Sequence record: OR525702.1
DNA from: Escherichia phage vB-Eco-KMB23
DNA length: 64,000 nucleotides
Reading direction: 5' to 3' (one strand)
Positions 1 to 64,000 of this stretch are shown one piece after another; within the stretch, counting starts at the first letter, position 1; every line of letters begins with the position of its first letter. The notes beneath the pieces are model-generated. The model was not told where the DNA came from. It worked only from the letters and a program-made list of their open reading frames with translations, and ran no database searches. A program made the translations under genes and the position numbers.

Positions 1-433
<433 letters not shown>

Positions 434-461
434 TATTAAAGCATATTAAAGAGGATTAAAA

Positions 462-2568
462 ATGACTTTATTATCTCCGGGCATTGAGCTCAAAGAAACT
501 ACGGTTCAAAGCACCGTGGTTAATAACTCTACTGGTACAGCAGCTTTGGCCGGTAAATTCCAGTGGGGTCCTGCTTTTCAAATTAAACAGGTTACAAATG
601 AAGTAGATTTAGTTAATACTTTTGGTCAACCTACAGCTGAAACTGCTGACTATTTTATGTCTGCAATGAATTTCTTACAATACGGAAATGATTTGCGAGT
701 TGTGCGTGCTGTCGATAGAGATACCGCTAAAAACTCATCTCCGATTGCCGGTAATATTGAATACACTATTTCTACCCCAGGTAGTAACTACGCGGTTGGA
801 GATAAAATCACTGTTAAGTATGTTTCAGAAGATGTTGAAACAGAAGGTAAAATTACTGAAGTAGATGCTGATGGAAAAATTAAGAAAATTAATATTCCTA
901 CCGCAAAAATTATCGCTAAAGCGAAAGAAGTAGGCGAATATCCAGCATTAGGTTCTAACTGGACTGCGGAAATTTCTTCGTCTTCCTCTGGTTTAGCTGC
1001 AGTAATAACTCTTGGGAAAATTATTACTGATTCTGGTATTTTATTAGCTGAAATTGAAAATGCCGAAGCTGCTATGACAGCTGTTGACTTTCAGGCAAAT
1101 CTCGAAAAATATGGAATTCCAGGAGTAGTAGCTCTTTATCCAGGCGAGTTGGGCGATAAAATCGAAATTGAAATCGTATCTAAAGCTGACTACGCAAAAG
1201 GTGCTTCTGCATTACTCCCAATTTATCCAGGTGGCGGAACACGCGCATCTACTGCCAAAGCAGTGTTTGGATATGGACCACAAACTGATTCACAATACGC
1301 TATTATAGTTCGTCGCAATGATGCTATTGTTCAAAGCGTTGTTCTTTCAACAAAGCGTGGTGAAAAAGATATTTACGATAGTAACATCTATATTGATGAC
1401 TTTTTCGCAAAAGGTGGTTCAGAATATATTTTCGCAACTGCACAAAACTGGCCAGAAGGCTTCTCTGGAATTTTAACTCTGTCTGGTGGATTATCATCAA
1501 ATGCTGAAGTAACAGCAGGAGATTTGATGGAAGCTTGGGACTTCTTTGCTGACCGTGAATCTGTTGATGTTCAGTTGTTTATTGCGGGTTCTTGCGCCGG
1601 CGAATCTTTAGAAACAGCATCTACTGTCCAAAAACACGTCGTTTCAATTGGGGATGCTCGCCAAGATTGCTTAGTACTGTGCTCACCACCGCGTGAAACT
1701 GTAGTTGGAATTCCTGTAACTCGTGCTGTTGATAACTTAGTCAATTGGAGAACTGCAGAAACACGTCGTTTCAATTGGGGATGCTCGCCAAGATTGCTTA
1801 GTACTGTGCTCACCACCGCGTGAAACTGTAGTTGGAATTCCTGTAACTCGTGCTGTTGATAACTTAGTCAATTGGAGAACTGCAGCAGGTTCATACACTG
1901 ATAATAACTTTAATATCAGTTCAACCTACGCAGCAATTGATGGTAACTACAAGTATCAGTATGACAAATATAATGATGTGAATCGTTGGGTTCCATTAGC
2001 AGCTGATATTGCTGGTTTATGCGCGAGAACAGATAACGTTTCTCAGACTTGGATGTCTCCAGCTGGTTATAATCGCGGCCAAATTTTGAACGTTATTAAA
2101 CTTGCTATTGAAACTCGCCAGGCGCAGCGCGATCGTTTATACCAAGAAGCTATCAACCCAGTAACTGGCACAGGTGGTGATGGTTACGTATTGTATGGTG
2201 ATAAAACAGCTACTTCTGTTCCTTCTCCATTTGATCGTATTAACGTTCGTCGTCTGTTTAATATGTTGAAAACGAATATCGGACGTAGTTCAAAATATCG
2301 TTTGTTCGAATTAAACAACGCGTTTACTCGTTCATCGTTCCGCACAGAAACTTCCCAGTACTTGCAGGGAATTAAAGCTCTCGGTGGAATTTATGAATAT
2401 CGTGTAGTTTGCGATACAACAAATAACACTCCGTCAGTAATTGATAGAAATGAGTTTGTTGCAACATTCTACATCCAACCGGCTAGAAGCATTAACTACA
2501 TTACCTTAAACTTCGTAGCAACTGCTACTGGTGCAGATTTCGATGAGTTAACTGGTCTTGCAGGTTAA
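462..2568 (+). pseudogene. 18: tail sheath protein gene, frame broken by a 127-bp tandem duplication (track ORFs 462..1823 and 1978..2568 are its two parts)
   Basis: N-terminus MTLLSPGIELKETTVQ is gp18-like; frame 0 stops at 1821-1823 inside second repeat copy; authentic sequence continues in frame +1; 2107 nt minus 127 = 1980 nt = 659 codons + stop. Confidence 0.85.
1632..1885 (+). repeat. perfect direct tandem duplication, 2 x 127 bp (1632..1758 and 1759..1885)
   Basis: Base-by-base identity at offset 127 across the whole unit; mismatch immediately outside both ends. Confidence 0.95.
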
Positions 2569-2584
2569 TACGGTGCATTCTAAA

Positions 2585-2602
2585 GGCCTGTTTCGGCAGG
2601 CC
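2585..2602 (+). terminator. stem-loop downstream of gene 18
   Basis: GGCCTG-tttcgg-CAGGCC inverted repeat just after stop 2566-2568. Confidence 0.5.
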
Positions 2603-2603
2603 A

Positions 2604-2611
2604 TATAAATA
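2604..2611 (+). promoter_or_regulatory. late promoter motif TATAAATA (upstream copy for gene 19)
   Basis: Exact TATAAATA. Confidence 0.6.
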
Positions 2612-2662
2612 CACTATATCCTTAATTCTTTAATTCTATATGCCCTAGGTTAAACATAGGGA

Positions 2663-2670
2663 TATAAATA
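2663..2670 (+). promoter_or_regulatory. late promoter motif TATAAATA (proximal, gene 19)
   Basis: Exact TATAAATA 15 bp upstream of ATG 2685. Confidence 0.65.
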
Positions 2671-2684
2671 CTACAGAGGCTAAT

Positions 2685-3176
2685 ATGTTTGTAGATGATG
2701 TAACACGAGCGTTTGAATCTGGTGATTTTGCTCGACCTAACTTATTCCAAGTAGAAATTTCTTATCTTGGACAAAATTTTACGTTTCAATGTAAAGCCAC
2801 TGCTTTACCAGCTGGTATTGTAGAAAAAATTCCAGTCGGATTCATGAACCGTAAAATTAACGTAGCAGGCGATCGTACATTCGATGACTGGACTGTTACA
2901 GTAATGAACGATGAGGCACATGATGCTCGCCAGAAGTTTGTTGATTGGCAAAGCATTGCTGCTGGGCAAGGGAACGAAATTACTGGTGGAAAACCAGCAG
3001 AGTATAAAAAGAGCGCTGTTGTTCGCCAATATGCTCGTGACGCTAAAACTGTAACAAAAGAAGTCGAAATTAAAGGCCTGTGGCCTACTAACGTGGGTGA
3101 ACTTCAATTAGATTGGGATTCAAACAATGAAATCCAAACCTTTGAAGTAACTCTCGCTCTCGATTATTGGGAATAA
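2685..3176 (+). CDS. 19: tail tube protein
   Basis: 163 aa, matches T4 gp19 length and sequence from memory. Confidence 0.9.
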   Translation: MFVDDVTRAFESGDFARPNLFQVEISYLGQNFTFQCKATALPAGIVEKIPVGFMNRKINVAGDRTFDDWTVTVMNDEAHDARQKFVDWQSIAAGQGNEITGGKPAEYKKSAVVRQYARDAKTVTKEVEIKGLWPTNVGELQLDWDSNNEIQTFEVTLALDYWE

Positions 3177-3181
3177 AATGA

Positions 3182-4833
<1,652 letters not shown>

Positions 4834-4834
<1 letters not shown>

Positions 4835-5091
4835 TGGAAGGTTTAATTGAAGCTATTAAATCAAACGACCTCGTAGCCGCTCGTAAATTCTTTGCTGAAG
4901 CCATGGCTGCAAGAACGATTGATTTAATTAAAGAAGAAAAAATCGCTATCGCTCGTAATTTCTTAATCGAAGGTGAAGAACCTGATGATGAGGATGACGA
5001 AGACGAGGATGATGACGAAGATAGCGATGATAAAGACGACAAAAAAGACAAAGACTCTGGCGAAGATGACGAAGACGAGGATGATGAATAA
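4834..5091 (+). CDS. 67: prohead core protein with acidic C-terminal tail
   Basis: 85 aa; N-terminus [20 protein letters not shown] as T4 gp67; Asp/Glu-rich tail. Confidence 0.85.
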
Positions 5092-5516
5092 TGCTTCTGA
5101 TCCCTGAAACTCATGAATTAGTTCTCGAGAATGTCGAAGCACTTATTCCTGAAGCACAGGGTCGCTTTGACGAATTGTCTTCTGCTTTAAATAAAGACGA
5201 TATAAATACAATTGTCGAGAATATGCTTGATGATGAAACTGATTTAGCAATTGCATTAGCTTCTATTAATGAAGATATGCCGCTAAATGAATTCATCGTT
5301 AAACATGTTTCTGCTCGTGGTGAAATTACACGTACCAAAGACCGCAAAACGCGTGAACGTAATGCATTTCAAACCACCGGGCTGTCTAAAGCAAAACGTA
5401 GACAAATTGCTCGCAAAGCTACCAAAACGAAGATTGCCAACCCAGCAGGTCAATCTCGTGCTCAGCGTAAGCGTAAAAAAGCTCTTAAACGCCGTAAAGC
5501 ATTAGGATTAAGCTAA
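5091..5516 (+). CDS. 68: prohead core protein
   Basis: 141 aa, position and length as T4 gp68. Confidence 0.85.
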
Positions 5517-6154
5517 TGAATGAACCCCAATTACTAATTGAAACTTGGGGTCAACCTGGCGAAATTATTGATGGCGTGCCAATGCTTGAATCTCATGATG
5601 GAAAAGACCTAGGTTTAAAACCCGGTTTATACATCGAAGGAATATTCATGCAAGCGGAAGTCGTCAATAGAAATAAACGTCTTTATCCAAAACGCATATT
5701 AGAAAAAGCGGTAAAAGACTATATCAATGAGCAAGTTTTAACTAAACAAGCTCTCGGAGAATTAAATCATCCTCCACGCGCTAATGTTGACCCGATGCAA
5801 GCCGCTATCATTATAGAAGATATGTGGTGGAAAGGAAATGACGTATACGGACGAGCTCGTGTTATTGAAGGTGACCATGGTCCTGGAGATAAATTAGCAG
5901 CTAATATTCGTGCCGGATGGATTCCAGGAGTTTCTTCTCGTGGATTAGGTTCATTGACTGACACAAATAAAGGTTATCGTATCGTAAACGAAGGATTCAA
6001 ATTAACTGTAGGTGTTGATGCAGTATGGGGTCCAAGTGCTCCAGATGCATGGGTAACTCCTAAGGAAATTACCGAATCACAGACGGCGGAAGCCGATACA
6101 AGTGCCGATGACGCCTATATGGCTCTCGCAGAGGCCATGAAAAAAGCGTTATAA
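5516..6154 (+). CDS. 21: prohead core protease
   Basis: 212 aa, matches T4 gp21. Confidence 0.9.
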   Translation: MNEPQLLIETWGQPGEIIDGVPMLESHDGKDLGLKPGLYIEGIFMQAEVVNRNKRLYPKRILEKAVKDYINEQVLTKQALGELNHPPRANVDPMQAAIIIEDMWWKGNDVYGRARVIEGDHGPGDKLAANIRAGWIPGVSSRGLGSLTDTNKGYRIVNEGFKLTVGVDAVWGPSAPDAWVTPKEITESQTAEADTSADDAYMALAEAMKKAL

Positions 6155-6157
6155 ATA
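6150..6157 (+). promoter_or_regulatory. late promoter motif TATAAATA for gene 22
   Basis: Exact TATAAATA overlapping gene 21 stop, 28 bp upstream of ATG 6185. Confidence 0.6.
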
Positions 6158-6184
6158 TTATTATCTAAACAACAGGACTACAAA

Positions 6185-6994
6185 ATGCTTAAAGAACAAC
6201 TGATTGCTGAAGCGCAAAAAATTGATGCTTCCGTTGCTCTTGATAGTATTTTCGAATCAGTTAATATTTCTCCGGAAGCAAAAGAAACTTTCGGCACTGT
6301 ATTCGAAGCTACCGTCAAGCAGCACGCCGTTAAATTAGCTGAATCTCATATCGCTAAAATTGCTGAAAAAGCAGAAGAAGAAGTAGAAAAAAATAAAGAA
6401 GAAGCCGAAGAAAAAGCTGAGAAGAAAATCGCTGAGCAAGCTTCTAAATTCATCGACCATCTTGCAAAAGAATGGCTCGCTGAAAATAAATTAGCAGTTG
6501 ATAAAGGCATCAAAGCCGAACTGTTTGAATCCATGCTTGGTGGATTAAAAGAGCTCTTTGTTGAACACAACGTTGTTGTTCCAGAAGAATCAGTTGATGT
6601 TGTAGCTGAAATGGAAGAAGAGCTGCAAGAACATAAAGAAGAATCAGCTCGTCTGTTCGAAGAACTCAATATGCGCGACGCATATATCAATTATGTGCAG
6701 CGTGAAGTGGCATTGAGCGAAAGTACTAAAGATCTGACTGAGTCTCAAAAAGAAAAAGTCTCTGCTCTGGTCGAAGGTATGGATTATTCAGATGCATTCT
6801 CAAGTAAATTGAGTGCCATCGTAGAAATGGTGAAGAAGTCTAATAAAGATGAAAGCACTATTACTGAGGGTATAAATACTCCTGATACTGAAGCAGCCGG
6901 ACTGAATTTCGTCACTGAAGCTGTAGAAGATAAAGCTGCACCTGGTGCAGAAGATATTGTAAGTGTATATGCGAAAGTCGCATCTCGTTTCTAA
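6185..6994 (+). CDS. 22: prohead core scaffold protein
   Basis: 269 aa, Glu/Lys-rich coiled-coil composition, position as T4 gp22. Confidence 0.9.
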   Translation: MLKEQLIAEAQKIDASVALDSIFESVNISPEAKETFGTVFEATVKQHAVKLAESHIAKIAEKAEEEVEKNKEEAEEKAEKKIAEQASKFIDHLAKEWLAENKLAVDKGIKAELFESMLGGLKELFVEHNVVVPEESVDVVAEMEEELQEHKEESARLFEELNMRDAYINYVQREVALSESTKDLTESQKEKVSALVEGMDYSDAFSSKLSAIVEMVKKSNKDESTITEGINTPDTEAAGLNFVTEAVEDKAAPGAEDIVSVYAKVASRF

Positions 6995-7012
6995 TTTTAA
7001 AGGTTAACACAA

Positions 7013-8578
7013 ATGACTATCAAAACTAAAGCTGAACTTTTGAACAAATGGAAGCCATTACTGGAAGGTGAAGGTTTACCGGAAATTGCTAATAGCAAAC
7101 AAGCGATTATCGCTAAAATCTTTGAAAACCAGGAAAAAGATTTCCAGACAGCTCCAGAATACAAAGACGAAAAAATCGCTCAGGCGTTCGGTTCTTTCTT
7201 AACAGAAGCTGAAATCGGTGGTGACCACGGTTACAACGCTACTAACATCGCTGCTGGTCAGACTTCTGGCGCAGTAACTCAGATTGGCCCAGCTGTTATG
7301 GGTATGGTACGTCGTGCTATTCCTAACCTGATTGCTTTCGATATTTGCGGTGTTCAGCCGATGAACAGCCCGACTGGCCAGGTATTCGCACTGCGTGCAG
7401 TATATGGTAAAGACCCAATCGCTGCTGGTGCTAAAGAAGCATTCCACCCAATGTATGGTCCAGATGCAATGTTCTCTGGTCAGGGTGCTGCTAAGAAATT
7501 CCCAGCTCTGGCTGCTAGTACACAAACCGTTGTGGGTGATATCTATACTCACTTCTTCCAGGAAACTGGTACTGTGTATCTGCAAGCTTCCGCTGTAGTA
7601 ACAATCGATGCTAGTGCTAACGATGCAACTAAACTGGATGCTGAAATTAAGAAACAAATGGAAGCTGGCGTACTGGTAGAAATCGCTGAAGGTATGGCTA
7701 CTTCTATCGCTGAACTTCAGGAAGGTTTCAACGGTTCTACCGATAACCCATGGAATGAAATGGGCTTCCGTATCGATAAACAAGTTATTGAAGCTAAATC
7801 TCGTCAGCTGAAAGCTGCTTACTCTATCGAATTAGCACAAGACCTCCGCGCTGTTCACGGTATGGATGCTGATGCTGAACTGTCTGGTATTCTGGCTACC
7901 GAAATCATGCTGGAAATCAACCGTGAAGTTGTTGATTGGATTAACTACTCAGCTCAGGTTGGTAAATCTGGTATGACCCTGACTCCGGGTTCTAAAGCTG
8001 GTGTATTTGACTTCCAGGATCCGATTGATATTCGTGGTGCTCGCTGGGCGGGTGAATCCTTTAAAGCTCTGTTGTTCCAGATTGACAAAGAAGCAGTTGA
8101 AATTGCTCGTCAGACCGGTCGTGGTGAAGGTAACTTCATTATCGCTTCCCGTAACGTAGTTAACGTTCTGGCTTCAGTTGATACTGGCATTTCTTATGCT
8201 GCACAGGGTCTGGCTACCGGCTTTAACACTGATACTACCAAGTCAGTATTTGCTGGTGTTCTGGGTGGTAAATACCGTGTATATATCGACCAGTATGCTA
8301 AACAGGATTATTTCACTGTAGGTTATAAAGGTCCGAACGAAATGGATGCTGGTATTTACTATGCTCCATATGTAGCTCTGACTCCGCTGCGTGGTTCCGA
8401 TCCGAAGAACTTCCAACCGGTAATGGGATTCAAAACTCGTTACGGTATCGGTATCAACCCATTTGCGGAATCCGCTGCTCAGGCTCCGGCTTCTCGCATC
8501 CAGAGCGGTATGCCTTCTATTCTGAATAGCCTTGGTAAAAACGCTTACTTCCGCCGTGTATATGTTAAAGGTATCTAA
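7013..8578 (+). CDS. 23: major capsid protein
   Basis: 521 aa; MTIKTKAELLNKWKPLLEGEG matches T4 gp23. Confidence 0.95.
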   Translation: MTIKTKAELLNKWKPLLEGEGLPEIANSKQAIIAKIFENQEKDFQTAPEYKDEKIAQAFGSFLTEAEIGGDHGYNATNIAAGQTSGAVTQIGPAVMGMVRRAIPNLIAFDICGVQPMNSPTGQVFALRAVYGKDPIAAGAKEAFHPMYGPDAMFSGQGAAKKFPALAASTQTVVGDIYTHFFQETGTVYLQASAVVTIDASANDATKLDAEIKKQMEAGVLVEIAEGMATSIAELQEGFNGSTDNPWNEMGFRIDKQVIEAKSRQLKAAYSIELAQDLRAVHGMDADAELSGILATEIMLEINREVVDWINYSAQVGKSGMTLTPGSKAGVFDFQDPIDIRGARWAGESFKALLFQIDKEAVEIARQTGRGEGNFIIASRNVVNVLASVDTGISYAAQGLATGFNTDTTKSVFAGVLGGKYRVYIDQYAKQDYFTVGYKGPNEMDAGIYYAPYVALTPLRGSDPKNFQPVMGFKTRYGIGINPFAESAAQAPASRIQSGMPSILNSLGKNAYFRRVYVKGI

Positions 8579-8593
8579 TCTTTGACGATTTAA

Positions 8594-8609
8594 GGGACCT
8601 TCGGGTCCC
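8594..8609 (+). terminator. GC-rich hairpin with UUCG loop after gene 23
   Basis: GGGACC-ttcg-GGTCCC followed by T-run. Confidence 0.7.
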
Positions 8610-8626
8610 TTTAGTTGTTTTTATGG

Positions 8627-8634
8627 TATAAATA
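8627..8634 (+). promoter_or_regulatory. late promoter motif TATAAATA for gene 24
   Basis: Exact TATAAATA 28 bp upstream of ATG 8662. Confidence 0.65.
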
Positions 8635-8661
8635 AATCATATAAACCAAAAGGAAAGCGCA

Positions 8662-9945
8662 ATGGCTAAAATCAACGAACTTCTGCGCGAATCAACCACA
8701 ACGAATAGCAACTCAATCGGTCGCCCAAATCTCGTTGCTTTGACTCGCGCTACCACTAAATTAATATATTCTGACATTGTAGCAACGCAAAGAACTAATC
8801 AACCTGTTGCTGCTTTTTATGGTATCAAATACCTTAACCCGGATAACGAATTTACATTTAAAACTGGTGCTACTTACGCTGGCGAAGCTGGATACGTAGA
8901 CCGAGAACAAATCACAGAATTAACAGAAGAGTCTAAATTAACTCTCAATAAAGGCGATTTATTCAAATATAATAATATCGTTTATAAAGTATTAGAAAAT
9001 ACACCATTTGCTGATATTGAAGAAAGTGATTTAGAATTAGCTCTTCAGATTGCAATTGTTCTTTTAAAGGTTCGTCTATTTTCTGATGCTGCAGTAACAA
9101 GCAAATTTGAAAGCTCTGATAGTGAAATTGCGGATGCTAGATTCCAGATTAATAAATGGCAAACCGCAGTTAAATCTCGTAAACTTAAAACTGGCATCAC
9201 AGTTGAATTAGCACAAGATTTAGAAGCAAACGGATTCGATGCTCCTAATTTCTTGGAAGATTTGCTTGCAACTGAAATGGCGGATGAAATCAATAAAGAT
9301 ATTCTGCAGTCTTTGATTACAGTGTCAAAACGCTATAAAGTTACAGGAATTACTGATACTGGATTCATTGATTTGAGTTATGCATCTGCCCCTGAAGCTG
9401 GTCGTTCATTATACCGAATGGTGTGTGAAATGGTTTCACATATCCAGAAAGAATCAACTTATACAGCAACGTTCTGTGTTGCTTCAGCTCGTGCCGCTGC
9501 GATTCTTGCTGCATCAGGTTGGTTAAAACATAAACCGGAAGATGATAAATATCTTTCACAAAATGCCTACGGGTTCTTAGCTAATGGTTTACCGCTTTAT
9601 TGCGATACCAACAGCCCATTAGATTATGTAATCGTTGGCGTAGTAGAAAATATCGGTGAAAAAGAAATTGTTGGATCAATTTTCTATGCTCCGTATACAG
9701 AAGGTCTTGACTTAGATGACCCTGAACATGTAGGTGCATTTAAAGTTGTAGTTGATCCAGAAAGTTTGCAGCCATCTATCGGTTTATTAGTTAGATATGC
9801 TTTATCTGCAAATCCTTACACTGTAGCAAAAGATGAAAAAGAAGCAAGAATAATTGATGGTGGAGACATGGATAAAATGGCGGGTCGTTCAGATTTGTCT
9901 GTTTTATTAGGTGTTAAGCTACCAAAAATTATCATTGATGAATAA
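8662..9945 (+). CDS. 24: head vertex protein
   Basis: 427 aa, matches T4 gp24. Confidence 0.9.
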   Translation: MAKINELLRESTTTNSNSIGRPNLVALTRATTKLIYSDIVATQRTNQPVAAFYGIKYLNPDNEFTFKTGATYAGEAGYVDREQITELTEESKLTLNKGDLFKYNNIVYKVLENTPFADIEESDLELALQIAIVLLKVRLFSDAAVTSKFESSDSEIADARFQINKWQTAVKSRKLKTGITVELAQDLEANGFDAPNFLEDLLATEMADEINKDILQSLITVSKRYKVTGITDTGFIDLSYASAPEAGRSLYRMVCEMVSHIQKESTYTATFCVASARAAAILAASGWLKHKPEDDKYLSQNAYGFLANGLPLYCDTNSPLDYVIVGVVENIGEKEIVGSIFYAPYTEGLDLDDPEHVGAFKVVVDPESLQPSIGLLVRYALSANPYTVAKDEKEARIIDGGDMDKMAGRSDLSVLLGVKLPKIIIDE

Positions 9946-9951
9946 AACAAA

Positions 9952-9967
9952 GGGACCTTTCGGTCCC
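9952..9967. terminator. bidirectional hairpin between converging genes 24 and rnlB
   Basis: GGGACC-tttc-GGTCCC flanked by A-run and T-run. Confidence 0.7.
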
Positions 9968-9974
9968 TTTTTAT

Positions 9975-10979
9975 TTAACTTACCAATTCAATCCAAGCCG
10001 GACGAAGTACATCTTGTACCATTTTAACTAATTCCTTTTTAATCAAAGAAGGATTATCCGCTTGAGTTAGAGTAATACCTTCACGAGAAGTTTCTTCCAA
10101 AATATCTTGAACAGTTAGTCCCATCACCTTTCCAAAATCTTTTGGACCAATTTCGCCAATTTTAGAAATAACGTTATTTACTCGGTTCAGTGTAACATAA
10201 CAAGCTAAAATTCCCAGCAATTTATTATCAGCTTCTGACAACTCAACTTTAGCTTTAATAGGCTTATCAGACTTTTTCTTTTCACTAAATTTAGAGTTCT
10301 TGCATTTGATGGCTACACGATTGCGATTAGGCAGCCAAGAAGGATAACAAGGTTTCAATACATATCCTTCAGCAGTAAATACTTCGCCTTTTGCTTCAGC
10401 ATTCCAAACGCATTTATTTGCATCAACTAATCCAGCATGGTCTACTGTAAAATTATAATCTTGGACGACAGAATCTAAATCATTTGGCAATTTAATAAGT
10501 TCTTCAAATTTACCGCGACCTAAAAGTGGAGCCATTTTAAATTTAAATGTATTACAAAATGATTCCATCATATAATCATCGACATAAGTTACATCACCAC
10601 TTTCTGTAGTAACAATAATGTCAAATACATAAAAATCTTTATCGCCATAATCGACATTCTTCTGAATGCCAGGTCCAGCGAATTCGCCAAAAACTTGATA
10701 AGATACAACCGCTGAAGTTTCCATAATATCTTGTACTGCTTTAATAGAATCAGCGTAATTCTTTAAAATAATTTCATACCCAAAGAAATCTTCAGCAGGA
10801 AGAATAGGACCAGTTCGTTTAGCACAAGTTACTTTATCACGCTCAATAATCAATGAGAAATTTGTGCCATGAATCTTTTCACGAGCTACCCATTCGCCGC
10901 CAGTCAATCCTAAACTGTAAAGTTTTTCAATGAATTTAGAATTGTAATGATTTTCAAGACTGCTATACTTTTTAAACAT
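9975..10979 (-). CDS. rnlB: RNA ligase 2
   Basis: 334 aa; [16 protein letters not shown] and KIHGTN lysine motif as T4 Rnl2. Confidence 0.9.
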
Positions 10980-10988
10980 AATTAATCC

Positions 10989-11267
10989 TCAAAATGTAAT
11001 TTCTAACCAATCACCATCACGCTGATCACTATTGACTTTAAAGCTAAATCCTTCTTTTCTCAGCCAATCACCAATTTCTTCAGTAATCAATTTATCGCGA
11101 GCAGTACAATAATAACTAAAATATGTTTTACCTTGTTCAGCTGCTTTATTAGCAAGTTCCGAAAAATCTTTAATAAAACACTCTAGCTTAAACTGTTTAC
11201 TTTTAAGTGCTTTTTCACGTAATTGATTAGCAAAAGATTCATTTTCATAAAGATCATACTGTTCCAT
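10989..11267 (-). CDS. hypothetical protein (position of T4 24.2)
   Basis: 92-aa ORF, ATG start, operon context. Confidence 0.6.
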   Translation of the reverse strand: MEQYDLYENESFANQLREKALKSKQFKLECFIKDFSELANKAAEQGKTYFSYYCTARDKLITEEIGDWLRKEGFSFKVNSDQRDGDWLEITF

Positions 11268-11469
11268 TTTTCACCTTTTTATTAATATGCCTTTTTCTAT
11301 AGACAACTTTTTCTCGAGTTTCAAATTTATTCTTAGCAGTCATAGCTCGAGCCCATAATACAGCCACTTCCTTTGCCTGTAAGTTCAATTCACGAGCAAT
11401 TTCAATGAATGACTTTCCAGACTCATGAAGAGTAAACACCACAACCTCAGTTCTCATAATCAATCTCAT
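11254..11469 (-). CDS. hypothetical protein (position of T4 24.3)
   Basis: 71-aa ORF, ATG start. Confidence 0.55.
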   Translation of the reverse strand: MRLIMRTEVVVFTLHESGKSFIEIARELNLQAKEVAVLWARAMTAKNKFETREKVVYRKRHINKKVKNGTV

Positions 11470-11538
11470 GTTATCGAGTTGGTGCCATTATATACATCAT
11501 TTTCTGAGTGTGTTTTGTGTGCTTTCAAAATGAAGAAA

Positions 11539-11552
11539 GGGGCCGAAGCCCC
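11539..11552 (-). terminator. hairpin downstream of hoc
   Basis: GGGGC-cgaa-GCCCC immediately 3' of hoc stop. Confidence 0.6.
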
Positions 11553-11558
11553 TTATGA

Positions 11559-12977
11559 TTATGGATAGGTATAGATGATACCAGTTTCTAAAGCAGTTTT
11601 ATGAATGATGTATCCATTACGTGATTCTTGAACATCAACTTCTGGATAGTCTTTCATCATCTTCTGAAGGGTGTAACGATGCAGGTAGTATTTACTATCT
11701 GGATCTTCAGTTTTCCAATCTTTACCTTCTTCGGTCATTTTTTGGATTTCATCCATAACCCACCAACCGCACCAGATATAAGCCGAAGTACGATGTGGAA
11801 GAGGATGAACATAAGGCAATTCACCTTCTGGTTCTGGAGCAACTTTATCAGTTACCTGAACTTGACCTTCTGCTGTGATAGTTTTGCTATCATAATCAGT
11901 AGCAGTAACAGTTGCAGTAACTTCAATAGTTTGACTTCCAATAGATGATGTATCAACAGTGTATACATTAGTTGACCCTTCTACTGGAGAAGAATCTTTC
12001 TTCCATGAATATTCGATTTGTGCTTCTTCTGGAGCATCCGTAACATTAGCAGTAAATGTAGCCGAAGCATCTTGCTGAACGTTAATAGAAGGAGGAGTCA
12101 ATGTAACCTGTGGATTCATTGTCTTCTTATTAACTGTTAATGATACTTCATTAGAAGTAACTGTTTTTGCGTCATAATCTGTTGCTGTTACTTGCGCTAC
12201 GCATTTAATTCTTTTTACTCCACTTGTAGTTGGAGTATAGCTAAATGTAGCAGAAGTCGCTTCACCAATTTGAGAATCATCTACATACCACTGATACGTA
12301 GCAGATGCCCCATCAGGTTGAGAAGCTAAGGCAGCGGTAAATTCAACGGCTGTTCCAATCACTCCAGCTGGAGGACTATCAGGAGTTACTGCCAAGGTAG
12401 TCGTCTGCGTCTTTTTATTAACAGTCAATGATACTTCATTAGAAGTAACGCTTAGTGCATCATAATCTGCCGCAGTTACTTGAGCTACACACTTGATTTT
12501 TTTAACTCCGCTTGTGTCAGGAGTGTAATTGAATGTAGCGTCAGTTGCTTCGTCTACAGGAGAACCGTCAACGTGCCATTGATACGTAGCGTTTGCACCT
12601 GATGGCTGTGAAGCTAAGGCAGCGGTAAATTGAACGGCTGTTCCGATTACTCCTTCCGGAGGACTAGCAGGAGTTACGGCTAATGTAGTTGTCTGTGTCT
12701 TATTTTGAACCGTGATAGTTGTCGTAGTTTCTGCTGTTTCAGGTTCAGATTCTGCAACTTGATTGGTTGCAACTACTTTAATAGTCTTTTGACCGGCAGG
12801 TCCTTTTAGTACATAACTAAAAGTTGCTGACGTTTCTTCCTGTGGAGCGTCGTCTACAGTCCAAGCATATGTAATAGGTCCATCTCCAGTTTGACCACTG
12901 GGTGTAGCAGTAAACTGCTGAGTCTGATCTATAACTCCAGTAGGTGTTTTAGGAGTTATATCAACTGTAAAAGCCAT
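11559..12977 (-). CDS. hoc: outer capsid decoration protein Hoc, five-domain variant
   Basis: 472 aa; termini match T4 Hoc (376 aa) from memory; contains two adjacent, roughly 80 percent identical 96-aa Ig-like domains. Confidence 0.85.
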   Translation of the reverse strand: MAFTVDITPKTPTGVIDQTQQFTATPSGQTGDGPITYAWTVDDAPQEETSATFSYVLKGPAGQKTIKVVATNQVAESEPETAETTTTITVQNKTQTTTLAVTPASPPEGVIGTAVQFTAALASQPSGANATYQWHVDGSPVDEATDATFNYTPDTSGVKKIKCVAQVTAADYDALSVTSNEVSLTVNKKTQTTTLAVTPDSPPAGVIGTAVEFTAALASQPDGASATYQWYVDDSQIGEATSATFSYTPTTSGVKRIKCVAQVTATDYDAKTVTSNEVSLTVNKKTMNPQVTLTPPSINVQQDASATFTANVTDAPEEAQIEYSWKKDSSPVEGSTNVYTVDTSSIGSQTIEVTATVTATDYDSKTITAEGQVQVTDKVAPEPEGELPYVHPLPHRTSAYIWCGWWVMDEIQKMTEEGKDWKTEDPDSKYYLHRYTLQKMMKDYPEVDVQESRNGYIIHKTALETGIIYTYP

Positions 12978-12986
12978 AAGTTATCC

Positions 12987-13667
12987 TTATTTTAATGTTA
13001 CGAAAGAAGAATTACGTGTTTCACGAATTAGAACTGATCCGTCGCGATTAATGTAATAAATTAAGCTAAATAAAGTTTGGTGTGCTGACGCATGCTCAAA
13101 ACTAGTTGGGTGAGATTTCCAATCCGGAGTTTCAGCAATCCACTGGTAAATCCACCAAGGAACAGTGCAGAATCCTGGATTTTTTCCAATCAGCTGAAGA
13201 TTCGGACTAAAGTTTTCCGGAAGAGTAAATACAGACGGCTTCTCAGATTCAATAATCTCAGCTACAGCCTGTTCGAATTTTTCTTCAACAAAAGGAGTAT
13301 CTTCAATCAAAACATCGGTATTTTCAGGAATTTTATCCGTTTCTACTACTTCAATTTTAATGTCAGATTTAACCGGAGAATCAATCAGAAGTGCTGCCTC
13401 TGGATTGACTTCTTCATCGTCATATTTTAATCCGTCTGCAGCATCAGCAGCATCAATTAAGTCTTTAATAGATAACCCATCAGTCTCTGGCATAGGTTCA
13501 CTAGCGAGCTTCTGGAGGGCTTCTTCAATATCATTAACGATATTATCAAAAGATTTATTCTTTTTGACTTTTATACCAAACTGTTCAGCATATTCAGCTA
13601 ATTTAGCTTTAGCTTCTTTATTATCATCAAGAGCCTTCAGCTCTGCAATATAATCTTTATCTATCAT
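12987..13667 (-). CDS. inh: inhibitor of prohead protease
   Basis: 226 aa, position and length as T4 Inh; SD GAGGA. Confidence 0.8.
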   Translation of the reverse strand: MIDKDYIAELKALDDNKEAKAKLAEYAEQFGIKVKKNKSFDNIVNDIEEALQKLASEPMPETDGLSIKDLIDAADAADGLKYDDEEVNPEAALLIDSPVKSDIKIEVVETDKIPENTDVLIEDTPFVEEKFEQAVAEIIESEKPSVFTLPENFSPNLQLIGKNPGFCTVPWWIYQWIAETPDWKSHPTSFEHASAHQTLFSLIYYINRDGSVLIRETRNSSFVTLK

Positions 13668-13680
13668 AATATTTCCTCAG

Positions 13681-13688
13681 TATAAATA
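13681..13688 (+). promoter_or_regulatory. late promoter motif TATAAATA for uvsW
   Basis: Exact TATAAATA 30 bp upstream of ATG 13718. Confidence 0.65.
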
Positions 13689-13717
13689 TAGATATATTTA
13701 TTACATGGTATTTAGAC

Positions 13718-15229
13718 ATGACTGACATTAAAGTACATTTTTATGATTTTAGTCACGTGAGAATTGATTGTGAAGAAAGTACATTTCATGAACTCCGTGA
13801 TTTCTTTAGCTTTGAAGCTGATGGGTATCGTTTTAATCCGAAGTACAAATATGGCCACTGGGATGGACGAATTCGTCTTTTAGATTATAATCGCCTTCTT
13901 CCATTCGGCTTAGTCGGGCAAATTAAAAAGTTCTGTGATAACTTTGGCTATAAAGCCTGGATTGACCCACAAATTAACGAAAAAGAAGAATTATCAAGAA
14001 AAGATTTTGATGAATGGCTTTCTAAATTAGAAATCTATTCAGGAAATAAAAGAATTGAACCGCACTGGTATCAAAAAGATGCAGTGTTCGAAGGATTAGT
14101 TAATCGTCGTAGAATTCTTAATCTTCCAACATCCGCTGGTAAATCGTTAATTCAAGCTTTGCTTGCGCGATATTATTTGGAAAATTATGAAGGTAAAATT
14201 CTTATCATTGTTCCAACAACTGCCTTAACAACTCAGATGGCTGATGACTTTGTTGACTATCGTTTATTCAGTCATGCAATGATAAAGAAAATTGGTGGCG
14301 GAGCATCAAAAGATGATAAATATAAAAATGATGCACCGGTCGTTGTTGGTACATGGCAAACTGTAGTAAAACAACCAAAAGAATGGTTCTCACAGTTTGG
14401 AATGATGATGAATGATGAATGCCATCTTGCTACAGGAAAAAGTATTTCATCTATCATATCTGGTTTAAATAACTGCATGTTCAAATTCGGTTTGTCCGGT
14501 TCATTACGTGATGGCAAAGCTAATATCATGCAGTATGTTGGAATGTTTGGTGAAATATTTAAGCCAGTAACGACTTCTAAGTTAATGGAAGATGGACAAG
14601 TAACTGAGCTAAAAATTAATAGTATTTTTCTTCGCTATCCCGATGAGTTCACTACTAAATTAAAGGGAAAAACTTATCAAGAAGAAATAAAAATTATTAC
14701 GGGGCTTAGTAAAAGAAATAAATGGATCGCTAAATTGGCTATTAAGCTTGCACAAAAAGATGAAAACGCTTTTGTCATGTTTAAACATGTATCACATGGT
14801 AAAGCTATTTTCGATTTAATTAAAAATGAATACGATAAAGTTTATTACGTATCAGGGGAAGTTGATACCGAAACCCGCAATATAATGAAAACCTTAGCTG
14901 AAAACGGTAAAGGAATAATTATAGTCGCTAGTTATGGTGTATTTTCTACTGGTATTTCAGTTAAAAATCTGCATCACGTTGTTTTAGCGCACGGTGTTAA
15001 ATCAAAAATCATTGTATTACAAACAATCGGTCGTGTATTACGTAAGCACGGTTCTAAGACAATAGCAACCGTCTGGGACCTCATCGATGATTGTGGTGTT
15101 AAGCCAAAATCTGCTAATACGAAAAAGAAATACGTTCATTTGAACTATCTTTTAAAACATGGCATTGATCGTATTCAGCGCTACGCAGATGAAAAATTTA
15201 ATTACGTAATGAAAACAGTTAATTTATAA
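13718..15229 (+). CDS. uvsW: UvsW RNA-DNA/DNA-DNA helicase
   Basis: 503 aa; SF2 helicase motifs (PTSAGKS Walker A, DECH box). Confidence 0.9.
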   Translation: MTDIKVHFYDFSHVRIDCEESTFHELRDFFSFEADGYRFNPKYKYGHWDGRIRLLDYNRLLPFGLVGQIKKFCDNFGYKAWIDPQINEKEELSRKDFDEWLSKLEIYSGNKRIEPHWYQKDAVFEGLVNRRRILNLPTSAGKSLIQALLARYYLENYEGKILIIVPTTALTTQMADDFVDYRLFSHAMIKKIGGGASKDDKYKNDAPVVVGTWQTVVKQPKEWFSQFGMMMNDECHLATGKSISSIISGLNNCMFKFGLSGSLRDGKANIMQYVGMFGEIFKPVTTSKLMEDGQVTELKINSIFLRYPDEFTTKLKGKTYQEEIKIITGLSKRNKWIAKLAIKLAQKDENAFVMFKHVSHGKAIFDLIKNEYDKVYYVSGEVDTETRNIMKTLAENGKGIIIVASYGVFSTGISVKNLHHVVLAHGVKSKIIVLQTIGRVLRKHGSKTIATVWDLIDDCGVKPKSANTKKKYVHLNYLLKHGIDRIQRYADEKFNYVMKTVNL

Positions 15230-15241
15230 GGGCTTCGGCCC
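15230..15241 (+). terminator. hairpin with UUCG loop after uvsW
   Basis: GGGC-ttcg-GCCC then TTT. Confidence 0.5.
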
Positions 15242-15254
15242 TTTGGAGAAAAAG

Positions 15255-15485
15255 ATGTTACTAGAATTTAAACAATTTCTTTATGAAGCTTCTATTGATG
15301 AATTTATGGGTAAAATTGCCTCTTGTCAAACAATAGAAGGTCTAGAAGAACTTGAAGCTTATTATAAGAAAAGAGTTAAAGAAACTGAATTAAAAGATAC
15401 TGATGACATCTCTGTGAGAGATGCTTTGGCAGGAAAAAGAGCTGAATTAGAAGATTCAGACGATGAAGTAGAAGAAAGCTTTTAA
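15255..15485 (+). CDS. uvsW.1: UvsW.1 small protein
   Basis: 76 aa from ATG 15255 with SD GGAG; track ORF begins at upstream TTG 15243. Confidence 0.75.
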   Translation: MLLEFKQFLYEASIDEFMGKIASCQTIEGLEELEAYYKKRVKETELKDTDDISVRDALAGKRAELEDSDDEVEESF

Positions 15486-15540
15486 ATTAAAAAAGGCCCA
15501 ACCGAAAAGGAAGGGCCAAAACTATAGACTAAAGGTCACA

Positions 15541-15708
15541 CTATAGCAAAAGTTGTGTTTCATTTAATTGTTCTTCCGAACTTTCTGAAACTGGTAGTTC
15601 TTTAATGTAATTATAACAAGGCCCAGGATGTACAGGACCTTTGTCTGTTTCAACAACCAATGCAGAATCGATTGGAGTTTTACAGACAACGCAAATCTTA
15701 TCTGACAT
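15541..15708 (-). CDS. small Cys-rich protein (55 aa), uvsY-upstream position
   Basis: ATG 15706-15708 with SD GAGGAG; MSDKICVVCKTPIDSALVVETDKGPVHPGPCYNY; below the ORF-track size cutoff. Confidence 0.6.
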   Translation of the reverse strand: MSDKICVVCKTPIDSALVVETDKGPVHPGPCYNYIKELPVSESSEEQLNETQLLL

Positions 15709-15733
15709 GATTGTCTCCTCTAAATTATATATC

Positions 15734-15741
15734 TATTTATA
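15734..15741 (-). promoter_or_regulatory. late promoter motif TATAAATA (minus strand)
   Basis: Reverse complement of tatttata, 26 bp upstream of the 55-aa ORF start. Confidence 0.5.
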
Positions 15742-15961
15742 TAACTCTCATATGCATATCAATGCCCATATCTTTAGAATAAAAATATTCATCAAGATAT
15801 CCGGCAAATTTTCCTTTAACATAAAGTACATCTTCACCGCATGGGTGGTCGGCCAGGATACGAATATCCTGACGCTTAAGATTATACTTTTTCATTAAGA
15901 ATTGAATTTCCGTTTCGAATTCTTCTTCATAATTAAAAGCATCATCAATGCTATATCTCAT
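15737..15961 (-). CDS. hypothetical protein
   Basis: 74-aa ORF, ATG start overlapping uvsY stop. Confidence 0.6.
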   Translation of the reverse strand: MRYSIDDAFNYEEEFETEIQFLMKKYNLKRQDIRILADHPCGEDVLYVKGKFAGYLDEYFYSKDMGIDMHMRVI

Positions 15962-16374
15962 TATTTTCCAGCCTCAAATGCCCGCATGTCTTGAATATGC
16001 TTAATAGCAAATCCACGTGATTTAATAGCATCAAGAGCTCCGCTACAGAAATCTAATAAAATCCCCCAATACTGTAACGAGGTATCAACCTTTAAAACAT
16101 CCTTATCAGCCGATAGAACTGTCTTCATTTCTGATTTCTCGTAACGATCCATACTAAATTCATCACCATCTCCTCGTCCCGAGTAGTAGTCTAATTTAGC
16201 TTTAAGAGCAACTTTTTTCTGTGCGTCAATTCTAAGCATTTCCTTTTTAATACTTGAATGCTTATTGAGCCATTTACTATATAACATCACATTATTAGCT
16301 GCTTCATACTGTAATTTAGTCGAATCTATAAACACATCTTTCTTCAATTCTTCTTGAAGATCTTCTAATTTCAT
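15961..16374 (-). CDS. uvsY: recombination mediator UvsY
   Basis: 137 aa, matches T4 UvsY. Confidence 0.9.
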   Translation of the reverse strand: MKLEDLQEELKKDVFIDSTKLQYEAANNVMLYSKWLNKHSSIKKEMLRIDAQKKVALKAKLDYYSGRGDGDEFSMDRYEKSEMKTVLSADKDVLKVDTSLQYWGILLDFCSGALDAIKSRGFAIKHIQDMRAFEAGK

Positions 16375-16414
16375 ATTGTTCTCTATTCAATTGTTATTGG
16401 ATGGACTTAGATTC

Positions 16415-16440
16415 ATTATACCACGTTTATACGTGAAGCA
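16415..16440 (-). promoter_or_regulatory. middle (MotA-dependent) promoter for uvsY
   Basis: Minus strand reads TGCTTCA (MotA-box-like), 13 nt, TATAAT; about 40 nt upstream of uvsY ATG. Confidence 0.6.
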
Positions 16441-16839
16441 TTATACTCTGTTACTGGAAGCCAGTTGTAGTTTTATCTGCTCAATATCATCAGGGTTATC
16501 GATGACTGAAAAGCGTATTTCTACTATCAGAGTATAATCATCATAAACTGGTATTACATTAACTGCTAATTTATCAATACGTGGCTCGTAGTTTCTTACT
16601 GCGCTTTCAATGTTACGCTCAACGGTATCAGCAGTAAGAGGAGTCATATTCTCAAAAAGCTGATCAGATAAATCGCATCCAAATTCTGGGTCAAATGGCC
16701 TTGACCCTTTCCTAGTTGTAATAATTCCTAAAAGGCTATTTTTAATTGACCTTAATCCAAGAGATCTGGAAACGTCTTTGTCCCAATCCATTTTCATTTC
16801 TGGGTCAATGTCAGAATAAAGCTTATTAATATTTGCCAT
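16441..16839 (-). CDS. 25: baseplate wedge subunit
   Basis: 132 aa, matches T4 gp25. Confidence 0.9.
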   Translation of the reverse strand: MANINKLYSDIDPEMKMDWDKDVSRSLGLRSIKNSLLGIITTRKGSRPFDPEFGCDLSDQLFENMTPLTADTVERNIESAVRNYEPRIDKLAVNVIPVYDDYTLIVEIRFSVIDNPDDIEQIKLQLASSNRV

Positions 16840-17465
16840 TACAATAGCTCAAAGAATTCTTTGAGTCCTCTTATTACATGAGCGTGAGTTTTTCCACACT
16901 CTGGACACTTAATTGGAACAGCCAAATAAACAGTAGGCTTTAAAAGCATATCTTTTATAGCTACAATATCTGACTCTGTGATGATAGAATATAAATCTTC
17001 CAACTCTTTTTCATTTAAGTCTTCAATTGGAATGCTTTCACCGTTAGCATGAATCGTTTCTATACATGATACTATCATGTGGGCTATATTTTTATCATCA
17101 AAAATTTTAGGATAATGGAACTTAATTTTAATGTCACCCAGTGTATACCAGAGGTCTTCTGGTGCATCTATTTGTGTATGTAATAGATTTATATGGGTTG
17201 GTATTTCAGTTCCACAGATGCACTTCCAGGAGTTTTCGTGATTAACTTCTCCAAGAGAATGTGCCCATAAATGAATCAGCAGTAGTTCTGATTCTTGACG
17301 GTTTAAATCTTTTGCATTTGTACAGTCTTTAATTAGTTTTTTAACGATCTCTTCTACTGAACCGTTCTTTTTAGCAGTAATAAGTTCTAGATATTCTTTA
17401 AGAGTAAATGCGCGACAGTTGATTATTTTAGAACCAACTCTCACATCAAATTTGTATTCATACAT
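16839..17465 (-). CDS. 26: baseplate hub subunit
   Basis: 208 aa, SD AAGGAG, position as T4 gp26. Confidence 0.85.
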
Positions 17466-17486
17466 ATTTAGCTCCTTTATTTATCA

Positions 17487-17498
17487 TATTTATAAATA
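17487..17498. promoter_or_regulatory. divergent late promoters in a 12-bp palindrome TATTTATAAATA (genes 26 and 51)
   Basis: Reads TATAAATA on both strands; lies between ATG of gene 26 (17465, minus) and gene 51 (17516, plus). Confidence 0.6.
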
Positions 17499-17515
17499 GA
17501 ATAAAAGGAGCATCT

Positions 17516-18265
17516 ATGGCAAACATTATTCGTTGTAAATTACCAGATGGTGTTCATCGTTTTAAACCATTTACGGTAGAAGATTATCGAGATTTTTTGT
17601 TAGTTCGAAACGATATAGAACATCGGTCACCACAAGAACAAAAAGAAATAATTGCTGATTTAATTGCCGATTATTTTGGAGACTATCCGAAGACTTGGCA
17701 ACCATTTATATTTTTGCAGGTATTTGTAGGGTCAATAGGTAAAACTAAAGTACCGGTCACATTTGTATGTCCAAAATGTAAAAAAGAAAAGACAGTTCCA
17801 TTTGAAATATATCAAAAAGAATTAAAGGAACCTGTTTTTGATGTAGCTAATGTTAAAATTAAATTAAAGTTTCCTTCTGAGTTTTATGAAAATAAAGCAA
17901 AGATGATTACTGAAAATATTCATTCCGTTCAAGTAGATGAAATGTGGTATGACTGGAAGGAAATTAGCGAATCAAGTCAAATAGAACTTGTTGATGCCAT
18001 CGAGATAGAAACATTAGAAAAAATTCTCGATGCAATGAATCCTATTAATTTAACATTACATATGTCATGTTGTAATAAGTATGTAAAAAAATACACTGAT
18101 ATAGTAGATGTGTTTAAGCTATTAGTTAACCCAGATGAAATATTTACTTTTTATCAAATTAATCACACACTCGTAAAAAGTAATTATAGCTTAAATTCAA
18201 TAATGAAAATGATTCCTGCTGAGCGCGGATTCGTATTAAAACTGATTGAGAAGGATAAACAATAA
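17516..18265 (+). CDS. 51: baseplate hub assembly protein
   Basis: 249 aa, matches T4 gp51. Confidence 0.85.
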
Positions 18266-19440
18266 TGAGTATGTTGCAACGCCCAGGATATCCAAATCTC
18301 AGCGTTAAATTATTTGATAGCTACGACGCTTGGAGTAATAATAGATTTGTTGAATTAGCTGCTACTATTACCACATTAACTATGCGGGATTCTCTTTATG
18401 GCCGAAATGAAGGAATGCTGCAGTTTTATGATTCTAAAAATATCCATACAAAAATGGATGGAAATGAAATAATTCAGATTTCTGTAGCTAATGCAAACGA
18501 TATTAATAATGTTAAAACACGAATTTATGGATGTAAGCATTTTTCAGTGTCAGTAGATTCAAAGGGTGATAACATCATTGCTATTGAATTGGGAACTATT
18601 CATTCTATAGAAAATCTTAAATTTGGCAGACCGTTTTTCTCTGATGCAGGTGAATCTATAAAGGAAATGCTTGGTGTCATTTATCAGGATCGCACGTTAT
18701 TAACTCCAGCAATAAATGCTATAAATGCTTATGTTCCTGATATTCCATGGACTAGCACATTTGAAAACTATTTGTCGTATGTTAGAGAAGTTGCTCTAGC
18801 TGTAGGAAGTGACAAATTTGTATTTGTGTGGCAAGACATCATGGGAGTTAACATGATGGACTATGATATGATGATAAATCAAGAACCGTATCCAATGATT
18901 GTCGGTGAGCCATCTTTAATAGGTCAATTCATCCAAGAATTAAAATATCCATTAGCATATGATTTCGTTTGGTTGACTAAATCGAATCCTCATAAACGCG
19001 ACCCAATGAAAAACGCTACTATCTATGCTCATTCATTTTTAGATTCTTCATTGCCAATGATTACTACAGGAAAGGGAGAAAACTCTATTGTAGTGTCAAG
19101 GTCAGGTGCTTATTCTGAAATGACTTATAGGAATGGATATGAAGAAGCTATTCGTCTTCAAACTATGGCACAATACGATGGCTATGCTAAATGTTCTACT
19201 GTCGGTAATTTTAACTTGACTCCTGGCGTTAAAATTATTTTTAATGATAGTAAAAACCAATTTAAAACAGAATTTTACGTTGATGAAGTTATCCACGAAT
19301 TATCTAATAATAATTCAGTAACTCATCTATATATGTTCACTAATGCAACGAAACTGGAAACAATAGACCCAGTTAAGGTTAAAAATGAATTTAAATCTGA
19401 TACTACCACTGAAGAAAGTAGTTCTTCCAATAAGCAATAA
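18265..19440 (+). CDS. 27: baseplate hub subunit
   Basis: 391 aa, matches T4 gp27. Confidence 0.9.
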
Positions 19441-19918
19441 AGAAGTTTCTATTCCTAAAATGGGTCTTAAACATTATAACATTTTAAAAGATGTTAAAGG
19501 TCCTGATGAAAATTTAAAACTTCTTATTGATTCTATTTGCCCGAATTTATCACCGGCAGAAGTTGATTTCGTTTCCATTCATTTATTAGAATTTAATGGA
19601 AAGATTAAATCTCGTAAAGAAATAGATGGTTATACTTATGACATTAATGATGTTTATGTATGCCAAAGATTAGAATTTCAATACCAAGGAAATACATTTT
19701 ATTTTAGACCGCCTGGAAAATTTGAACAATTTTTAACTGTGAGCGATATGTTATCCAAATGCTTGCTTAAGGTCAATGATGAAGTTAAAGAAATTAATTT
19801 TCTTGAGATGCCAGCATTCGTTTTAAAATGGGCAAATGATATTTTTACAACTTTAGCAATTCCTGGCCCTAATGGTCCAATAACCGGAATTGGCAATATT
19901 ATTGGATTATTTGAATGA
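19385..19918 (+). CDS. 28: baseplate hub distal subunit
   Basis: 177 aa, overlaps 3' end of gene 27. Confidence 0.8.
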
Positions 19919-21687
19919 AAAAGCCACAAGAAATGCAAACGATGCGTAGAAAAGTTATTTCAGATAATAAACCAACACAGGAAGCGGCTAAATCCGCTTC
20001 TAACACTTTATCTGGACTTAACGATATATCTACGAAATTGGATGATGCTCAAGCTGCTTCTGAATTAATTGCTCAAACTGTCGAAGAAAAATCGAATGAA
20101 ATAATTGGAGCAATTGACAATGTAGAAAGCGCAGTGAGTGATACTACTGCTGGTTCTGAGTTAATTGCTGAAACTGTCGAAATTGGCAATAATATTAATA
20201 AAGAAATCGGTGAATCGCTCGGAAGTAAATTAGATAAATTAACGAGTTTACTCGAGCAAAAAATTCAGACAGCTGGAATTCAACAAACAGGAACTAGTTT
20301 AGCTACGGTTGAAAGCGCTATTCCTGTTAAAGTTGTTGAGGACGATACAGCTGAATCTGTGGGTCCTTTATTACCGGCTCCTGAAGCAGTTAATAATGAT
20401 CCTGATGCTGATTTTTTCCCTACCCCTCAGCCAGTTGAACCTAAACAAGAATCGCCAGAAGAAAAACAGAAAAAAGACGCATTTAACTTAAAATTATCTC
20501 AAGCTTTAGATAAATTAACAAAGACTGTTGATTTCGGATTTAAGAAATCTATTTCAATTACTGATAAAATATCAAGCATGCTATTTAAGTATACTGTCAG
20601 TGCTGCTATTGAAGCTGCTAAAATGACTGCAATGATATTGGCTGTTGTTGTTGGAATAGATCTGCTGATGGTTCACTTTAAATATTGGTCAGATAAATTT
20701 TCACAGGCATGGGATTTGTTTAGTACAGACTTTACTAAATTCTCTAGCGAAACCGGAACATGGGGTCCTTTATTACAGAGCATCTTTGGTTCTATTGATG
20801 AAATTAAAAAATTCTGGGAAGAGGGAGATTGGGGCGGTTTGACGGTAGCTATTGTAGAAGGGCTTGGAAAGGTTCTTTATAATTTAGGAGAACTTATTCA
20901 GCTTGGAATGGCTAAATTATCTGCTGCAATTCTTCGAGTCATTCCTGGCATGAAGGATACCGCTGATGAAGTAGAAGGAAGAGCACTAGAAAATTTCCAA
21001 AATTCTACTGGAGCATCTCTCAATAAAGAAGACCAGGAAAAAGTTGCAAATTATCAAGATAAACGAATGAACGGAGACCTTGGTCCGATAGCAAAAGGAT
21101 TAGATAAAATTGCTAATTGGAAAACTCGTGCATCTAACTGGATTCGTGGCGTTGATAATAAAGAAGCACTAACTACCGACGAAGAACGTGCAGAAGAAGA
21201 AGAAAAATTAAAGCAACTTTCACCAGAAGAAAGAAAAAATGCTTTAATGAAGGCTAATGAAGCCCGTGCCGCGATGATTCGTTTTGAAAAATACGCTGAT
21301 TCGGCTGATATGAGTAAAGACTCAACGGTTAAATCAGTTGAAGCTGCCTATGAAGACCTTAAAAAACGGATGGATGACCCGGATTTAAATAATTCACCGG
21401 CAGTTAAAAAAGAACTTGCTGCTAGATTTTCTAAAATTGATGCTACTTATCAAGAGCTCAAGAAAAATCAGCCTAATGCCAAACCTGAAACTTCTGCTAA
21501 ATCGCCAGAAGCAAAACAAGTCCAGGTAATAGAAAAGAACAAAGCACAGCAAGCTCCTGTTCAACAAGCATCTCCTTCAATCAATAATACTAATAATGTT
21601 ATTAAGAAAAATACTGTCGTTCATAATATGACACCCGTAACGAGCACGACTGCTCCTGGTGTATTTGATGCGACCGGAGTTAATTAA
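19915..21687 (+). CDS. 29: baseplate hub subunit / tail length determinator
   Basis: 590 aa, matches T4 gp29. Confidence 0.9.
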   Translation: MKKPQEMQTMRRKVISDNKPTQEAAKSASNTLSGLNDISTKLDDAQAASELIAQTVEEKSNEIIGAIDNVESAVSDTTAGSELIAETVEIGNNINKEIGESLGSKLDKLTSLLEQKIQTAGIQQTGTSLATVESAIPVKVVEDDTAESVGPLLPAPEAVNNDPDADFFPTPQPVEPKQESPEEKQKKDAFNLKLSQALDKLTKTVDFGFKKSISITDKISSMLFKYTVSAAIEAAKMTAMILAVVVGIDLLMVHFKYWSDKFSQAWDLFSTDFTKFSSETGTWGPLLQSIFGSIDEIKKFWEEGDWGGLTVAIVEGLGKVLYNLGELIQLGMAKLSAAILRVIPGMKDTADEVEGRALENFQNSTGASLNKEDQEKVANYQDKRMNGDLGPIAKGLDKIANWKTRASNWIRGVDNKEALTTDEERAEEEEKLKQLSPEERKNALMKANEARAAMIRFEKYADSADMSKDSTVKSVEAAYEDLKKRMDDPDLNNSPAVKKELAARFSKIDATYQELKKNQPNAKPETSAKSPEAKQVQVIEKNKAQQAPVQQASPSINNTNNVIKKNTVVHNMTPVTSTTAPGVFDATGVN

Positions 21688-21695
21688 GGAATAAT

Positions 21696-22790
21696 ATGGC
21701 AATTGTTAAAGAAATAACTGCTGATTTAATTAAAAAGTCCGGTGAGAAAATTTCAGCCGGACAGAGTACTAAATCAGAAGTAGCAACTAAAACATACACT
21801 GCCCAGTTTCCAACTGGGCGTGCTAGTGGTAATGACACTACAGGGGACTTCCAGGTAACAGATCTATATAAGAATGGATTATTATTTACTGCATACAATA
21901 TGTCATCTAGGGATTCTGGAAGTCTTAGATCGATGAGATCTAACTACTCTTCTTCATCTTCGAGTATTTTAAGTACAGCTAGAAACACTATTAGTAGTAC
22001 AGTATCAAAACTATCAAATGGATTAATATCAAACAATAATTCAGGAACAATAAGTAAAGCTCCTGTGGCAAATATTCTTTTACCGAGATCTAAATCTGAC
22101 GTTGATACATCATCACATAGATTTAACGATGTCCAAGAAAGCCTTATCAGCAGAGGCGGAGGTACTGCTACTGGCGTGTTAAGTAATATTGCTTCAACTG
22201 CAGTATTTGGGGCACTGGAAAGTATAACGCAAGGTATAATGGCTGATAATAATGAACAGATTTATACGACAGCTAGAAGTATGTATGGCGGTGCTGAGAA
22301 TAGAACTAAAGTGTTTACATGGGATTTGACGCCACGTTCAACAGAAGATTTAATGGCTATTATTAATATCTATCAATATTTTAACTATTTTTCTTATGGT
22401 GAAACGGGTAAATCTCAATATGCTGCTGAAATAAAGGGGTATTTAGATGATTGGTATCGTTCTACGTTAATTGAACCTTTATCTCCGGAAGACGCAGCTA
22501 AAAATAAAACACTATTTGAGAAAATGACATCGAGTTTAACTAACGTTCTAGTAGTTTCAAACCCGACAATTTGGATGGTGAAAAACTTTGGCGCAACATC
22601 TAAGTTTGATGGAAAAACGGAAATATTTGGCCCATGCCAAATACAGAGCATCAGATTTGATAAAACACCTAATGGTAACTTTAACGGATTAGCTATTGCT
22701 CCAAACCTCCCTAGTACATTTACTCTTGAGATTACTATGAGAGAAATTATCACGTTAAACCGTGCTTCTTTATATGCGGGGACTTTTTAA
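21696..22790 (+). CDS. 48: baseplate tail tube cap
   Basis: 364 aa, matches T4 gp48. Confidence 0.85.
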   Translation: MAIVKEITADLIKKSGEKISAGQSTKSEVATKTYTAQFPTGRASGNDTTGDFQVTDLYKNGLLFTAYNMSSRDSGSLRSMRSNYSSSSSSILSTARNTISSTVSKLSNGLISNNNSGTISKAPVANILLPRSKSDVDTSSHRFNDVQESLISRGGGTATGVLSNIASTAVFGALESITQGIMADNNEQIYTTARSMYGGAENRTKVFTWDLTPRSTEDLMAIINIYQYFNYFSYGETGKSQYAAEIKGYLDDWYRSTLIEPLSPEDAAKNKTLFEKMTSSLTNVLVVSNPTIWMVKNFGATSKFDGKTEIFGPCQIQSIRFDKTPNGNFNGLAIAPNLPSTFTLEITMREIITLNRASLYAGTF

Positions 22791-23755
22791 TGTATTCTTT
22801 AGAGGAATTTAATAATCAAGCAATAAACGCAGATTTTCAACGTAATAATATGTTTAGCTGCGTTTTTGCGACAACTCCATCAACTAAAAGCTCTTCGTTG
22901 ATAAGTTCAATTAGTAACTTTTCTTATAATAACTTGGGTCTAAATTCAGATTGGTTAGGATTGACTCAAGGCGATATTAATCAGGGAATTACCACGCTAA
23001 TTACTGCTGGCACACAAAAACTGATAAGAAAATCAGGGGTTAGTAAATATCTTATTGGTGCCATGAGTCAACGTACAGTTCAAAGTTTATTGGGCTCATT
23101 TACAGTTGGTACATATTTAATTGACTTCTTTAACATGGCATATAACTCATCTGGATTGATGATATATTCTGTAAAAATGCCAGAGAATAGATTATCCTAT
23201 GAAACTGACTGGAACTATAATTCTCCTAATATTCGTATAACTGGGAGAGAATTAGACCCTTTGGTTATTTCATTTAGGATGGATTCAGAAGCTTGTAACT
23301 ATCGTGCGATGCAAGACTGGGTTAACGCTGTTCAAGACCCAGTAACTGGATTGCGTGCTTTGCCACAAGATGTCGAGGCAGATATTCAGGTTAATCTTCA
23401 TGCTCGTAATGGATTACCTCATACTGCGGTGATGTTCACTGGATGCATTCCAATATCAGTGAGCGCTCCTGAGTTATCATATGATGGAGATAACCAAATA
23501 ACTACATTTGATGTTACTTTTGCGTATAGAGTGATGCAGGCTGGAGCAGTTGATAGACAAGCTGCGCTTGAATGGCTTGAATCTGCTGCTATAAATGGTA
23601 TTCAAAGCGTTCTCGGAAATAGTGGAGGTGTTACTGGACTATCTAATTCGCTTTCACGACTCAGTAGATTAGGTGGAACTGCAGGAAGCATTTCAAACAT
23701 TAATACTATGACAGGAATTGTCAATTCGCAAAGTAAAATATTAGGAGCAATATAA
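22790..23755 (+). CDS. 54: baseplate tail tube initiator
   Basis: 321 aa, matches T4 gp54. Confidence 0.85.
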   Translation: MYSLEEFNNQAINADFQRNNMFSCVFATTPSTKSSSLISSISNFSYNNLGLNSDWLGLTQGDINQGITTLITAGTQKLIRKSGVSKYLIGAMSQRTVQSLLGSFTVGTYLIDFFNMAYNSSGLMIYSVKMPENRLSYETDWNYNSPNIRITGRELDPLVISFRMDSEACNYRAMQDWVNAVQDPVTGLRALPQDVEADIQVNLHARNGLPHTAVMFTGCIPISVSAPELSYDGDNQITTFDVTFAYRVMQAGAVDRQAALEWLESAAINGIQSVLGNSGGVTGLSNSLSRLSRLGGTAGSISNINTMTGIVNSQSKILGAI

Positions 23756-23759
23756 CAAC

Positions 23760-23777
23760 GGGGACCTTTCGGTCCCC
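23760..23777. terminator. bidirectional hairpin between gene 54 and the converging minus-strand ORF
   Basis: GGGGACC-tttc-GGTCCCC. Confidence 0.7.
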
Positions 23778-23783
23778 ATATTT

Positions 23784-24074
23784 TTATTTGCGGAATGAAA
23801 TGAAAGCAGAAACTGAAGCAACTAAACTATCTTCAATATAAACTTCAATTTTTACCGGAGCTTCTGACTCAAATTTACCTGTTACTACACCTTGGAAAAT
23901 ACTTTCAGTTTGTTCTGGCTTTGAAAAATTTTCAGAAGGAAAAATTCCGAACTTTTTATCTGTTCCAAAAATTTTAATAAATTCATCGTAAACTGCTTCA
24001 TTAAAAGCATTATCAACAGGAATAACGCCTTCAACTACAAGTTCTTGACCTAAAAAGCGTAAAGAAGATTTCAT
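23784..24074 (-). CDS. hypothetical protein (alt.-3 position)
   Basis: 96-aa ORF, ATG start with SD GAGGA. Confidence 0.6.
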   Translation of the reverse strand: MKSSLRFLGQELVVEGVIPVDNAFNEAVYDEFIKIFGTDKKFGIFPSENFSKPEQTESIFQGVVTGKFESEAPVKIEVYIEDSLVASVSAFISFRK

Positions 24075-24081
24075 TTTGTGT

Positions 24082-24135
24082 TCCTCATGTTATGTCAGTA
24101 AGACTACTATAACACAACACGAGGGACTTGTAAAC
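24082..24135 (-). promoter_or_regulatory. early sigma70-type promoter cassette, copy A (identical to 39407..39460)
   Basis: Minus strand reads GTTTAC, 17 nt, TTATAGT with upstream TG, then SD GAGGA and ATG of the 96-aa ORF. Confidence 0.6.
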
Positions 24136-26192
24136 TACATTTTGAACTTTTTAGACATTCCGTTGATGTTAACCAAAGAAGCTAAGATTTGAGAAACTTC
24201 GTTTTCCTCTTCTTTTGATTCTTCTACAAGGAATTGATTAAATCCAGTCATTGGACGAACTTCACCAGTTTCCATTAAATGGTCGCCATCATATACTGAT
24301 TCTTCTAATTGTTCAGAAGGAGGAACGATTGTGCCTTCGATTAAATACTTGTTATAAGCAGTTTCTTTCATCATGTACGTGCTCACTTTATTAATCTTCA
24401 GCAAAATTCCACGCGGTAAAATAACTTCAGCTTCTGATGGAAATCCTGATAAATGACCTGGAACGATAACTTTGATTCGCTCAGCCCCTTTAATTACCAT
24501 ACCTACGCTAGTTTCAGCATCTTCATTAGCATATGCGGAATGACTACCCATATGCATTAAATCTTCAGCATCAACTGAACCTTCTCCTTCACCAGAAAAT
24601 ACTGCACTGGAATCATCTAAAGCCATATAGTTTTTACCATACTCACCGAAGATATTTGGTTTAAGCGATGTTGATACGAAGTTCTTGAAATAGAACATTT
24701 TATTTTCAATATTATGGCGTAAAGTTTTAAAAGTAACTTCTTGTCCACGATAAAGCGTAGTTCCTGGAGGAAGAACTGATCCTTTGGCGAATGCAGAATC
24801 CAGCGTCTCGATGTGTTTAATAGCTCGTTCCATGTATTCTTCACGAGTAGAATCTGGTTTACCCAAGAGGAACGAGTTCATTTCAACATATGAATCTGCA
24901 CAATAATCTTCAATTACATCGGACTCAGCCTGAGTTAATCCTTTTGGGGGTACTTCAGTACTTGCATATTCATACGCTTGAGAAGCAGACTCATTAATCA
25001 ATTTATAAATGCCATTCATGACAAATTGAATAATAGCTACCTTTTCATCTGGCGTGGCTTTAGAACCTTTAACTAAATCATTGACAATTTTCTTAATAAC
25101 ATCAAAGCTATTAGAAATATTAATGTCAGCAAGATCGCTCAAAATTTTATCGGTTTTATAATCAAAGAATTCTTTATTCTTTAAATATTCCTGAGAACCT
25201 TGATATGTTATATCGCTCTGTAATTTAATAGATGGATCACGTAAACGCGCATGGGCCAATGCAATATGATTTCGGAAGCTTTCTAGTTCATAATCGTTAG
25301 ATTTAAAACGAGAAGCACTCCTCATACCACCGATAGCTCCTTTGCTGAAGTTTGAACCAATCTGAATAACGCCAGAGTTCATTGGTCCTTCTGCTTTATA
25401 TACCGGAACTTTAGATTCAAACTCTTGATATTTCTTAGCGGCGAAGCTATCACCCTGAAGTGAAGCATCAACAGTAGAATATTGAGCTTGTGCTGCTAAT
25501 CGACGACTAATTTTAGTTTTCTGAATAACAGCTTGATCCGTGCGCTTATCATTTTCTAAAGCAATAGAAGCAGCAACAGCAACAGCTTTAGGAACAGCAT
25601 TACCTGTTTTAACATCTACATAAACATCACCAACCTTTGATTCAACTTTTGTGAATAACTCAGTTGAAATAGGAGGTACACCTGGAATGTCTTCTAAATT
25701 GGCATTTTTACGGTAAACCATAATATATGCATACTTTTTATCATAATCCCAGATTTCCTTTAAAAGAACATATCGACCTGCTCCTTTAGTACGTACTAAA
25801 CGGTCAGCAATAACTTGCATTTGACGAGCAGCGCCATTTGTTTTACTTTTTAGTACGCGGAATAGGCATGCGTCAATTTTATACTGTTTCATTGTTTGAA
25901 GAGCAGTATCAAAAACCGCATTAATGACACCAATTGGATTTCCACCCAAGTTTTTAAGTTTAACTAATGATAGTTTCTCATTAACACCTATCATTACGAT
26001 ATGCATCATTTTATCGCCTGGCTTAACGTTTTTATTTGTATCACCGCCAGAGGTGTATGTACAAAATCTAAATCCAGGAAGCACGCTTTCTTCACCAGCT
26101 TGAATAGCAAAAATTTGAGGTATTTTATGCTTAGGATTTAAGTTAACAACCGGCGCCGAAGCGCCGTCAAATAATTCTGTAATAAGTTCCAT
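24135..26192 (-). CDS. Alt-family ADP-ribosyltransferase paralog
   Basis: 685 aa; N-terminus MELITELFD shared with Alt; C-terminal YRG, VSTS and EAEVILPRG motifs (R-S-E ART signature). Confidence 0.8.
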   Translation of the reverse strand: MELITELFDGASAPVVNLNPKHKIPQIFAIQAGEESVLPGFRFCTYTSGGDTNKNVKPGDKMMHIVMIGVNEKLSLVKLKNLGGNPIGVINAVFDTALQTMKQYKIDACLFRVLKSKTNGAARQMQVIADRLVRTKGAGRYVLLKEIWDYDKKYAYIMVYRKNANLEDIPGVPPISTELFTKVESKVGDVYVDVKTGNAVPKAVAVAASIALENDKRTDQAVIQKTKISRRLAAQAQYSTVDASLQGDSFAAKKYQEFESKVPVYKAEGPMNSGVIQIGSNFSKGAIGGMRSASRFKSNDYELESFRNHIALAHARLRDPSIKLQSDITYQGSQEYLKNKEFFDYKTDKILSDLADINISNSFDVIKKIVNDLVKGSKATPDEKVAIIQFVMNGIYKLINESASQAYEYASTEVPPKGLTQAESDVIEDYCADSYVEMNSFLLGKPDSTREEYMERAIKHIETLDSAFAKGSVLPPGTTLYRGQEVTFKTLRHNIENKMFYFKNFVSTSLKPNIFGEYGKNYMALDDSSAVFSGEGEGSVDAEDLMHMGSHSAYANEDAETSVGMVIKGAERIKVIVPGHLSGFPSEAEVILPRGILLKINKVSTYMMKETAYNKYLIEGTIVPPSEQLEESVYDGDHLMETGEVRPMTGFNQFLVEESKEEENEVSQILASLVNINGMSKKFKM

Positions 26193-26195
26193 GAT

Positions 26196-28289
26196 TTATC
26201 CTTGAACGAACTTGTAAGGCATGTTTGTAATATCTATGCAAGACGCAATAATTCCAAGAGATGATTCTACTTTTTGTTTAACATTTGATGAAACAAATGA
26301 TGCAAAATCAACTCTGTCTTCTATTTCAATATCACCTGTCATTGCAACTACTTCACCAGTTTCCATTAGACGATCACCGTCATAAATTACTGATTCGGTG
26401 AGTTCTTCCGTAGTCATAACTTCAGCTTGAATGAGTTTTGTATTATTAGATGTTGTTCCGTCATTATTAGAAGCATCAGTTATTTTATTAACTTTGACCA
26501 TCAATCCGCGTGGTAGAATAACTTCAGCTTCTGTTGCTATTCCGAGACTTCCTGGATATACAACATTAACTTTATGAGCTCCATCAATTGCCCATCCTAT
26601 TTGAACTTTAACGTATTCAGGATTTTCTTTATACGCTCTTATTTCGTTTGGATTAATAGTTATTCCTTCTTCATTTTTATCAACTGTCAATTCATTACGA
26701 GCTTCTGGTTCTAAAAGACCAATACCAGCATGTGTAATTCCAAAACGTCCAAAAATGATAGGAGTTAAAGAAGTAGATACAAAATTTCTGAAATAGAATA
26801 CTTTATTTTTAACTAGTGCTTCGTATATAGGAGCAGTCATACTTTGAGCACGATAAACTGTAATGCCTTCTGGTATACGGTCACCATTTTCAAAAGCTGA
26901 ATCTAAGTTATTTATAGCAGATTCAATTTCTTTTTCACTCATTACATCATATCGTTCTGGATTGTAGCGTCCTAAAAGAAGATTATTGATGTCAGTATAT
27001 CCTGAACCACAATACTCTCTAATACCACGCTTTTGTGATGGAGTATATTTAGAACCATCACGAGCAATAGTAATATCAATCATTGGACCTGCACCAATTC
27101 CAGAAAAGCTATAAATCATTCGTTTGAGGAATTTAGTTTTTGCTGCGTTCCAGGAATTTTTAGTTATTTCTTCCCAGACTTCATCTGACTGCCCTTTACG
27201 AGTTTTATTATGTTTATCAAGCCAATTATCTTTATATTCTTCAAAGAATTGATTAACAGCTGCTGCGTATTTCTCTAAACATTTTATTGAAGTAGTTGGT
27301 TCATTTTTAATCGCATTAAGAATTACATCTTTAATTTTTTCAGAAACTTCATTAACCTCACTTTTTGAAAAGAATTTATAGTCATAATGAAGTTCATCTG
27401 CAGTTCCTTCAGCAATAATTTTTGCTGCTTTAGTTTTAGAAGCCAATGAATTAATTCCAAGTTTCATTTCTTCTGCTTCGGGAATTAAAGGAGCGGTAGC
27501 AGGTTTATTGAAATTAGCTGCGGTAGATTCATACTTCTGGAATAATTCACTTTCAAATCTAGAAGATTCTAATGATTGACTTTGTGCAATTGCTCTACGG
27601 GAAATTTTAACTTTAACGATTACAGCTTGGTCAGAACGTTTATCATTTTCTTGCGCAATAGATGCAGCAATTGCCTCATTTTTAGTTACTTGAGCTCCAG
27701 TATCTTTATTGATATAAACATCACCGACCTTCGATTCAACTTTAGTAAAGAGCTCGGTACTAATTTCCGGAACTCCTGGAATGTCTTCTAGTGATACATT
27801 TTTGCGATGTATAAGAATATATGCATACTTTTTATCGTAATCCCAGAGTTCCTTAAGAAGGACGTATCTGCCACCTGAACGACTGCGGATAAGTCTATCA
27901 GCAATAAGTTGAATTTGACGAGCTTGACCAGCAGTTTTAGACTTAAGAATACGGAGCATACAGGCATCAATTTTATACTGACGCATCGTCTGCATCGCAA
28001 CAGTAAAAACTGAATTGATGTAATTAATTGGGCTTGGACCGAGACCTTTTAATTTAGCAATTGAACCTTTAGCAGTTAATGTAAAAGGAACAATATGCAT
28101 CATTTTATCGCCCATCTTTAAATCGCGATTAGTATCACCTCCAGATGTATAGGTACATAAACGAAAGCCTGGTTGTTCAATTGCGTCATCAACATGAACT
28201 GAAAAAATTTGTGGTATTTTCTTCTTTGGATTTAAGTTTGTAATCGGAAGAGTAGTATCTTCGTCAAATAATTCTGTAATGAGTTCCAT
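26196..28289 (-). CDS. alt: ADP-ribosyltransferase Alt
   Basis: About 697 aa; MELITELFDEDTTLPITNL matches T4 Alt; ART motifs present; second ATG chosen for SD spacing. Confidence 0.85.
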   Translation of the reverse strand: MELITELFDEDTTLPITNLNPKKKIPQIFSVHVDDAIEQPGFRLCTYTSGGDTNRDLKMGDKMMHIVPFTLTAKGSIAKLKGLGPSPINYINSVFTVAMQTMRQYKIDACMLRILKSKTAGQARQIQLIADRLIRSRSGGRYVLLKELWDYDKKYAYILIHRKNVSLEDIPGVPEISTELFTKVESKVGDVYINKDTGAQVTKNEAIAASIAQENDKRSDQAVIVKVKISRRAIAQSQSLESSRFESELFQKYESTAANFNKPATAPLIPEAEEMKLGINSLASKTKAAKIIAEGTADELHYDYKFFSKSEVNEVSEKIKDVILNAIKNEPTTSIKCLEKYAAAVNQFFEEYKDNWLDKHNKTRKGQSDEVWEEITKNSWNAAKTKFLKRMIYSFSGIGAGPMIDITIARDGSKYTPSQKRGIREYCGSGYTDINNLLLGRYNPERYDVMSEKEIESAINNLDSAFENGDRIPEGITVYRAQSMTAPIYEALVKNKVFYFRNFVSTSLTPIIFGRFGITHAGIGLLEPEARNELTVDKNEEGITINPNEIRAYKENPEYVKVQIGWAIDGAHKVNVVYPGSLGIATEAEVILPRGLMVKVNKITDASNNDGTTSNNTKLIQAEVMTTEELTESVIYDGDRLMETGEVVAMTGDIEIEDRVDFASFVSSNVKQKVESSLGIIASCIDITNMPYKFVQG

Positions 28290-28312
28290 CATATCCTCTC
28301 TAGTGTTTATTC

Positions 28313-28320
28313 TATTTATA
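28313..28320 (-). promoter_or_regulatory. late promoter motif TATAAATA for alt
   Basis: Reverse complement of tatttata about 20 bp upstream of alt start. Confidence 0.6.
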
Positions 28321-28325
28321 AAATT

Positions 28326-28343
28326 AAAGGCCCGAAGGCCTTT
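28326..28343 (-). terminator. hairpin between the 62-aa ORF and alt
   Basis: AAAGGCC-cgaa-GGCCTTT. Confidence 0.55.
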
Positions 28344-28530
28344 AATAATCTATTGGTAAGAGAGTACGATATATTTCAAACTTTGGACCTTTTTCATAAG
28401 CATCAAATGTTTCTGTGAATTTATTATAAGCATATGCATCTATAAATTCAATCATAATTTGTGATACAGAAGTAGAAACATCTCCACCTTCTTTTTGAGC
28501 AACGACAATTGTTTCTAAGTAAGCTTTCAT
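28342..28530 (-). CDS. hypothetical small protein
   Basis: 62-aa ORF, ATG start overlapping gene 30 stop. Confidence 0.5.
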   Translation of the reverse strand: MKAYLETIVVAQKEGGDVSTSVSQIMIEFIDAYAYNKFTETFDAYEKGPKFEIYRTLLPIDY

Positions 28531-29990
28531 AGACCAGTTACCTCATGAAAATCACCAAATACATCCTCGAATGTATTAGCTTTAGTTTTATCTTCACGTA
28601 AACGAATCGCAATTGGAAGAAATAATTTTACATAATCGGTGCGGCCATCAGATTTTAGCCAACCGTTGCATTCGCACTCTAGAATTTTTCCAATATAATA
28701 ATTTTGGTTTTCCATAATGCGAGTACGGTCAAGTTCATGTGATTTTACACCGGCTTTATCTTTTAAGCCTGAACCAGCATTTACTTTAATTTTTCCACAC
28801 TCTGATTCAAGAATAAATCCACCTGCTTTAGTAGGGTCTTTACGGTGAGGATAAATTCCTACAATTTTTAAATCAACATCAATTACTTCTTTAAATTTAT
28901 AGAGATTTTTTGAACGAGCATTTTCCCACAATCCATCGGTATTTTTGAGAATAATACCTTCAAGACCTTGGTCAATATATTTTTTATAAATTACCTTAGC
29001 TTCATCTAGGTTATTTACTACCTGGTTTTCAATTAAAATTACTTTATCATAGCCTGATGTCATTTGTTCTAGTTTAGAAAAACGTACATCATATTTTAAA
29101 CGAAACGCCGGAAGACCATATATTTCTACTAATGGAACATAGTCCCAGACCTGAAACTTCATGCATTGTGCTTCTTTTTCAGAAATGGTTCCCTTTAAAG
29201 ATTTATTAGCGATTCCATTAGAAGTAGTACGTGATTCAGCTACTTCAGCGAATTCTTTAGCTTTACTAATTTCAGGATAAGCATCAAAAAGAAAATCTAG
29301 GCCTTCTGGTTCCTTTTCAACTTGCTCATGGTATACCAATTCGCCATCAATTAACACACCTTCTGGATGAATCTGGCGGGCTTCAGCGGTCATTTTGATT
29401 AACTCTTCTTTAAGAAGATCTAATCCTAGATATTCATTACCAGCTCGTGATAAAAGACGAACATCATCTAATTCATCACCTCTGACTTCAGCAAAGCACC
29501 GAGCTCCATCAGCTTTTAATTGGGCAAAGGCTGGAAATTTGATATTCTTATTAATGCCTTTTTCATCATAAGAACTTGCCAGCATTTGAGGTTGTTCAGG
29601 AATTAAACCTGGCCAAACTTTGTTTGCAATAGATACTGAAGCACCGCATTCAAGGTCTCGCATCATCACTCGACGCAAAACTTCAACATCATCTTTTTTA
29701 CCATCGGTGATATATCCAATTAATTCCTCAATTGCCGCATTTCCAGTCAATTTCCGAGTAGCTAACGTGAATTCAATGAAGTCAAGCATATCGGTAATAG
29801 TCAGCATCCCAAAACTCTGGGTAGCAATACCGGGTTTAGGCCATTTCTTTATATAATACTGTAACCCACGAGAATAAGTCAGACGATATACTCGTTTGAG
29901 CAATTCATTATCTTTATTCTTTTCAAGAATTGCTTGCTTCTGCTTAGTTGAACCAATAGATGCTATTTCGTTCAGAATTTTAAGAATCAT
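28527..29990 (-). CDS. 30: ATP-dependent DNA ligase
   Basis: 487 aa, matches T4 DNA ligase length and sequence from memory. Confidence 0.9.
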   Translation of the reverse strand: MILKILNEIASIGSTKQKQAILEKNKDNELLKRVYRLTYSRGLQYYIKKWPKPGIATQSFGMLTITDMLDFIEFTLATRKLTGNAAIEELIGYITDGKKDDVEVLRRVMMRDLECGASVSIANKVWPGLIPEQPQMLASSYDEKGINKNIKFPAFAQLKADGARCFAEVRGDELDDVRLLSRAGNEYLGLDLLKEELIKMTAEARQIHPEGVLIDGELVYHEQVEKEPEGLDFLFDAYPEISKAKEFAEVAESRTTSNGIANKSLKGTISEKEAQCMKFQVWDYVPLVEIYGLPAFRLKYDVRFSKLEQMTSGYDKVILIENQVVNNLDEAKVIYKKYIDQGLEGIILKNTDGLWENARSKNLYKFKEVIDVDLKIVGIYPHRKDPTKAGGFILESECGKIKVNAGSGLKDKAGVKSHELDRTRIMENQNYYIGKILECECNGWLKSDGRTDYVKLFLPIAIRLREDKTKANTFEDVFGDFHEVTGL

Positions 29991-30256
29991 TGTTCATCCT
30001 TTAGAGTTTGGTTTACAGCTCTATTATAAATCAATTCATCATTAAGCTCAGTCAAAGACCTATGGTACGTGGTTCTAACTTTATTTCCTTGCATCCAATG
30101 CTTGACGTAAATGAAACCTTGCTCTACACATTTTTTAAAAATTCGTTCGTCTTTTTGAGCTCGGAATTCTGGATTGCATCTAAAAAATTGATTTACGTGA
30201 CCGTAATCACGTGTAGTATTACCTTCATTTTCATAAATAGTGTGAACAACAAACAT
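29987..30256 (-). CDS. hypothetical protein
   Basis: 89-aa ORF, ATG start. Confidence 0.55.
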   Translation of the reverse strand: MFVVHTIYENEGNTTRDYGHVNQFFRCNPEFRAQKDERIFKKCVEQGFIYVKHWMQGNKVRTTYHRSLTELNDELIYNRAVNQTLKDEQ

Positions 30257-31092
30257 TAGAATGCTCCTTGGAAAATATTATCACCACTAGTAGGTCTATT
30301 ATACAAATACTCTATACCACCGGGTTTAATATAGTTCCATGTCTGAAACGGATGCGTCTGATATGGATGATATGGATTATAAGGATTAAATCCAGGAGTT
30401 CTCCAGGTAGTGTTCCAACGAAAAGAATCATTTTTAATCATCTTTTCAATTACATCTTTTATAGCTTTTTCACTATCAAAACTTTCTTTATTTTCCTTCG
30501 GTGAAAAAAGCTTATTCTCTACATCGTTCCATGTATAAACTCGCTGAGCGGTTTTTGGAATACTGTCACGTTCCCCTCGAGCCATCCAATACACAGGAAC
30601 ACGTAATATTTCACTCGCATGATCGCAGTGGTGAGCGAGATCGTCAATATAACAAATTACGTTATATTTCTCTTTTGCCTTTTTGAACAACTCTTCTTTT
30701 GAAGAATCATGACCACACATCATTACTTCTGAGAAGGCACCAGGAAAAAGAGCATTCAAATTAAATTGACGATTCAACAGAGCGTCAATAGAATCACCCA
30801 ATGCTGTAACAGCTACAAAATTATAATCTTCTTTTAATTTGTTAATTACACACAGAGCATCTTTATATGGAGACAAGTAACGAATAAAATCTGATCGATT
30901 GTATTTTTCAATTAGCTTAACGCCAAGTTCTTCATCACAGTTAAAGAGTTTACCAGGAGAAATAAATTTCTCATCCTGGATCATTTTTAAAATATGTTCT
31001 AACGGAAGATTATATTTCTGAGCAAAATAAGGAAGGCCTGATTGCCAGCTTAAACATACTCCATCAATATCAGTTAAAATAGTAAGCTTCAT
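30256..31092 (-). CDS. HAD-superfamily hydrolase-like protein
   Basis: 278 aa; N-terminal ILTDIDGV resembles HAD motif I (DxDG). Confidence 0.6.
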   Translation of the reverse strand: MKLTILTDIDGVCLSWQSGLPYFAQKYNLPLEHILKMIQDEKFISPGKLFNCDEELGVKLIEKYNRSDFIRYLSPYKDALCVINKLKEDYNFVAVTALGDSIDALLNRQFNLNALFPGAFSEVMMCGHDSSKEELFKKAKEKYNVICYIDDLAHHCDHASEILRVPVYWMARGERDSIPKTAQRVYTWNDVENKLFSPKENKESFDSEKAIKDVIEKMIKNDSFRWNTTWRTPGFNPYNPYHPYQTHPFQTWNYIKPGGIEYLYNRPTSGDNIFQGAF

Positions 31093-31547
31093 AGAGAGTC
31101 TCTTAATAGGTTTAACACATCAATAAATTCAGCTTCGGTTAGTATTGTATCATCTTTTGTTAGACCACTAGCCATGCTGTGCTTCAAAACTTTTCCTTTC
31201 GAGGCTTGTAATGCATCACGAAAGCCCCTGTTTTGGATCGCTGCTTCAAAATATGCATTTGTGTATAATTCTTTCCACGCTGGGGAGTATCTTGAAAACG
31301 GAACTCCAAGCCAGAAGAGGGTCCCACGGTCCTGAGCTCTTGCATAAGACCTTCCAGCTTGTTGGGCGGCAAGACCGGATAACCCAAATATACGACGTTG
31401 TTGTTCAACATTTTTCACCTTGCACCCTTGGAGGAATCCTTCAAGACCTCCAAATTGAATACCATCCATAACGAAAGGCCATTGGGCGAAATTACTTAAT
31501 GCACATGATGGCCACCTAAAATTGCTTCTAATCTCTAACTCAGACAT
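31089..31547 (-). CDS. NADAR (YbiA-like) domain protein, putative ADP-ribose-processing enzyme
   Basis: LSNFAQWPFVMDGIQFGGLEGFLQGCKV resembles the NADAR core (compare E. coli YbiA FSNFAAWP..DG....EHYFQAQKF); first ATG is third codon of track ORF. Confidence 0.55.
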   Translation of the reverse strand: MSELEIRSNFRWPSCALSNFAQWPFVMDGIQFGGLEGFLQGCKVKNVEQQRRIFGLSGLAAQQAGRSYARAQDRGTLFWLGVPFSRYSPAWKELYTNAYFEAAIQNRGFRDALQASKGKVLKHSMASGLTKDDTILTEAEFIDVLNLLRDSL

Positions 31548-31746
31548 TTTCAATGCTTATAATTTCAACATCAGCCCAATGACCATAGCAAGGAAGACGA
31601 AATTCAACTGGCCAGTTAGGGTCCTTTTCTAATATAATAGACTCAACTTGTGGTTCTTCATGTTCATCAGTATATGGATTTTTATCTGTTACTTTATATG
31701 TGACCTTAATGTACTGAATTCCAAAAATCTTATTAATTATATTCAT
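31540..31746 (-). CDS. hypothetical protein
   Basis: 68-aa ORF. Confidence 0.5.
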   Translation of the reverse strand: MNIINKIFGIQYIKVTYKVTDKNPYTDEHEEPQVESIILEKDPNWPVEFRLPCYGHWADVEIISIENV

Positions 31747-31940
31747 ACTAATTCCTTTAATCCGTAGATAGGAGATAATTCATCACCCATACGAAGGTCT
31801 TCATTTCCATCTACCCAGGAAACAATATAAGCCTCTTTTATTTGAATACCACTCCATTTAAATGGAGGTAGAACCTTAGAAATTAATCCAGGTATACCAA
31901 CTCCCTTTAATTCAACAGTTTGACCTAAAAAGAATTTCAT
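31743..31940 (-). CDS. hypothetical protein
   Basis: 65-aa ORF. Confidence 0.5.
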   Translation of the reverse strand: MKFFLGQTVELKGVGIPGLISKVLPPFKWSGIQIKEAYIVSWVDGNEDLRMGDELSPIYGLKELV

Positions 31941-32227
31941 TAGAACCTCATCTGAAAACCGTGCGATTTAACATTACCGCCGCCAATATCAGAAATGTTA
32001 ATTTCACGCGCAATTGAAGGGTCAATGTCAATTTCGCGATTGAGTTTAGTGATAGCTAAAGTATCACGCCCATTTACAGTACGAAACTCTAAAGGACAAA
32101 CCACATCAACGTAGTTTTTAATCGATTCGCTAGTAGGTTGCAAATGTGCAGGAAGGTCTTTAGGCGACTTTGAGAAAACTACTTCGCAGAAGTTTTTACG
32201 GGTATCAAAATAAGTAGTCATAAACAT
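31940..32227 (-). CDS. hypothetical protein
   Basis: 95-aa ORF. Confidence 0.55.
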   Translation of the reverse strand: MFMTTYFDTRKNFCEVVFSKSPKDLPAHLQPTSESIKNYVDVVCPLEFRTVNGRDTLAITKLNREIDIDPSIAREINISDIGGGNVKSHGFQMRF

Positions 32228-32243
32228 AACATTTTCCTCAGTA

Positions 32244-32259
32244 AGGGGCCAAAGCCCCT
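32244..32259 (-). terminator. intercistronic GC hairpin
   Basis: AGGGGCC-aa-AGCCCCT. Confidence 0.5.
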
Positions 32260-32268
32260 CATTTTATT

Positions 32269-32634
32269 TTAAATATCAAATTCGTTAAGAACTACATCAA
32301 AGATTGCTTCAAGATGCTCAGGTTTAGCTCTGTTACTCAGAATATGACGAATCCAAGTTTTAACCAAAAGCTTGCGATTAGAACCATTCCAGCAAGGATG
32401 AGTCCCTAAATCACGTTGACGAAAATCATCATCCAGAGCGATTTTGAAGTTTGAACCTTCCATTGTGATTGAAACCGTGATTCCATTTTCAAATCGCATA
32501 TAAACGTAATTAGGAGTCATATACTGCTCAATTTCGCATACTGATCCATTTTGATGTTTCCAAAGGCAAATAGTATCAATAGAACCTGCAATACAATTAG
32601 AAACATATTTACGTTCAAAATTGGTGTAGTTCAT
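32269..32634 (-). CDS. hypothetical protein
   Basis: 121 aa from ATG 32634 with RBS GGAGAATAAA; track ORF begins at upstream TTG. Confidence 0.55.
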   Translation of the reverse strand: MNYTNFERKYVSNCIAGSIDTICLWKHQNGSVCEIEQYMTPNYVYMRFENGITVSITMEGSNFKIALDDDFRQRDLGTHPCWNGSNRKLLVKTWIRHILSNRAKPEHLEAIFDVVLNEFDI

Positions 32635-32659
32635 TTTATTCTCCAAGATGTTTAATTGC

Positions 32660-32699
32660 GGTACAGGTATATAATATCATATCCTGTACCAAAGTAAAC
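32660..32699 (-). promoter_or_regulatory. early promoter with embedded stem-loop (PeSL-like cassette)
   Basis: Minus strand: GTTTAC, then 8-bp inverted repeat GGTACAGG/CCTGTACC bracketing the AT-rich -10 (TATTAT). Confidence 0.55.
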
Positions 32700-32701
32700 A
32701 A

Positions 32702-33034
32702 TTATTTTACTACTTTCCAATGCTGCATGTCAAGTTTACCAACTTTTTTCATCTTCTCAATTAAGCGTTCGGCACGTTGGCGAGCTGTAACATAATACCA
32801 TTCACCTAATTCATTTTGTTCAATTTTTCCAACGATTACTGTATTCAATTCATAAATCCAACCAGTAAAGAAATTATGAACTTGAATTGTAAAGGTGAAA
32901 TCTGTTCCCATACCTTCTGTTGTTTCTACTTCAATAATATCACCTTCAACTGCCATTAAGAACCACATAGTTTCATCATATTTACCATTGAAGCATTTAG
33001 TTTTAACTGTAGCGTTCAGATTAATCGTTTTCAT
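32702..33034 (-). CDS. hypothetical protein
   Basis: 110-aa ORF, ATG with RBS AAGGAGAATAAA. Confidence 0.6.
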   Translation of the reverse strand: MKTINLNATVKTKCFNGKYDETMWFLMAVEGDIIEVETTEGMGTDFTFTIQVHNFFTGWIYELNTVIVGKIEQNELGEWYYVTARQRAERLIEKMKKVGKLDMQHWKVVK

Positions 33035-33042
33035 TTTATTCT

Positions 33043-33100
33043 CCTTTGTTTGTGTAAGATAATACTATCACAAAGGAACCGTACTGTAAACAACTTTGTG
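33043..33100 (-). promoter_or_regulatory. early promoter with inverted repeats (PeSL-like cassette)
   Basis: GTTTAC (rc of 33086-33091) enclosed by CACAAAG/CTTTGTG repeat; AT-rich -10 downstream. Confidence 0.5.
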
Positions 33101-33120
33101 CAATCTTTGGAAAATAAAAA

Positions 33121-33140
33121 AGGACTCCCGAAGGAGTCCT
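33121..33140 (-). terminator. hairpin terminator
   Basis: AGGACTCC-cgaa-GGAGTCCT. Confidence 0.65.
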
Positions 33141-33144
33141 CAAC

Positions 33145-33321
33145 TTATGCTTTCTGCTTACCAAAACGAGAAGCATCATCTCGAAGAACCGCACGTGCTC
33201 GGCGCATGATCTTCTCAACAGTTTGATTGATACGAGAGTTCGACCCACGCTTGTAACCAGCGCGTTTAGAATCACCAACTTTCTTTTCAACTGCTTTCTT
33301 TGCTTTAACTTGTTTTGCCAT
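33145..33321 (-). CDS. small basic protein
   Basis: 58 aa from ATG 33321 (MAKQVKAKK...), Lys/Arg-rich. Confidence 0.5.
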   Translation of the reverse strand: MAKQVKAKKAVEKKVGDSKRAGYKRGSNSRINQTVEKIMRRARAVLRDDASRFGKQKA

Positions 33322-33353
33322 TATAAATTCTCTTTTAAATGAAAATGCAGGAC

Positions 33354-33542
33354 TTATTGGCATTGCCTGCGCAAGCCCTCAAAGGGGTACTTAGGTTTTG
33401 AATATTTACCGACAGGATAACCATAAACCTCGTCATCATACCACCAAGACTTACACAGATAACACTTTTCTGACGCATGATAGTAACATTCAAGAGGTAC
33501 ACCATAAAACTGCCGGGGTCTTAAAACTATAATGATTCGCAA
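33354..33542 (-). CDS. hypothetical Cys-rich ORF, non-ATG start
   Basis: Track ORF begins with TTG, no SD; coding status uncertain. Confidence 0.3.
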   Translation of the reverse strand: MRIIIVLRPRQFYGVPLECYYHASEKCYLCKSWWYDDEVYGYPVGKYSKPKYPFEGLRRQCQ

Positions 33543-33610
33543 ATCATTAATCAGACAGTTCGATGGCTCCTCGATTTTAGCTCACACTAAGGCAGTGAAT
33601 CTCCAATAAA

Positions 33611-33859
33611 TTACTTCAATGTTACCACAAAGTGACGAACTGCTTTTCGTGCAGCAGAAGCCAGAGGCTTAGCATACTTAAGTTCATCTTTTTCCTGAAG
33701 CTCAGCAGCTAATGCAGTTTGAGCAGGATTCAGATGTTTGAAATAACGCAGGATTTCAAGAGCTTCGGCTTCAACATCAATAGATGCGCCATAGTTTTCG
33801 TGACCATTATTCCATGCGTTTCGTTGCAGTTCAAGAGCGTGTTGTAATTGTTTAATCAT
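33611..33859 (-). CDS. rIII: lysis inhibition accessory protein rIII
   Basis: 82 aa, matches T4 rIII. Confidence 0.85.
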   Translation of the reverse strand: MIKQLQHALELQRNAWNNGHENYGASIDVEAEALEILRYFKHLNPAQTALAAELQEKDELKYAKPLASAARKAVRHFVVTLK

Positions 33860-34006
33860 TTAAAAATTCTCGTTAGAGATTAAAACTCGGTAGTCACGTT
33901 CTTCTGAATTTCATCTTCTTTCGACAGATCTCTCAGTTGTAGACTACCACATAGAATTGTTCGGTTAACTTATTATTCCGACACCCAATTCATATTATTA
34001 TTTATA

Positions 34007-34342
34007 TCACTTATAAAGACATGGAATAGCTTTATAGTGACAAGTAACGAATTTTTGTTTAATTTCTTTTGGCTGTTTAAGACCCAGAGCTACAAAAGGA
34101 TGCGGAACATTTCGAATTTGACCAACTGGAAGAGAAGTCAAATCACCAACTTCGCAGAAACCTTCAGGAACATCAGGACCGACAGAGTGAACTACACACA
34201 GTTCAGGAACTTCACCTTGAACACGTTTACCGATAATAAGTCCTGATTCTGTAACTTCTTCATCACCAGCCTGTGCAGGTTCAGAAACTAAAATAACATA
34301 TTCACCGACAGCACGAATTGGTAGCTGTTGTACTTCAGACAT
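34007..34342 (-). CDS. 31: head assembly co-chaperonin (GroES-like)
   Basis: 111 aa, matches T4 gp31. Confidence 0.9.
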
Positions 34343-34398
34343 CGTTTTTCCTTTTTGTTAACAGATGAATTAATAATAACAAATAATTCTTAAAGCAT

Positions 34399-34707
34399 TT
34401 ATTTACCAATAAATTGGAGCAAATGCTCAACTTTCATACCATTAACGGAAATCAATTTGTCAATAGAAAAACCTCGCCATGTACCAAGTTCAACATCAAA
34501 TACTGGAATCATATCAGTAGATTCTTTCCGGGTAGATTCAGTCAATTTACCAGTTTGCATGGTTGGCATAAAGTCTGCGTCGCGAGTACCTTTCATAGTA
34601 CGAATAGTACCATCAGACTTTTCAAAAACTACGTTTGAAACACCCATGGACAATTTAGTTTTCAAAATTTCACGAATTGCTACTTTCTGCTCAGTTGTCA
34701 GTTTCAT
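34399..34707 (-). CDS. hypothetical protein (31.1 position)
   Basis: 102-aa ORF. Confidence 0.6.
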   Translation of the reverse strand: MKLTTEQKVAIREILKTKLSMGVSNVVFEKSDGTIRTMKGTRDADFMPTMQTGKLTESTRKESTDMIPVFDVELGTWRGFSIDKLISVNGMKVEHLLQFIGK

Positions 34708-34944
34708 TTATTTACCTATTACAGTTTTAATATGAGTTGTTCCACGTTCTTTAAGGGTGGAAAGTAATTTTTGGCATTTTTCTAAATCAGATTTCCAACT
34801 ATATGGTCTATCAATACAAACCCAATTTGTCTTATAATACTGTTTCCATTTAGAGAAAAAATACTTCTTATACTCTACAGCAAACGAGATGTTCTCATTA
34901 GAATAAGAACTAATTGCTGTAAGCTTTACCAAACGAAATTTCAT
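34708..34944 (-). CDS. hypothetical protein (31.2 position)
   Basis: 78-aa ORF. Confidence 0.55.
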   Translation of the reverse strand: MKFRLVKLTAISSYSNENISFAVEYKKYFFSKWKQYYKTNWVCIDRPYSWKSDLEKCQKLLSTLKERGTTHIKTVIGK

Positions 34945-35525
34945 TATTCACCACAGAATTCGTTGATATTTTCCCAGTTTAACTTATTCAAGTTTTTCTT
35001 AGGAACATTAAACACTTCAATACCCGCATTTCGCAGAATATCATCCCAACCAGGTTTATTTTTATCGTATGTTTCGCAATAAACCAGCTTTTTAATACCA
35101 GATTGAGCTATCGCTTTTGCACAATCTGGGCAAGGAGAAAGTGTTACATACATAGTAGCACCTTCAATAGAAGAACCATTTCGTGCAGCAAACAAAATTG
35201 CGTTTAGTTCAGCATGAATTTCATTTTTAGATGACCATTCCGAGTGAGCACTACGATGTTCTTTCGCCAAGACAAAACGATCAGTTGAACCAAATGATAC
35301 ACATTCGGGCTTATGACCTTGAATGATAGTGTGTTTAGGCTTATTCAACAACCAACCTTGCTCAGCAGCATAATCACAACAGTTCACACCCCCTGCGGGT
35401 GAACCATTATATCCGGTAGAAATAATACGTCCATTCTTTTCAATTACTGCTCCTACTTTCCAGGAGCAACATTTTGATTCTTGTGATACTAAATATGCAA
35501 TTTGAAGTACTGTACTCGCTTTCAT
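34944..35525 (-). CDS. cd: dCMP deaminase
   Basis: 193 aa; zinc-binding HAELNAI and PCPDC motifs. Confidence 0.9.
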   Translation of the reverse strand: MKASTVLQIAYLVSQESKCCSWKVGAVIEKNGRIISTGYNGSPAGGVNCCDYAAEQGWLLNKPKHTIIQGHKPECVSFGSTDRFVLAKEHRSAHSEWSSKNEIHAELNAILFAARNGSSIEGATMYVTLSPCPDCAKAIAQSGIKKLVYCETYDKNKPGWDDILRNAGIEVFNVPKKNLNKLNWENINEFCGE

Positions 35526-35860
35526 TTCATAATCACCAGATAAGCAGATTTAGCAGTTTCAACACGATAAATTTCGTGACGAAGTTTAGTTATACTTTTA
35601 ATAACAGAACTAATTATATTCTGCCCATCTTTAAAGCGGTTTTTCTTATCAATAAAAATTGCGCCAACCATCTTTTTGTGAAGCTCAACTGGATACTTCG
35701 TCACAATAATAGCATCATATACAGAAGGATGAATACTATTCACTAGAGTGTCATTCATTAAAGTTATTCTAATGAACTGTGCTGTTTCAGAATCAAGCGC
35801 TCTATGATCGCCAGTATCATTTTCAAGACAATTATCAATTATATCAGTTAAATTCATCAT
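35522..35860 (-). CDS. hypothetical protein
   Basis: 112-aa ORF. Confidence 0.55.
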   Translation of the reverse strand: MMNLTDIIDNCLENDTGDHRALDSETAQFIRITLMNDTLVNSIHPSVYDAIIVTKYPVELHKKMVGAIFIDKKNRFKDGQNIISSVIKSITKLRHEIYRVETAKSAYLVIMK

Positions 35861-36093
35861 AGTACGCCATACACCCTTTGTGCTTCAACTAATCCATCAA
35901 AATCCAATTTGAGATGTGTTATTTGGTCACCATCACCTGGATTCACAATTACTAATACTGAACGAGGAGTTTCGGTAATAACACGAACCGATGTTTCAGG
36001 AAATCGTTCAGAAACCTTATTTACCAATTCCTGCGCAAATAGTTTAACTTTTTCTTGGAATTCTTTAACAGTAATTGGTTTTTCACTTAGCAT
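35857..36093 (-). CDS. hypothetical protein
   Basis: 78-aa ORF with SD GAGGA. Confidence 0.6.
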   Translation of the reverse strand: MLSEKPITVKEFQEKVKLFAQELVNKVSERFPETSVRVITETPRSVLVIVNPGDGDQITHLKLDFDGLVEAQRVYGVL

Positions 36094-36104
36094 TTTGTTT
36101 TCCT

Positions 36105-36153
36105 CATTTGTTTTGGTAGAGCTATAATATCACAACTCTACCATAAAGTAAAC
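36105..36153 (-). promoter_or_regulatory. early promoter with embedded stem-loop (PeSL-like cassette)
   Basis: GTTTAC, then 7-bp inverted repeat GGTAGAG/CTCTACC bracketing the TG-extended -10 (TATTAT). Confidence 0.55.
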
Positions 36154-36155
36154 TG

Positions 36156-36431
36156 TTAAATTGCCTTGAATTCTGATGTCTGTGATTCAAAACGAATATC
36201 GCCTTTGATGACTAGCTCAGCATCAAGACCAAATACGACAATGATATGCGCGGAACCCGGATACAGCGTAATTGCAATAGAATCCACCTGGTCTGGAAGC
36301 AAAGTGTTCAATACATGAGTCACTTGAGCATGAATTCGAAGCTCGGCTGCGTTATCAAGCTTTTCAAACATATTATTAGCGATAATTTGACTAAACACTA
36401 CTTCTACGATTTTAGAATAAGTCGGAAACAT
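36156..36431 (-). CDS. hypothetical protein
   Basis: 91 aa from ATG 36431; track ORF begins at GTG 36437. Confidence 0.5.
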   Translation of the reverse strand: MFPTYSKIVEVVFSQIIANNMFEKLDNAAELRIHAQVTHVLNTLLPDQVDSIAITLYPGSAHIIVVFGLDAELVIKGDIRFESQTSEFKAI

Positions 36432-36433
36432 AT

Positions 36434-36626
36434 TCACCTCACATAATTTTCTTCAAGCCAATTAATAACATCCAACGCATTATCAAAAGTTGAACCATCT
36501 ACTATGTCTTCTGTTTCATAATCAAGAATATCTAAGTCTACTCTTCCATCAACAATAGGCCATAAACAAAATAGATATTTCTTTTCTTTTTCAATTTTAT
36601 CACAAAGTCGATAAATCTTTTCTATG

Positions 36627-36634
<8 letters not shown>
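36434..36634 (-). CDS. hypothetical protein
   Basis: 66-aa ORF. Confidence 0.5.
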
Positions 36635-38031
<1,397 letters not shown>

Positions 38032-38259
38032 TTATTTTTTCTCAACTAATGATTGAATATAATCATGTAGGTCTTTAGATGCTTTACCCCACTTATTTTG
38101 ATATTCATTTTTGAGATTAGCACGTGATTGAGCTAATAAAACATCATTAGTTGGAGGTAAAGATTCTAACCGCTGAATCTGGCGTCCATAAATCATTGCA
38201 GCCATCTCGGATTCATAAATCAATCCTTTGAGATGTTCAAATTGATGCCATGAAATCAT
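38032..38259 (-). CDS. hypothetical protein
   Basis: 75-aa ORF. Confidence 0.55.
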   Translation of the reverse strand: MISWHQFEHLKGLIYESEMAAMIYGRQIQRLESLPPTNDVLLAQSRANLKNEYQNKWGKASKDLHDYIQSLVEKK

Positions 38260-38555
38260 TTACATTTATCCTCTTTTAGCTCTTGACGATAATAACATAT
38301 CATAGTTTTCTGATCATGCACATATCGTTTTACATCATTAAGCCAAATACGAAATTCCTGGGAATCTTCAAATGGCATACCGACCCAAGCTTTACCATCA
38401 ATAACTTTAACTTGCCAAGATAGTTTAGCTTCGTCATATGACTTTATTTGCACAGGCCAATTAGGATGAACTGTTTCTTTCTTTACTTCTAGAGGCTTTG
38501 TCGAACAACCAACTAGAAGACCAATAGATAATATTACTGCTGATAGTTTAATCAT
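38256..38555 (-). CDS. predicted lipoprotein
   Basis: 99 aa; signal peptide with lipobox LLVGC. Confidence 0.6.
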   Translation of the reverse strand: MIKLSAVILSIGLLVGCSTKPLEVKKETVHPNWPVQIKSYDEAKLSWQVKVIDGKAWVGMPFEDSQEFRIWLNDVKRYVHDQKTMICYYRQELKEDKCK

Positions 38556-38905
38556 TTAGAAAGGTCCTGGATGTCTTCTGCGAACTTGTTGAAGGAGTTG
38601 TTGATTTGTTTTTCAACCAATCCTGGCTTATGAGCCACCACATCCGCCTTCTTTGCATCTTTGCGCAGTTTTTCATTTTCACGCTCAATAGCAGCAATTG
38701 CCTCACGATTTTTATTATTCATCGCATCAATATAATTATACTGAATTCGCAAATTATTTAATGCTAAGGCGTTTTCATTGGCCGTTTTTGTAATTTCAGT
38801 AACCGATGTTTCTAATCTTTCTACCTTATTTTTTAAAATAATAGATGTTCCGCCAAATACTATTACAAGTAATAGCAAACCTGCTGTCGTATTACTTAAT
38901 TGCAT
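38552..38905 (-). CDS. predicted membrane-anchored coiled-coil protein
   Basis: 117 aa; N-terminal hydrophobic helix LLLLVIVFGG. Confidence 0.55.
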   Translation of the reverse strand: MQLSNTTAGLLLLVIVFGGTSIILKNKVERLETSVTEITKTANENALALNNLRIQYNYIDAMNNKNREAIAAIERENEKLRKDAKKADVVAHKPGLVEKQINNSFNKFAEDIQDLSK

Positions 38906-39399
38906 AAAGTTTTAATAACCTCTATAATATCGTCTTGAGAAAGACCGTTAATTAAAATATGATGTTCCGCCGGAGATTTAGAAATTTTAAAGCATGCCGC
39001 AACATCTTCTGCCATATCCGATGCGCTACGATTTGGATTACTAATTCCAAGACGATGTTTTCCCGTTAAAGGATTAACGATGATATAGCATTTACAGCTA
39101 TTGATATGAACATTAGGTTGAGTCTGATTAATGAATACATCACAATCATATTTCGCAAGCTGATTTTCTAAAAAGACTTTCATCTCCTCAACCGCATCAG
39201 GAAGCATATCACGGGCTTGCTCAAGACGACGATTTCGATATTCTTTAATGGTCGTTTTCCGCTTGACTTGCTTAGCTAAATCTTTCTTAAGATCGGTGAT
39301 ATATCCAACTCGACGATTTCCTTTAAATACAGAAATCCCATCTGTAGTATCACCGTATGCTTCAACGACCATTTCAGTAGTAATAAGCTGCAAATCCAT
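38896..39399 (-). CDS. alc: Alc, inhibitor of host transcription elongation
   Basis: 167 aa from second ATG, matches T4 Alc. Confidence 0.85.
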   Translation of the reverse strand: MDLQLITTEMVVEAYGDTTDGISVFKGNRRVGYITDLKKDLAKQVKRKTTIKEYRNRRLEQARDMLPDAVEEMKVFLENQLAKYDCDVFINQTQPNVHINSCKCYIIVNPLTGKHRLGISNPNRSASDMAEDVAACFKISKSPAEHHILINGLSQDDIIEVIKTLCN

Positions 39400-39406
39400 C
39401 ATAAAG

Positions 39407-39460
39407 TCCTCATGTTATGTCAGTAAGACTACTATAACACAACACGAGGGACTTGTAAAC
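39407..39460 (-). promoter_or_regulatory. early sigma70-type promoter cassette, copy B (identical to 24082..24135)
   Basis: 54/54 identity with copy A; drives alc. Confidence 0.6.
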
Positions 39461-39463
39461 AGC

Positions 39464-41051
<1,588 letters not shown>

Positions 41052-41059
41052 AATAAAAT

Positions 41060-41073
41060 GGGCCTTGCGGCCC
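41060..41073 (-). terminator. hairpin between nrdB and denA
   Basis: GGGCC-ttgc-GGCCC. Confidence 0.5.
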
Positions 41074-41078
41074 ACTCC

Positions 41079-42248
41079 TTAAAAGTATTTTTTAAAACTC
41101 ATCATAACTTTATCATCAACATCATTATCAATCTGTGCAACAAGGTAAGATGACAGTTCTACTTCTTGTGGCGCGGATTGAACATTATCAGAATTAAGAT
41201 ATTCACGAATCCAAGGATATGGATGTTTAACCGGAGCATCGGTAATTGGGCATGGAAGACCACACTGCTTCATACGAGATACAGTTAAGTAATCAATAAA
41301 GCTCCACATGCTATTTGTATTTAATCCAGGAACATCGCCATCTTTAAATAAATGAACTGCCCAATCTTTTTCTTGGCGGTTAACTTCCATGAAAATATCA
41401 ACTGCTTCTTGTTCACACTCTTGAGCAATTTTAACCCATTCATCGCCATCAGTACCGGATTGAAGCTGACGAATAATATATTGGGTGCCTTTAAGGTGAA
41501 GCTGCTCATCACGTGCAATGAACTTCATAATCTTGGCATTACCTTCCATGATTTCCATATTCTTATGGAAGTTAAAGGTACATGCGAAAGATACATAAAA
41601 ACGAATAGCTTCTAAGGCATTAATAACGTGCAAACAGAGGTAAAGAGATTTCATTAAAGCACGTTTAGTACATGCAACAACTTTGCCTAACTCTTCTTTA
41701 CGAAATCCTTCTGATAAAATTCCTTCATATTCTTCTTTAGCATTTTCCCATTCACGGGTTTTAGTCAGAACATCATCATAATAACGTCCAATTGATTCAG
41801 CACGTTTCATAATAGCTTCATCTAATACAATCTCATCAAATACCTTTGACGGATCAGTATAAAGATTTCGCATAATATGAGTATATGAACGACTATGAAT
41901 AGTTTCACTAAAAGTCCATGTAGCAACCCATGTATCAAGACTTGGGTCTGAAATTAATGACATAAGTACAGCAGATGGCGCACGACCCTGAATGCTATCC
42001 AAAAGTGATTGATACTTCAGGTTATTAGTAAAAATATTTTGCTGATACTGAGGAAGCTTATTAAATTGTGCAGCATCCATCATTAAGTTTACTTCTTCAG
42101 GACGCCAGAAAAATGATAATTGCTTTTCGGTTAAATCTTCAAAAACTTTATGGCGTTGAATATCATAACGCGCAATACCAAGACCTGAACCAAAAAACAT
42201 AGGTTCTTTTAAAACATCAACTGGATTTGTATTAAAAACTGTGCTCAT
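41079..42248 (-). CDS. nrdB: ribonucleotide reductase small subunit, uninterrupted
   Basis: 389-aa continuous ORF; no intron. Confidence 0.9.
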   Translation of the reverse strand: MSTVFNTNPVDVLKEPMFFGSGLGIARYDIQRHKVFEDLTEKQLSFFWRPEEVNLMMDAAQFNKLPQYQQNIFTNNLKYQSLLDSIQGRAPSAVLMSLISDPSLDTWVATWTFSETIHSRSYTHIMRNLYTDPSKVFDEIVLDEAIMKRAESIGRYYDDVLTKTREWENAKEEYEGILSEGFRKEELGKVVACTKRALMKSLYLCLHVINALEAIRFYVSFACTFNFHKNMEIMEGNAKIMKFIARDEQLHLKGTQYIIRQLQSGTDGDEWVKIAQECEQEAVDIFMEVNRQEKDWAVHLFKDGDVPGLNTNSMWSFIDYLTVSRMKQCGLPCPITDAPVKHPYPWIREYLNSDNVQSAPQEVELSSYLVAQIDNDVDDKVMMSFKKYF

Positions 42249-42299
42249 AAATTTTCCACTTAGTTAATAGATAGTGACTCGTCCATGAGTCAAATTATA

Positions 42300-44564
42300 T
42301 CATAATTTACAGGATGAACAATCTTCAGCTTTTGGAGTTTCTATTTCATAATCATCAGTACCAGAACCATCGCGGGTATTATGATAATAGAAATTTTTTC
42401 CGCCAAAATACCAGAAATACAAAAGGTCATCAATCATTATTGACATTGGAACCTTTCCTTTTGGAAAAATCTGCGGGTCATAGTATGTATTCGCTGAAGC
42501 TGATTGACATACCCATTTCAGCATAATAGCTACTTGCGTAAGATAAGGTTTATTACCTTTCTTAGCTAATTTCCACGTATAATCATAGAGGTCTATGTTA
42601 TGCTCAATATTGGGCACGACTTGATTAAAGGAGCCCTCTTTTGATTCTTTAACAGAGACTGGTCCACGTGGAGGCTCGATACCGTTTGTACTGTTAGAAA
42701 CTTGGGAAGATGACTCACATGGCATAAGTGCTGATAATGTGCTATTACGGATGCCAAAGAGCTTAAGGTCTTCCCGCAGCGACGACCAGTCACAAACGTA
42801 TTTTGGAGCTGCGATTTGGTCAATCTTTTTATTGTACCAGTCGATAGGTAATTCGCCTCGAGACCAACGAGTGTCTGAATAATATTCGCAAGGTCCTTTT
42901 TCTTTGGCGAGCTTAATGGATGCTTTAATGAGTCCATACTGTAATCTCTCAAATAGTTCATGTGTTAAATCGTTAGCATCTTCATAAGAAGCAAAGTTAC
43001 TTGCCAGCCAAGCTGCATAGTTAGTAACACCTACACCAAGGTTACGACGCTTTTTAGCTTTTTCTGCTTCAGGAACTGGATATCCTTGGTAATCCAAAAG
43101 ATTATCAAGAGCGCGAACTTGAACTTCTGCCAATTCATTAATTTTATCTTGGTCTTGCCAGTCAAAATTATCTAGTACGAATGCAGAGAGAGTACACAAT
43201 CCAATTTCCGCATCAGGACTATTCACATCATTTGTTGGAATAGCAATTTCACAGCACAAGTTACTTTGACGAATAGGTGCCTTTTCACGAATAAACGGAG
43301 TATAGTTATTCGTATTATCAATGAACTGCACATAAATCCTTGCTGTTCCTGAACGTTCAGTCATGAGCAATTCAAATAGTTCACGAGCTTTAATACGCTT
43401 TTTACGAATATTAGGGTCTTTTTCTGCTGCTTCGTATAATTCACGGAAACGGTCTTGGTCTTTAAAATAAGAATAATAAAGCTCGCCACCCATTTCATGC
43501 GGACTGAACAAAGTAATGTAATCGTTCTTTCCGAATCGTTCCATCATCAAATCATTCAGTTGAACACCATAATCCATATGACGAATGCGGTTTTCTTCTA
43601 CGCCTTTGTTATTTTTCAAAACGAGAAGATTTTCAACTTCCAAATGCCAAATAGGATAATAAGCAGTAGCAGCGCCGCCACGAATTCCACCCTGTGAACA
43701 TGATTTAACTGCAGTCTGAAAATGTTTCCAAAAAGGAATAACACCAGTATGGCGTACTTCACCCATGCCAATCTTAGAACCTTCAGCACGAATCATACCA
43801 ACGTTAATACCAATTCCAGCGCGTTTAGAGATATATTCAACAATTGAAGCGGAAGCCTTATTGATAGACTTCAATGAATCTCCTGCCTCAATAACAACAC
43901 ATGAACTAAACTGTCGAGTCGGAGTACGGCAACCAGCCATAATAGGAGTTGGCAGTGAAATCTGTCGGGTTGATACCGCTTCATAAAAACGGATAACATG
44001 TTTTAATCTATCAACAGGTTCATCTTGATGCAATGCCATTCCAATAGCCATAAATGCAAACTGCGGAGTTTCATAAATTTGACCAGTGGTTTTATCTTTA
44101 ACTAGATATTTTTCTTTTAATTGCATCGCCCCGGAATAAGTAAATTCCATATCCCGTTCGTGCTTAATTTTTGATTCTAAAAATGTAATTTCTTCTGCTG
44201 AATATTTTGACAATAATTCAGGGTCATATTTCCCTTCATTTACGCAATAAGAAATATGGTCAATAAATGAACGCGGTTCATACTGCCCGTAAACATGCTT
44301 ACGAAGAGCAAACATTAAACAGCGTGCAGCTACATATTGATAATCAGGCTCTTCAACCGAAATAGAATTCGCAGCAGCCTTAATGACAATAGTCTGAATA
44401 TCATCAGTTGTCATTCCATCACGGAGATAAGATTTAATATTTTCATATAATTCATAAGGATCTACTGATGTTCCTTCAGCTGCCCAAGATAAAACTTTAA
44501 TAATTTTTTGTGGGTCGAAGCTCTGAGAAACACCACTACTTTTGATAACATTAATTAATTGCAT
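42300..44564 (-). CDS. nrdA: ribonucleotide reductase large subunit
   Basis: 754 aa, ATP-cone N-terminus. Confidence 0.9.
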   Translation of the reverse strand: MQLINVIKSSGVSQSFDPQKIIKVLSWAAEGTSVDPYELYENIKSYLRDGMTTDDIQTIVIKAAANSISVEEPDYQYVAARCLMFALRKHVYGQYEPRSFIDHISYCVNEGKYDPELLSKYSAEEITFLESKIKHERDMEFTYSGAMQLKEKYLVKDKTTGQIYETPQFAFMAIGMALHQDEPVDRLKHVIRFYEAVSTRQISLPTPIMAGCRTPTRQFSSCVVIEAGDSLKSINKASASIVEYISKRAGIGINVGMIRAEGSKIGMGEVRHTGVIPFWKHFQTAVKSCSQGGIRGGAATAYYPIWHLEVENLLVLKNNKGVEENRIRHMDYGVQLNDLMMERFGKNDYITLFSPHEMGGELYYSYFKDQDRFRELYEAAEKDPNIRKKRIKARELFELLMTERSGTARIYVQFIDNTNNYTPFIREKAPIRQSNLCCEIAIPTNDVNSPDAEIGLCTLSAFVLDNFDWQDQDKINELAEVQVRALDNLLDYQGYPVPEAEKAKKRRNLGVGVTNYAAWLASNFASYEDANDLTHELFERLQYGLIKASIKLAKEKGPCEYYSDTRWSRGELPIDWYNKKIDQIAAPKYVCDWSSLREDLKLFGIRNSTLSALMPCESSSQVSNSTNGIEPPRGPVSVKESKEGSFNQVVPNIEHNIDLYDYTWKLAKKGNKPYLTQVAIMLKWVCQSASANTYYDPQIFPKGKVPMSIMIDDLLYFWYFGGKNFYYHNTRDGSGTDDYEIETPKAEDCSSCKL

Positions 44565-44881
44565 AAGTCCTCAACTTGAAAATCGTCTTTAAACAATCGG
44601 TTAACTATATGAGCTATTATATCACCATGACACGGCTTTGGTTTACATGTGCATCCTAGCCTCATTCCACGTAAAGGCTCTAAATGTGCTTTAGTTATTT
44701 CTCCGGATTTAATTCGACGTATAAAATCTTTTTTGAATAATTCAATGGCAGCCTCCCGGCTGCCAGCATCTTTACCGACGTAATTTCCCCAAAATGTACC
44801 GCGGTGAATATTAACATCAAAGTCGGATTTGTATTTATTCACTACCCGGCATAGACGGCCCACGCTGGAATAATTCGTCAT
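44555..44881 (-). CDS. small Cys/His-motif protein (nrdA.1 position)
   Basis: 108 aa; [19 protein letters not shown] motif. Confidence 0.6.
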
Positions 44882-45098
44882 ATTGTTTTTCCGTTAATAC
44901 AGTAATATCATAGTAACAATCGGAAGAAGTTTTAACTGTGGAAATTTTATTATCAAAATACTCACGAGTCATTTTATGAGTATAGTATTTTTTACCATAA
45001 ATGGTAATAGGCTGTTCTGGTCCTGGAACTTCTAACTCGCTTGGGTTAGGAAGTGTAAAAAGAACAACGCCAGAAGTATCTTTAAATCGTAAAATCAT
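44835..45098 (-). CDS. hypothetical protein (nrdA.2 position)
   Basis: 87-aa ORF. Confidence 0.55.
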
Positions 45099-45955
45099 AT
45101 TGCCATTTTCCCTTTAATTGCTGGATGCGATTCATAATTTTCAAGGATAAAATCTTTCGGTTTCATGTATTCAGTTAACCAGTAAAGCTGTGTTTCGGTG
45201 TCACAATTTCCAAACTCTATAGGCCAATCAATTTTAAGTTCACACAGTTCTTTAGGCTCACGACGTAAAATTTCTTTACATTGCGCAGTATGATTCATAT
45301 AGATGTGAGTATTACCACCAGAAAATATCAAATCTCCTGGGATAAGATTACACATCTTAGCCACAATATGCGTCAAGGCAGCGTACGAGGCAATGTTGAA
45401 TGGCAAGCCCAAGAAAACATCTACACTTCTTTGGTACCATTGTAAATCAAGATAACCATTACGCACATTAAACTGATAGAACATATGACAGGGCGGTAAT
45501 GCCATTTGATTGATTTCAGCTGGATTCCATGCTGAAACGATTTGACGTCGATCAGTTGGTAATTTTTTAATACGATCAATAGTTTCAACTAATTGATCCA
45601 CACCACCGAAATCACGCCATTGTTTACCATATATAGGACCAAGTTCACCACTATGATATCCTAGGTCTTTAGCTTGGTTTTCATAATTGTCATCCCAGAT
45701 AGTTTTACCTTGAATAAGACTACCGTGAGTAAGAAGACGTAAATCATTAACATTGGTAGAACCGGAAATAAACCATAAAAGCTCAGCAATGCATGCATTC
45801 CAGGCGAGCTTCTTAGTTGTTACTGCAGGAAAACCTTTAGTTAAATCCCAGCGTAATTTAGTACCGAACAGAGCAATTGTTCCTATGCCTGTTCGGTCAT
45901 CGGTTTCATAGCCATTTTCAAAAATGTCTTTAATTAAATCTTGGTATTGTTTCAT
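45095..45955 (-). CDS. td: thymidylate synthase, uninterrupted
   Basis: 286-aa continuous ORF; no intron. Confidence 0.9.
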
Positions 45956-46000
45956 TTAGTACCTTATATAAATTATAATACATTTTATGAAGCTGAATAA

Positions 46001-46348
46001 TCAATACGGTTTAGCATCAAATTTTCTTTCAATTTCAGGCGTGAAATATAATTCTTTACCGCGTTTGGAAAAGCGACCAATAATATGATAATTATTCTCA
46101 TCAAACGTGATATTACCAATATCCATAGCTTTCAACCAAATATCGATATTTCTATCCAGCTTTATGTCAAAATTCCAATACGGAGAACTATTACCGAAAA
46201 TACTGCAAGCGGATTCAGTAAAACAACTACTATAAATCTTATCTTTAGGAACTACTAATTGATAGACACCTTTAATAAACTGAGGACCCTGCCACTTTGG
46301 CTGTTTCGCGTCTTTTTCTAATAGAATAGGGTAATAATTAAAATTCAT
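46001..46348 (-). CDS. hypothetical protein encoded between frd and td
   Basis: 115-aa ORF with ATG start; late-promoter-like TATATAAATG about 25 bp upstream. Confidence 0.6.
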   Translation of the reverse strand: MNFNYYPILLEKDAKQPKWQGPQFIKGVYQLVVPKDKIYSSCFTESACSIFGNSSPYWNFDIKLDRNIDIWLKAMDIGNITFDENNYHIIGRFSKRGKELYFTPEIERKFDAKPY

Positions 46349-46367
46349 ATTTTCCGCCAGTGTTATT

Positions 46368-47197
<830 letters not shown>

Positions 47198-47208
47198 ATT
47201 ATCTCCTA

Positions 47209-47541
47209 TTAAAAAGGATCAGGAACATATCCGCTAGCTTTAATCATTTTAATTAACGTTAACATTCCTTTGTTAACTGCTCGTGAGATTTCATCAAAAA
47301 CTTCATCACTAAAAAGTTCTAACACACCCTTCTGAACTTTTAATTTACAGCCAACAATTTCGTCATCGCCTATAGTAAATTCATTACCACCAATTCCTCC
47401 GAAAAACTTAATTACACCAGTTAACTGTCTTCCACGAGAATATGGGTCGTGTGATAAAGTAATATGAGTCACCCCGGGTACAGTTTTAAATTGGCAGCGA
47501 ATATTTACTTGGGAAATTCCAGTTACATGAATATCAGACAT
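47209..47541 (-). CDS. hypothetical protein
   Basis: 110-aa ORF. Confidence 0.55.
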   Translation of the reverse strand: MSDIHVTGISQVNIRCQFKTVPGVTHITLSHDPYSRGRQLTGVIKFFGGIGGNEFTIGDDEIVGCKLKVQKGVLELFSDEVFDEISRAVNKGMLTLIKMIKASGYVPDPF

Positions 47542-47551
47542 AATATTTTCC

Positions 47552-47794
47552 TCAAACAGACTTTTTCACAATTTTCCAATCAGCTTTAAACTGTTCAACG
47601 TCAGAATGGTAAATCCAGAATCCTGCGCTTTCTCCATCCTCATAAAGAGGGCATCCATCACATTCATCTTCCCATCCCATATCACGCAAAAGACGTTCAG
47701 CTTTTTCAACAAGTTCAGAATCTTTACCAATAATATTAAAATACCATTTACCTCTAACTTCTGAATCTTTGATACTCTGACGTTGTAATCTCAT
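47552..47794 (-). CDS. hypothetical protein
   Basis: 80 aa from ATG 47794 with RBS AAGGAGAATAAA; track ORF begins at TTG 47851. Confidence 0.55.
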   Translation of the reverse strand: MRLQRQSIKDSEVRGKWYFNIIGKDSELVEKAERLLRDMGWEDECDGCPLYEDGESAGFWIYHSDVEQFKADWKIVKKSV

Positions 47795-47814
47795 TTTATT
47801 CTCCTTAGTTGATA

Positions 47815-47849
47815 AGGCTATAGTATCACTACCATAGCCTGTTGTAAAC
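47815..47849 (-). promoter_or_regulatory. early promoter with embedded stem-loop (PeSL-like cassette)
   Basis: GTTTAC, then 7-bp inverted repeat AGGCTAT/ATAGCCT bracketing the -10 (TACTAT). Confidence 0.55.
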
Positions 47850-47851
47850 AA

Positions 47852-48112
47852 TTATTTTTGAATTTTATCGAGCCACTTACCAAGCTTAATCATTTCTTTA
47901 GTAGCCTTTTCCATACTTCTGAACTTAACCAATAGAGGATAGGTATCGACACCCATAACTAAACTGGTTACAAGACTGTGTTCACCCACAAGCCATAACG
48001 AATACGTTTGAATATCGAGCCCGTAATTTCTGTCTTTGTGGACCCGTACACCCATCACTTCAAATTTCTCACTAGCTTTTTCTACCGCATTCAGGAAATC
48101 ATCTTTAGTCAT
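47852..48112 (-). CDS. hypothetical protein
   Basis: About 86 aa from ATG 48112; track ORF begins at TTG 48145. Confidence 0.45.
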   Translation of the reverse strand: MTKDDFLNAVEKASEKFEVMGVRVHKDRNYGLDIQTYSLWLVGEHSLVTSLVMGVDTYPLLVKFRSMEKATKEMIKLGKWLDKIQK

Positions 48113-48113
48113 A

Positions 48114-48494
48114 TTAGGCCTTAAAAGTTTTTCGCAAAAGTTCAATGATTTCGTCTACATTGTTTTCATCTACAATGCAGTGAATTTTTGTTACGCCAGA
48201 AACCTTGTCTTTGACTTCATCTTCTTCAGAAGTCGGTTCTTTATACTCACGAAAACAATGAAATTCGTCTTCGCAAATTTCTAAAAGTCTATCTTTGAGG
48301 TAAAAATGCTTTCCATTTGCGCATTCAATGTGTTTTACTGCTTTATATCCGTTAGCGACGGAAACTTCTTTAACTTCAAACCATCCGCCATTATCTCGAA
48401 TGGCTTTAACTATTGATGAATTAGAACGTGGGCTATAATTAATAAATGTATCAATAAGTCTTGGAACAAGTTCATACTTTTTACCGATATACAT
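48114..48494 (-). CDS. hypothetical protein
   Basis: 126-aa ORF, ATG with SD GAGGA. Confidence 0.6.
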   Translation of the reverse strand: MYIGKKYELVPRLIDTFINYSPRSNSSIVKAIRDNGGWFEVKEVSVANGYKAVKHIECANGKHFYLKDRLLEICEDEFHCFREYKEPTSEEDEVKDKVSGVTKIHCIVDENNVDEIIELLRKTFKA

Positions 48495-48538
48495 TATGTT
48501 TTCCTCATTTTAACGGGGCTGTAATAGCCCCTTGATAA

Positions 48539-48766
48539 TTATTGTTCAATCAATCCCATGTAAAATTCTGCGTCTTCAGAATCCATACCATCACAATATT
48601 CATTAGCCATAAAGCGGGTGAGGTCTTCAAGAGGACCTTCAATAACGATTTGAATACTCCAAAACTTAGAATCTTGCACGCTTGTGATACTAAGTTCAGG
48701 ATAACGATTACGAATAATTTCTTCGATATATTCAAAATCAACGATGTCAATATCAACTTTAGCCAT
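48539..48766 (-). CDS. hypothetical acidic protein
   Basis: 75 aa from ATG 48766 (MAKVDIDIV...) with SD AAGAGGA. Confidence 0.55.
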
Positions 48767-48810
48767 ATTGTTTTCCTCTTTAATCATCAGCAGTATTGCC
48801 GATAGTTGTA

Positions 48811-48839
48811 TAGTACCATGGAAGAACAAGGATGTAAAC
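48811..48839 (-). promoter_or_regulatory. early sigma70-type promoter
   Basis: GTTTAC, 17 nt, TG-extended -10 TACTAT on minus strand. Confidence 0.5.
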
Positions 48840-48869
48840 AGTTTTGTGAAAAATTTTTAAAATAAAAAA

Positions 48870-48888
48870 GGGGACCTCTAGGGTCCCC
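48870..48888 (-). terminator. gene 32 terminator hairpin
   Basis: GGGGACC-tctag-GGTCCCC downstream of gene 32 stop. Confidence 0.65.
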
Positions 48889-48910
48889 AATTAATTAGTA
48901 ATATAATCTA

Positions 48911-49819
48911 TTAAAGGTCATTCAAAAGGTCATCCAGGTCCGTGTCATCAGCACTAGATGAACTGCCAGAGCTTGAGCTCATAAAATCATCTTCAGTTTT
49001 TGTATTGAAGTCATCAACATTGAATGCATCCAAATCATCAGCAACTTTATCAGCTTTCTTAGCAGCAGTTGCAGCGGCACCGCCCATCACAGCAGTTCCC
49101 ATAACTTGACTGAATTTAGTGCTCAGTTCTTCAAACGATTTGAATTTATCTTTAGAAGTCATTTCAGAAAGGTCAACCATTTGTTCGAACAGTTCTTTCT
49201 GGAAAGATTCATCATCAATGTTTGGAATCGCAGATTGATTCAGGAATTTAGATTCGTCGTAGTTACTAAAACCAGAAACTTGTTTAACTTTCAGTACAAA
49301 GTTAGCACCTTCCCACGGACAAGTTACATCAACCGGAGTTTCACCCATTTCAACATCAACGGCAATCATTGCATTGATTTTATCCCAGATTTTCTTACCG
49401 AAACGGTATTTAAATACTTTACCTTCATTTTCTGGAGCAGCTGGGTCTTTTACTACAAGAATGTTAGCCCAGTAAGAAGTTTTACGTTTAACAAGACCGT
49501 ACTCTTTATTGTCAGTGTTGTACAGATCATTTTTACTGATGTACTGACATACTGGACAAGAATCGTAATCACCGTGGGTAGATGAGCAATTTTCGATATA
49601 CCATTTACCGTTTTTCTTGAAACCGTGATTTACAAGAATTGCGAATGGTGCTTGTTCATCATTTTTAGACGGAAGAAAACGAATTACTGCTTGACCGTTA
49701 CCCGCATTGTCGAGTTTCAGTTTCCACTCGCCTTTATCTTCAGAAGAAAAACCACCTTTATTTCCAGCCAGTTTAGCCATTTGTGCAGCGAGTTCAGCAG
49801 TAGATTTACGTTTAAACAT
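48911..49819 (-). CDS. 32: single-stranded DNA-binding protein
   Basis: 302-aa ORF; matches T4 gp32 incl. acidic Ser-rich C-terminus. Confidence 0.95.
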
Positions 49820-49890
49820 TTTTATTTCCTTTTTAATTTAATTAACAGTTGGTGCTATGACGATGTATGACCTCATAGCTGGTCAGTGAG
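49820..49890 (-). promoter_or_regulatory. gene 32 translational operator (unstructured A/U-rich region and upstream pseudoknot)
   Basis: Minus strand reads TTAAATTAAAAAGGAAATAAAAATG preceded by GCTATGAGGTCATACATCGTCATAGCACC, as recalled for the T4 operator. Confidence 0.7.
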
Positions 49891-49902
49891 ATAATTATAA
49901 TC

Positions 49903-49910
49903 TATTTATA
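49903..49910 (-). promoter_or_regulatory. late promoter motif TATAAATA for gene 32
   Basis: Reverse complement of tatttata. Confidence 0.5.
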
Positions 49911-49918
49911 ATAAGCAA

Positions 49919-50572
49919 TTAATACTTGCAAGATTTCACAGTTTCAATAAAAACATTTTTAGCTTTCTGTGAATCAATATTTAAAATTTTTCTATAAGCC
50001 TTTAACTTTATAGAATAATTATTCCAGACTAAATTATCAGTCTGTTCATCATGTTTATCAATTATATTTAAAAACGAATCAAGCAAGATAAACGTTTCAA
50101 ACGAAATTATATTCGACTGAAGCAGTTTAAAAATATAACTTGATTGAACCTTTGGATTATATTCAAAGATTTCTTTAAAAGCAGAAACTTCAACTTTTTT
50201 ACTAAAATAATAAATGTTGCGAATATCTTCTTCAAACTTAAATTTAATTTGCTTTAAGCGTCCGATATATTCACGATAAAACACAAGTGCATCAGCGTCA
50301 GAGATGTCACCAATCCAAGCATCTTGGTTAGCAACCAAATTACTTATAAAAATTAAAGCAAGTTCCTTTAATTTATATTTTTCTGATAACTTCTGGAAAA
50401 AATACTTATCCCTTCGCTTTTGATAAGCGGCATCAGACACCCGCATGCACCAATTATACTTAATTACATCATACTTTCCATTCATATGTTGTTTTATCAT
50501 TAAGTATAATTTATAAACTGATTTACCATCAATGTATCTTTCACCACCAGCAGGCATGCGGAGTTTAATCAT
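49919..50572 (-). CDS. 59: helicase loader
   Basis: 217 aa, matches T4 gp59. Confidence 0.9.
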   Translation of the reverse strand: MIKLRMPAGGERYIDGKSVYKLYLMIKQHMNGKYDVIKYNWCMRVSDAAYQKRRDKYFFQKLSEKYKLKELALIFISNLVANQDAWIGDISDADALVFYREYIGRLKQIKFKFEEDIRNIYYFSKKVEVSAFKEIFEYNPKVQSSYIFKLLQSNIISFETFILLDSFLNIIDKHDEQTDNLVWNNYSIKLKAYRKILNIDSQKAKNVFIETVKSCKY

Positions 50573-50907
50573 AGTAGAAAATCTAATGTATTAGTTTTTT
50601 CACAACGAACAACAGAAGGACGTAAAAGATTTTCGTCGATAGCTTCTGACTGAATTTTTTCAATTATACCCGAAGGAATAAATTTAGCAAATTGAGTTTC
50701 AGGAATAGAATTTTCTTCTAAGAACGCTGTTGTAGCTTCAAGATAACTCATTCCAAACTCTTCTACCATTTTTTCAATAATAAATCCATTTTCTTGGCGG
50801 TCAAGAAGCTTTGCTATTTCATCCTTTTCTTTCTTAATTGAAAGTTCTTTTTCTGAAAGACCGGTCTCATCGACCGGACGAATATCATTTAGAGAAAACT
50901 GTGTCAT
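50569..50907 (-). CDS. 33: late transcription co-activator
   Basis: 112 aa from ATG 50907 (MTQFSLNDIRPV...); track ORF begins at TTG. Confidence 0.85.
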   Translation of the reverse strand: MTQFSLNDIRPVDETGLSEKELSIKKEKDEIAKLLDRQENGFIIEKMVEEFGMSYLEATTAFLEENSIPETQFAKFIPSGIIEKIQSEAIDENLLRPSVVRCEKTNTLDFLL

Positions 50908-51154
50908 AAAGTTCAACTACCTCTTCAGTTTCAGCTTCAAACACATCACGGTTATCTTTATGATACAAAGCTAATAGACGATTAAACATCTTACCATCAA
51001 CGCCAAGTTCATCTTTAGCACGAATTCGAATATCTTTAATCAGTTCATTATAACCGGAAATTTTCAGTTTATGATCAGATGCTTCTTTAATAAATTTAGC
51101 CAAGTCTTCGCCATGGATAGCTTCATCAAATTCAACCATTTCTTTTTTAGCCAT
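50885..51154 (-). CDS. dsbA: dsDNA-binding protein
   Basis: 89 aa, matches T4 DsbA. Confidence 0.85.
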   Translation of the reverse strand: MAKKEMVEFDEAIHGEDLAKFIKEASDHKLKISGYNELIKDIRIRAKDELGVDGKMFNRLLALYHKDNRDVFEAETEEVVELYDTVFSK

Positions 51155-51162
51155 TATTCACC

Positions 51163-52080
51163 TCAAAATTCATTAATGCTATTAGTTAATTTAGAAAGAC
51201 CCGCTTTTACAAAATATGAATAAATTTTGCCACGCGGTGGTAATTTATATGAATTATAGTAATTCACAATGTTTGAAGCAATATTATCAGGAATATAATC
51301 AAAATCAATTAGAACTAAATTTTCTTTATAACGATTATATTCAGATTCTGTGAGAAGCACCTTAGCTTGCTCACGGTCATTAGCAATAGCTTCAACGATT
51401 GAAGTTTTCATTGAAGGAGTTCGTTCACCTTCAACTTTGGTAAACCAAAAGTCAGATCGTACTTTAACTGAAGCAACGTTATCCTTTTTGTCACCTTTAA
51501 GGATTTTAGTCATACAGTCAATTTCAGCAGAACCGCTTTTAATTTTAACCCATTTCTTGTGCATCGGTGACCATTGCTTAACATTTGGGTATTTGTGAAG
51601 TTGAGTAAAGTCACCATCCGACGAAATTATTAAAATCTTGTGTCCTTCTAAAGAGAACTTTTTAACAAGAACAGCAATATGGTCATCTGCTTCATACTTA
51701 TCAATATCCATAACAATGTATGGCATATAAGCTTTCAATTCATCTATAACTTTATGACTGGATTCAAAATAACCTTCCCAGTCCCAAGTAGATTCTTCTC
51801 GTGCTTTTCCACGGTTTTTCTTATAATAATAAGCGAAATCACGACGCCAATATCCAGATTTCGCGTTATCAATACACAATACAATTTTAGTGTATCCAAG
51901 AGCTTTTGCTTTTTTGACATTAAACTTAATTGAGTTCAATATCAAATGACGAACCATTGATAAATTAATTTTTTCTTTATCTGGGAAGTTTACTAAAGCA
52001 GTTGAAAGCGCAATTTGACTAAAGTCAATAAAGCAAATTCCTTCTTTGTAATCTTCATCCAACATCATTTCTAAATCCAT
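51163..52080 (-). CDS. rnh: RNase H / 5'-3' exonuclease
   Basis: 305 aa from ATG 52080 (MDLEMMLDEDYKEG...) with SD GAGG; track ORF begins at TTG. Confidence 0.9.
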   Translation of the reverse strand: MDLEMMLDEDYKEGICFIDFSQIALSTALVNFPDKEKINLSMVRHLILNSIKFNVKKAKALGYTKIVLCIDNAKSGYWRRDFAYYYKKNRGKAREESTWDWEGYFESSHKVIDELKAYMPYIVMDIDKYEADDHIAVLVKKFSLEGHKILIISSDGDFTQLHKYPNVKQWSPMHKKWVKIKSGSAEIDCMTKILKGDKKDNVASVKVRSDFWFTKVEGERTPSMKTSIVEAIANDREQAKVLLTESEYNRYKENLVLIDFDYIPDNIASNIVNYYNSYKLPPRGKIYSYFVKAGLSKLTNSINEF

Positions 52081-52101
52081 ATGAACCTCGTTCAATTAGT
52101 G

Positions 52102-52139
52102 AGATTTCTATTATATACCATCCAAATCTTAAAGTAAAC
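52102..52139 (-). promoter_or_regulatory. early promoter with inverted repeat (PeSL-like cassette)
   Basis: GTTTAC, then 6-bp inverted repeat AGATTT/AAATCT bracketing TATATAAT. Confidence 0.5.
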
Positions 52140-52142
52140 AAG

Positions 52143-52150
52143 TATAAATA
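52143..52150 (+). promoter_or_regulatory. late promoter motif TATAAATA for gene 34
   Basis: Exact TATAAATA 35 bp upstream of ATG 52185; SD AGGAG. Confidence 0.65.
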
Positions 52151-52184
52151 CTTATTATTGAAAACACAATAGGAGCCCGGGAGA

Positions 52185-55100
52185 ATGGCCGAGATTAAAA
52201 GAAAGTTCAGAGCAGAAGACGGTCTGGACGCAGGTGGCGATAAAATAATCAACGTAGCTTTAGCTGATCGTACCGTAGGAACTGACGGTGTTAACGTTGA
52301 TTACTTAATTCAAGAAAACACAGTTCAACAATATGATCCAACTCGTGGATATTTAAAAGATTTTGTAATCATTTATGATAACCGCTTTTGGGCTGCTATA
52401 AATGATATTCCAAAACCGGCAGGAGCTTTTAATAGCGGGCGCTGGAGAGCATTACGTACAGACGCAAACTGGATTATGGTTTCATCTGGTTCATATCAAT
52501 TAAAATCCGGTGAAGCTATTTCGGTTAATACTGCAACTGGAAATGACATCACGTTTACTTTACCATCTTCTCCAATTGATGGAGATACTATCGTTCTCCA
52601 AGATATTGGAGGAAAACCTGGAGTTAACCAAGTTTTAATTGTAGCTCCAGTACAAAGTATTGTAAACTTTAGAGGTGAACAAGTACGTTCAGTACTAATG
52701 ACTCATCCAAAGTCACAGCTAGTTTTAATTTTTAGTAATCGTCTGTGGCAAATGTATGTTGCTGATTATAGTAGAGAAGCTATAGTTGTAACACCAGCGA
52801 ATACTTATCAAGCGCAATCCAACGATTTTATCGTGCGTAGATTTACTTCTGCCGCACCGATAAATATTAAACTTCCAAGATTTGCTAATCATGGAGATAT
52901 TATTAATTTCGTCGATTTAGATAAACTAAATCCACTTTATCATACAATTGTTACTACATACGATGAAACGACTTCAGTACAAGAAGTTGGAACTCATTCC
53001 ATTGAAGGCCGTACATCGATTGACGGTTTCTTGATGTTTGATGATAATGAGAAATTGTGGAGACTGTTTGACGGGGATAGTAAAGCACGTTTACGCATTA
53101 TAACGACTAATTCTAATATTCGTCCAAACGAAGAAGTTATGGTATTTGGTGCGAATAACGGAACAACCCAAACAATTGAGCTTCAGCTTCCTACTGATAT
53201 TTCTGTTGGTGATACTGTTAAAATTTCCATGAATTACATGAGAAAAGGACAAACAGTTAAAATCAAAGCTGCCGGTGAAGATAAAATTGCTTCTTCAGTT
53301 CAATTGCTGCAATTCCCAAAACGCTCAGAATATCCGCCTGAAGCTGAATGGGTTACAGTCCAAGAATTAGTTTTTAATGGTGAAACTAATTATGTTCCAG
53401 TTTTACAGCTCGCTTATATTGAAGATTCTGATGGAAAATACTGGGTTGTACAGCAAAATGTTCCAACTGTAGAAAGAGTAGATTCTTTAAATGATTCTAC
53501 TAGAGCAAGATTAGGCGTAATTGCTTTAGCTACACAAGCTCAAGCTAATGTCGATTTAGAAAATTCTCCACAAAAAGAATTAGCAATTACTCCAGAAACG
53601 TTAGCTAATCGTACTGCTACAGAAACTCGCAGAGGTATTGCAAGAATAGCAACTACCGCTCAAGTAAATCAGAACACCACATTCTCTTTTGCAGATGACC
53701 TTATCATTACTCCTAAAAAGCTGAATGAAAGAACTGCTACAGAAACTCGTAGAGGTGTTGCTGAAATTGCTACGCAGCAAGAAACTAATACAGGTACTGA
53801 TGATACTACAATCATCACTCCTAAAAAGCTTCAAGCTCGCCAAGGTTCTGAATCATTATCTGGTATTGTAACTTTTGTATCTACTGCAGGTGCTACTCCA
53901 GCTTCTAGTCGTGAATTAAATGGTACGAATGTTTATAATAAAAACACTAATAATTTAGTTGTTTCACCTAAAGCTTTGGATCAGTATAAAGCTACTCCAA
54001 CACAGCAAGGTGCAGTAATTTTAGCAGTTGAAAGTGAAGTAATTGCTGGACAAAGTCAGGAAGGATGGGCAAATGCTGTTGTAACGCCAGAAACGTTACA
54101 TAAAAAGACATCAACTGATGGAAGAATTGGTTTAATTGAAATTGCTACACAAAGTGAAGTTAATACAGGAACTGATTATACTCGTGCAGTCACTCCTAAA
54201 ACTTTAAATGACCGTAGAGCAACTGAAAGTTTAAGTGGTATAGCTGAAATTGCTACACAAGTTGAATTCGACGCAGGCGTCGACGATACTCGTATCTCTA
54301 CACCATTAAAAATTAAAACCAGATTTAATAGTACTGATCGTACTTCTGTTGTTGCTCTATCTGGATTAGTTGAATCAGGAACTCTCTGGGACCATTATAC
54401 CCTTAATATTCTTGAAGCAAATGAGACACAGCGTGGTACACTTCGTGTAGCTACACAAGTTGAAGCTGCTGCAGGAACATTAGATAATGTTTTAATAACT
54501 CCTAAAAAGCTTTTAGGTACTAAATCTACCGAATCACAAGAAGGTGTTATTAAAGTTGCAACTCAGTCTGAAACTGTGACTGGAACGTCAGCAAATACTG
54601 CTGTATCTCCAAAAAATTTAAAATGGATTGTGCAGAGTGAACCTACCTGGGCAGCTACTACTGCGATAAGAGGTTTTGTTAAAACTTCATCTGGTTCAAT
54701 TACATTCGTTGGTAATGATACAGTCGGTTCTACCCAAGATTTAGAACTGTATGAGAAAAATAGCTATGCGGTATCACCATATGAATTAAACCGTGTATTA
54801 GCAAATTATTTGCCGTTAAAAGCAAAAGCTGCTGATACAAATTTATTGGATGGTCTAGATTCATCTCAGTTCATTCGTAGGGATATTGCACAGACGGTTA
54901 ATGGTTCACTAACCTTAACTCAACAAACGAATCTGAGTGCCCCTCTTGTATCATCTAGTACTGCTACGTTTGGCGGATCAGTTTCGGCAAACAGCACATT
55001 AACTATTTCTAATACTGGAACGGCAACTCGTCTGATTTTTGAGAAAGGACCTCAAACTGGAACTAACCCAGTACAGACGATGACTATCAGAGTTTGGGGA

Positions 55101-56054
55101 AATCAGTTTGGTGGCGGTTCAGATACAACACGTTCTACTGTATTTGAAGTTGGTGATGAAACGTCTAATCACTTTTATTCTCAACGCAATAAAGCTGGGA
55201 ATATAACGTTTAGTATCAATGGTACTGTAATGCCAATAAATGTTAATGCTTCGGGTTCTTTGAATGCGAACGGCGTTGCAACATTTGGTAGTTCAGTTAC
55301 AGCCAATGGCGAATTCATCAGCAAGTCTGCAAATGCTTTCAGAGCAATAAATGGCGACTATGGATTCTTTATTCGCAATGATGCTGCTAACACCTATTTT
55401 ATGCTTACTGCATCGGGTGATCAGACTGGCGGATTTAATGGATTACGTCCTTTAGCTATTAATAATGCATCTGGTCAAGTAACTATTGGTGAAAGCTTAA
55501 TCATTGCCAAAGGTGCTACTATAAATTCAGGTGGTTTAACTGTTAACTCGAGAATTCGTTCTCAGGGCACTAAAACCTCTGACTTATATACCCGTGCGCC
55601 AACATCTGATACCGTAGGATTCTGGTCAATTGATATTAATGATTCAGCTACTTATAACCAGTTCCCAGGTTATTTTAAAATGGTTGAAAAAACTAATGAA
55701 GTGACTGGGCTTCCGTACCTAGAACGTGGCGAAGAAGTTAAATCTCCTGGTACACTGACACAGTTTGGTAACACACTTGATTCGCTTTACCAAGATTGGA
55801 TTACTTATCCAACGACACCAGAAGCGCGTACCACTCGCTGGACACGTACATGGCAGAAAACCAAAAACTCTTGGTCAAGTTTTGTTCAGGTATTTGACGG
55901 AGGTAACCCTCCTCAACCATCTGATATCGGTGCTTTACCATCTGATAATGCTACAATGGGGAATCTTACTATTCGTGATTTCTTACGAATTGGTAATGTT
56001 CGCATTATTCCTGACCCAGTGAATAAAACTGTTAAATTTGAATGGGTTGAATAA
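52185..56054 (+). CDS. 34: long tail fibre proximal subunit
   Basis: 1289 aa, matches T4 gp34. Confidence 0.9.
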   Translation: MAEIKRKFRAEDGLDAGGDKIINVALADRTVGTDGVNVDYLIQENTVQQYDPTRGYLKDFVIIYDNRFWAAINDIPKPAGAFNSGRWRALRTDANWIMVSSGSYQLKSGEAISVNTATGNDITFTLPSSPIDGDTIVLQDIGGKPGVNQVLIVAPVQSIVNFRGEQVRSVLMTHPKSQLVLIFSNRLWQMYVADYSREAIVVTPANTYQAQSNDFIVRRFTSAAPINIKLPRFANHGDIINFVDLDKLNPLYHTIVTTYDETTSVQEVGTHSIEGRTSIDGFLMFDDNEKLWRLFDGDSKARLRIITTNSNIRPNEEVMVFGANNGTTQTIELQLPTDISVGDTVKISMNYMRKGQTVKIKAAGEDKIASSVQLLQFPKRSEYPPEAEWVTVQELVFNGETNYVPVLQLAYIEDSDGKYWVVQQNVPTVERVDSLNDSTRARLGVIALATQAQANVDLENSPQKELAITPETLANRTATETRRGIARIATTAQVNQNTTFSFADDLIITPKKLNERTATETRRGVAEIATQQETNTGTDDTTIITPKKLQARQGSESLSGIVTFVSTAGATPASSRELNGTNVYNKNTNNLVVSPKALDQYKATPTQQGAVILAVESEVIAGQSQEGWANAVVTPETLHKKTSTDGRIGLIEIATQSEVNTGTDYTRAVTPKTLNDRRATESLSGIAEIATQVEFDAGVDDTRISTPLKIKTRFNSTDRTSVVALSGLVESGTLWDHYTLNILEANETQRGTLRVATQVEAAAGTLDNVLITPKKLLGTKSTESQEGVIKVATQSETVTGTSANTAVSPKNLKWIVQSEPTWAATTAIRGFVKTSSGSITFVGNDTVGSTQDLELYEKNSYAVSPYELNRVLANYLPLKAKAADTNLLDGLDSSQFIRRDIAQTVNGSLTLTQQTNLSAPLVSSSTATFGGSVSANSTLTISNTGTATRLIFEKGPQTGTNPVQTMTIRVWGNQFGGGSDTTRSTVFEVGDETSNHFYSQRNKAGNITFSINGTVMPINVNASGSLNANGVATFGSSVTANGEFISKSANAFRAINGDYGFFIRNDAANTYFMLTASGDQTGGFNGLRPLAINNASGQVTIGESLIIAKGATINSGGLTVNSRIRSQGTKTSDLYTRAPTSDTVGFWSIDINDSATYNQFPGYFKMVEKTNEVTGLPYLERGEEVKSPGTLTQFGNTLDSLYQDWITYPTTPEARTTRWTRTWQKTKNSWSSFVQVFDGGNPPQPSDIGALPSDNATMGNLTIRDFLRIGNVRIIPDPVNKTVKFEWVE

Positions 56055-56062
56055 GAGGTATT

Positions 56063-57178
56063 ATGGAAAAATTTATGGCAGAGTTTGGACAAGGATATGT
56101 CCAAACGCCATTTTTATCGGAAAGCAATTCAGTAAGATATAAAATAAGCATAGCGGGTTCTTGCCCGCTTTCTACAGCAGGACCATACGTTAAATTTCAG
56201 GATAATCCTGTAGGAAGTCAAACATTTAGCGCAGGCCTTCATTTAAGAGTTTTTGACCCTTCCACCGGAGCATTAGTTGATAGTAAATCATATGCTTTTT
56301 CGACTTCAAATGATACTACATCAGCTGCCTTTGTTAGTTTCATGAATTCTTTGACGAATAATCGAATTGTTGCTATATTAACTAACGGAAAGGTTAATTT
56401 TCCTCCTGAAGTAGTATCTTGGTTAAGAACAGCAGGAACGTCTGCTTTTCCATCTGACTCTGTATTGTCAAGATTCGACGTATCATATGCTGCTTTTTAT
56501 ACTTCTTCTAAAAGAGCTATTGCATTAGAGCATGTTAAACTGAGTAATAGAAAAAGCACAGATGATTATCAAACTATTTTAGATGTTGTATTTGACAGTT
56601 TAGAAGACGTCGGAGCTACCGGGTTTCCAAGAAGAACGTATGAAAGCGTTGAGCAATTTATGTCAGCGGTTGGTGGAACTAATAACGAAATTGCCCGTCT
56701 ACCTACAGCATCTGCAATAAGTAAATTATCTGATTATAATTTAATTCCTGGCGATGTTCTTTATCTTAAAGCTCAGTTATATGCTGATGCCGATTTACTT
56801 GCTCTTGGAACTACAAATATATCTATCCGTTTTTATAATGCATCAAATGGATATATTTCCTCGACACAAGCTGAATTTACCGGACAAGCTGGGTCATGGG
56901 AATTAAAGGAAGATTATGTAGTTGTTCCAGAAAACGCTGTAGGATTTACGATATATGCACAAAGAACTGCTAAAGCTGGCCAAGGTGGCATGAGAAATTT
57001 AAGCTTTTCTGAAGTATCAAGAAACGGCGGTATTTCAAAACCTGCTGAATTTGGCGTCAACGGTATTCGTGTTAATTATATCTGTGAATCCGCTTCACCT
57101 CCGGATATAATGGTACTTCCTACGCAAGCATCGTCTAAAACTGGTAAAGTGTTTGGGCAAGAATTTAGAGAAGTATAA
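56063..57178 (+). CDS. 35: long tail fibre hinge protein
   Basis: 371 aa. Confidence 0.85.
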   Translation: MEKFMAEFGQGYVQTPFLSESNSVRYKISIAGSCPLSTAGPYVKFQDNPVGSQTFSAGLHLRVFDPSTGALVDSKSYAFSTSNDTTSAAFVSFMNSLTNNRIVAILTNGKVNFPPEVVSWLRTAGTSAFPSDSVLSRFDVSYAAFYTSSKRAIALEHVKLSNRKSTDDYQTILDVVFDSLEDVGATGFPRRTYESVEQFMSAVGGTNNEIARLPTASAISKLSDYNLIPGDVLYLKAQLYADADLLALGTTNISIRFYNASNGYISSTQAEFTGQAGSWELKEDYVVVPENAVGFTIYAQRTAKAGQGGMRNLSFSEVSRNGGISKPAEFGVNGIRVNYICESASPPDIMVLPTQASSKTGKVFGQEFREV

Positions 57179-57183
57179 ATTGA

Positions 57184-57201
57184 GGGAGCCTTCGGGTTCC
57201 C
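57184..57201 (+). terminator. hairpin with UUCG loop after gene 35
   Basis: GGGAGCC-ttcg-GGTTCCC then T-run. Confidence 0.6.
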
Positions 57202-57209
57202 TTTTTCTT

Positions 57210-57217
57210 TATAAATA
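57210..57217 (+). promoter_or_regulatory. late promoter motif TATAAATA for gene 36
   Basis: Exact TATAAATA 24 bp upstream of ATG 57241. Confidence 0.65.
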
Positions 57218-57240
57218 CTATTAAAATAAAGGGGCATACA

Positions 57241-57906
57241 ATGGCTGATTTAAAAGTAGGTTCAACAACTGGAGGCTCTGTCATTTGGCATCAAGGAAAT
57301 TTTCCATTGAATCCGGCCGGTGACGATGTACTCTATAAATCATTTAAAATATATTCAGAATATAACAAACCACAAGCTGCAGATAACGATTTCGTTTCTA
57401 AAGCTAATGGTGGTACTTATGCATCAAAGGTAACATTTAACGGCGGCGTCCAAGTCCCGTATGCTGTAAACAACACAAACCCATGCGGTATTTATCCAGG
57501 TAACGGTGATAATGCTACTTTTGCTGTAGCAAATATTGATATTGTTTCGTGGAATGGTATTGGTTTTAAATCATCGCAGGGTTCAGCAGCCCGAACTGTT
57601 GTAATTAATGCACGTAATGGTGATATTAGCACAAAAGGTGTTGTGTCTGCGGCAGGTCAAGTAAGAAGTGATGCAGCTGCTCCTATAGCAGCGAATGACC
57701 TTACTAGAAAGGACTATGTTGATGGAGCAATAAATACTGTTACAGCAAATGCGAACTCTAGAGTGTTGCGTTCTGGCGACACTATGATAGGTAATTTAAC
57801 CGCGCCAAACTTTTTCTCACAGAATCCTGCGTCTCAACCTTCTCACGTTCCGCGATTTGATCAAATCGTAATTAAGGATTCTGTTCAAGATTTCGGCTAT
57901 TATTAA
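57241..57906 (+). CDS. 36: long tail fibre distal subunit (small)
   Basis: 221 aa, matches T4 gp36. Confidence 0.9.
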
Positions 57907-57914
57907 GAGGACTT

Positions 57915-60900
57915 ATGGCTACTTTAAAACAAATACAATTTAAAAGAAGCAAAACTGCAGGTCAACGTCCTGCTGCTTCAGTATTAGCCGAAGGTGAATT
58001 GGCTATAAACTTAAAAGATAGAACAATTTTTACTAAAGACGATTCAGGAAATATCATTGACTTAAGCATTACCGCTGGCGGTAATATCAGTGGTAATATC
58101 ACTCAAACTGGTGATTATACACAGACTGGAAAATTTAATTTAATTGGCCCGCAGATTATAGCAAGTGGTGGATATATTGAGTTTAATTATCGTACTACTG
58201 GAAGTGGGGCTTGGTCCGGTCAACACACTGCAAAGGCTCCAATTTTTGTAGATTTAAGCTCAGCTACTTCCACATCTGAATATAATCCTATAATTAAACA
58301 GCGCTTTAAAGATGGAACTTTTTCATTAGGTACTTTAGTTTCTGAAGGTTCGTTGAAGATTCATTATATTGATGAAACTGGTCAATCTAAATATTGGACA
58401 TTTGCGCGCTCAGGTAATTTTCAAGTTGATTCTGGTAATTTATTAGTATCTGGTGGGTATTTAGTCGCTCAGAGTAATATTGAAACAAGAACAGGTTCTT
58501 TGATTGGTCCATCTGTTGTAACTAAAAATATTTCATTTGATACGAAAGCGTTTGGACAATACGATTCGCAGTCATTAGTTCAATATGTTTATCCTGGAAC
58601 TGGTGAAACAAACGGAATTAATTACCTTCGTAAATTCCGTGCAAAATCTGGTGGTACGATTTATCATGAATTAGCTTCTGCACAAACCGGAAAAAGTGAT
58701 GAACTGTCTTGGTGGACCGGTAATACAGCCGTTAATAAACAAATGGGCCTTCGCAATGATGGGTCTTTAGTGTTGCGACGCTCACTCGCAATTGGTACAA
58801 TTACAACAGATGAAAACATTAATAATTACGGCTCCACTGGAGCAATGGGTGAATGCTATATAGTCATTGGAGATGCCGCAACTGGTGTATCATATAAAAG
58901 ATCTGGTGTATATGATTTAGTTGCTAATGGTCTTTCTATCGCGTCTATTACTCCTGACAGTTTCCGTAGTACTCGTAAAGCATTATTTGGACGTTCAGAA
59001 GACCAAGGCGGAACATGGATTATGCCTGGAACGAACGCTGCTTTTTTATCGGTTCAAACACAGGCTGATGAAAACTCTGCTGGAGATGGTCAAACCCACA
59101 TTGGATATAACTCTGGCGGTAAAATGAACCACTATTTCCGTGGTAAAGGAAAAACTAATATTAATACTCAAGAAGGCATGGAAGTTAACCCAGGTATTTT
59201 GAAATTGGTAACTGGCTCTAATAATGTAATGTTTTATGCTGATGGCGGTATTACATCTGTTAAGCAGCTTTCAATATATAACGGCATATATTTAGCAGCT
59301 AATAATTCTACTGCTGGGCTAACATTCGCTCCAACTACTACAATTGATGGCACTAAGCAAATTTTGTGGGAAGGCGGTACTCGTGCTGGTCAGAATAAAA
59401 GCTATGTAACTGTTAAAGCATGGGGTAATTCATTTAACGCATCTGGCGATCGTAATCGTGAAACGGTTTTTGAAGTAGCTGATGGACAAGGATATTATTT
59501 TTATTCACAGCGTGTGGCTCCAAGTGGCTCTGAAACTACTGGGCCTGTTGTAACCCAGTTCAATGGACAAGTTAATGCTAGAGGAAGTATTATTACTGAC
59601 GGAAGTTTTAAAGTTAATGGATTAAGCACTTTAGTCGGTAATGTTACCATGTCTAATGGTTTGTTTGTCCAAGGTGGTTCTTCTATTACTGGACAAGTAA
59701 AAATTGGTGGAACTGCTGATGCATTAAGAATTTGGAATGCCGAATACGGTGCTATTTTCCGTCGCTCAGAAACAGCATTACATATTATCCCGACTCCTAA
59801 AGATGCCGGTGAAAGTGGTGGAATAAGTAATCTCCGCCCACTTAGTATTAGTCTTAATAATGGTATGGTACAAATGCGCCATTCTGTTACGTTAGGCGAT
59901 GATGGCGCTGGCGGTAATATGATTACTGTGGACAACGATACCAAACTTGTTGTTGTTACTAGTAATAGTCGCATTTCTCCTAATTACCGTATGCAGGTAG
60001 GACAAGCAGCTTATATTGATGCTGAATGTACTGACACAGTTCGCCCGGCTGGTGCAGGGTCTTTTGCTTCACAAAATAATGAAAACGTTCGTGCTCCATT
60101 CTATATGAATATTAATCGTACAGATACAAGTACTTACGTTCCTATTTTGAAACAACGATATGTCCAAGGAAACAGTTGTTATTCTCTGGGAACTCTAATT
60201 AACGGCGGTAACTTCAGAGTTCATTATCATGAAGGCGGCGATGGCGGTTCGACTGGCGCTATTATAAAGGATTTAGGTTGGGAATTTAACAAAAATGGTG
60301 ATTTTATATCTCCTAAGCGTGTTTCTGCTGGGGGTTCAGTTTATTTAGGTACAGACGGCAATATTACAGGTGGTTCTGGCAATTTTGCTAATTTAAACAG
60401 TACAATTGAATCACTTAAAACCGATATTGTATCGAGTTACCCAATCGGTGCTCCTATTCCATGGCCAACGGATACTCCTCCTGACGGTTACGCTATTATG
60501 GAAGGTCAGACTTTTGATAAGTCTGCATACCCAAAATTGGCTATGGCTTACCCATCTGGCGTAATTCCAGATATGCGCGGGCAAACTATTAAAGGTAAAC
60601 CAAGTGGTCGAGCTGTATTAAGCGCAGAAGCCGATGGTGTTAAGGCTCATAGCCATAGTGCATCGGCTTCAAGTACTGACTTGGGTACTAAAACTACGTC
60701 GAGTTTTGATTATGGTACTAAGACGACAAGTAGCTTTGACTATGGCACTAAGACTAGCAATACCACAGGTAACCACTCTCATACTGTAAGCGGTACTACG
60801 AGTTCTGCTGGTGCACACCAACATGCGCGCTCAGGTCCTCAGTTACAAGCCGGCATACCCAATAACATATTCTATGACGGATATAATAGTGTAGGTGCAA

Positions 60901-61193
60901 ACGCCAACGCTAAAATCACCGGATCTGTGAGCGGTGCTACTGCAGGGTCGAATATAGCCAAAACTTCTTCAGACGGTGCTCATACTCATACTTGGTCTGG
61001 TACTACAAGCACTACAGGTAACCATGCTCACACAGTAGGTATCGGTGCTCATACCCATACTGTAGGTATCGGTGCTCATACCCACACGGTAGCAATTGGC
61101 TCGCATGGTCATACTATCACTGTAAATAGTACAGGTAATACAGAAAACACGGTTAAAAACATTGCTTTTAACTATATCGTTCGTTTAGCATAA
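57915..61193 (+). CDS. 37: long tail fibre distal subunit with receptor-binding tip
   Basis: 1092 aa; C-terminus ...[31 protein letters not shown] with HxH repeats as in T4 gp37. Confidence 0.9.
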
Positions 61194-61220
61194 GGAGAGG
61201 GGCTTCGGCCCCTTCTGAAT
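61192..61220 (+). promoter_or_regulatory. gene 38 split ribosome-binding site (SD, hairpin, AUG)
   Basis: AAGGAGAGG followed by GGGGC-ttcg-GCCCC hairpin and ATG 61221. Confidence 0.6.
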
Positions 61221-61772
61221 ATGAAAATATATCATTATTATTTTGACACTAAAGAATTTTACAAAGAAGAAAATTACAAACCGGTTAAAGGACTCGGTCT
61301 TCCTGCTCATTCAACAATTAAAAAACCTTTAGAACCTAAAGAAGGATACGCAGTTGTATTTGATGAACGTACTCAAGATTGGATTTATGAAGAAGACCAT
61401 CGCGGCAAACGAGCATGGACTTTTAATAAAGAAGAAATTTTTATAAGTGACATTGGAAGCCCGGTTGGTATAACCTTTGATGAGCCCGGCGAATTTGATA
61501 TATGGACTGATGACGGTTGGAAAGAAGACGAAACATATAAACGCGTTTTAATTCGCAATAGAAAAATTGAAGAATTATACAAAGAATTCCAAGTTTTAAA
61601 TAATATGATTGAAGCTTCTGTCGCGAATAAAAAGGAAAAATTCTATTATAAAAACCTTAAGCGGTTCTTTGCTCTTTTAGAAAAGCATGAGCATTTAGGT
61701 GGTGAATTCCCTTCATGGCCTGAAAAAGAACGGAAACCTTGGTATAAGCGTTTATTCAAGCATTACGTATAA
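61221..61772 (+). CDS. 38: tail fibre assembly chaperone (T4-type gp38)
   Basis: 183 aa, matches T4 gp38. Confidence 0.9.
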   Translation: MKIYHYYFDTKEFYKEENYKPVKGLGLPAHSTIKKPLEPKEGYAVVFDERTQDWIYEEDHRGKRAWTFNKEEIFISDIGSPVGITFDEPGEFDIWTDDGWKEDETYKRVLIRNRKIEELYKEFQVLNNMIEASVANKKEKFYYKNLKRFFALLEKHEHLGGEFPSWPEKERKPWYKRLFKHYV

Positions 61773-61775
61773 ATA
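61768..61775 (+). promoter_or_regulatory. late promoter motif TATAAATA for holin gene t
   Basis: Exact TATAAATA overlapping gene 38 stop; SD AAGGAGGG before ATG 61793. Confidence 0.65.
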
Positions 61776-61792
61776 TCTTAAAAGGAGGGTCT

Positions 61793-62449
61793 ATGGCAGC
61801 ACCTAGAATATCATTTTCGCCCTCTGATATTCTGTTTGGTGTTCTAGATCGCTTGTTCAAAGATAACGCTACCGGGAAAGTTCTTGCTTCCCGGGTAGCT
61901 GTCGTAATTCTTTTATTTATGATGGCGATTGTTTGGTATAGGGGAGATAGTTTCTTTGAGTACTATAAGCAATCAAAGTATGAAACATACAGTGAAATTA
62001 TTGAAAAGGAAAGAAATGCACGCTTTGAATCTGTCGCCCTGGAACAACTCCAGATAGTTCATATATCATCTGAGGCAGACTTTAGTGCGGTGTATTCTTT
62101 CCGCCCTAAAAACTTAAACTATTTTGTTGATATTATAGCATACGAAGGAAGATTACCTTCAACAATAACTGAAAAATCACTTGGAGGATATCCTGTTGAT
62201 AAAACTATGGATGAATATATAGTTCATTTAAATGGACGTCATTATTATTCTGACTCAAAATTTGCTTTTTTACCAACTAAAAAGCCTACTCCCGAAATAA
62301 ACTACATGTACAGTTGTCCATATTTTAATTTGGATAATATCTATGCTGGAACGATAACCATGTACTGGTATAGAAATGATCATATAAGTAATGACCGCCT
62401 TGAATCAATATGTGCTCAGGCGGCCAGAATATTAGGAAGGGCTAAATAA
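61793..62449 (+). CDS. t: holin
   Basis: 218 aa, single N-terminal transmembrane segment, matches T4 T. Confidence 0.9.
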   Translation: MAAPRISFSPSDILFGVLDRLFKDNATGKVLASRVAVVILLFMMAIVWYRGDSFFEYYKQSKYETYSEIIEKERNARFESVALEQLQIVHISSEADFSAVYSFRPKNLNYFVDIIAYEGRLPSTITEKSLGGYPVDKTMDEYIVHLNGRHYYSDSKFAFLPTKKPTPEINYMYSCPYFNLDNIYAGTITMYWYRNDHISNDRLESICAQAARILGRAK

Positions 62450-62722
62450 TTATTTGTTCGTATACATCTCTAGATATCGATATACACCCTCAAAACCCTC
62501 GTTGAATTCGTCGATGAGGGTTTTCTTATCTTCTTGAGTTAATTCAGAAACAATTTTACGGAATGAATTCTGATTTAATTTTCTACCTTCATGCGTTACT
62601 CCAATCTCATTCAGAAATGCAATAAAATTAGCACGATTTTCAACAATATCTTCTCTGGAAAATTTAATCAAAATAGACGCAACAGTAATAATTTCACGAA
62701 CTGTATCAATGTTTTTATTCAT
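62450..62722 (-). CDS. asiA: anti-sigma-70 factor
   Basis: 90 aa, matches T4 AsiA. Confidence 0.9.
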   Translation of the reverse strand: MNKNIDTVREIITVASILIKFSREDIVENRANFIAFLNEIGVTHEGRKLNQNSFRKIVSELTQEDKKTLIDEFNEGFEGVYRYLEMYTNK

Positions 62723-62750
62723 TAACTATACCACTCAATTAGTTGACTTT

Positions 62751-62783
62751 GTTATAATATCATCAGACGCTTGATTTGTAAAC
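62751..62783 (-). promoter_or_regulatory. early sigma70-type promoter for asiA
   Basis: GTTTAC, 17 nt, ATATTATAAC on minus strand. Confidence 0.5.
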
Positions 62784-62883
62784 TGGTCTGTGTTATTTTC
62801 TTCAAAAATTTTTTCTACGAATTCCTTGAACGACTTACGTTCCTGAGCTACATTATGCTCGATTACCTTTTCAAGATTATGAC

Positions 62884-63162
62884 TCATTCGAAATAATCTT
62901 CAATTTCATAATCATGGACATAAATCATTATAGTTTTTAATACATCATCAATACTTTTTCCTGGAGCTGGAATTACGTAAAAATACCCTGCTTTTGAGAG
63001 GTCTTTATAAGTTCCAATCAAGAAATCATTATTCTCAAGATGTAGTTCTTCAACTAATTCATTAACAATTGAGTGGTATAAATTTGGTAGAAACTTATAT
63101 AGCTTTTCTAGAATATCAATTTTGATTGTGTATTGAACCACAGACTGAGAATCAATAATCAT
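62884..63162 (-). CDS. arn: anti-restriction protein Arn-like
   Basis: 92-aa acidic protein at the T4 arn position. Confidence 0.7.
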   Translation of the reverse strand: MIIDSQSVVQYTIKIDILEKLYKFLPNLYHSIVNELVEELHLENNDFLIGTYKDLSKAGYFYVIPAPGKSIDDVLKTIMIYVHDYEIEDYFE

Positions 63163-63245
63163 AGACCTTCCCCTTATGTTTCTGTTTGCGATTAGATTCT
63201 TTAAACGCTTTCTTCTTATCCTTATGAACAGAAGCTTTATTGAAA

Positions 63246-63464
63246 TTATGTTTTGCGACTAAATTGTTCATAGTGCTGAATTACCTCTCTCAAACATTTG
63301 CATGTGAATGAAAACTTTTTAGCTACACCACATTCAAATATATGTTCTCTTAAATCGCGTGTATCGGTATATCCCATCTCAACAATAAAATGCCGTATTA
63401 GATTTTTATCTTTATCATTGAGAGAATTAAAATAATCAGATTTTGAATTAATTTCCCTGGCCAA
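63246..63464 (-). CDS. hypothetical protein
   Basis: 72-aa ORF. Confidence 0.5.
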   Translation of the reverse strand: MAREINSKSDYFNSLNDKDKNLIRHFIVEMGYTDTRDLREHIFECGVAKKFSFTCKCLREVIQHYEQFSRKT

Positions 63465-63744
63465 ATTGAATCACCTTCAGTTGACGTTTTAATTCTTTTA
63501 TCATTTCTTCGTTCATCGCAATATAAAGATCGCGTAAAGCAGGTTTTAGCATTCCATTTACTGGAGAACTAAATGGACATACATAATCTTTTCCTACAAG
63601 CTTTTTGGCAAATTCCATATCACAAAATTTAAATGCCGGCTCATTCGCATAAATTCCCCAATTAGTTGACATCATTTTATTGGCATATTCCAGTGCCTGG
63701 ATTTGATTCATAATTCCATCGATTTGAAACTTTTTAATATTCAT
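63448..63744 (-). CDS. hypothetical protein
   Basis: 98-aa ORF. Confidence 0.5.
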   Translation of the reverse strand: MNIKKFQIDGIMNQIQALEYANKMMSTNWGIYANEPAFKFCDMEFAKKLVGKDYVCPFSSPVNGMLKPALRDLYIAMNEEMIKELKRQLKVIQFGQGN

Positions 63745-63938
63745 TAGTAAAGGTCCTCAGAGTAAAGTTCTTTTTCACTACCACCACGTTCAATACGTAC
63801 TTGTCCAGCGTAAGTTGCAATAATCATTGCTTCTTCACGTGTCCAATAATTACTGTATTGGTCAATAAACCCTTGGTCATCATCACAAACTTGTTGAGTA
63901 ACTAATTGAGGTTTAACTACATCTAAAACTTCGGCCAT
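63744..63938 (-). CDS. hypothetical protein
   Basis: 64-aa ORF. Confidence 0.45.
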
Positions 63939-64000
63939 ATCTTTAGAATAATGACGAGCACCTGGAATAATAAGAGTTCGTCCATCTTTTAATTTAAAAC

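Follow-up and report, generated by a model that had tools for sequence, protein, structure and literature searches.

We conclude with high confidence that the analysed DNA of Escherichia phage vB-Eco-KMB23, a 64-kb segment running from gene 17 to arn (accession no. OR525702.1; hereafter the window), comes from an ordinary Tequatrovirus (a T4/T2-like coliphage) whose nucleotide-metabolism block is of the T2 type, with neither introns nor endonuclease genes. The block has the order frd-td.1-td-nrdA.2-nrdA.1-nrdA-(51 bp)-nrdB-denA (Table 1). It shares with the endonuclease-free T2-type blocks this gene order, the 51-bp spacer and an AAG at codon 42 of nrdB, a codon found in all mobE-less phages (PMC2790892). 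The intron-free nrd-td layout is real and already known. The initial annotation had correctly seen that the mobile elements are absent from the region but took their absence as a distinguishing trait; it is instead the majority state of Tequatrovirus and the published layout of T2H. The region is thus ordinary, since this is the usual, long-published state of T4 relatives, including T2.

Alignment with T4 (NC_000866) revealed that the window is collinear with T4 positions 98075 to 162425 and shares 94.7% nucleotide identity with it (blastn, length weighted over the 58 kb that align). The values for td (79.3% nucleotide and 84% amino acid identity to the spliced T4 gene) and nrdB (91.0% and 92.5%, respectively) are lower, and the description of the backbone as T4 identical does not stand. 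The more general view of a T4-like genome without the T4 introns and freestanding endonucleases of this region is borne out by the same alignment, in which gaps fall exactly at the positions of the T4 elements. The T2H nrd-td record (AY262132) aligns in a single collinear high-scoring pair (92.6% identity). vB-Eco-KMB23 is a T2-like mosaic Tequatrovirus and not a T4 clone.

Table 1. Genes, spacers and sites of the window discussed in the text (positions are those of the window)
Feature	Position	Strand	Basis or remark
Gene 23/gene 24 spacer, 83 bp; empty segD site	8579..8661	.	T4 alignment
inh/uvsW divergent spacer, 50 bp; empty segE site	13668..13717	.	T4 alignment
nrdB, class Ia ribonucleotide reductase small subunit, 389 aa, uninterrupted	41079..42248	-	ORF list, Pfam PF00268
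Empty nrdB intron insertion site	41581..41582	-	Last exon 1 base 41582, first exon 2 base 41581
MobE nicking-region homologue, nrdB nt 100-165, FFWRPEE block	42084..42149	-	T2H comparison
nrdA-nrdB spacer, 51 bp; empty mobE/nrdB.1 site	42249..42299	-	Sequence read directly
nrdA, ribonucleotide reductase large subunit, 754 aa	42300..44564	-	Pfam ATP-cone, Ribonuc_red_lgN, Ribonuc_red_lgC
nrdA.1 (DUF4326), 108 aa	44555..44881	-	PF14216, E = 5.5e-22; collinear with T4 and T2H nrdA.1
nrdA.2 (DUF5496), 87 aa	44835..45098	-	PF17600, E = 2e-63; collinear with T4 and T2H nrdA.2
td, thymidylate synthase, 286 aa, uninterrupted	45095..45955	-	ORF list, Pfam PF00303
38-bp I-TevI homing-site homologue (-27 to +11)	45396..45433	-	T4 comparison
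td.1, 115-aa ORF between frd and td	46001..46348	-	Insertion relative to T4; present in T2H

As initially annotated, nrdB and td are each a single continuous ORF. The nrdB product matches the Ribonuc_red_sm profile over its full length (E = 7e-38; 131 bits against a cutoff of 33.6; residues 33 to 332), identifying it as a class Ia NrdB beta subunit, and the td product spans positions 1 to 266 of the 266-position Thymidylat_synt profile (E = 9e-95; 317 bits), as expected of a thymidylate synthase of the Td/ThyA family. Alignment with the spliced and unspliced T4 genes places a 598-nt gap exactly at the nrdB intron position and a 1,017-nt gap exactly at the td intron position, with the empty td site lying between 45407 and 45406. 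The td boundaries were set by an explicit splice-site search, as MAFFT --auto with the unspliced T4 gene misplaced the gap. At the nrdB junction, the window reads TCTTTCGCAT on the exon 1 side and GTACCTTTAAC on the exon 2 side, versus TCTTTTGCGT and GTACCTTTAAC in T4, a difference of two changes, both of which are synonymous.

The spacer between nrdA and nrdB, put at about 50 bp in the initial annotation and judged too short for mobE, measures 51 bp. It is 100% identical to that of T2H, and the junction is 100% identical to T2 (PV958097) over 160 nt. The equivalent T4 interval is 701 bp and holds nrdB.1 and mobE, and exactly this block is missing from the window. A scan of positions 41000 to 46500 for consensus promoters and terminators gave the same counts as shuffled sequences, and the weak hairpin with a poor T-tail that it flagged in the spacer (42275 to 42292) allows no interpretation. 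Upstream, nrdA is 97.1% identical to its T2H counterpart at the nucleotide level and 99.3% at the amino acid level. The Td.1 protein is 100% identical to that of T2H and belongs to PHROG 1928, a family without an assigned function; it found no Pfam match even at an E value of ≤10 and is not endonuclease-like.

The same picture extends to the seg genes. Between inh (12987 to 13667, minus strand) and uvsW (13718 to 15229, plus strand) there is, as claimed earlier, only a short gap without a gene; the T4 gene at this place was named segD in that claim but is segE (T4 112057 to 112674; PMC2988022, Table 1). Two further T4 genes, segD (106561 to 107232; flanked by genes 23 and 24) and segG (147909 to 148541; flanked by genes 32 and 59), are also missing from the window. 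All six T4 homing endonuclease genes of the interval, namely, those for I-TevI and I-TevIII, mobE, segD, segE and segG, are absent.

We compared 12 T4 homing endonuclease proteins, comprising GIY-YIG (SegA, SegC, SegD, SegE, SegF, SegG, I-TevI and I-TevII) and HNH (MobB, MobC, MobE and I-TevIII) enzymes, with 861 six-frame segments of the window using phmmer --max. Neither the GIY-YIG nor the HNH queries recovered a family member in the 64 kb; the best hit (E = 0.021) was to rnh and is noise, and the positive control, denA, scored 1e-95. Further, none of the ORFs additional to T4 matched a family of endonucleases in either Pfam or PHROGs. One of them (37729 to 38031) was considered as an endonuclease remnant and rejected: its match to segC reaches only an E value of 0.066, it has no GIY-YIG motif, its Pfam hits at an E value of ≤10 are noise of the coiled-coil type, and no function is assigned to its PHROG family. 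A blastn search with T4 intron and endonuclease DNA retrieved only short intergenic flanks from the window, leaving the intron DNA unmatched, and by this search and the T4 alignment the window has no group I intron of the T4 td, nrdB or nrdD type. The Rfam scan at gathering thresholds found nothing in the window and likewise nothing in the T4 td/nrdB intron region used as a control, presumably because the ORFs contained in these introns break the model; hence, the absence of introns rests on direct alignment. Endonuclease genes may occur beyond the 64-kb window, e.g., at the segA, segB, segC, segF, mobA to mobD or nrdD intron sites.

In a set of 50,697 phage records, 791 have an uninterrupted td and 197 have the T4 td intron. 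Some three-quarters to four-fifths of the td genes in Tequatrovirus are intron free. The nrdB junction is contiguous in 1,223 of the 1,527 matching records, with the nrdB intron present in 118. For nrdA-nrdB, 594 of 789 records show a contiguous junction, and a match of any kind to mobE/nrdB.1 was obtained in 143, only 20 of them at full length. An origin of the layout in assembly or editing, by which real introns and endonuclease genes were dropped or collapsed, is in our estimate extremely unlikely. The assembly is admittedly not error free: a 127-nt tandem duplication (1629 to 1755 and 1756 to 1882) frameshifts gene 18, which codes for the tail sheath, and the affected stretch measures 391 bp in the window versus 264 bp in the best 10 of 498 matching public records. 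This duplication is a probable assembly artifact and serves as a quality control flag on the OR525702.1 assembly. However, assemblers do not cut unique segments of 0.6 to 1 kb at exact splice junctions with the frames left intact, and identical contiguous junctions recur in other, independent genomes by the hundreds, as well as in the T2H record targeted to the nrd-td locus.

A recent, precise loss, in which a T4-like ancestor with introns and endonuclease genes had them cleanly deleted, is somewhat less far-fetched but still very improbable. It would accommodate the exact intron sites with their in-frame junctions, and the exon 2 side of nrdB is indeed 97.8% identical to T4. Yet T4-like flanks would be expected after a recent loss, and the flanks of the empty sites are among the sequences of the block most divergent from T4 (85.9% identity for nrdB exon 1 and 84.9 and 69.5% for td exons 1 and 2, respectively). 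Moreover, the nrdA-nrdB spacer is entirely of the T2 type, td.1 is present in the window but missing from T4, and six independent precise deletions would be required. In the window, the sites that are occupied in T4 by the group I introns of td and nrdB and by mobE, segD, segE and segG are simply empty. We infer that empty sites represent the common state of the T-even population rather than a special loss and that T4 is the exceptional, heavily colonized genome; a 2010 review likewise describes T4 as an outlier among its relatives in carrying such elements (PMC2988022).

The suggestion that the phage would be a natural recipient for these elements is a restatement of the classical T2×T4 marker exclusion; on sequence grounds, a role of the window phage as a homing recipient for T4 elements in mixed infections is plausible. 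T2 has neither mobE nor the nrdB intron but gains both from T4, and MobE nicks T2, the experimentally nicked substrate, at nrdB nt 122 to 126 (site definition and transfer from PMC2790892). The corresponding region of the window has two synonymous differences from T2H and many differences from T4. The I-TevIII of phage RB3 cuts the T4 delta-intron nrdB substrate at -14/-16 (PMC1865063); the window is identical to this substrate from -45 to -6 upstream of the intron site, and by sequence comparison the cleavage positions are intact. Upon coinfection with T4 or RB3, nrdB would be expected to be cut in its MobE and I-TevIII target regions, as with T2, and the I-TevI site in td might also be cut. 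Gene conversion repair would then copy in the element together with flanking T4 markers, resulting in marker exclusion.

The td gene calls for separate consideration. It matches the td gene of Shigella phage KRT47 (MN781580) at 100% identity and those of T4 and T2 at about 79% each (T2H, 79.4% nucleotide and 85% amino acid identity), in a backbone that is otherwise 94 to 97% identical; it is neither the T4 nor the T2 allele but a third one. Across the I-TevI homing site, the window reads CAAAGAAGTGTAGATGTTTTCTTGGGC before the insertion point and TTGCCATTCAA after it, versus CAACGCTCAGTAGATGTTTTCTTGGGT and CTACCGTTTAA in T4. The susceptibility of this allele to I-TevI is uncertain. One could conceive of the diverged target escaping cleavage, with td being immune to homing rather than a naive recipient: 10 of the 38 site positions differ from T4, 5 of them among the 20 of the primary binding region that surrounds the insertion point, versus 6 differences in T2H, a known recipient, and the last base of exon 1 is C (T in T4) instead of the U that the 5' splice site requires for its G.U pair. 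We nevertheless consider such immunity unlikely. Cleavage by I-TevI requires a CNNNG motif, and both C-27 and G-23 are retained in the window; all the changes are of the kind produced by synonymous drift in an allele that has diverged throughout, and the splice-site base would be replaced by coconversion. It is similarly doubtful that td is a naturally I-TevI-refractory allele that helps keep Tequatrovirus td genes intron free despite efficient homing. The diverged allele is at most a possible test case for the target tolerance of I-TevI and only a mildly useful lead.

The main use of these findings is as a correction: the element between inh and uvsW in T4 is segE, and the element-free state is the norm. 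That T-even phages vary in whether they carry the td and nrdB introns and the seg and mob genes has been on record since 1987 to 1989 (Pedersen-Lane and Belfort; Quirk et al., cited in PMC2988022), and this variation underlies the classical account of the exclusion of T2 markers by T4.

Set against known systems, the window has the core nrd-td genes in common with T4, in like order and orientation. T4 additionally carries a td intron that holds I-TevI and an nrdB intron that holds an I-TevIII remnant, as well as nrdB.1, mobE, segD, segE and segG, whereas td.1 and four further small ORFs of the window are not found in T4. The order frd-td.1-td-nrdA.2-nrdA.1-nrdA-51 bp-nrdB is shared with T2 and T2H (AY262132; T2 genomes PV958097 and MH751506), and T2H, like the window, has intron-free td and nrdB genes and no mobE but differs in having another td allele and an nrdB of 392 rather than 389 aa (window nrdB versus T2H, 90.3% nucleotide identity). 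The whole block is spanned by each of the best 30 records listed, KMB22, teqsoen, RB18 and slur03 among them, at about 97% identity, a nucleotide identity over the 4.9 kb that also holds for the Tequatrovirus isolates slur08, slur14, Sf24 and KRT47. As 28 of these 30 match the block in a single collinear piece, the intron- and endonuclease-free layout is common to those records. Among the records listed, none is identical to the window over the 24 kb compared, with 96.8% as the highest identity listed, and some relatives, e.g., FriedrichMiescher and JoYop, have an endonuclease gene adjoining nrdA.

Both nrdB and td are uninterrupted in this genome, as the initial annotation had proposed, each being a single ORF that matches the corresponding Pfam family. 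To set the T4 splice junctions, we required that the spliced frame be open, that a U precede the 5' splice site, and that the intron end in G. The T4 td intron thus defined is 1017 nt long, starting with TAATTGAGG after an exon ending in CTTGGGT and ending with ACATAATG before CTACCG; that of nrdB is 598 nt long, running from AAAATG, preceded by TTTTGCGT, to CATACG, followed by GTACC. Alignment to the spliced T4 genes revealed that the window genes cross both intron insertion sites without a break. The further claim that only about 50 bp separate nrdB from nrdA, with no mobE, also holds, the spacer replacing a 701-bp T4 segment with nrdB.1 and mobE.

The freestanding seg genes are likewise missing. 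T4 holds segE between inh and uvsW, segD between genes 23 and 24, and segG between genes 59 and 32 (T4 annotation; PMC2988022, Table 1). In the window, the 23-24 and 59-32 gaps are 83 and 99 bp, respectively. The previously noted adjacency of inh and uvsW stands, but the T4 element at that place is segE and not, as had been stated, segD, whose place is between genes 23 and 24 and which is absent as well. In total, 6/6 T4 homing endonuclease genes within this interval are absent. Nor can the backbone be called T4 identical; it is only T4-like. Its T4 counterpart (NC_000866, 98075-162425) is collinear and in the same orientation from gene 17 to arn, with a length-weighted identity of 94.7% over 58.1 kb of aligned blocks, and the top public matches, at ~97%, come from other Tequatrovirus isolates (including vB-Eco-KMB22, teqsoen, RB18, slur03/08/14, and the Shigella phages Sf24 and KRT47). 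These two factual slips aside, the observation of an intron-free, endonuclease-free region is real.

Coordinates of the features discussed (window positions)
Feature	Coordinates	Strand	Remarks
hoc	11559-12977	-	472 aa (376 aa in T4)
inh	12987-13667	-	50 bp from uvsW
uvsW	13718-15229	+	503 aa (587 aa annotated in NC_000866)
Two full-length Alt-like ADP-ribosyltransferase paralogues, tandem	24135-28292	-	685 and 698 aa
Small ORF absent from T4	37729-38031	-	Between pseT and pseT.1; PHROG 2364
nrdB	41079-42248	-	389 aa; Ribonuc_red_sm, E=7e-38
nrdA-nrdB spacer	42249-42299	-	51 bp
nrdA	42300-44564	-	754 aa
td	45095-45955	-	286 aa; Thymidylat_synt, E=9e-95
td.1, absent from T4	46001-46348	-	Between frd and td; PHROG 1928
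Small ORF absent from T4	46952-47197	-	Between frd and frd.1; PHROG 3183
Small ORF absent from T4	47209-47541	-	Between frd and frd.1; PHROG 3566, Pfam DUF7247
Small ORF absent from T4	47852-48145	-	Between frd.1 and frd.2; PHROG 4423
gene 37, distal tail fibre	57915-61193	+	1092 aa (1026 aa in T4)
gene 38	61221-61772	+	Adjoining gene 37

The absence of endonuclease genes extends across the 64-kb window. Searches with 12 T4 homing endonucleases (segA/C/D/E/F/G, mobB/C/E, and I-TevI/II/III; phmmer --max) against the 861 stop-to-stop segments (>=30 aa) of all six frames retrieved nothing below E=0.02, while a control denA query recovered its window orthologue at 1e-95. Similarly, when DNA of the T4 introns (td, nrdB, and nrdD) and of the mobE, segD, segE, and segG regions served as blastn queries (word size 7), only short intergenic flanks were matched. 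An Rfam scan of the window returned 0 matches but was uninformative because the control, the T4 intron region, gave none either. Sequence without a T4 alignment comprises a second full-length Alt paralogue, divergent tail fibre sequence, and five small ORFs, all of the latter belonging to PHROG families of unknown function. No endonuclease domain was detected in these five, the four without a Pfam match having been searched up to E<=10.

Other departures from T4 lie elsewhere in the window. At the Alt locus, T4 has one alt and the degenerate remnants alt.-1, alt.-2, and alt.-3, in contrast to the two full-length genes found here; the annotation of relatives likewise shows two Alt genes. The C-terminal half of gene 37 is 75-79% identical to that of T4, with unaligned stretches, and is the usual host range hypervariable region. 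Hoc owes its extra length relative to T4 to a 288-nt (96-aa) tandem repeat (12121-12408 and 12409-12696; 78% identity), apparently one extra Ig-like domain on this head decoration protein. The T4 record itself flags sequence discrepancies in the uvsW region. We take the corrected T4 sequence to encode UvsW (503 aa) and UvsW.1, the form with which the window agrees. In gene 18, the essential tail sheath gene, 127 nt are duplicated in tandem (1629-1755 and 1756-1882; copies 99% identical), which frameshifts the T4-type 659-aa ORF into ORFs of 453 aa (462-1823) and 196 aa (1978-2568). At this place, the best 10 of 498 matching records each span 264 bp, as against 391 bp in the window, and thus do not have the duplication. 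An assembler run at k=127 leaves a 127-nt overlap on circular or permuted contigs, and because the lengths are equal, the duplication is probably an assembly artefact, an untrimmed circular-contig end.

The nrd-td block has the T2-type, endonuclease-free arrangement. The locus sequence behind the published T2/T4 comparison, that of phage T2H (AY262132), reads frd-td.1-td-nrdA.2-nrdA.1-nrdA-nrdB; it has no intron in td (861 nt) or nrdB, and 51 bp lie between nrdA and nrdB. Its alignment with the window is a single collinear HSP (92.6% over 5.4 kb), in which the spacer and Td.1 (aa) are 100% identical and NrdA 99.3% (aa); the complete T2 genome PV958097 is 100% identical over 160 nt across the nrdA-nrdB junction. 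A T4-like ancestor that carried the elements and recently lost them precisely is unlikely, given this T2-type spacer, the presence of td.1, absent from T4, and the flanks of the empty sites, which are the least T4-like (nrdB exon 1, 85.9%; td, 79%). The td allele is in fact equally distant from T4 and T2H (79% nt, 84-85% aa), whereas neighbouring genes are at 94-97%; its divergence is greatest in the 3' 140 nt, and a 100% identical copy occurs in Shigella phage KRT47. The distinct allele illustrates mosaicism around nuclease-targeted genes.

In a phage collection of 50,697 records, td lies in one place in 791 (at least 80% of the gene covered) and is split at nt 548 by the T4 intron in 197. 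With 160-nt probes, the nrdB intron site is contiguous in 1223/1527 matching records, the intron being present in 118, and the nrdA-nrdB junction in 594/789; mobE/nrdB.1 has any match in 143 records and is full length in 20. The 4.9-kb block is matched over its full length by all of the best 30 records, and in one piece by 28. As these junctions recur in the T2H record and in independent genomes by the hundreds, loss of the elements during assembly can effectively be dismissed. These counts agree with the patchy presence of introns in T-even phages reported in 1987-1989, as cited in a 2010 review (references 11-13 of PMC2988022) that treats T4 as the outlier; the feature itself has been described before and is unremarkable.

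In T2 x T4 crosses, the genome lacking endonucleases is cleaved by those of T4, and its repair brings in the element together with flanking markers, resulting in marker exclusion (PMC2988022; PMC2790892). As a recipient, the window phage would recreate this classical situation. We compared three homing targets, those of MobE, I-TevIII, and I-TevI. In T2 nrdB, nicking that depends on MobE occurs at nt 122-126, and codon 42, adjoining the conserved FFWRPEE block, is AAG in all mobE-less phages (PMC2790892). Over nt 100-165, the window nrdB keeps this AAG and has 2 synonymous differences from T2, as against many differing positions from T4; a T2-like susceptibility to MobE would be a well-grounded expectation. 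RB3 I-TevIII cleaves the T4 delta-intron substrate at -14/-16 (PMC1865063). The nrdB intron site of the window is the same as that of T4 from -45 to -6, with changes at -5 and -2 only, and is probably an I-TevIII substrate. I-TevI recognizes 38 bp, cuts at -23/-25, and binds primarily to the 20 bp centred on the insertion site (PMC2988022). Its site in the window differs from that of T4 at 10/38 positions, 5 of them inside the primary binding region; T2H, with 6 differences, does receive the intron. The window retains C-27 and G-23, presumably important as the CNNNG cleavage motif. A td allele refractory to I-TevI has low probability; the enzyme is described as sequence tolerant, so cleavage of the window td is plausible but uncertain. 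As the last exon 1 base of td is C, not U, co-conversion would be needed after homing for splicing. Judged from these sites, the earlier proposal of a natural recipient for homing in mixed infections is reasonable but restates textbook T-even biology.

Follow-up and report, generated by a model that had tools for sequence, protein, structure and literature searches.

The 115-amino-acid ORF between frd and td of Escherichia phage vB-Eco-KMB23 is probably an ancestral T-even accessory gene lost from the T4 lineage

Organization of the frd-td locus

The window analysed here is a stretch of 64,000 nucleotides from Escherichia phage vB-Eco-KMB23 (OR525702.1), in which a small ORF lies between the genes for dihydrofolate reductase and thymidylate synthase. 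In the direction of reading, the locus consists of the following parts:

46368..46952, minus strand: frd, dihydrofolate reductase, the upstream neighbour
46360..46373, minus strand: left copy of a direct repeat, AAATGAAATAACAC, with the core AAATGAA(A), including the frd TGA stop codon (46368-46370)
46349..46367, minus strand: frd-ORF spacer of 19 nt, AATAACACTGGCGGAAAAT, defined from the sequence and the junction comparison
46001..46348, minus strand: the 115-aa ORF, with an ATG start, as given in the ORF list
45956..46000, minus strand: ORF-td spacer of 45 nt, with a sigma-70-like promoter and an AAGG ribosome site for td
45944..45957, minus strand: right copy of the direct repeat, AAATGAAACAATAC, including the td start codon (45953-45955)
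45095..45955, minus strand: td, the thymidylate synthase gene on the downstream side; 286 aa in one uninterrupted frame, without a group I intron

The sequence-only reading of this DNA had described an extra ORF between frd and td, a separation of the two genes by about 410 bp and a td gene without the intron. All three descriptions hold: the ORF is there with its ATG start, 412 bp lie between the frd stop and the td start, and the td frame runs through without interruption. The product of the ORF has a molecular mass of 13.6 kDa and a pI of 8.5. The frd-ORF spacer contains a GGCGGA/GGA Shine-Dalgarno-like element, and the left repeat copy opens with ATG-AAA-TAA, a vestigial td-like start.

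The ORF is a catalogued gene with homologues downstream of frd in several genera

The protein encoded in the window is 100% identical to proteins of T2, RB14 and CrRp10. In RB32 and RB14 the gene goes under the names RB32ORF229c and RB14ORF231 (YP_002854567), the GenBank entry of RB14 naming it RB32ORF229c with the note "flanked by 9 bp repeat", and in T2 it is an unannotated ORF of AY310907. Phage KarlGJung is Bas37, and bas37_0070 is the same gene. The window gene has slot, flanking repeat and protein in common with RB32ORF229c, the T2 ORF and bas37_0070, and the window differs from its T2-type relatives here only by synonymous nucleotide changes and by one base in the length of the frd-ORF spacer. 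A highly significant match to the PHROG 1928 profile (E 8.4e-36) covers residues 4-111 of 115 and, together with the complete identity to the RB14 and T2 proteins, places the product in this family of unknown function. The gene is already known: hundreds of T-even genomes list its product as hypothetical, and it has its own PHROG family.

By tblastn against 50,697 phage records, the protein is present in 580 records. Identity is at least 90% in 362 of these (at least 99% in 265, 95-99% in 83 and 90-95% in 14), including T2, RB14, CrRp10, phiD1 and many Shigella and Yersinia phages; the further 218 records hold diverged homologues with less than 60% identity. Because about 362 records have the ORF and about 700 match the frd-td region overall, roughly half of the Tequatrovirus records carry it. 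IMG/VR added only four loci, all near-identical, and literature searches with the locus tags gave no match.

Diverged homologues with 26-63% identity are located directly downstream of frd in at least five other Tevenvirinae genera, often accompanied by a tandem paralogue. Seven diverged loci were inspected, namely those of Mineola (Jiaodavirus), Cronus (Roskildevirus), STML-198 (Gelderlandvirus) and PEi26 and Entb_45 (both Kanagawavirus), as well as two that are unclassified, Klebsiella phage Biddle_MM4 and a 32-kb metagenomic contig. The homologue follows right after frd and precedes td in all seven, its start overlaps the frd stop in most of the diverged loci, and the frd-ORF-td order is also found in seven other Tequatrovirus-type loci. 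Identities of the ORF product to that of the window (94, 63, 43, 32, 31 and 30%) stand against Td identities of 87, 81, 79, 76, 74 and 75%. The divergence of the ORF broadly parallels that of Td, a pattern that indicates vertical descent of a faster-evolving gene; since the two track each other, we suggest that the gene is ancestral and that T4 represents the derived, deleted state. The sequence-only reading had proposed a lineage-specific insertion and had named in advance, as what would speak against it, the presence of the ORF at the same place in most relatives. This is largely what we find: the protein is identical in T2, RB14 and CrRp10, and the family extends over about 362 records at 90% identity or more and 218 diverged ones.

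In several genera the frd-td slot holds a second small ORF, which is a paralogue of the first (hhalign probability 99.2%, E 2e-19). This paralogue (113-148 aa; e.g. PEi26 ORF-252 and Cronus AWD90399) occurs in Kanagawavirus, Gelderlandvirus, Roskildevirus and related phages. It shares the motifs QKKW, HG-aromatic-Y and GRFxKxGxxI and the operon position with the family found in the window, and its predicted fold in BFVD is similar (Foldseek E 3e-5 to 5e-3), but it has an insertion of 15-30 residues after the first strand that the window family lacks. The paralogue was found neither in the window nor in any Tequatrovirus locus examined.

Two of the loci have a neighbour annotated in pieces next to an intact small ORF: in Entb_45 (1502..2016) frd is annotated as two pseudogene fragments, and in Yersinia phage phiD1 (1994..2855) td is annotated as two CDSs. 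These splits may be frameshifts or sequencing errors.

The substitution pattern is that of a protein-coding gene

The window and T2 differ at 15 nucleotides of the ORF, all 15 in third codon positions and with no amino-acid change. Because pairwise dN/dS among ten Tequatrovirus-type phages is 0-0.07, we judge from the pattern of substitutions that the ORF is a true protein-coding gene under strong purifying selection.

Within Tequatrovirus a single position varies recurrently, residue 14 (codon 46307..46309; A/V/T/E). Diversifying selection may act on this one site, which adjoins K15 and invariant Q16.

Junction anatomy suggests a deletion in the T4 lineage

When the T4 junction is aligned to the window, frd and td overlap at ATGA and the whole 413-bp segment is missing; tblastn of the 115-aa protein against the 12-kb T4 region around the locus gave no match. 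On both counts, the absence of the ORF from T4 and the overlap of frd and td there, the sequence-only reading was right. A phage that bears on this difference is NHEP29 (PQ511150, 1017..2824), which has a compact frd-ORF-td arrangement and a protein 94% identical to that of the window. In NHEP29 the frd stop overlaps the ORF start (GTATATAAATGAATTTT), the ORF stop is separated from td by 15-16 nt (1949-1963; TTAAATGAAACAATA), and AAATGAA occurs again at the td start; its presence at both NHEP29 junctions reflects the use of one stop/start coupling motif at either of them. NHEP29 has neither the upstream spacer of about 20 nt nor the spacer with the td promoter.

The T4 junction reads GTATATAAATGAAACAATAC and has kept only the right repeat copy, joined to the frd end. 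The ATGA overlap of T4 is exactly the sequence expected from a deletion between the AAATGAA(A) repeats at the two junctions. The arrangement in NHEP29 resembles the state before the deletion, and junctions of the T4 and of the T2 type can both be derived from it. In the window and T2-type phages an extra spacer of about 20 nt (AATAACACTGGCGGAAAAT) follows the frd stop, so that a vestigial ATG-AAA-TAA is left behind and the ORF has a weak ribosome site of its own; NHEP29 and other genera do not have this spacer, and in them the stop of frd overlaps the start codon of the ORF. The 14-bp match in the window is partly fortuitous: its two repeat copies agree at 12 of 14 positions, and most relatives share AAATGAA(A) only.

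Combining the distribution of the gene with the anatomy of the junctions, we infer a loss in T4 and not a gain elsewhere: a small deletion between the stop/start coupling repeats would have removed the ORF from the T4 lineage. The textbook overlap of frd and td in T4 would then look like a deletion scar and not like an ancestral design, and the case calls for caution in using T4 as the reference when something is called an insertion.

Promoters and expression

The string TATATAAATG is found at 46369..46378 on the minus strand, and the sequence-only reading had taken it for a near-consensus late promoter of the ORF. The string exists, but it is the end of frd: TATAAATG corresponds to the last frd codons GTA TAT AAA TGA (V-Y-K-stop), and T4 has it just the same, with no ORF behind it. 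Exact TATAAATA boxes occur 20 times in the window, the nearest about 3.5 kb from the ORF. The mark of T4 late genes, TATAAATA shortly upstream, is absent from the ORF, and the proposed late promoter is not supported.

A promoter scan identified, as the only promoter-like element close by, TTGATT-18-TATTAT together with TATAAT in the ORF-td spacer, past the stop codon of the ORF, and in phage Lutter the sole annotated promoter nearby is at the same place past the ORF, serving td. This spacer promoter would serve td, and T4 would have lost it along with the ORF. A candidate MotA box in the same spacer has a spacing that is 2 nt off and is not claimed here.

We suggest that the ORF, lacking a promoter of its own, is probably made from an early/middle message that reads through from frd. 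Its translation would be coupled to that of frd by overlapping stop and start codons in most genera; in the window the 19-nt spacer with its weak ribosome site separates the frd stop from the start of the ORF.

A stretch of 75 bp (45909-45983) shows zero divergence in 12 phages and includes the promoter-like TATTATAAT, the td ribosome site and the first td codons. It takes in 45956-45983, i.e. the ORF-td spacer minus its first 17 nt.

Relation to the td intron and sequence diversity at the locus

In 79 records, a chimeric query made of the ORF, td exon 1 and the T4 intron is matched over its whole length; the td intron is found in about 201 records versus about 362 for the ORF. Given that ORF and intron co-occur in these 79 records, the intron-less td of the window is incidental, and the connection that the sequence-only reading had drawn between the ORF and an intron-less td is not borne out. 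We also considered whether the ORF is absent from some phages through co-conversion by I-TevI, and we reject this on account of the 79 co-occurrences; there is at most a weak negative association, which is confounded by redundant T4 laboratory strains.

When only T2 was compared, an island of high identity seemed to span the ORF plus about 150 bp on each side. The diversity scan covered 13 phages, with divergence figures taken from 12 of them and NHEP29 set aside, and gave a nucleotide divergence of 2-5% for the ORF, equal to the regional background. A low-diversity, recently swept cassette is rejected on this ground, the ORF being at background diversity once the 13 phages are compared.

The protein has a confident predicted fold without annotated relatives

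Searches of Pfam, NCBIfam, PDB sequences and PDB profiles gave no match, in keeping with the statement of the sequence-only reading that the protein has no recognisable motif. When 1.84 billion representative proteins were searched exhaustively by profile, only about 20 clusters were returned, all from phages and 95-116 aa in length; two longer profile matches (P0021 and P0023) are repeat artefacts and were rejected. A broader profile search added only phage proteins of 113-148 aa and found no domain fusion and no functional name. In an alignment of 23 sequences Q16, W19, G27, G91, K95 and G97 are invariant and L9, Y29, N79, F93 and F102 nearly so.

An AlphaFold model from this 23-sequence alignment has a pLDDT of 92 and a pTM of 0.84, with the order b-b-b-b-b-helix-b-b-b; it replaces an earlier run with 4 sequences (pLDDT 61.5), which was set aside. 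It shows a small beta-barrel whose single helix is placed between main strands three and four. BFVD contains only uncharacterised family members and paralogues as matches, and structural matches in general are weak and mostly to OB folds. OB domains such as S1, RPA/SSB, HIN and telomere-end-binding domains likewise form small beta-barrels in which the strand order is the same and a helix separates strands 3 and 4. Further OB-like traits are the basic character of the protein, with a family pI mostly of 8-9, and the location of invariant aromatic and basic residues in the loop that follows strand 1 and around the hairpin of strands 4 and 5. A possible binding of single-stranded nucleic acid or oligosaccharide on the strand 2-3 / L12 / L45 face would have indirect support in the basic pI and in the invariant W, K and F residues of these elements. 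The protein is possibly a divergent OB fold, and on the basis of the model we suggest a small basic beta-barrel with one helix and OB-like strand order. There is no conserved set of acidic or histidine catalytic residues. The protein would most likely act by binding, either to a nucleic acid or to a phage or host protein, and not as an enzyme or nuclease. As a piece of T-even dark matter with a confident model and without structural relatives, it is a reasonable, not an urgent, target for structural work and for the identification of binding partners.

The gene is dispensable in the hosts screened

In Extended Data Table 7 of a HIDEN-SEQ transposon study, bas37_0070 has insertions at 34 of its 36 sites on K-12 and is classed as 'Non-essential' (bioRxiv 10.1101/2025.11.20.689424). 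The tabulated log2FC values relative to K-12 are 0.40 for CFT073, 0.18 for CFE299 and -0.09 and 0.16 for two further hosts, with an adjusted P of 1 in all four of these comparisons, out of six Bas37 host comparisons (bioRxiv 10.1101/2025.11.20.689424). In these data the gene is dispensable in Bas37 on E. coli K-12 and in the four host comparisons. Reads per insertion site are given as about 372 for the ORF, about 117 for frd and about 30 for td (bioRxiv 10.1101/2025.11.20.689424). The better tolerance of insertions in the ORF is compatible with td having its own promoter or with read-out from the transposon.

Origin and possible role of the gene

In total, the identity, distribution and junction data make it probable that the ORF is an ordinary, catalogued T-even accessory gene, the RB32ORF229c orthologue within PHROG 1928, which occupies its ancestral position immediately after frd. 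Two alternatives concern the nature of the ORF itself. A chance open reading frame in a non-coding spacer might be suspected from the lack of any domain match and from the T2 record AY310907 (2003), which leaves the ORF unannotated; yet all 15 differences between the window and T2 are synonymous and dN/dS is at most 0.07, homologues at 26-63% identity retain length and motifs, and the family alignment yields a confident fold (pLDDT 92). This explanation, already refuted by the substitution pattern, is scarcely conceivable.

The other alternative is that the gene is a free-standing homing endonuclease or selfish cassette that was inserted between frd and td with duplication of the target. Presence/absence polymorphism between conserved genes with a short direct repeat on either side would fit, WilhelmHis, KarlGJung and some other records, among them those of the BASEL collection, label the gene 'putative homing endonuclease', and in T4 the region houses I-TevI in td and mobE near nrdA. 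The segA-G and mobA-E genes of T4 are likewise small genes that are present or absent between conserved T-even genes. In contrast to these, the ORF lacks both a nuclease domain and conserved catalytic residues, and it is ancestral, syntenic and at background diversity. None of the features by which a homing endonuclease would be recognized was found, i.e. a domain, catalytic residues or an incongruent distribution with co-conversion tracts: no family member contains a GIY-YIG, HNH, LAGLIDADG, His-Cys box, PD-(D/E)xK or other nuclease domain (no nuclease family at E<=1 among 23 members, and for the protein itself no Pfam match at E<=10 and none in NCBIfam), no Asp, Glu or His is invariant in 23-29 aligned sequences, and diversity at the 2-5% background shows no sweep-like trough with co-conversion tracts. 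At 115 aa the protein is also shorter than T4 mobE (141 aa), and the Seg and Mob endonucleases are larger than this in general. All seven diverged loci have the gene just after frd with a divergence that tracks Td, arguing for vertical descent, and the flanking repeat is the AAATGA stop/start coupling motif common to the gene junctions and not a footprint of transposition. The BASEL label seems to come from comparative genomics, the methods citing presence/absence and no domain match. We regard a role as homing endonuclease as very unlikely and the insertion of such a cassette as having hardly any probability; the label is unsupported and should not be propagated.

Two further alternatives address what the protein does. 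It could be a counter-defence or host-takeover factor that binds and neutralises an immune or host component of some strains only, which would account for its dispensability and its patchy distribution. In this direction point the restriction of the family to phages, with about 20 clusters among 1.84 billion representative proteins, its fast evolution between genera down to 26-33% identity, the tandem paralogues together with presence and absence within a genus, and the variation of residue 14 (A/V/T/E) on an otherwise frozen sequence. The HIDEN-SEQ screen that covered bas37_0070 also identified other unannotated T-even genes as defence inhibitors, nrdC.1 (Septu) and bas37_0203 (Druantia III) (bioRxiv 10.1101/2025.11.20.689424). 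However, bas37_0070 is not among the anti-defence hits named there (bioRxiv 10.1101/2025.11.20.689424), its disruption caused no fitness change on CFT073, CFE299 and two further hosts relative to K-12 in the tabulated data, and the sequence did not turn up in the supplements to the accessory-gene screen of Silas et al. Moreover, the protein is near-invariant within Tequatrovirus (265 records at 99% or more), unlike a locus in an active arms race. We consider this role conceivable but unlikely, with no support from the hosts tested. Alternatively, the protein could be a partner of Frd and Td, a small subunit, made in fixed ratio with Frd, that binds one or both enzymes or anchors them at the dNTP-synthesising complex or on DNA. 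The placement always directly after frd would agree with this, as would the overlap of its start with the frd stop in NHEP29, Kanagawavirus, Jiaodavirus, Gelderlandvirus and the metagenomic contig, translational coupling being common among interacting proteins. Against it, Frd and Td are fully functional in phages that lack the ORF, namely T4 and about half of Tequatrovirus; the ORF is near-invariant in the genus while frd and td alleles diverge by 10-35% at the nucleotide level, which speaks against tight co-evolution; and in the Bas37 table the reads per site in td (about 30) and frd (about 117) are below the 372 of the ORF. The partnership is a decidedly improbable reading.

For the accessory gene that we favor, the role would probably be a conditional modulation of infection, of host take-over or of nucleotide/DNA metabolism that is dispensable in the hosts tested. 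More speculatively, and with rather low probability, the protein, its family and the tandem paralogues may represent a structurally new small beta-barrel, with no significant match in the PDB, that binds a specific host or phage target and acts conditionally in counter-defence or inter-phage competition, in hosts outside those screened. If this were true, the T4 laboratory lineage would have lost such a capability through gene deletion. As a discovery the gene matters little, since the family is known and the gene is hit in a published transposon screen with no phenotype in the tabulated data.

Variation in the neighbouring genes

The sequence-only reading had also described the neighbourhood as plastic, and in this respect it is supported by two more ORFs directly upstream of frd that are absent from T4. 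An ORF of 81 aa (46952..47197, minus strand) and one of 110 aa (47209..47541, minus strand) lie between frd.1 and frd, where T4 has a gap of 71 nt only, so that the T4-absent genes around frd are three in total. The stop of the 81-aa ORF overlaps the frd start (TAATG). The T2 record AY310907 contains the 81-aa ORF without annotating it, and CrRp10 has both the 81-aa and the 110-aa ORF.

The genes frd and td themselves contain hypervariable islands, at 46575..46790 in frd and 45100..45830 in td, with a mean pairwise divergence of 10-35% versus 2-5% in the flanks and the ORF. These islands sit within Tequatrovirus genomes that are otherwise 95-98% identical, and the divergence in td is worst at 45100..45240, which encodes the Td C-terminus. 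In the comparison with NHEP29, Frd identity is 57% versus 94% for the adjoining ORF. This pattern suggests mosaic allele exchange within frd and td. At the far end of td in the window, the stop codon and the first bases of the nrdA.2 homologue (44835..45098) overlap at 45095..45098, whereas T4 (7215..7236 of the T4 region) and T2 have a gap of about 20 nt between td and nrdA.2; this difference in the junction coincides with the divergent Td C-terminus.

Follow-up and report, generated by a model that had tools for sequence, protein, structure and literature searches.

Gene 37 of Escherichia phage vB-Eco-KMB23 (KMB23; OR525702.1) lies on the plus strand at 57915..61193 of the window, by which we mean the whole 64-kb stretch of DNA that was analysed. 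[quoted passage not shown] The locus has the T4 gene order: gp34 (52185..56054), gp35, gp36, gp37, gp38, the holin and asiA. Gene 38 (61221..61772, plus strand, 183 aa) is directly downstream of gene 37, a position that matches the T4 annotation. Its product is the T4-type tail-fibre assembly chaperone, identical to T4 gp38 in 182 of 183 aa, and is not an adhesin of the T2 type. KMB23 gene 37 shares 95% nt identity over its full length with the gp37 genes of teqhad, FelixPlatter and other Tequatrovirus phages. Elsewhere, stretches of the window show about 97% identity to T4-like phages, Sf22 among them.

The gp37 of KMB23 and that of T4 are 67% identical in amino acid sequence. An initial annotation of this DNA had identified the gene as a T4-type gp37 and had set its length of 1092 aa against 1026 aa in T4. 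Both statements hold: the T4 protein from NC_000866 has 1026 aa, the C-terminal part of KMB23 gp37 is homologous to the T4 structure described below, and the gp38 chaperone is found downstream. KMB23 gp37 thus has 66 residues more than its T4 counterpart, of which 19 come from repeats and 18 from the tip. The other extra residues fall in the N-terminal and middle portions of gp37, near aa 100-200 and 600-700. The repeats sit in the 3' end of the ORF and are the subject of what follows.

The C-terminal 278 residues of KMB23 gp37 match the structure of the T4 gp37 tip (PDB 2XGF; Bartual et al. 2010) with a phmmer E-value of 1.7e-96, query residues 15-292 aligning to chain residues 2-242. The gaps in this alignment fall exactly at the extra GTK...FDY and VGIGAHTHT units, the two repeats described below. 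In T4, the knob is made of residues 811-881 and 1010-1026, the stem of 882-931 and 960-1009, and the tip of 932-959 (PMC9603124). The chain goes out to the tip and then back, forming in the trimer a six-stranded needle in which seven irons are bound by His-x-His motifs (PMC6957217; PMC12609058). In this fold, the irons sit on the stem axis and are coordinated octahedrally by histidines of three chains. We verified the T4 residue numbering against ten residues named in PMC6957217.

KMB23 gp37 has the same knob-stem-tip layout, with a collar domain and with His-x-His motifs on both strands; all its parts are encoded on the plus strand. The first part of the knob, or collar, domain is at 60432..60644 (aa 840-910, equivalent to T4 811-881), as placed by Pfam, the 2XGF alignment and the published T4 boundaries (PMC9603124). 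The Pfam Collar family (PF07484) is recognized at aa 845-892, before the needle, with 44 bits against a cut-off of 24. The outgoing (ascending) stem strand is at 60645..60824 (aa 911-970, aligning to T4 882-931) and has His-x-His motifs at 912/914, 954/956 and 968/970. The tip or head subdomain, the variable part that contacts the receptor, is at 60825..60962 (aa 971-1016) and aligns to T4 932-959. The returning (descending) stem strand follows at 60963..61139 (aa 1017-1075, aligning to T4 960-1009), with His-x-His motifs at 1023/1025, 1037/1039, 1046/1048, 1055/1057 and 1064/1066. The chain finally returns into the knob at 61140..61193 (aa 1076-1092 and the stop codon; equivalent to T4 1010-1026). 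In total there are eight His-x-His motifs, three before the tip and five after it, versus seven in T4.

The relationship to T4 is uneven along this region. The last 78 nt of the gene are 100% identical to T4, and the C-terminal 26 aa of the two proteins are the same. In contrast, the tips are unrelated in sequence: the KMB23 tip has 46 aa vs. 28 aa in T4 (18 aa longer), and nt identity drops to 36%. The Pfam model for the phage fibre repeat (PF03335, Phage_fiber) matches aa 949-962 with 17 bits, below its cut-off of 20. We attribute the low score to the shortness of the model, which has 14 positions, rather than to a different fold. Many database homologues have a precomputed PF03335 domain, and most database homologues have PF07484 together with PF03335.

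The two repeats occupy opposite strands of the stem, as judged by TRF, by translation and by comparison with T4. The ascending array, at 60684..60773 on the plus strand (aa 924-953, on the outgoing strand), consists of three 10-aa units with the pattern G-T-K-x-x-x-x-F-D-Y, the third of which is degenerate. The first two units (60684-60713 and 60714-60743; aa 924-943) encode an identical 10-aa peptide. They differ at eight of 30 nt, all of the differences being synonymous and including a TCG/AGT serine switch. Chance falls far short of explaining an exact tandem repeat of 10 aa in which every one of eight nt differences is synonymous. The third unit (60744-60773) is in frame and was not counted in the initial annotation; with it, there are three units per strand. 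TRF reports this array at 60677-60756 with a period of 30, 2.7 copies and a score of 83. The descending array, at 61035..61115 on the plus strand (aa 1041-1067, on the returning strand), has three 9-aa units with the pattern V-x-I-G-x-H-x-H-T. The first two (61035-61061 and 61062-61088) each read VGIGAHTHT, with two synonymous differences in 27 nt, and the third (61089-61115) encodes VAIGSHGHT. Here TRF finds a period of 27 at 61029-61092 with a score of 107. Translation and TRF therefore bear out what had been reported of the two arrays, namely the 10-aa peptide repeated at 60684..60743 with eight synonymous nt differences and the three 27-nt units at 61035..61115. The repeats had also been placed in the receptor-binding needle. 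This is right insofar as they lie in the His-rich needle; they are, however, confined to its stem, and the receptor-contacting tip (aa 971-1016) is single-copy.

The all-synonymous divergence of the ascending copies points to purifying selection on both. In an alignment of 45 sequences, little or no variation is seen at the unit residues F, D, Y, G, T and K. Throughout the family, the ascending copies typically differ from each other at about eight nt, so that the duplication is old. Old copies with a nearly invariant peptide argue against a fast-switching repeat. The two arrays differ in their potential for slippage: the ascending units, eight of 30 nt apart, are not prone to it, whereas the two near-identical VGIGAHTHT units could in principle be lost in this way.

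The T4 protein has one exact FDY unit (two ascending units if the degenerate one is included) and two 9-aa units. KMB23 therefore has one more of each of the two repeats, and its close relatives have the same counts as KMB23. Two FDY units are found in lambda Stf, not in T4 gp37.

Two contacts published for T4 gp37, G921-F970 and G964-H929 (PMC6957217), set an antiparallel register of i+j ~1892. In this register, the T4 ascending unit 895-904 lies against 988-997, a segment that coincides exactly with one His-x-His period of the descending strand. If the outgoing and returning units do pair physically, their numbers should match. The pairing rule set out below follows naturally from the published T4 structure. 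The literature searched contained no statement of it; the nearest is a remark in a 2025 cryo-EM paper that longer needles may have correspondingly more His-x-His motifs (PMC12609058).

We measured His-x-His spacing in 202 distinct homologous C-terminal domains. The sources were three independent retrievals, of 120 large-database proteins, 80 viral contigs and 146 further cluster representatives (50%-identity clusters, from 150 listed), together with 20 phage records. Spacing was used instead of unit counts by regular expression, which missed degenerate units, such as FSIGSHGHT in lambda. In these domains, the first outgoing His-x-His gap equals 12+10k, where k, the number of returning 9-residue periods, ranges from 1 to 6. 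The gap/k pairs found were 22/1, 32/2, 41-42/3, 52/4, 62/5 and 73/6. KMB23 gp37 has k=3, the commonest state, and T4 gp37 has k=2. A 14-residue unit with its own His-x-His motif is likewise present in equal number on each strand (0/0, 1/1 or 2/2). Across the surveyed domains, no relation was seen between tip length and stem length. The two repeats, treated as independent in the initial annotation, are thus not so, their counts covarying almost perfectly across the family.

Five exceptions to the rule were raised by the parser, one of which is real. The other four are parsing quirks: in P0007 and P0050, a 15- or 16-residue unit replaces the 14-residue unit; P0229 is without one ascending His-x-His motif; and Yen_X1 has a spacing of 31/9,8. 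In the real exception, the metagenome contig L003 (IMGVR_UViG_3300030021_000020), three outgoing units are combined with two returning ones. Its nearest cultured relatives, TH54 and X55190, have the extra 9 aa. The L003 mismatch is therefore likely, although not proven, to be either an assembly collapse of near-identical 27-nt units or a rare deletion. A mismatch may thus be tolerated.

Pairs of phages that share a tip are informative about how the counts change. JK45 (long stem) and PhiZZ23 (short stem), the clearest case, have the same tip. Across the final ~680 columns of their alignment identity is 98%, with 610 matching columns, 12 mismatches and only two gaps, one of 30 nt and one of 27 nt. 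Of the 12 mismatches, nine lie close together immediately upstream of the 30-nt gap, and the 27-nt gap is clean. These are two separate events in one lineage. Three further same-tip pairs have changed in step: STYP1/SEN5, slur14/P0062 and P0082/P0015. Altogether, at least four tip families are found on both stem lengths, and in them both counts have always changed together. The 14-residue unit behaves similarly: P0046 and P0054 are one such unit apart on each strand. We regard co-selection of the two counts for strand register as well supported by these comparisons.

The explanation that we favour, and hold to be very probable, is that the two repeats together make up one structural module of the gp37 needle stem, each contributing one half. 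Each 9-residue V-x-I-G-x-H-x-H-T returning unit would give one His-x-His ring and hence one metal site. The outgoing unit of 10 residues, G-T-K-x-x-x-x-F-D-Y, has no histidine and would run beside it. A module would have to be gained or lost on both strands together, as the strands would otherwise lose register. KMB23 gp37 would then have three modules with eight His-x-His motifs, and T4 two modules with seven. We predict that the KMB23 stem exceeds that of T4 by one module (~2.5-3 nm, estimated from 9-10 residues per strand) and holds an additional iron site. Copy number then sets the length of the needle and probably also the number of its iron sites, whereas the choice of receptor would be made by the separate, variable tip subdomain. 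A PDB sequence search returned only 2XGF and an unrelated collar match, and no three-module needle structure. An AlphaFold2 monomer of aa 838-1092, built on the 45-sequence alignment, had a pLDDT of 51.8 and a pTM of 0.23, and its strand register was unreadable. What we say of unit pairing, of an eighth iron site and of added length is therefore inferred from the comparisons above. A point that speaks against the explanation is that each module would have 10 residues going out but 9 returning.

The initial annotation had proposed changes in copy number as a plausible host-range mechanism. Put as an alternative to the paired module, the repeats would be a copy-number-variable device in which slippage or unequal recombination alters which bacteria the fibre binds. 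Copy number does differ, both between T4 and KMB23 and between JK45 and PhiZZ23, of which the former was isolated on E. coli and the latter on Citrobacter rodentium. The units, however, are in the stem, outside the tip residues of T4 (932-959) to which LPS and OmpC binding maps by mutagenesis (PMC6957217; PMC9603124). FelixPlatter (Bas40), with a k=3 stem, depends on OmpC for infection (PMC8594841), and OmpC is thus common to this phage and T4 (k=2). As the same tip is found on both stem lengths, and as T4 and FelixPlatter both use OmpC, copy number is not a determinant of receptor choice. The tips of KMB23 and FelixPlatter differ by 4 aa, and from this near-identity OmpC is probably the receptor of KMB23 also. 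Slippage is possible at the VGIGAHTHT units, identical at 25 of 27 nt, one of which L003 is without; but it is disfavoured at the ascending copies, which are 27% diverged in nt and stem from an old duplication. Moreover, ESh18, FelixPlatter, teqdroes, AndreasVesalius, LH01 and ATK47 all share the KMB23 counts. Variation in count is seen only among more distant alleles, and a one-sided change almost never. Laboratory duplications provide a precedent: to go by its title and by its citation in PMC6957217 and PMC3157838, Tetart 1996 describes tandem duplications in the C-terminal adhesin region of g37, rich in G-x-H-x-H motifs, that widen the host range of T4. Unlike such laboratory duplications, the KMB23 repeats are ancient, conserved stem units of wild phages. 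The laboratory duplications reportedly span the hypervariable tip segment, including a G938V change, and not the stem units. What survives of the host-range proposal is that KMB23 differs from T4 by one copy of each repeat; a role of the repeats in receptor choice does not, and we consider the device itself quite improbable.

Two other explanations concern the history of the DNA more than the function of the protein. The repeat DNA ("His boxes") may serve mainly as short homology for the swapping of tip cassettes, a role compatible with a structural one. Recombination at conserved motifs has been proposed for T-even adhesins (PMC3157838, citing Tetart 1996, 1998), and the mosaic identity of KMB23 to T4 (97% just before the ascending units, 36% in the tip, 100% at the very end) is of the kind expected from it. 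The same C-terminal module is also found on T4-like, lambda-like, P2-like, Nonagvirus and Felixounavirus fibres, and the mismatches of the PhiZZ23/JK45 pair, clustered as they are upstream of the 30-nt indel, resemble a conversion patch. Swapping by itself leaves unexplained why the peptide is conserved beyond the DNA (eight of eight differences synonymous) and why the counts are equal on both strands, and crossover points have been mapped for one pair only. We keep this as a possible, though not the preferred, account. The covariation, on the other hand, could largely stem from a few ancestral backbones with swapped tips and not from repeated co-selection: stem length would have been fixed once in each of a few lineages, and the counts, ~300 nt apart, would travel together. 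Many of the 202 sequences are indeed related, most of them belong to the k=2 and k=3 classes, and an exchange of the tip only would leave both flanks of the recipient in place. Yet one rule covers all six length classes, and the 14-residue units follow it independently. JK45 and PhiZZ23 share tip and flanks at 98% identity but have two separate indels, and at least four tip families include both stem lengths. Shared ancestry as the whole explanation is therefore, in our judgment, unlikely.

The KMB23 feature is an already known and common allele of a known fold, and its repeats belong to the His-x-His fibre repeats already described. Over the C-terminal 210 aa, the gp37 proteins of KMB23 and of Shigella phage ESh18 are 100% identical. 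FelixPlatter gp37 has the same spacing (42,14,55,14,9,9,9) but differs from KMB23 in the N-terminal aa 150-210. Within the teqdroes group (FelixPlatter/Bas40, teqdroes and AndreasVesalius), the C-terminal domain is without substantive difference from that of KMB23, and in the teqdroes record a repeat_region is already annotated over the 27-nt units. Reference gp37 sequences with the KMB23 repeat counts thus exist (ESh18, FelixPlatter, teqdroes and AndreasVesalius), although T4 is not among them. The allele itself matters little, its C-terminal domain being identical to that of a deposited phage. More distantly, HK630 has a lambda-type Stf whose stem likewise consists of three modules with eight His-x-His motifs, at a spacing of 42,14,48,14,9,9,9. 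Lambda Stf differs from KMB23 gp37 in having another tip, another N-terminal shaft, and the Tfa chaperone instead of gp38.

The pairing rule has a wider use. It offers a simple way to predict, from sequence only, how long a needle is and how many iron sites it holds, which bears on claims of iron carried by phage tails. In the engineering of fibres, the 10-aa outgoing and the 9-aa returning units should be shifted together when a T4- or lambda-type fibre tip is shortened, lengthened or grafted, as natural sequences almost never break the pairing; the 14-aa units should be treated likewise. The length of the needle may also affect how far the tip reaches through surface polysaccharide. We would go further only tentatively, to the view that the needle of T4- and lambda-type fibre tips is a register-locked ladder of paired modules, in a series of 1-6, whose length and iron load are selectable. 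Needle length, if this were true, would tune the reach of the tip through O-antigen or capsule independently of receptor specificity.

Close to the 3' end of g37, identity to T4 is sharply mosaic inside 400 nt (window 60825..61193). The receptor-contacting tip of gp37 (aa 971-1016) shows 36% identity to its T4 counterpart, whereas the final 78 nt of the gene are 100% identical. The similarity is also high in g38, the downstream gene for the T4-type tail-fibre assembly chaperone, at 97% of nucleotides and 182/183 amino acids. Such a pattern suggests that the tip may have been exchanged as a cassette, or alternatively that the chaperone imposes a strong constraint. The N-terminal part of gp37 also varies: aa 101-200 (58215..58514, + strand) show just 17% identity to T4 and carry 24 additional residues, and most of the differences from the close relative FelixPlatter fall in aa 153-208. 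Judged by sequence, the aa 101-200 block is a second variable cassette, located in the shaft and unrelated to the tip.

The g37-g38 junction has a feature of its own. Between the g37 stop (61193) and the g38 start (61221), folding revealed a strong hairpin, GGGGC-UUCG-GCCCC (61199..61216), contained in AGGAGAGGGGCUUCGGCCCCUUCU. For the 61185-61230 fold, the minimum free energy is -15.8 kcal/mol, with z = -2.5 relative to shuffles. The purine-rich stretch AAGGAGAG is a likely ribosome-binding site, and it is in part taken up by the hairpin fold. The hairpin could serve either to stabilize the transcript or to regulate translation of g38.

The needle module, a 10-aa outgoing (FDY) unit with a 9-aa returning V-x-I-G-x-H-x-H-T unit, is found in other fibres as well. 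The Felixounavirus/Mooglevirus fibres of VpaE1 (L096) and Sf14 (L097) carry the same FDY and V-x-I-G-x-H-x-H units. The VpaE1 and Sf14 fibres differ from the T4/lambda type in the knob and in the C-terminus (His-x-His spacing 11,34,14,tip,14,9,9,13, with a 32-residue tail). Therefore, the module is in use beyond the T4/lambda knob context.

Three protein database representatives lie at the extremes in module number. P0239 combines a single module with two 14-residue units on each strand; P0126 has five modules. About six modules with irregular spacers are present in one protein, which is probably P0222. Among natural needles, these three are candidates for the shortest and the longest. Mismatched units, three outgoing and two returning, were seen in L003 alone among the 202 sequences compared (metagenome contig IMGVR_UViG_3300030021_000020, locus 1501-2331). 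The missing unit is present in its closest cultured relatives; either the repeat collapsed in assembly or the needle is mismatched in nature.

Some fibre-tip entries (P0033, P0041, P0064, P0067, and P0070) are named in their sources as terminase, tape measure protein, ClpP-like protease or fatty-acid transporter; such names seem to stem from wrong annotation or from gene calls that were fused.
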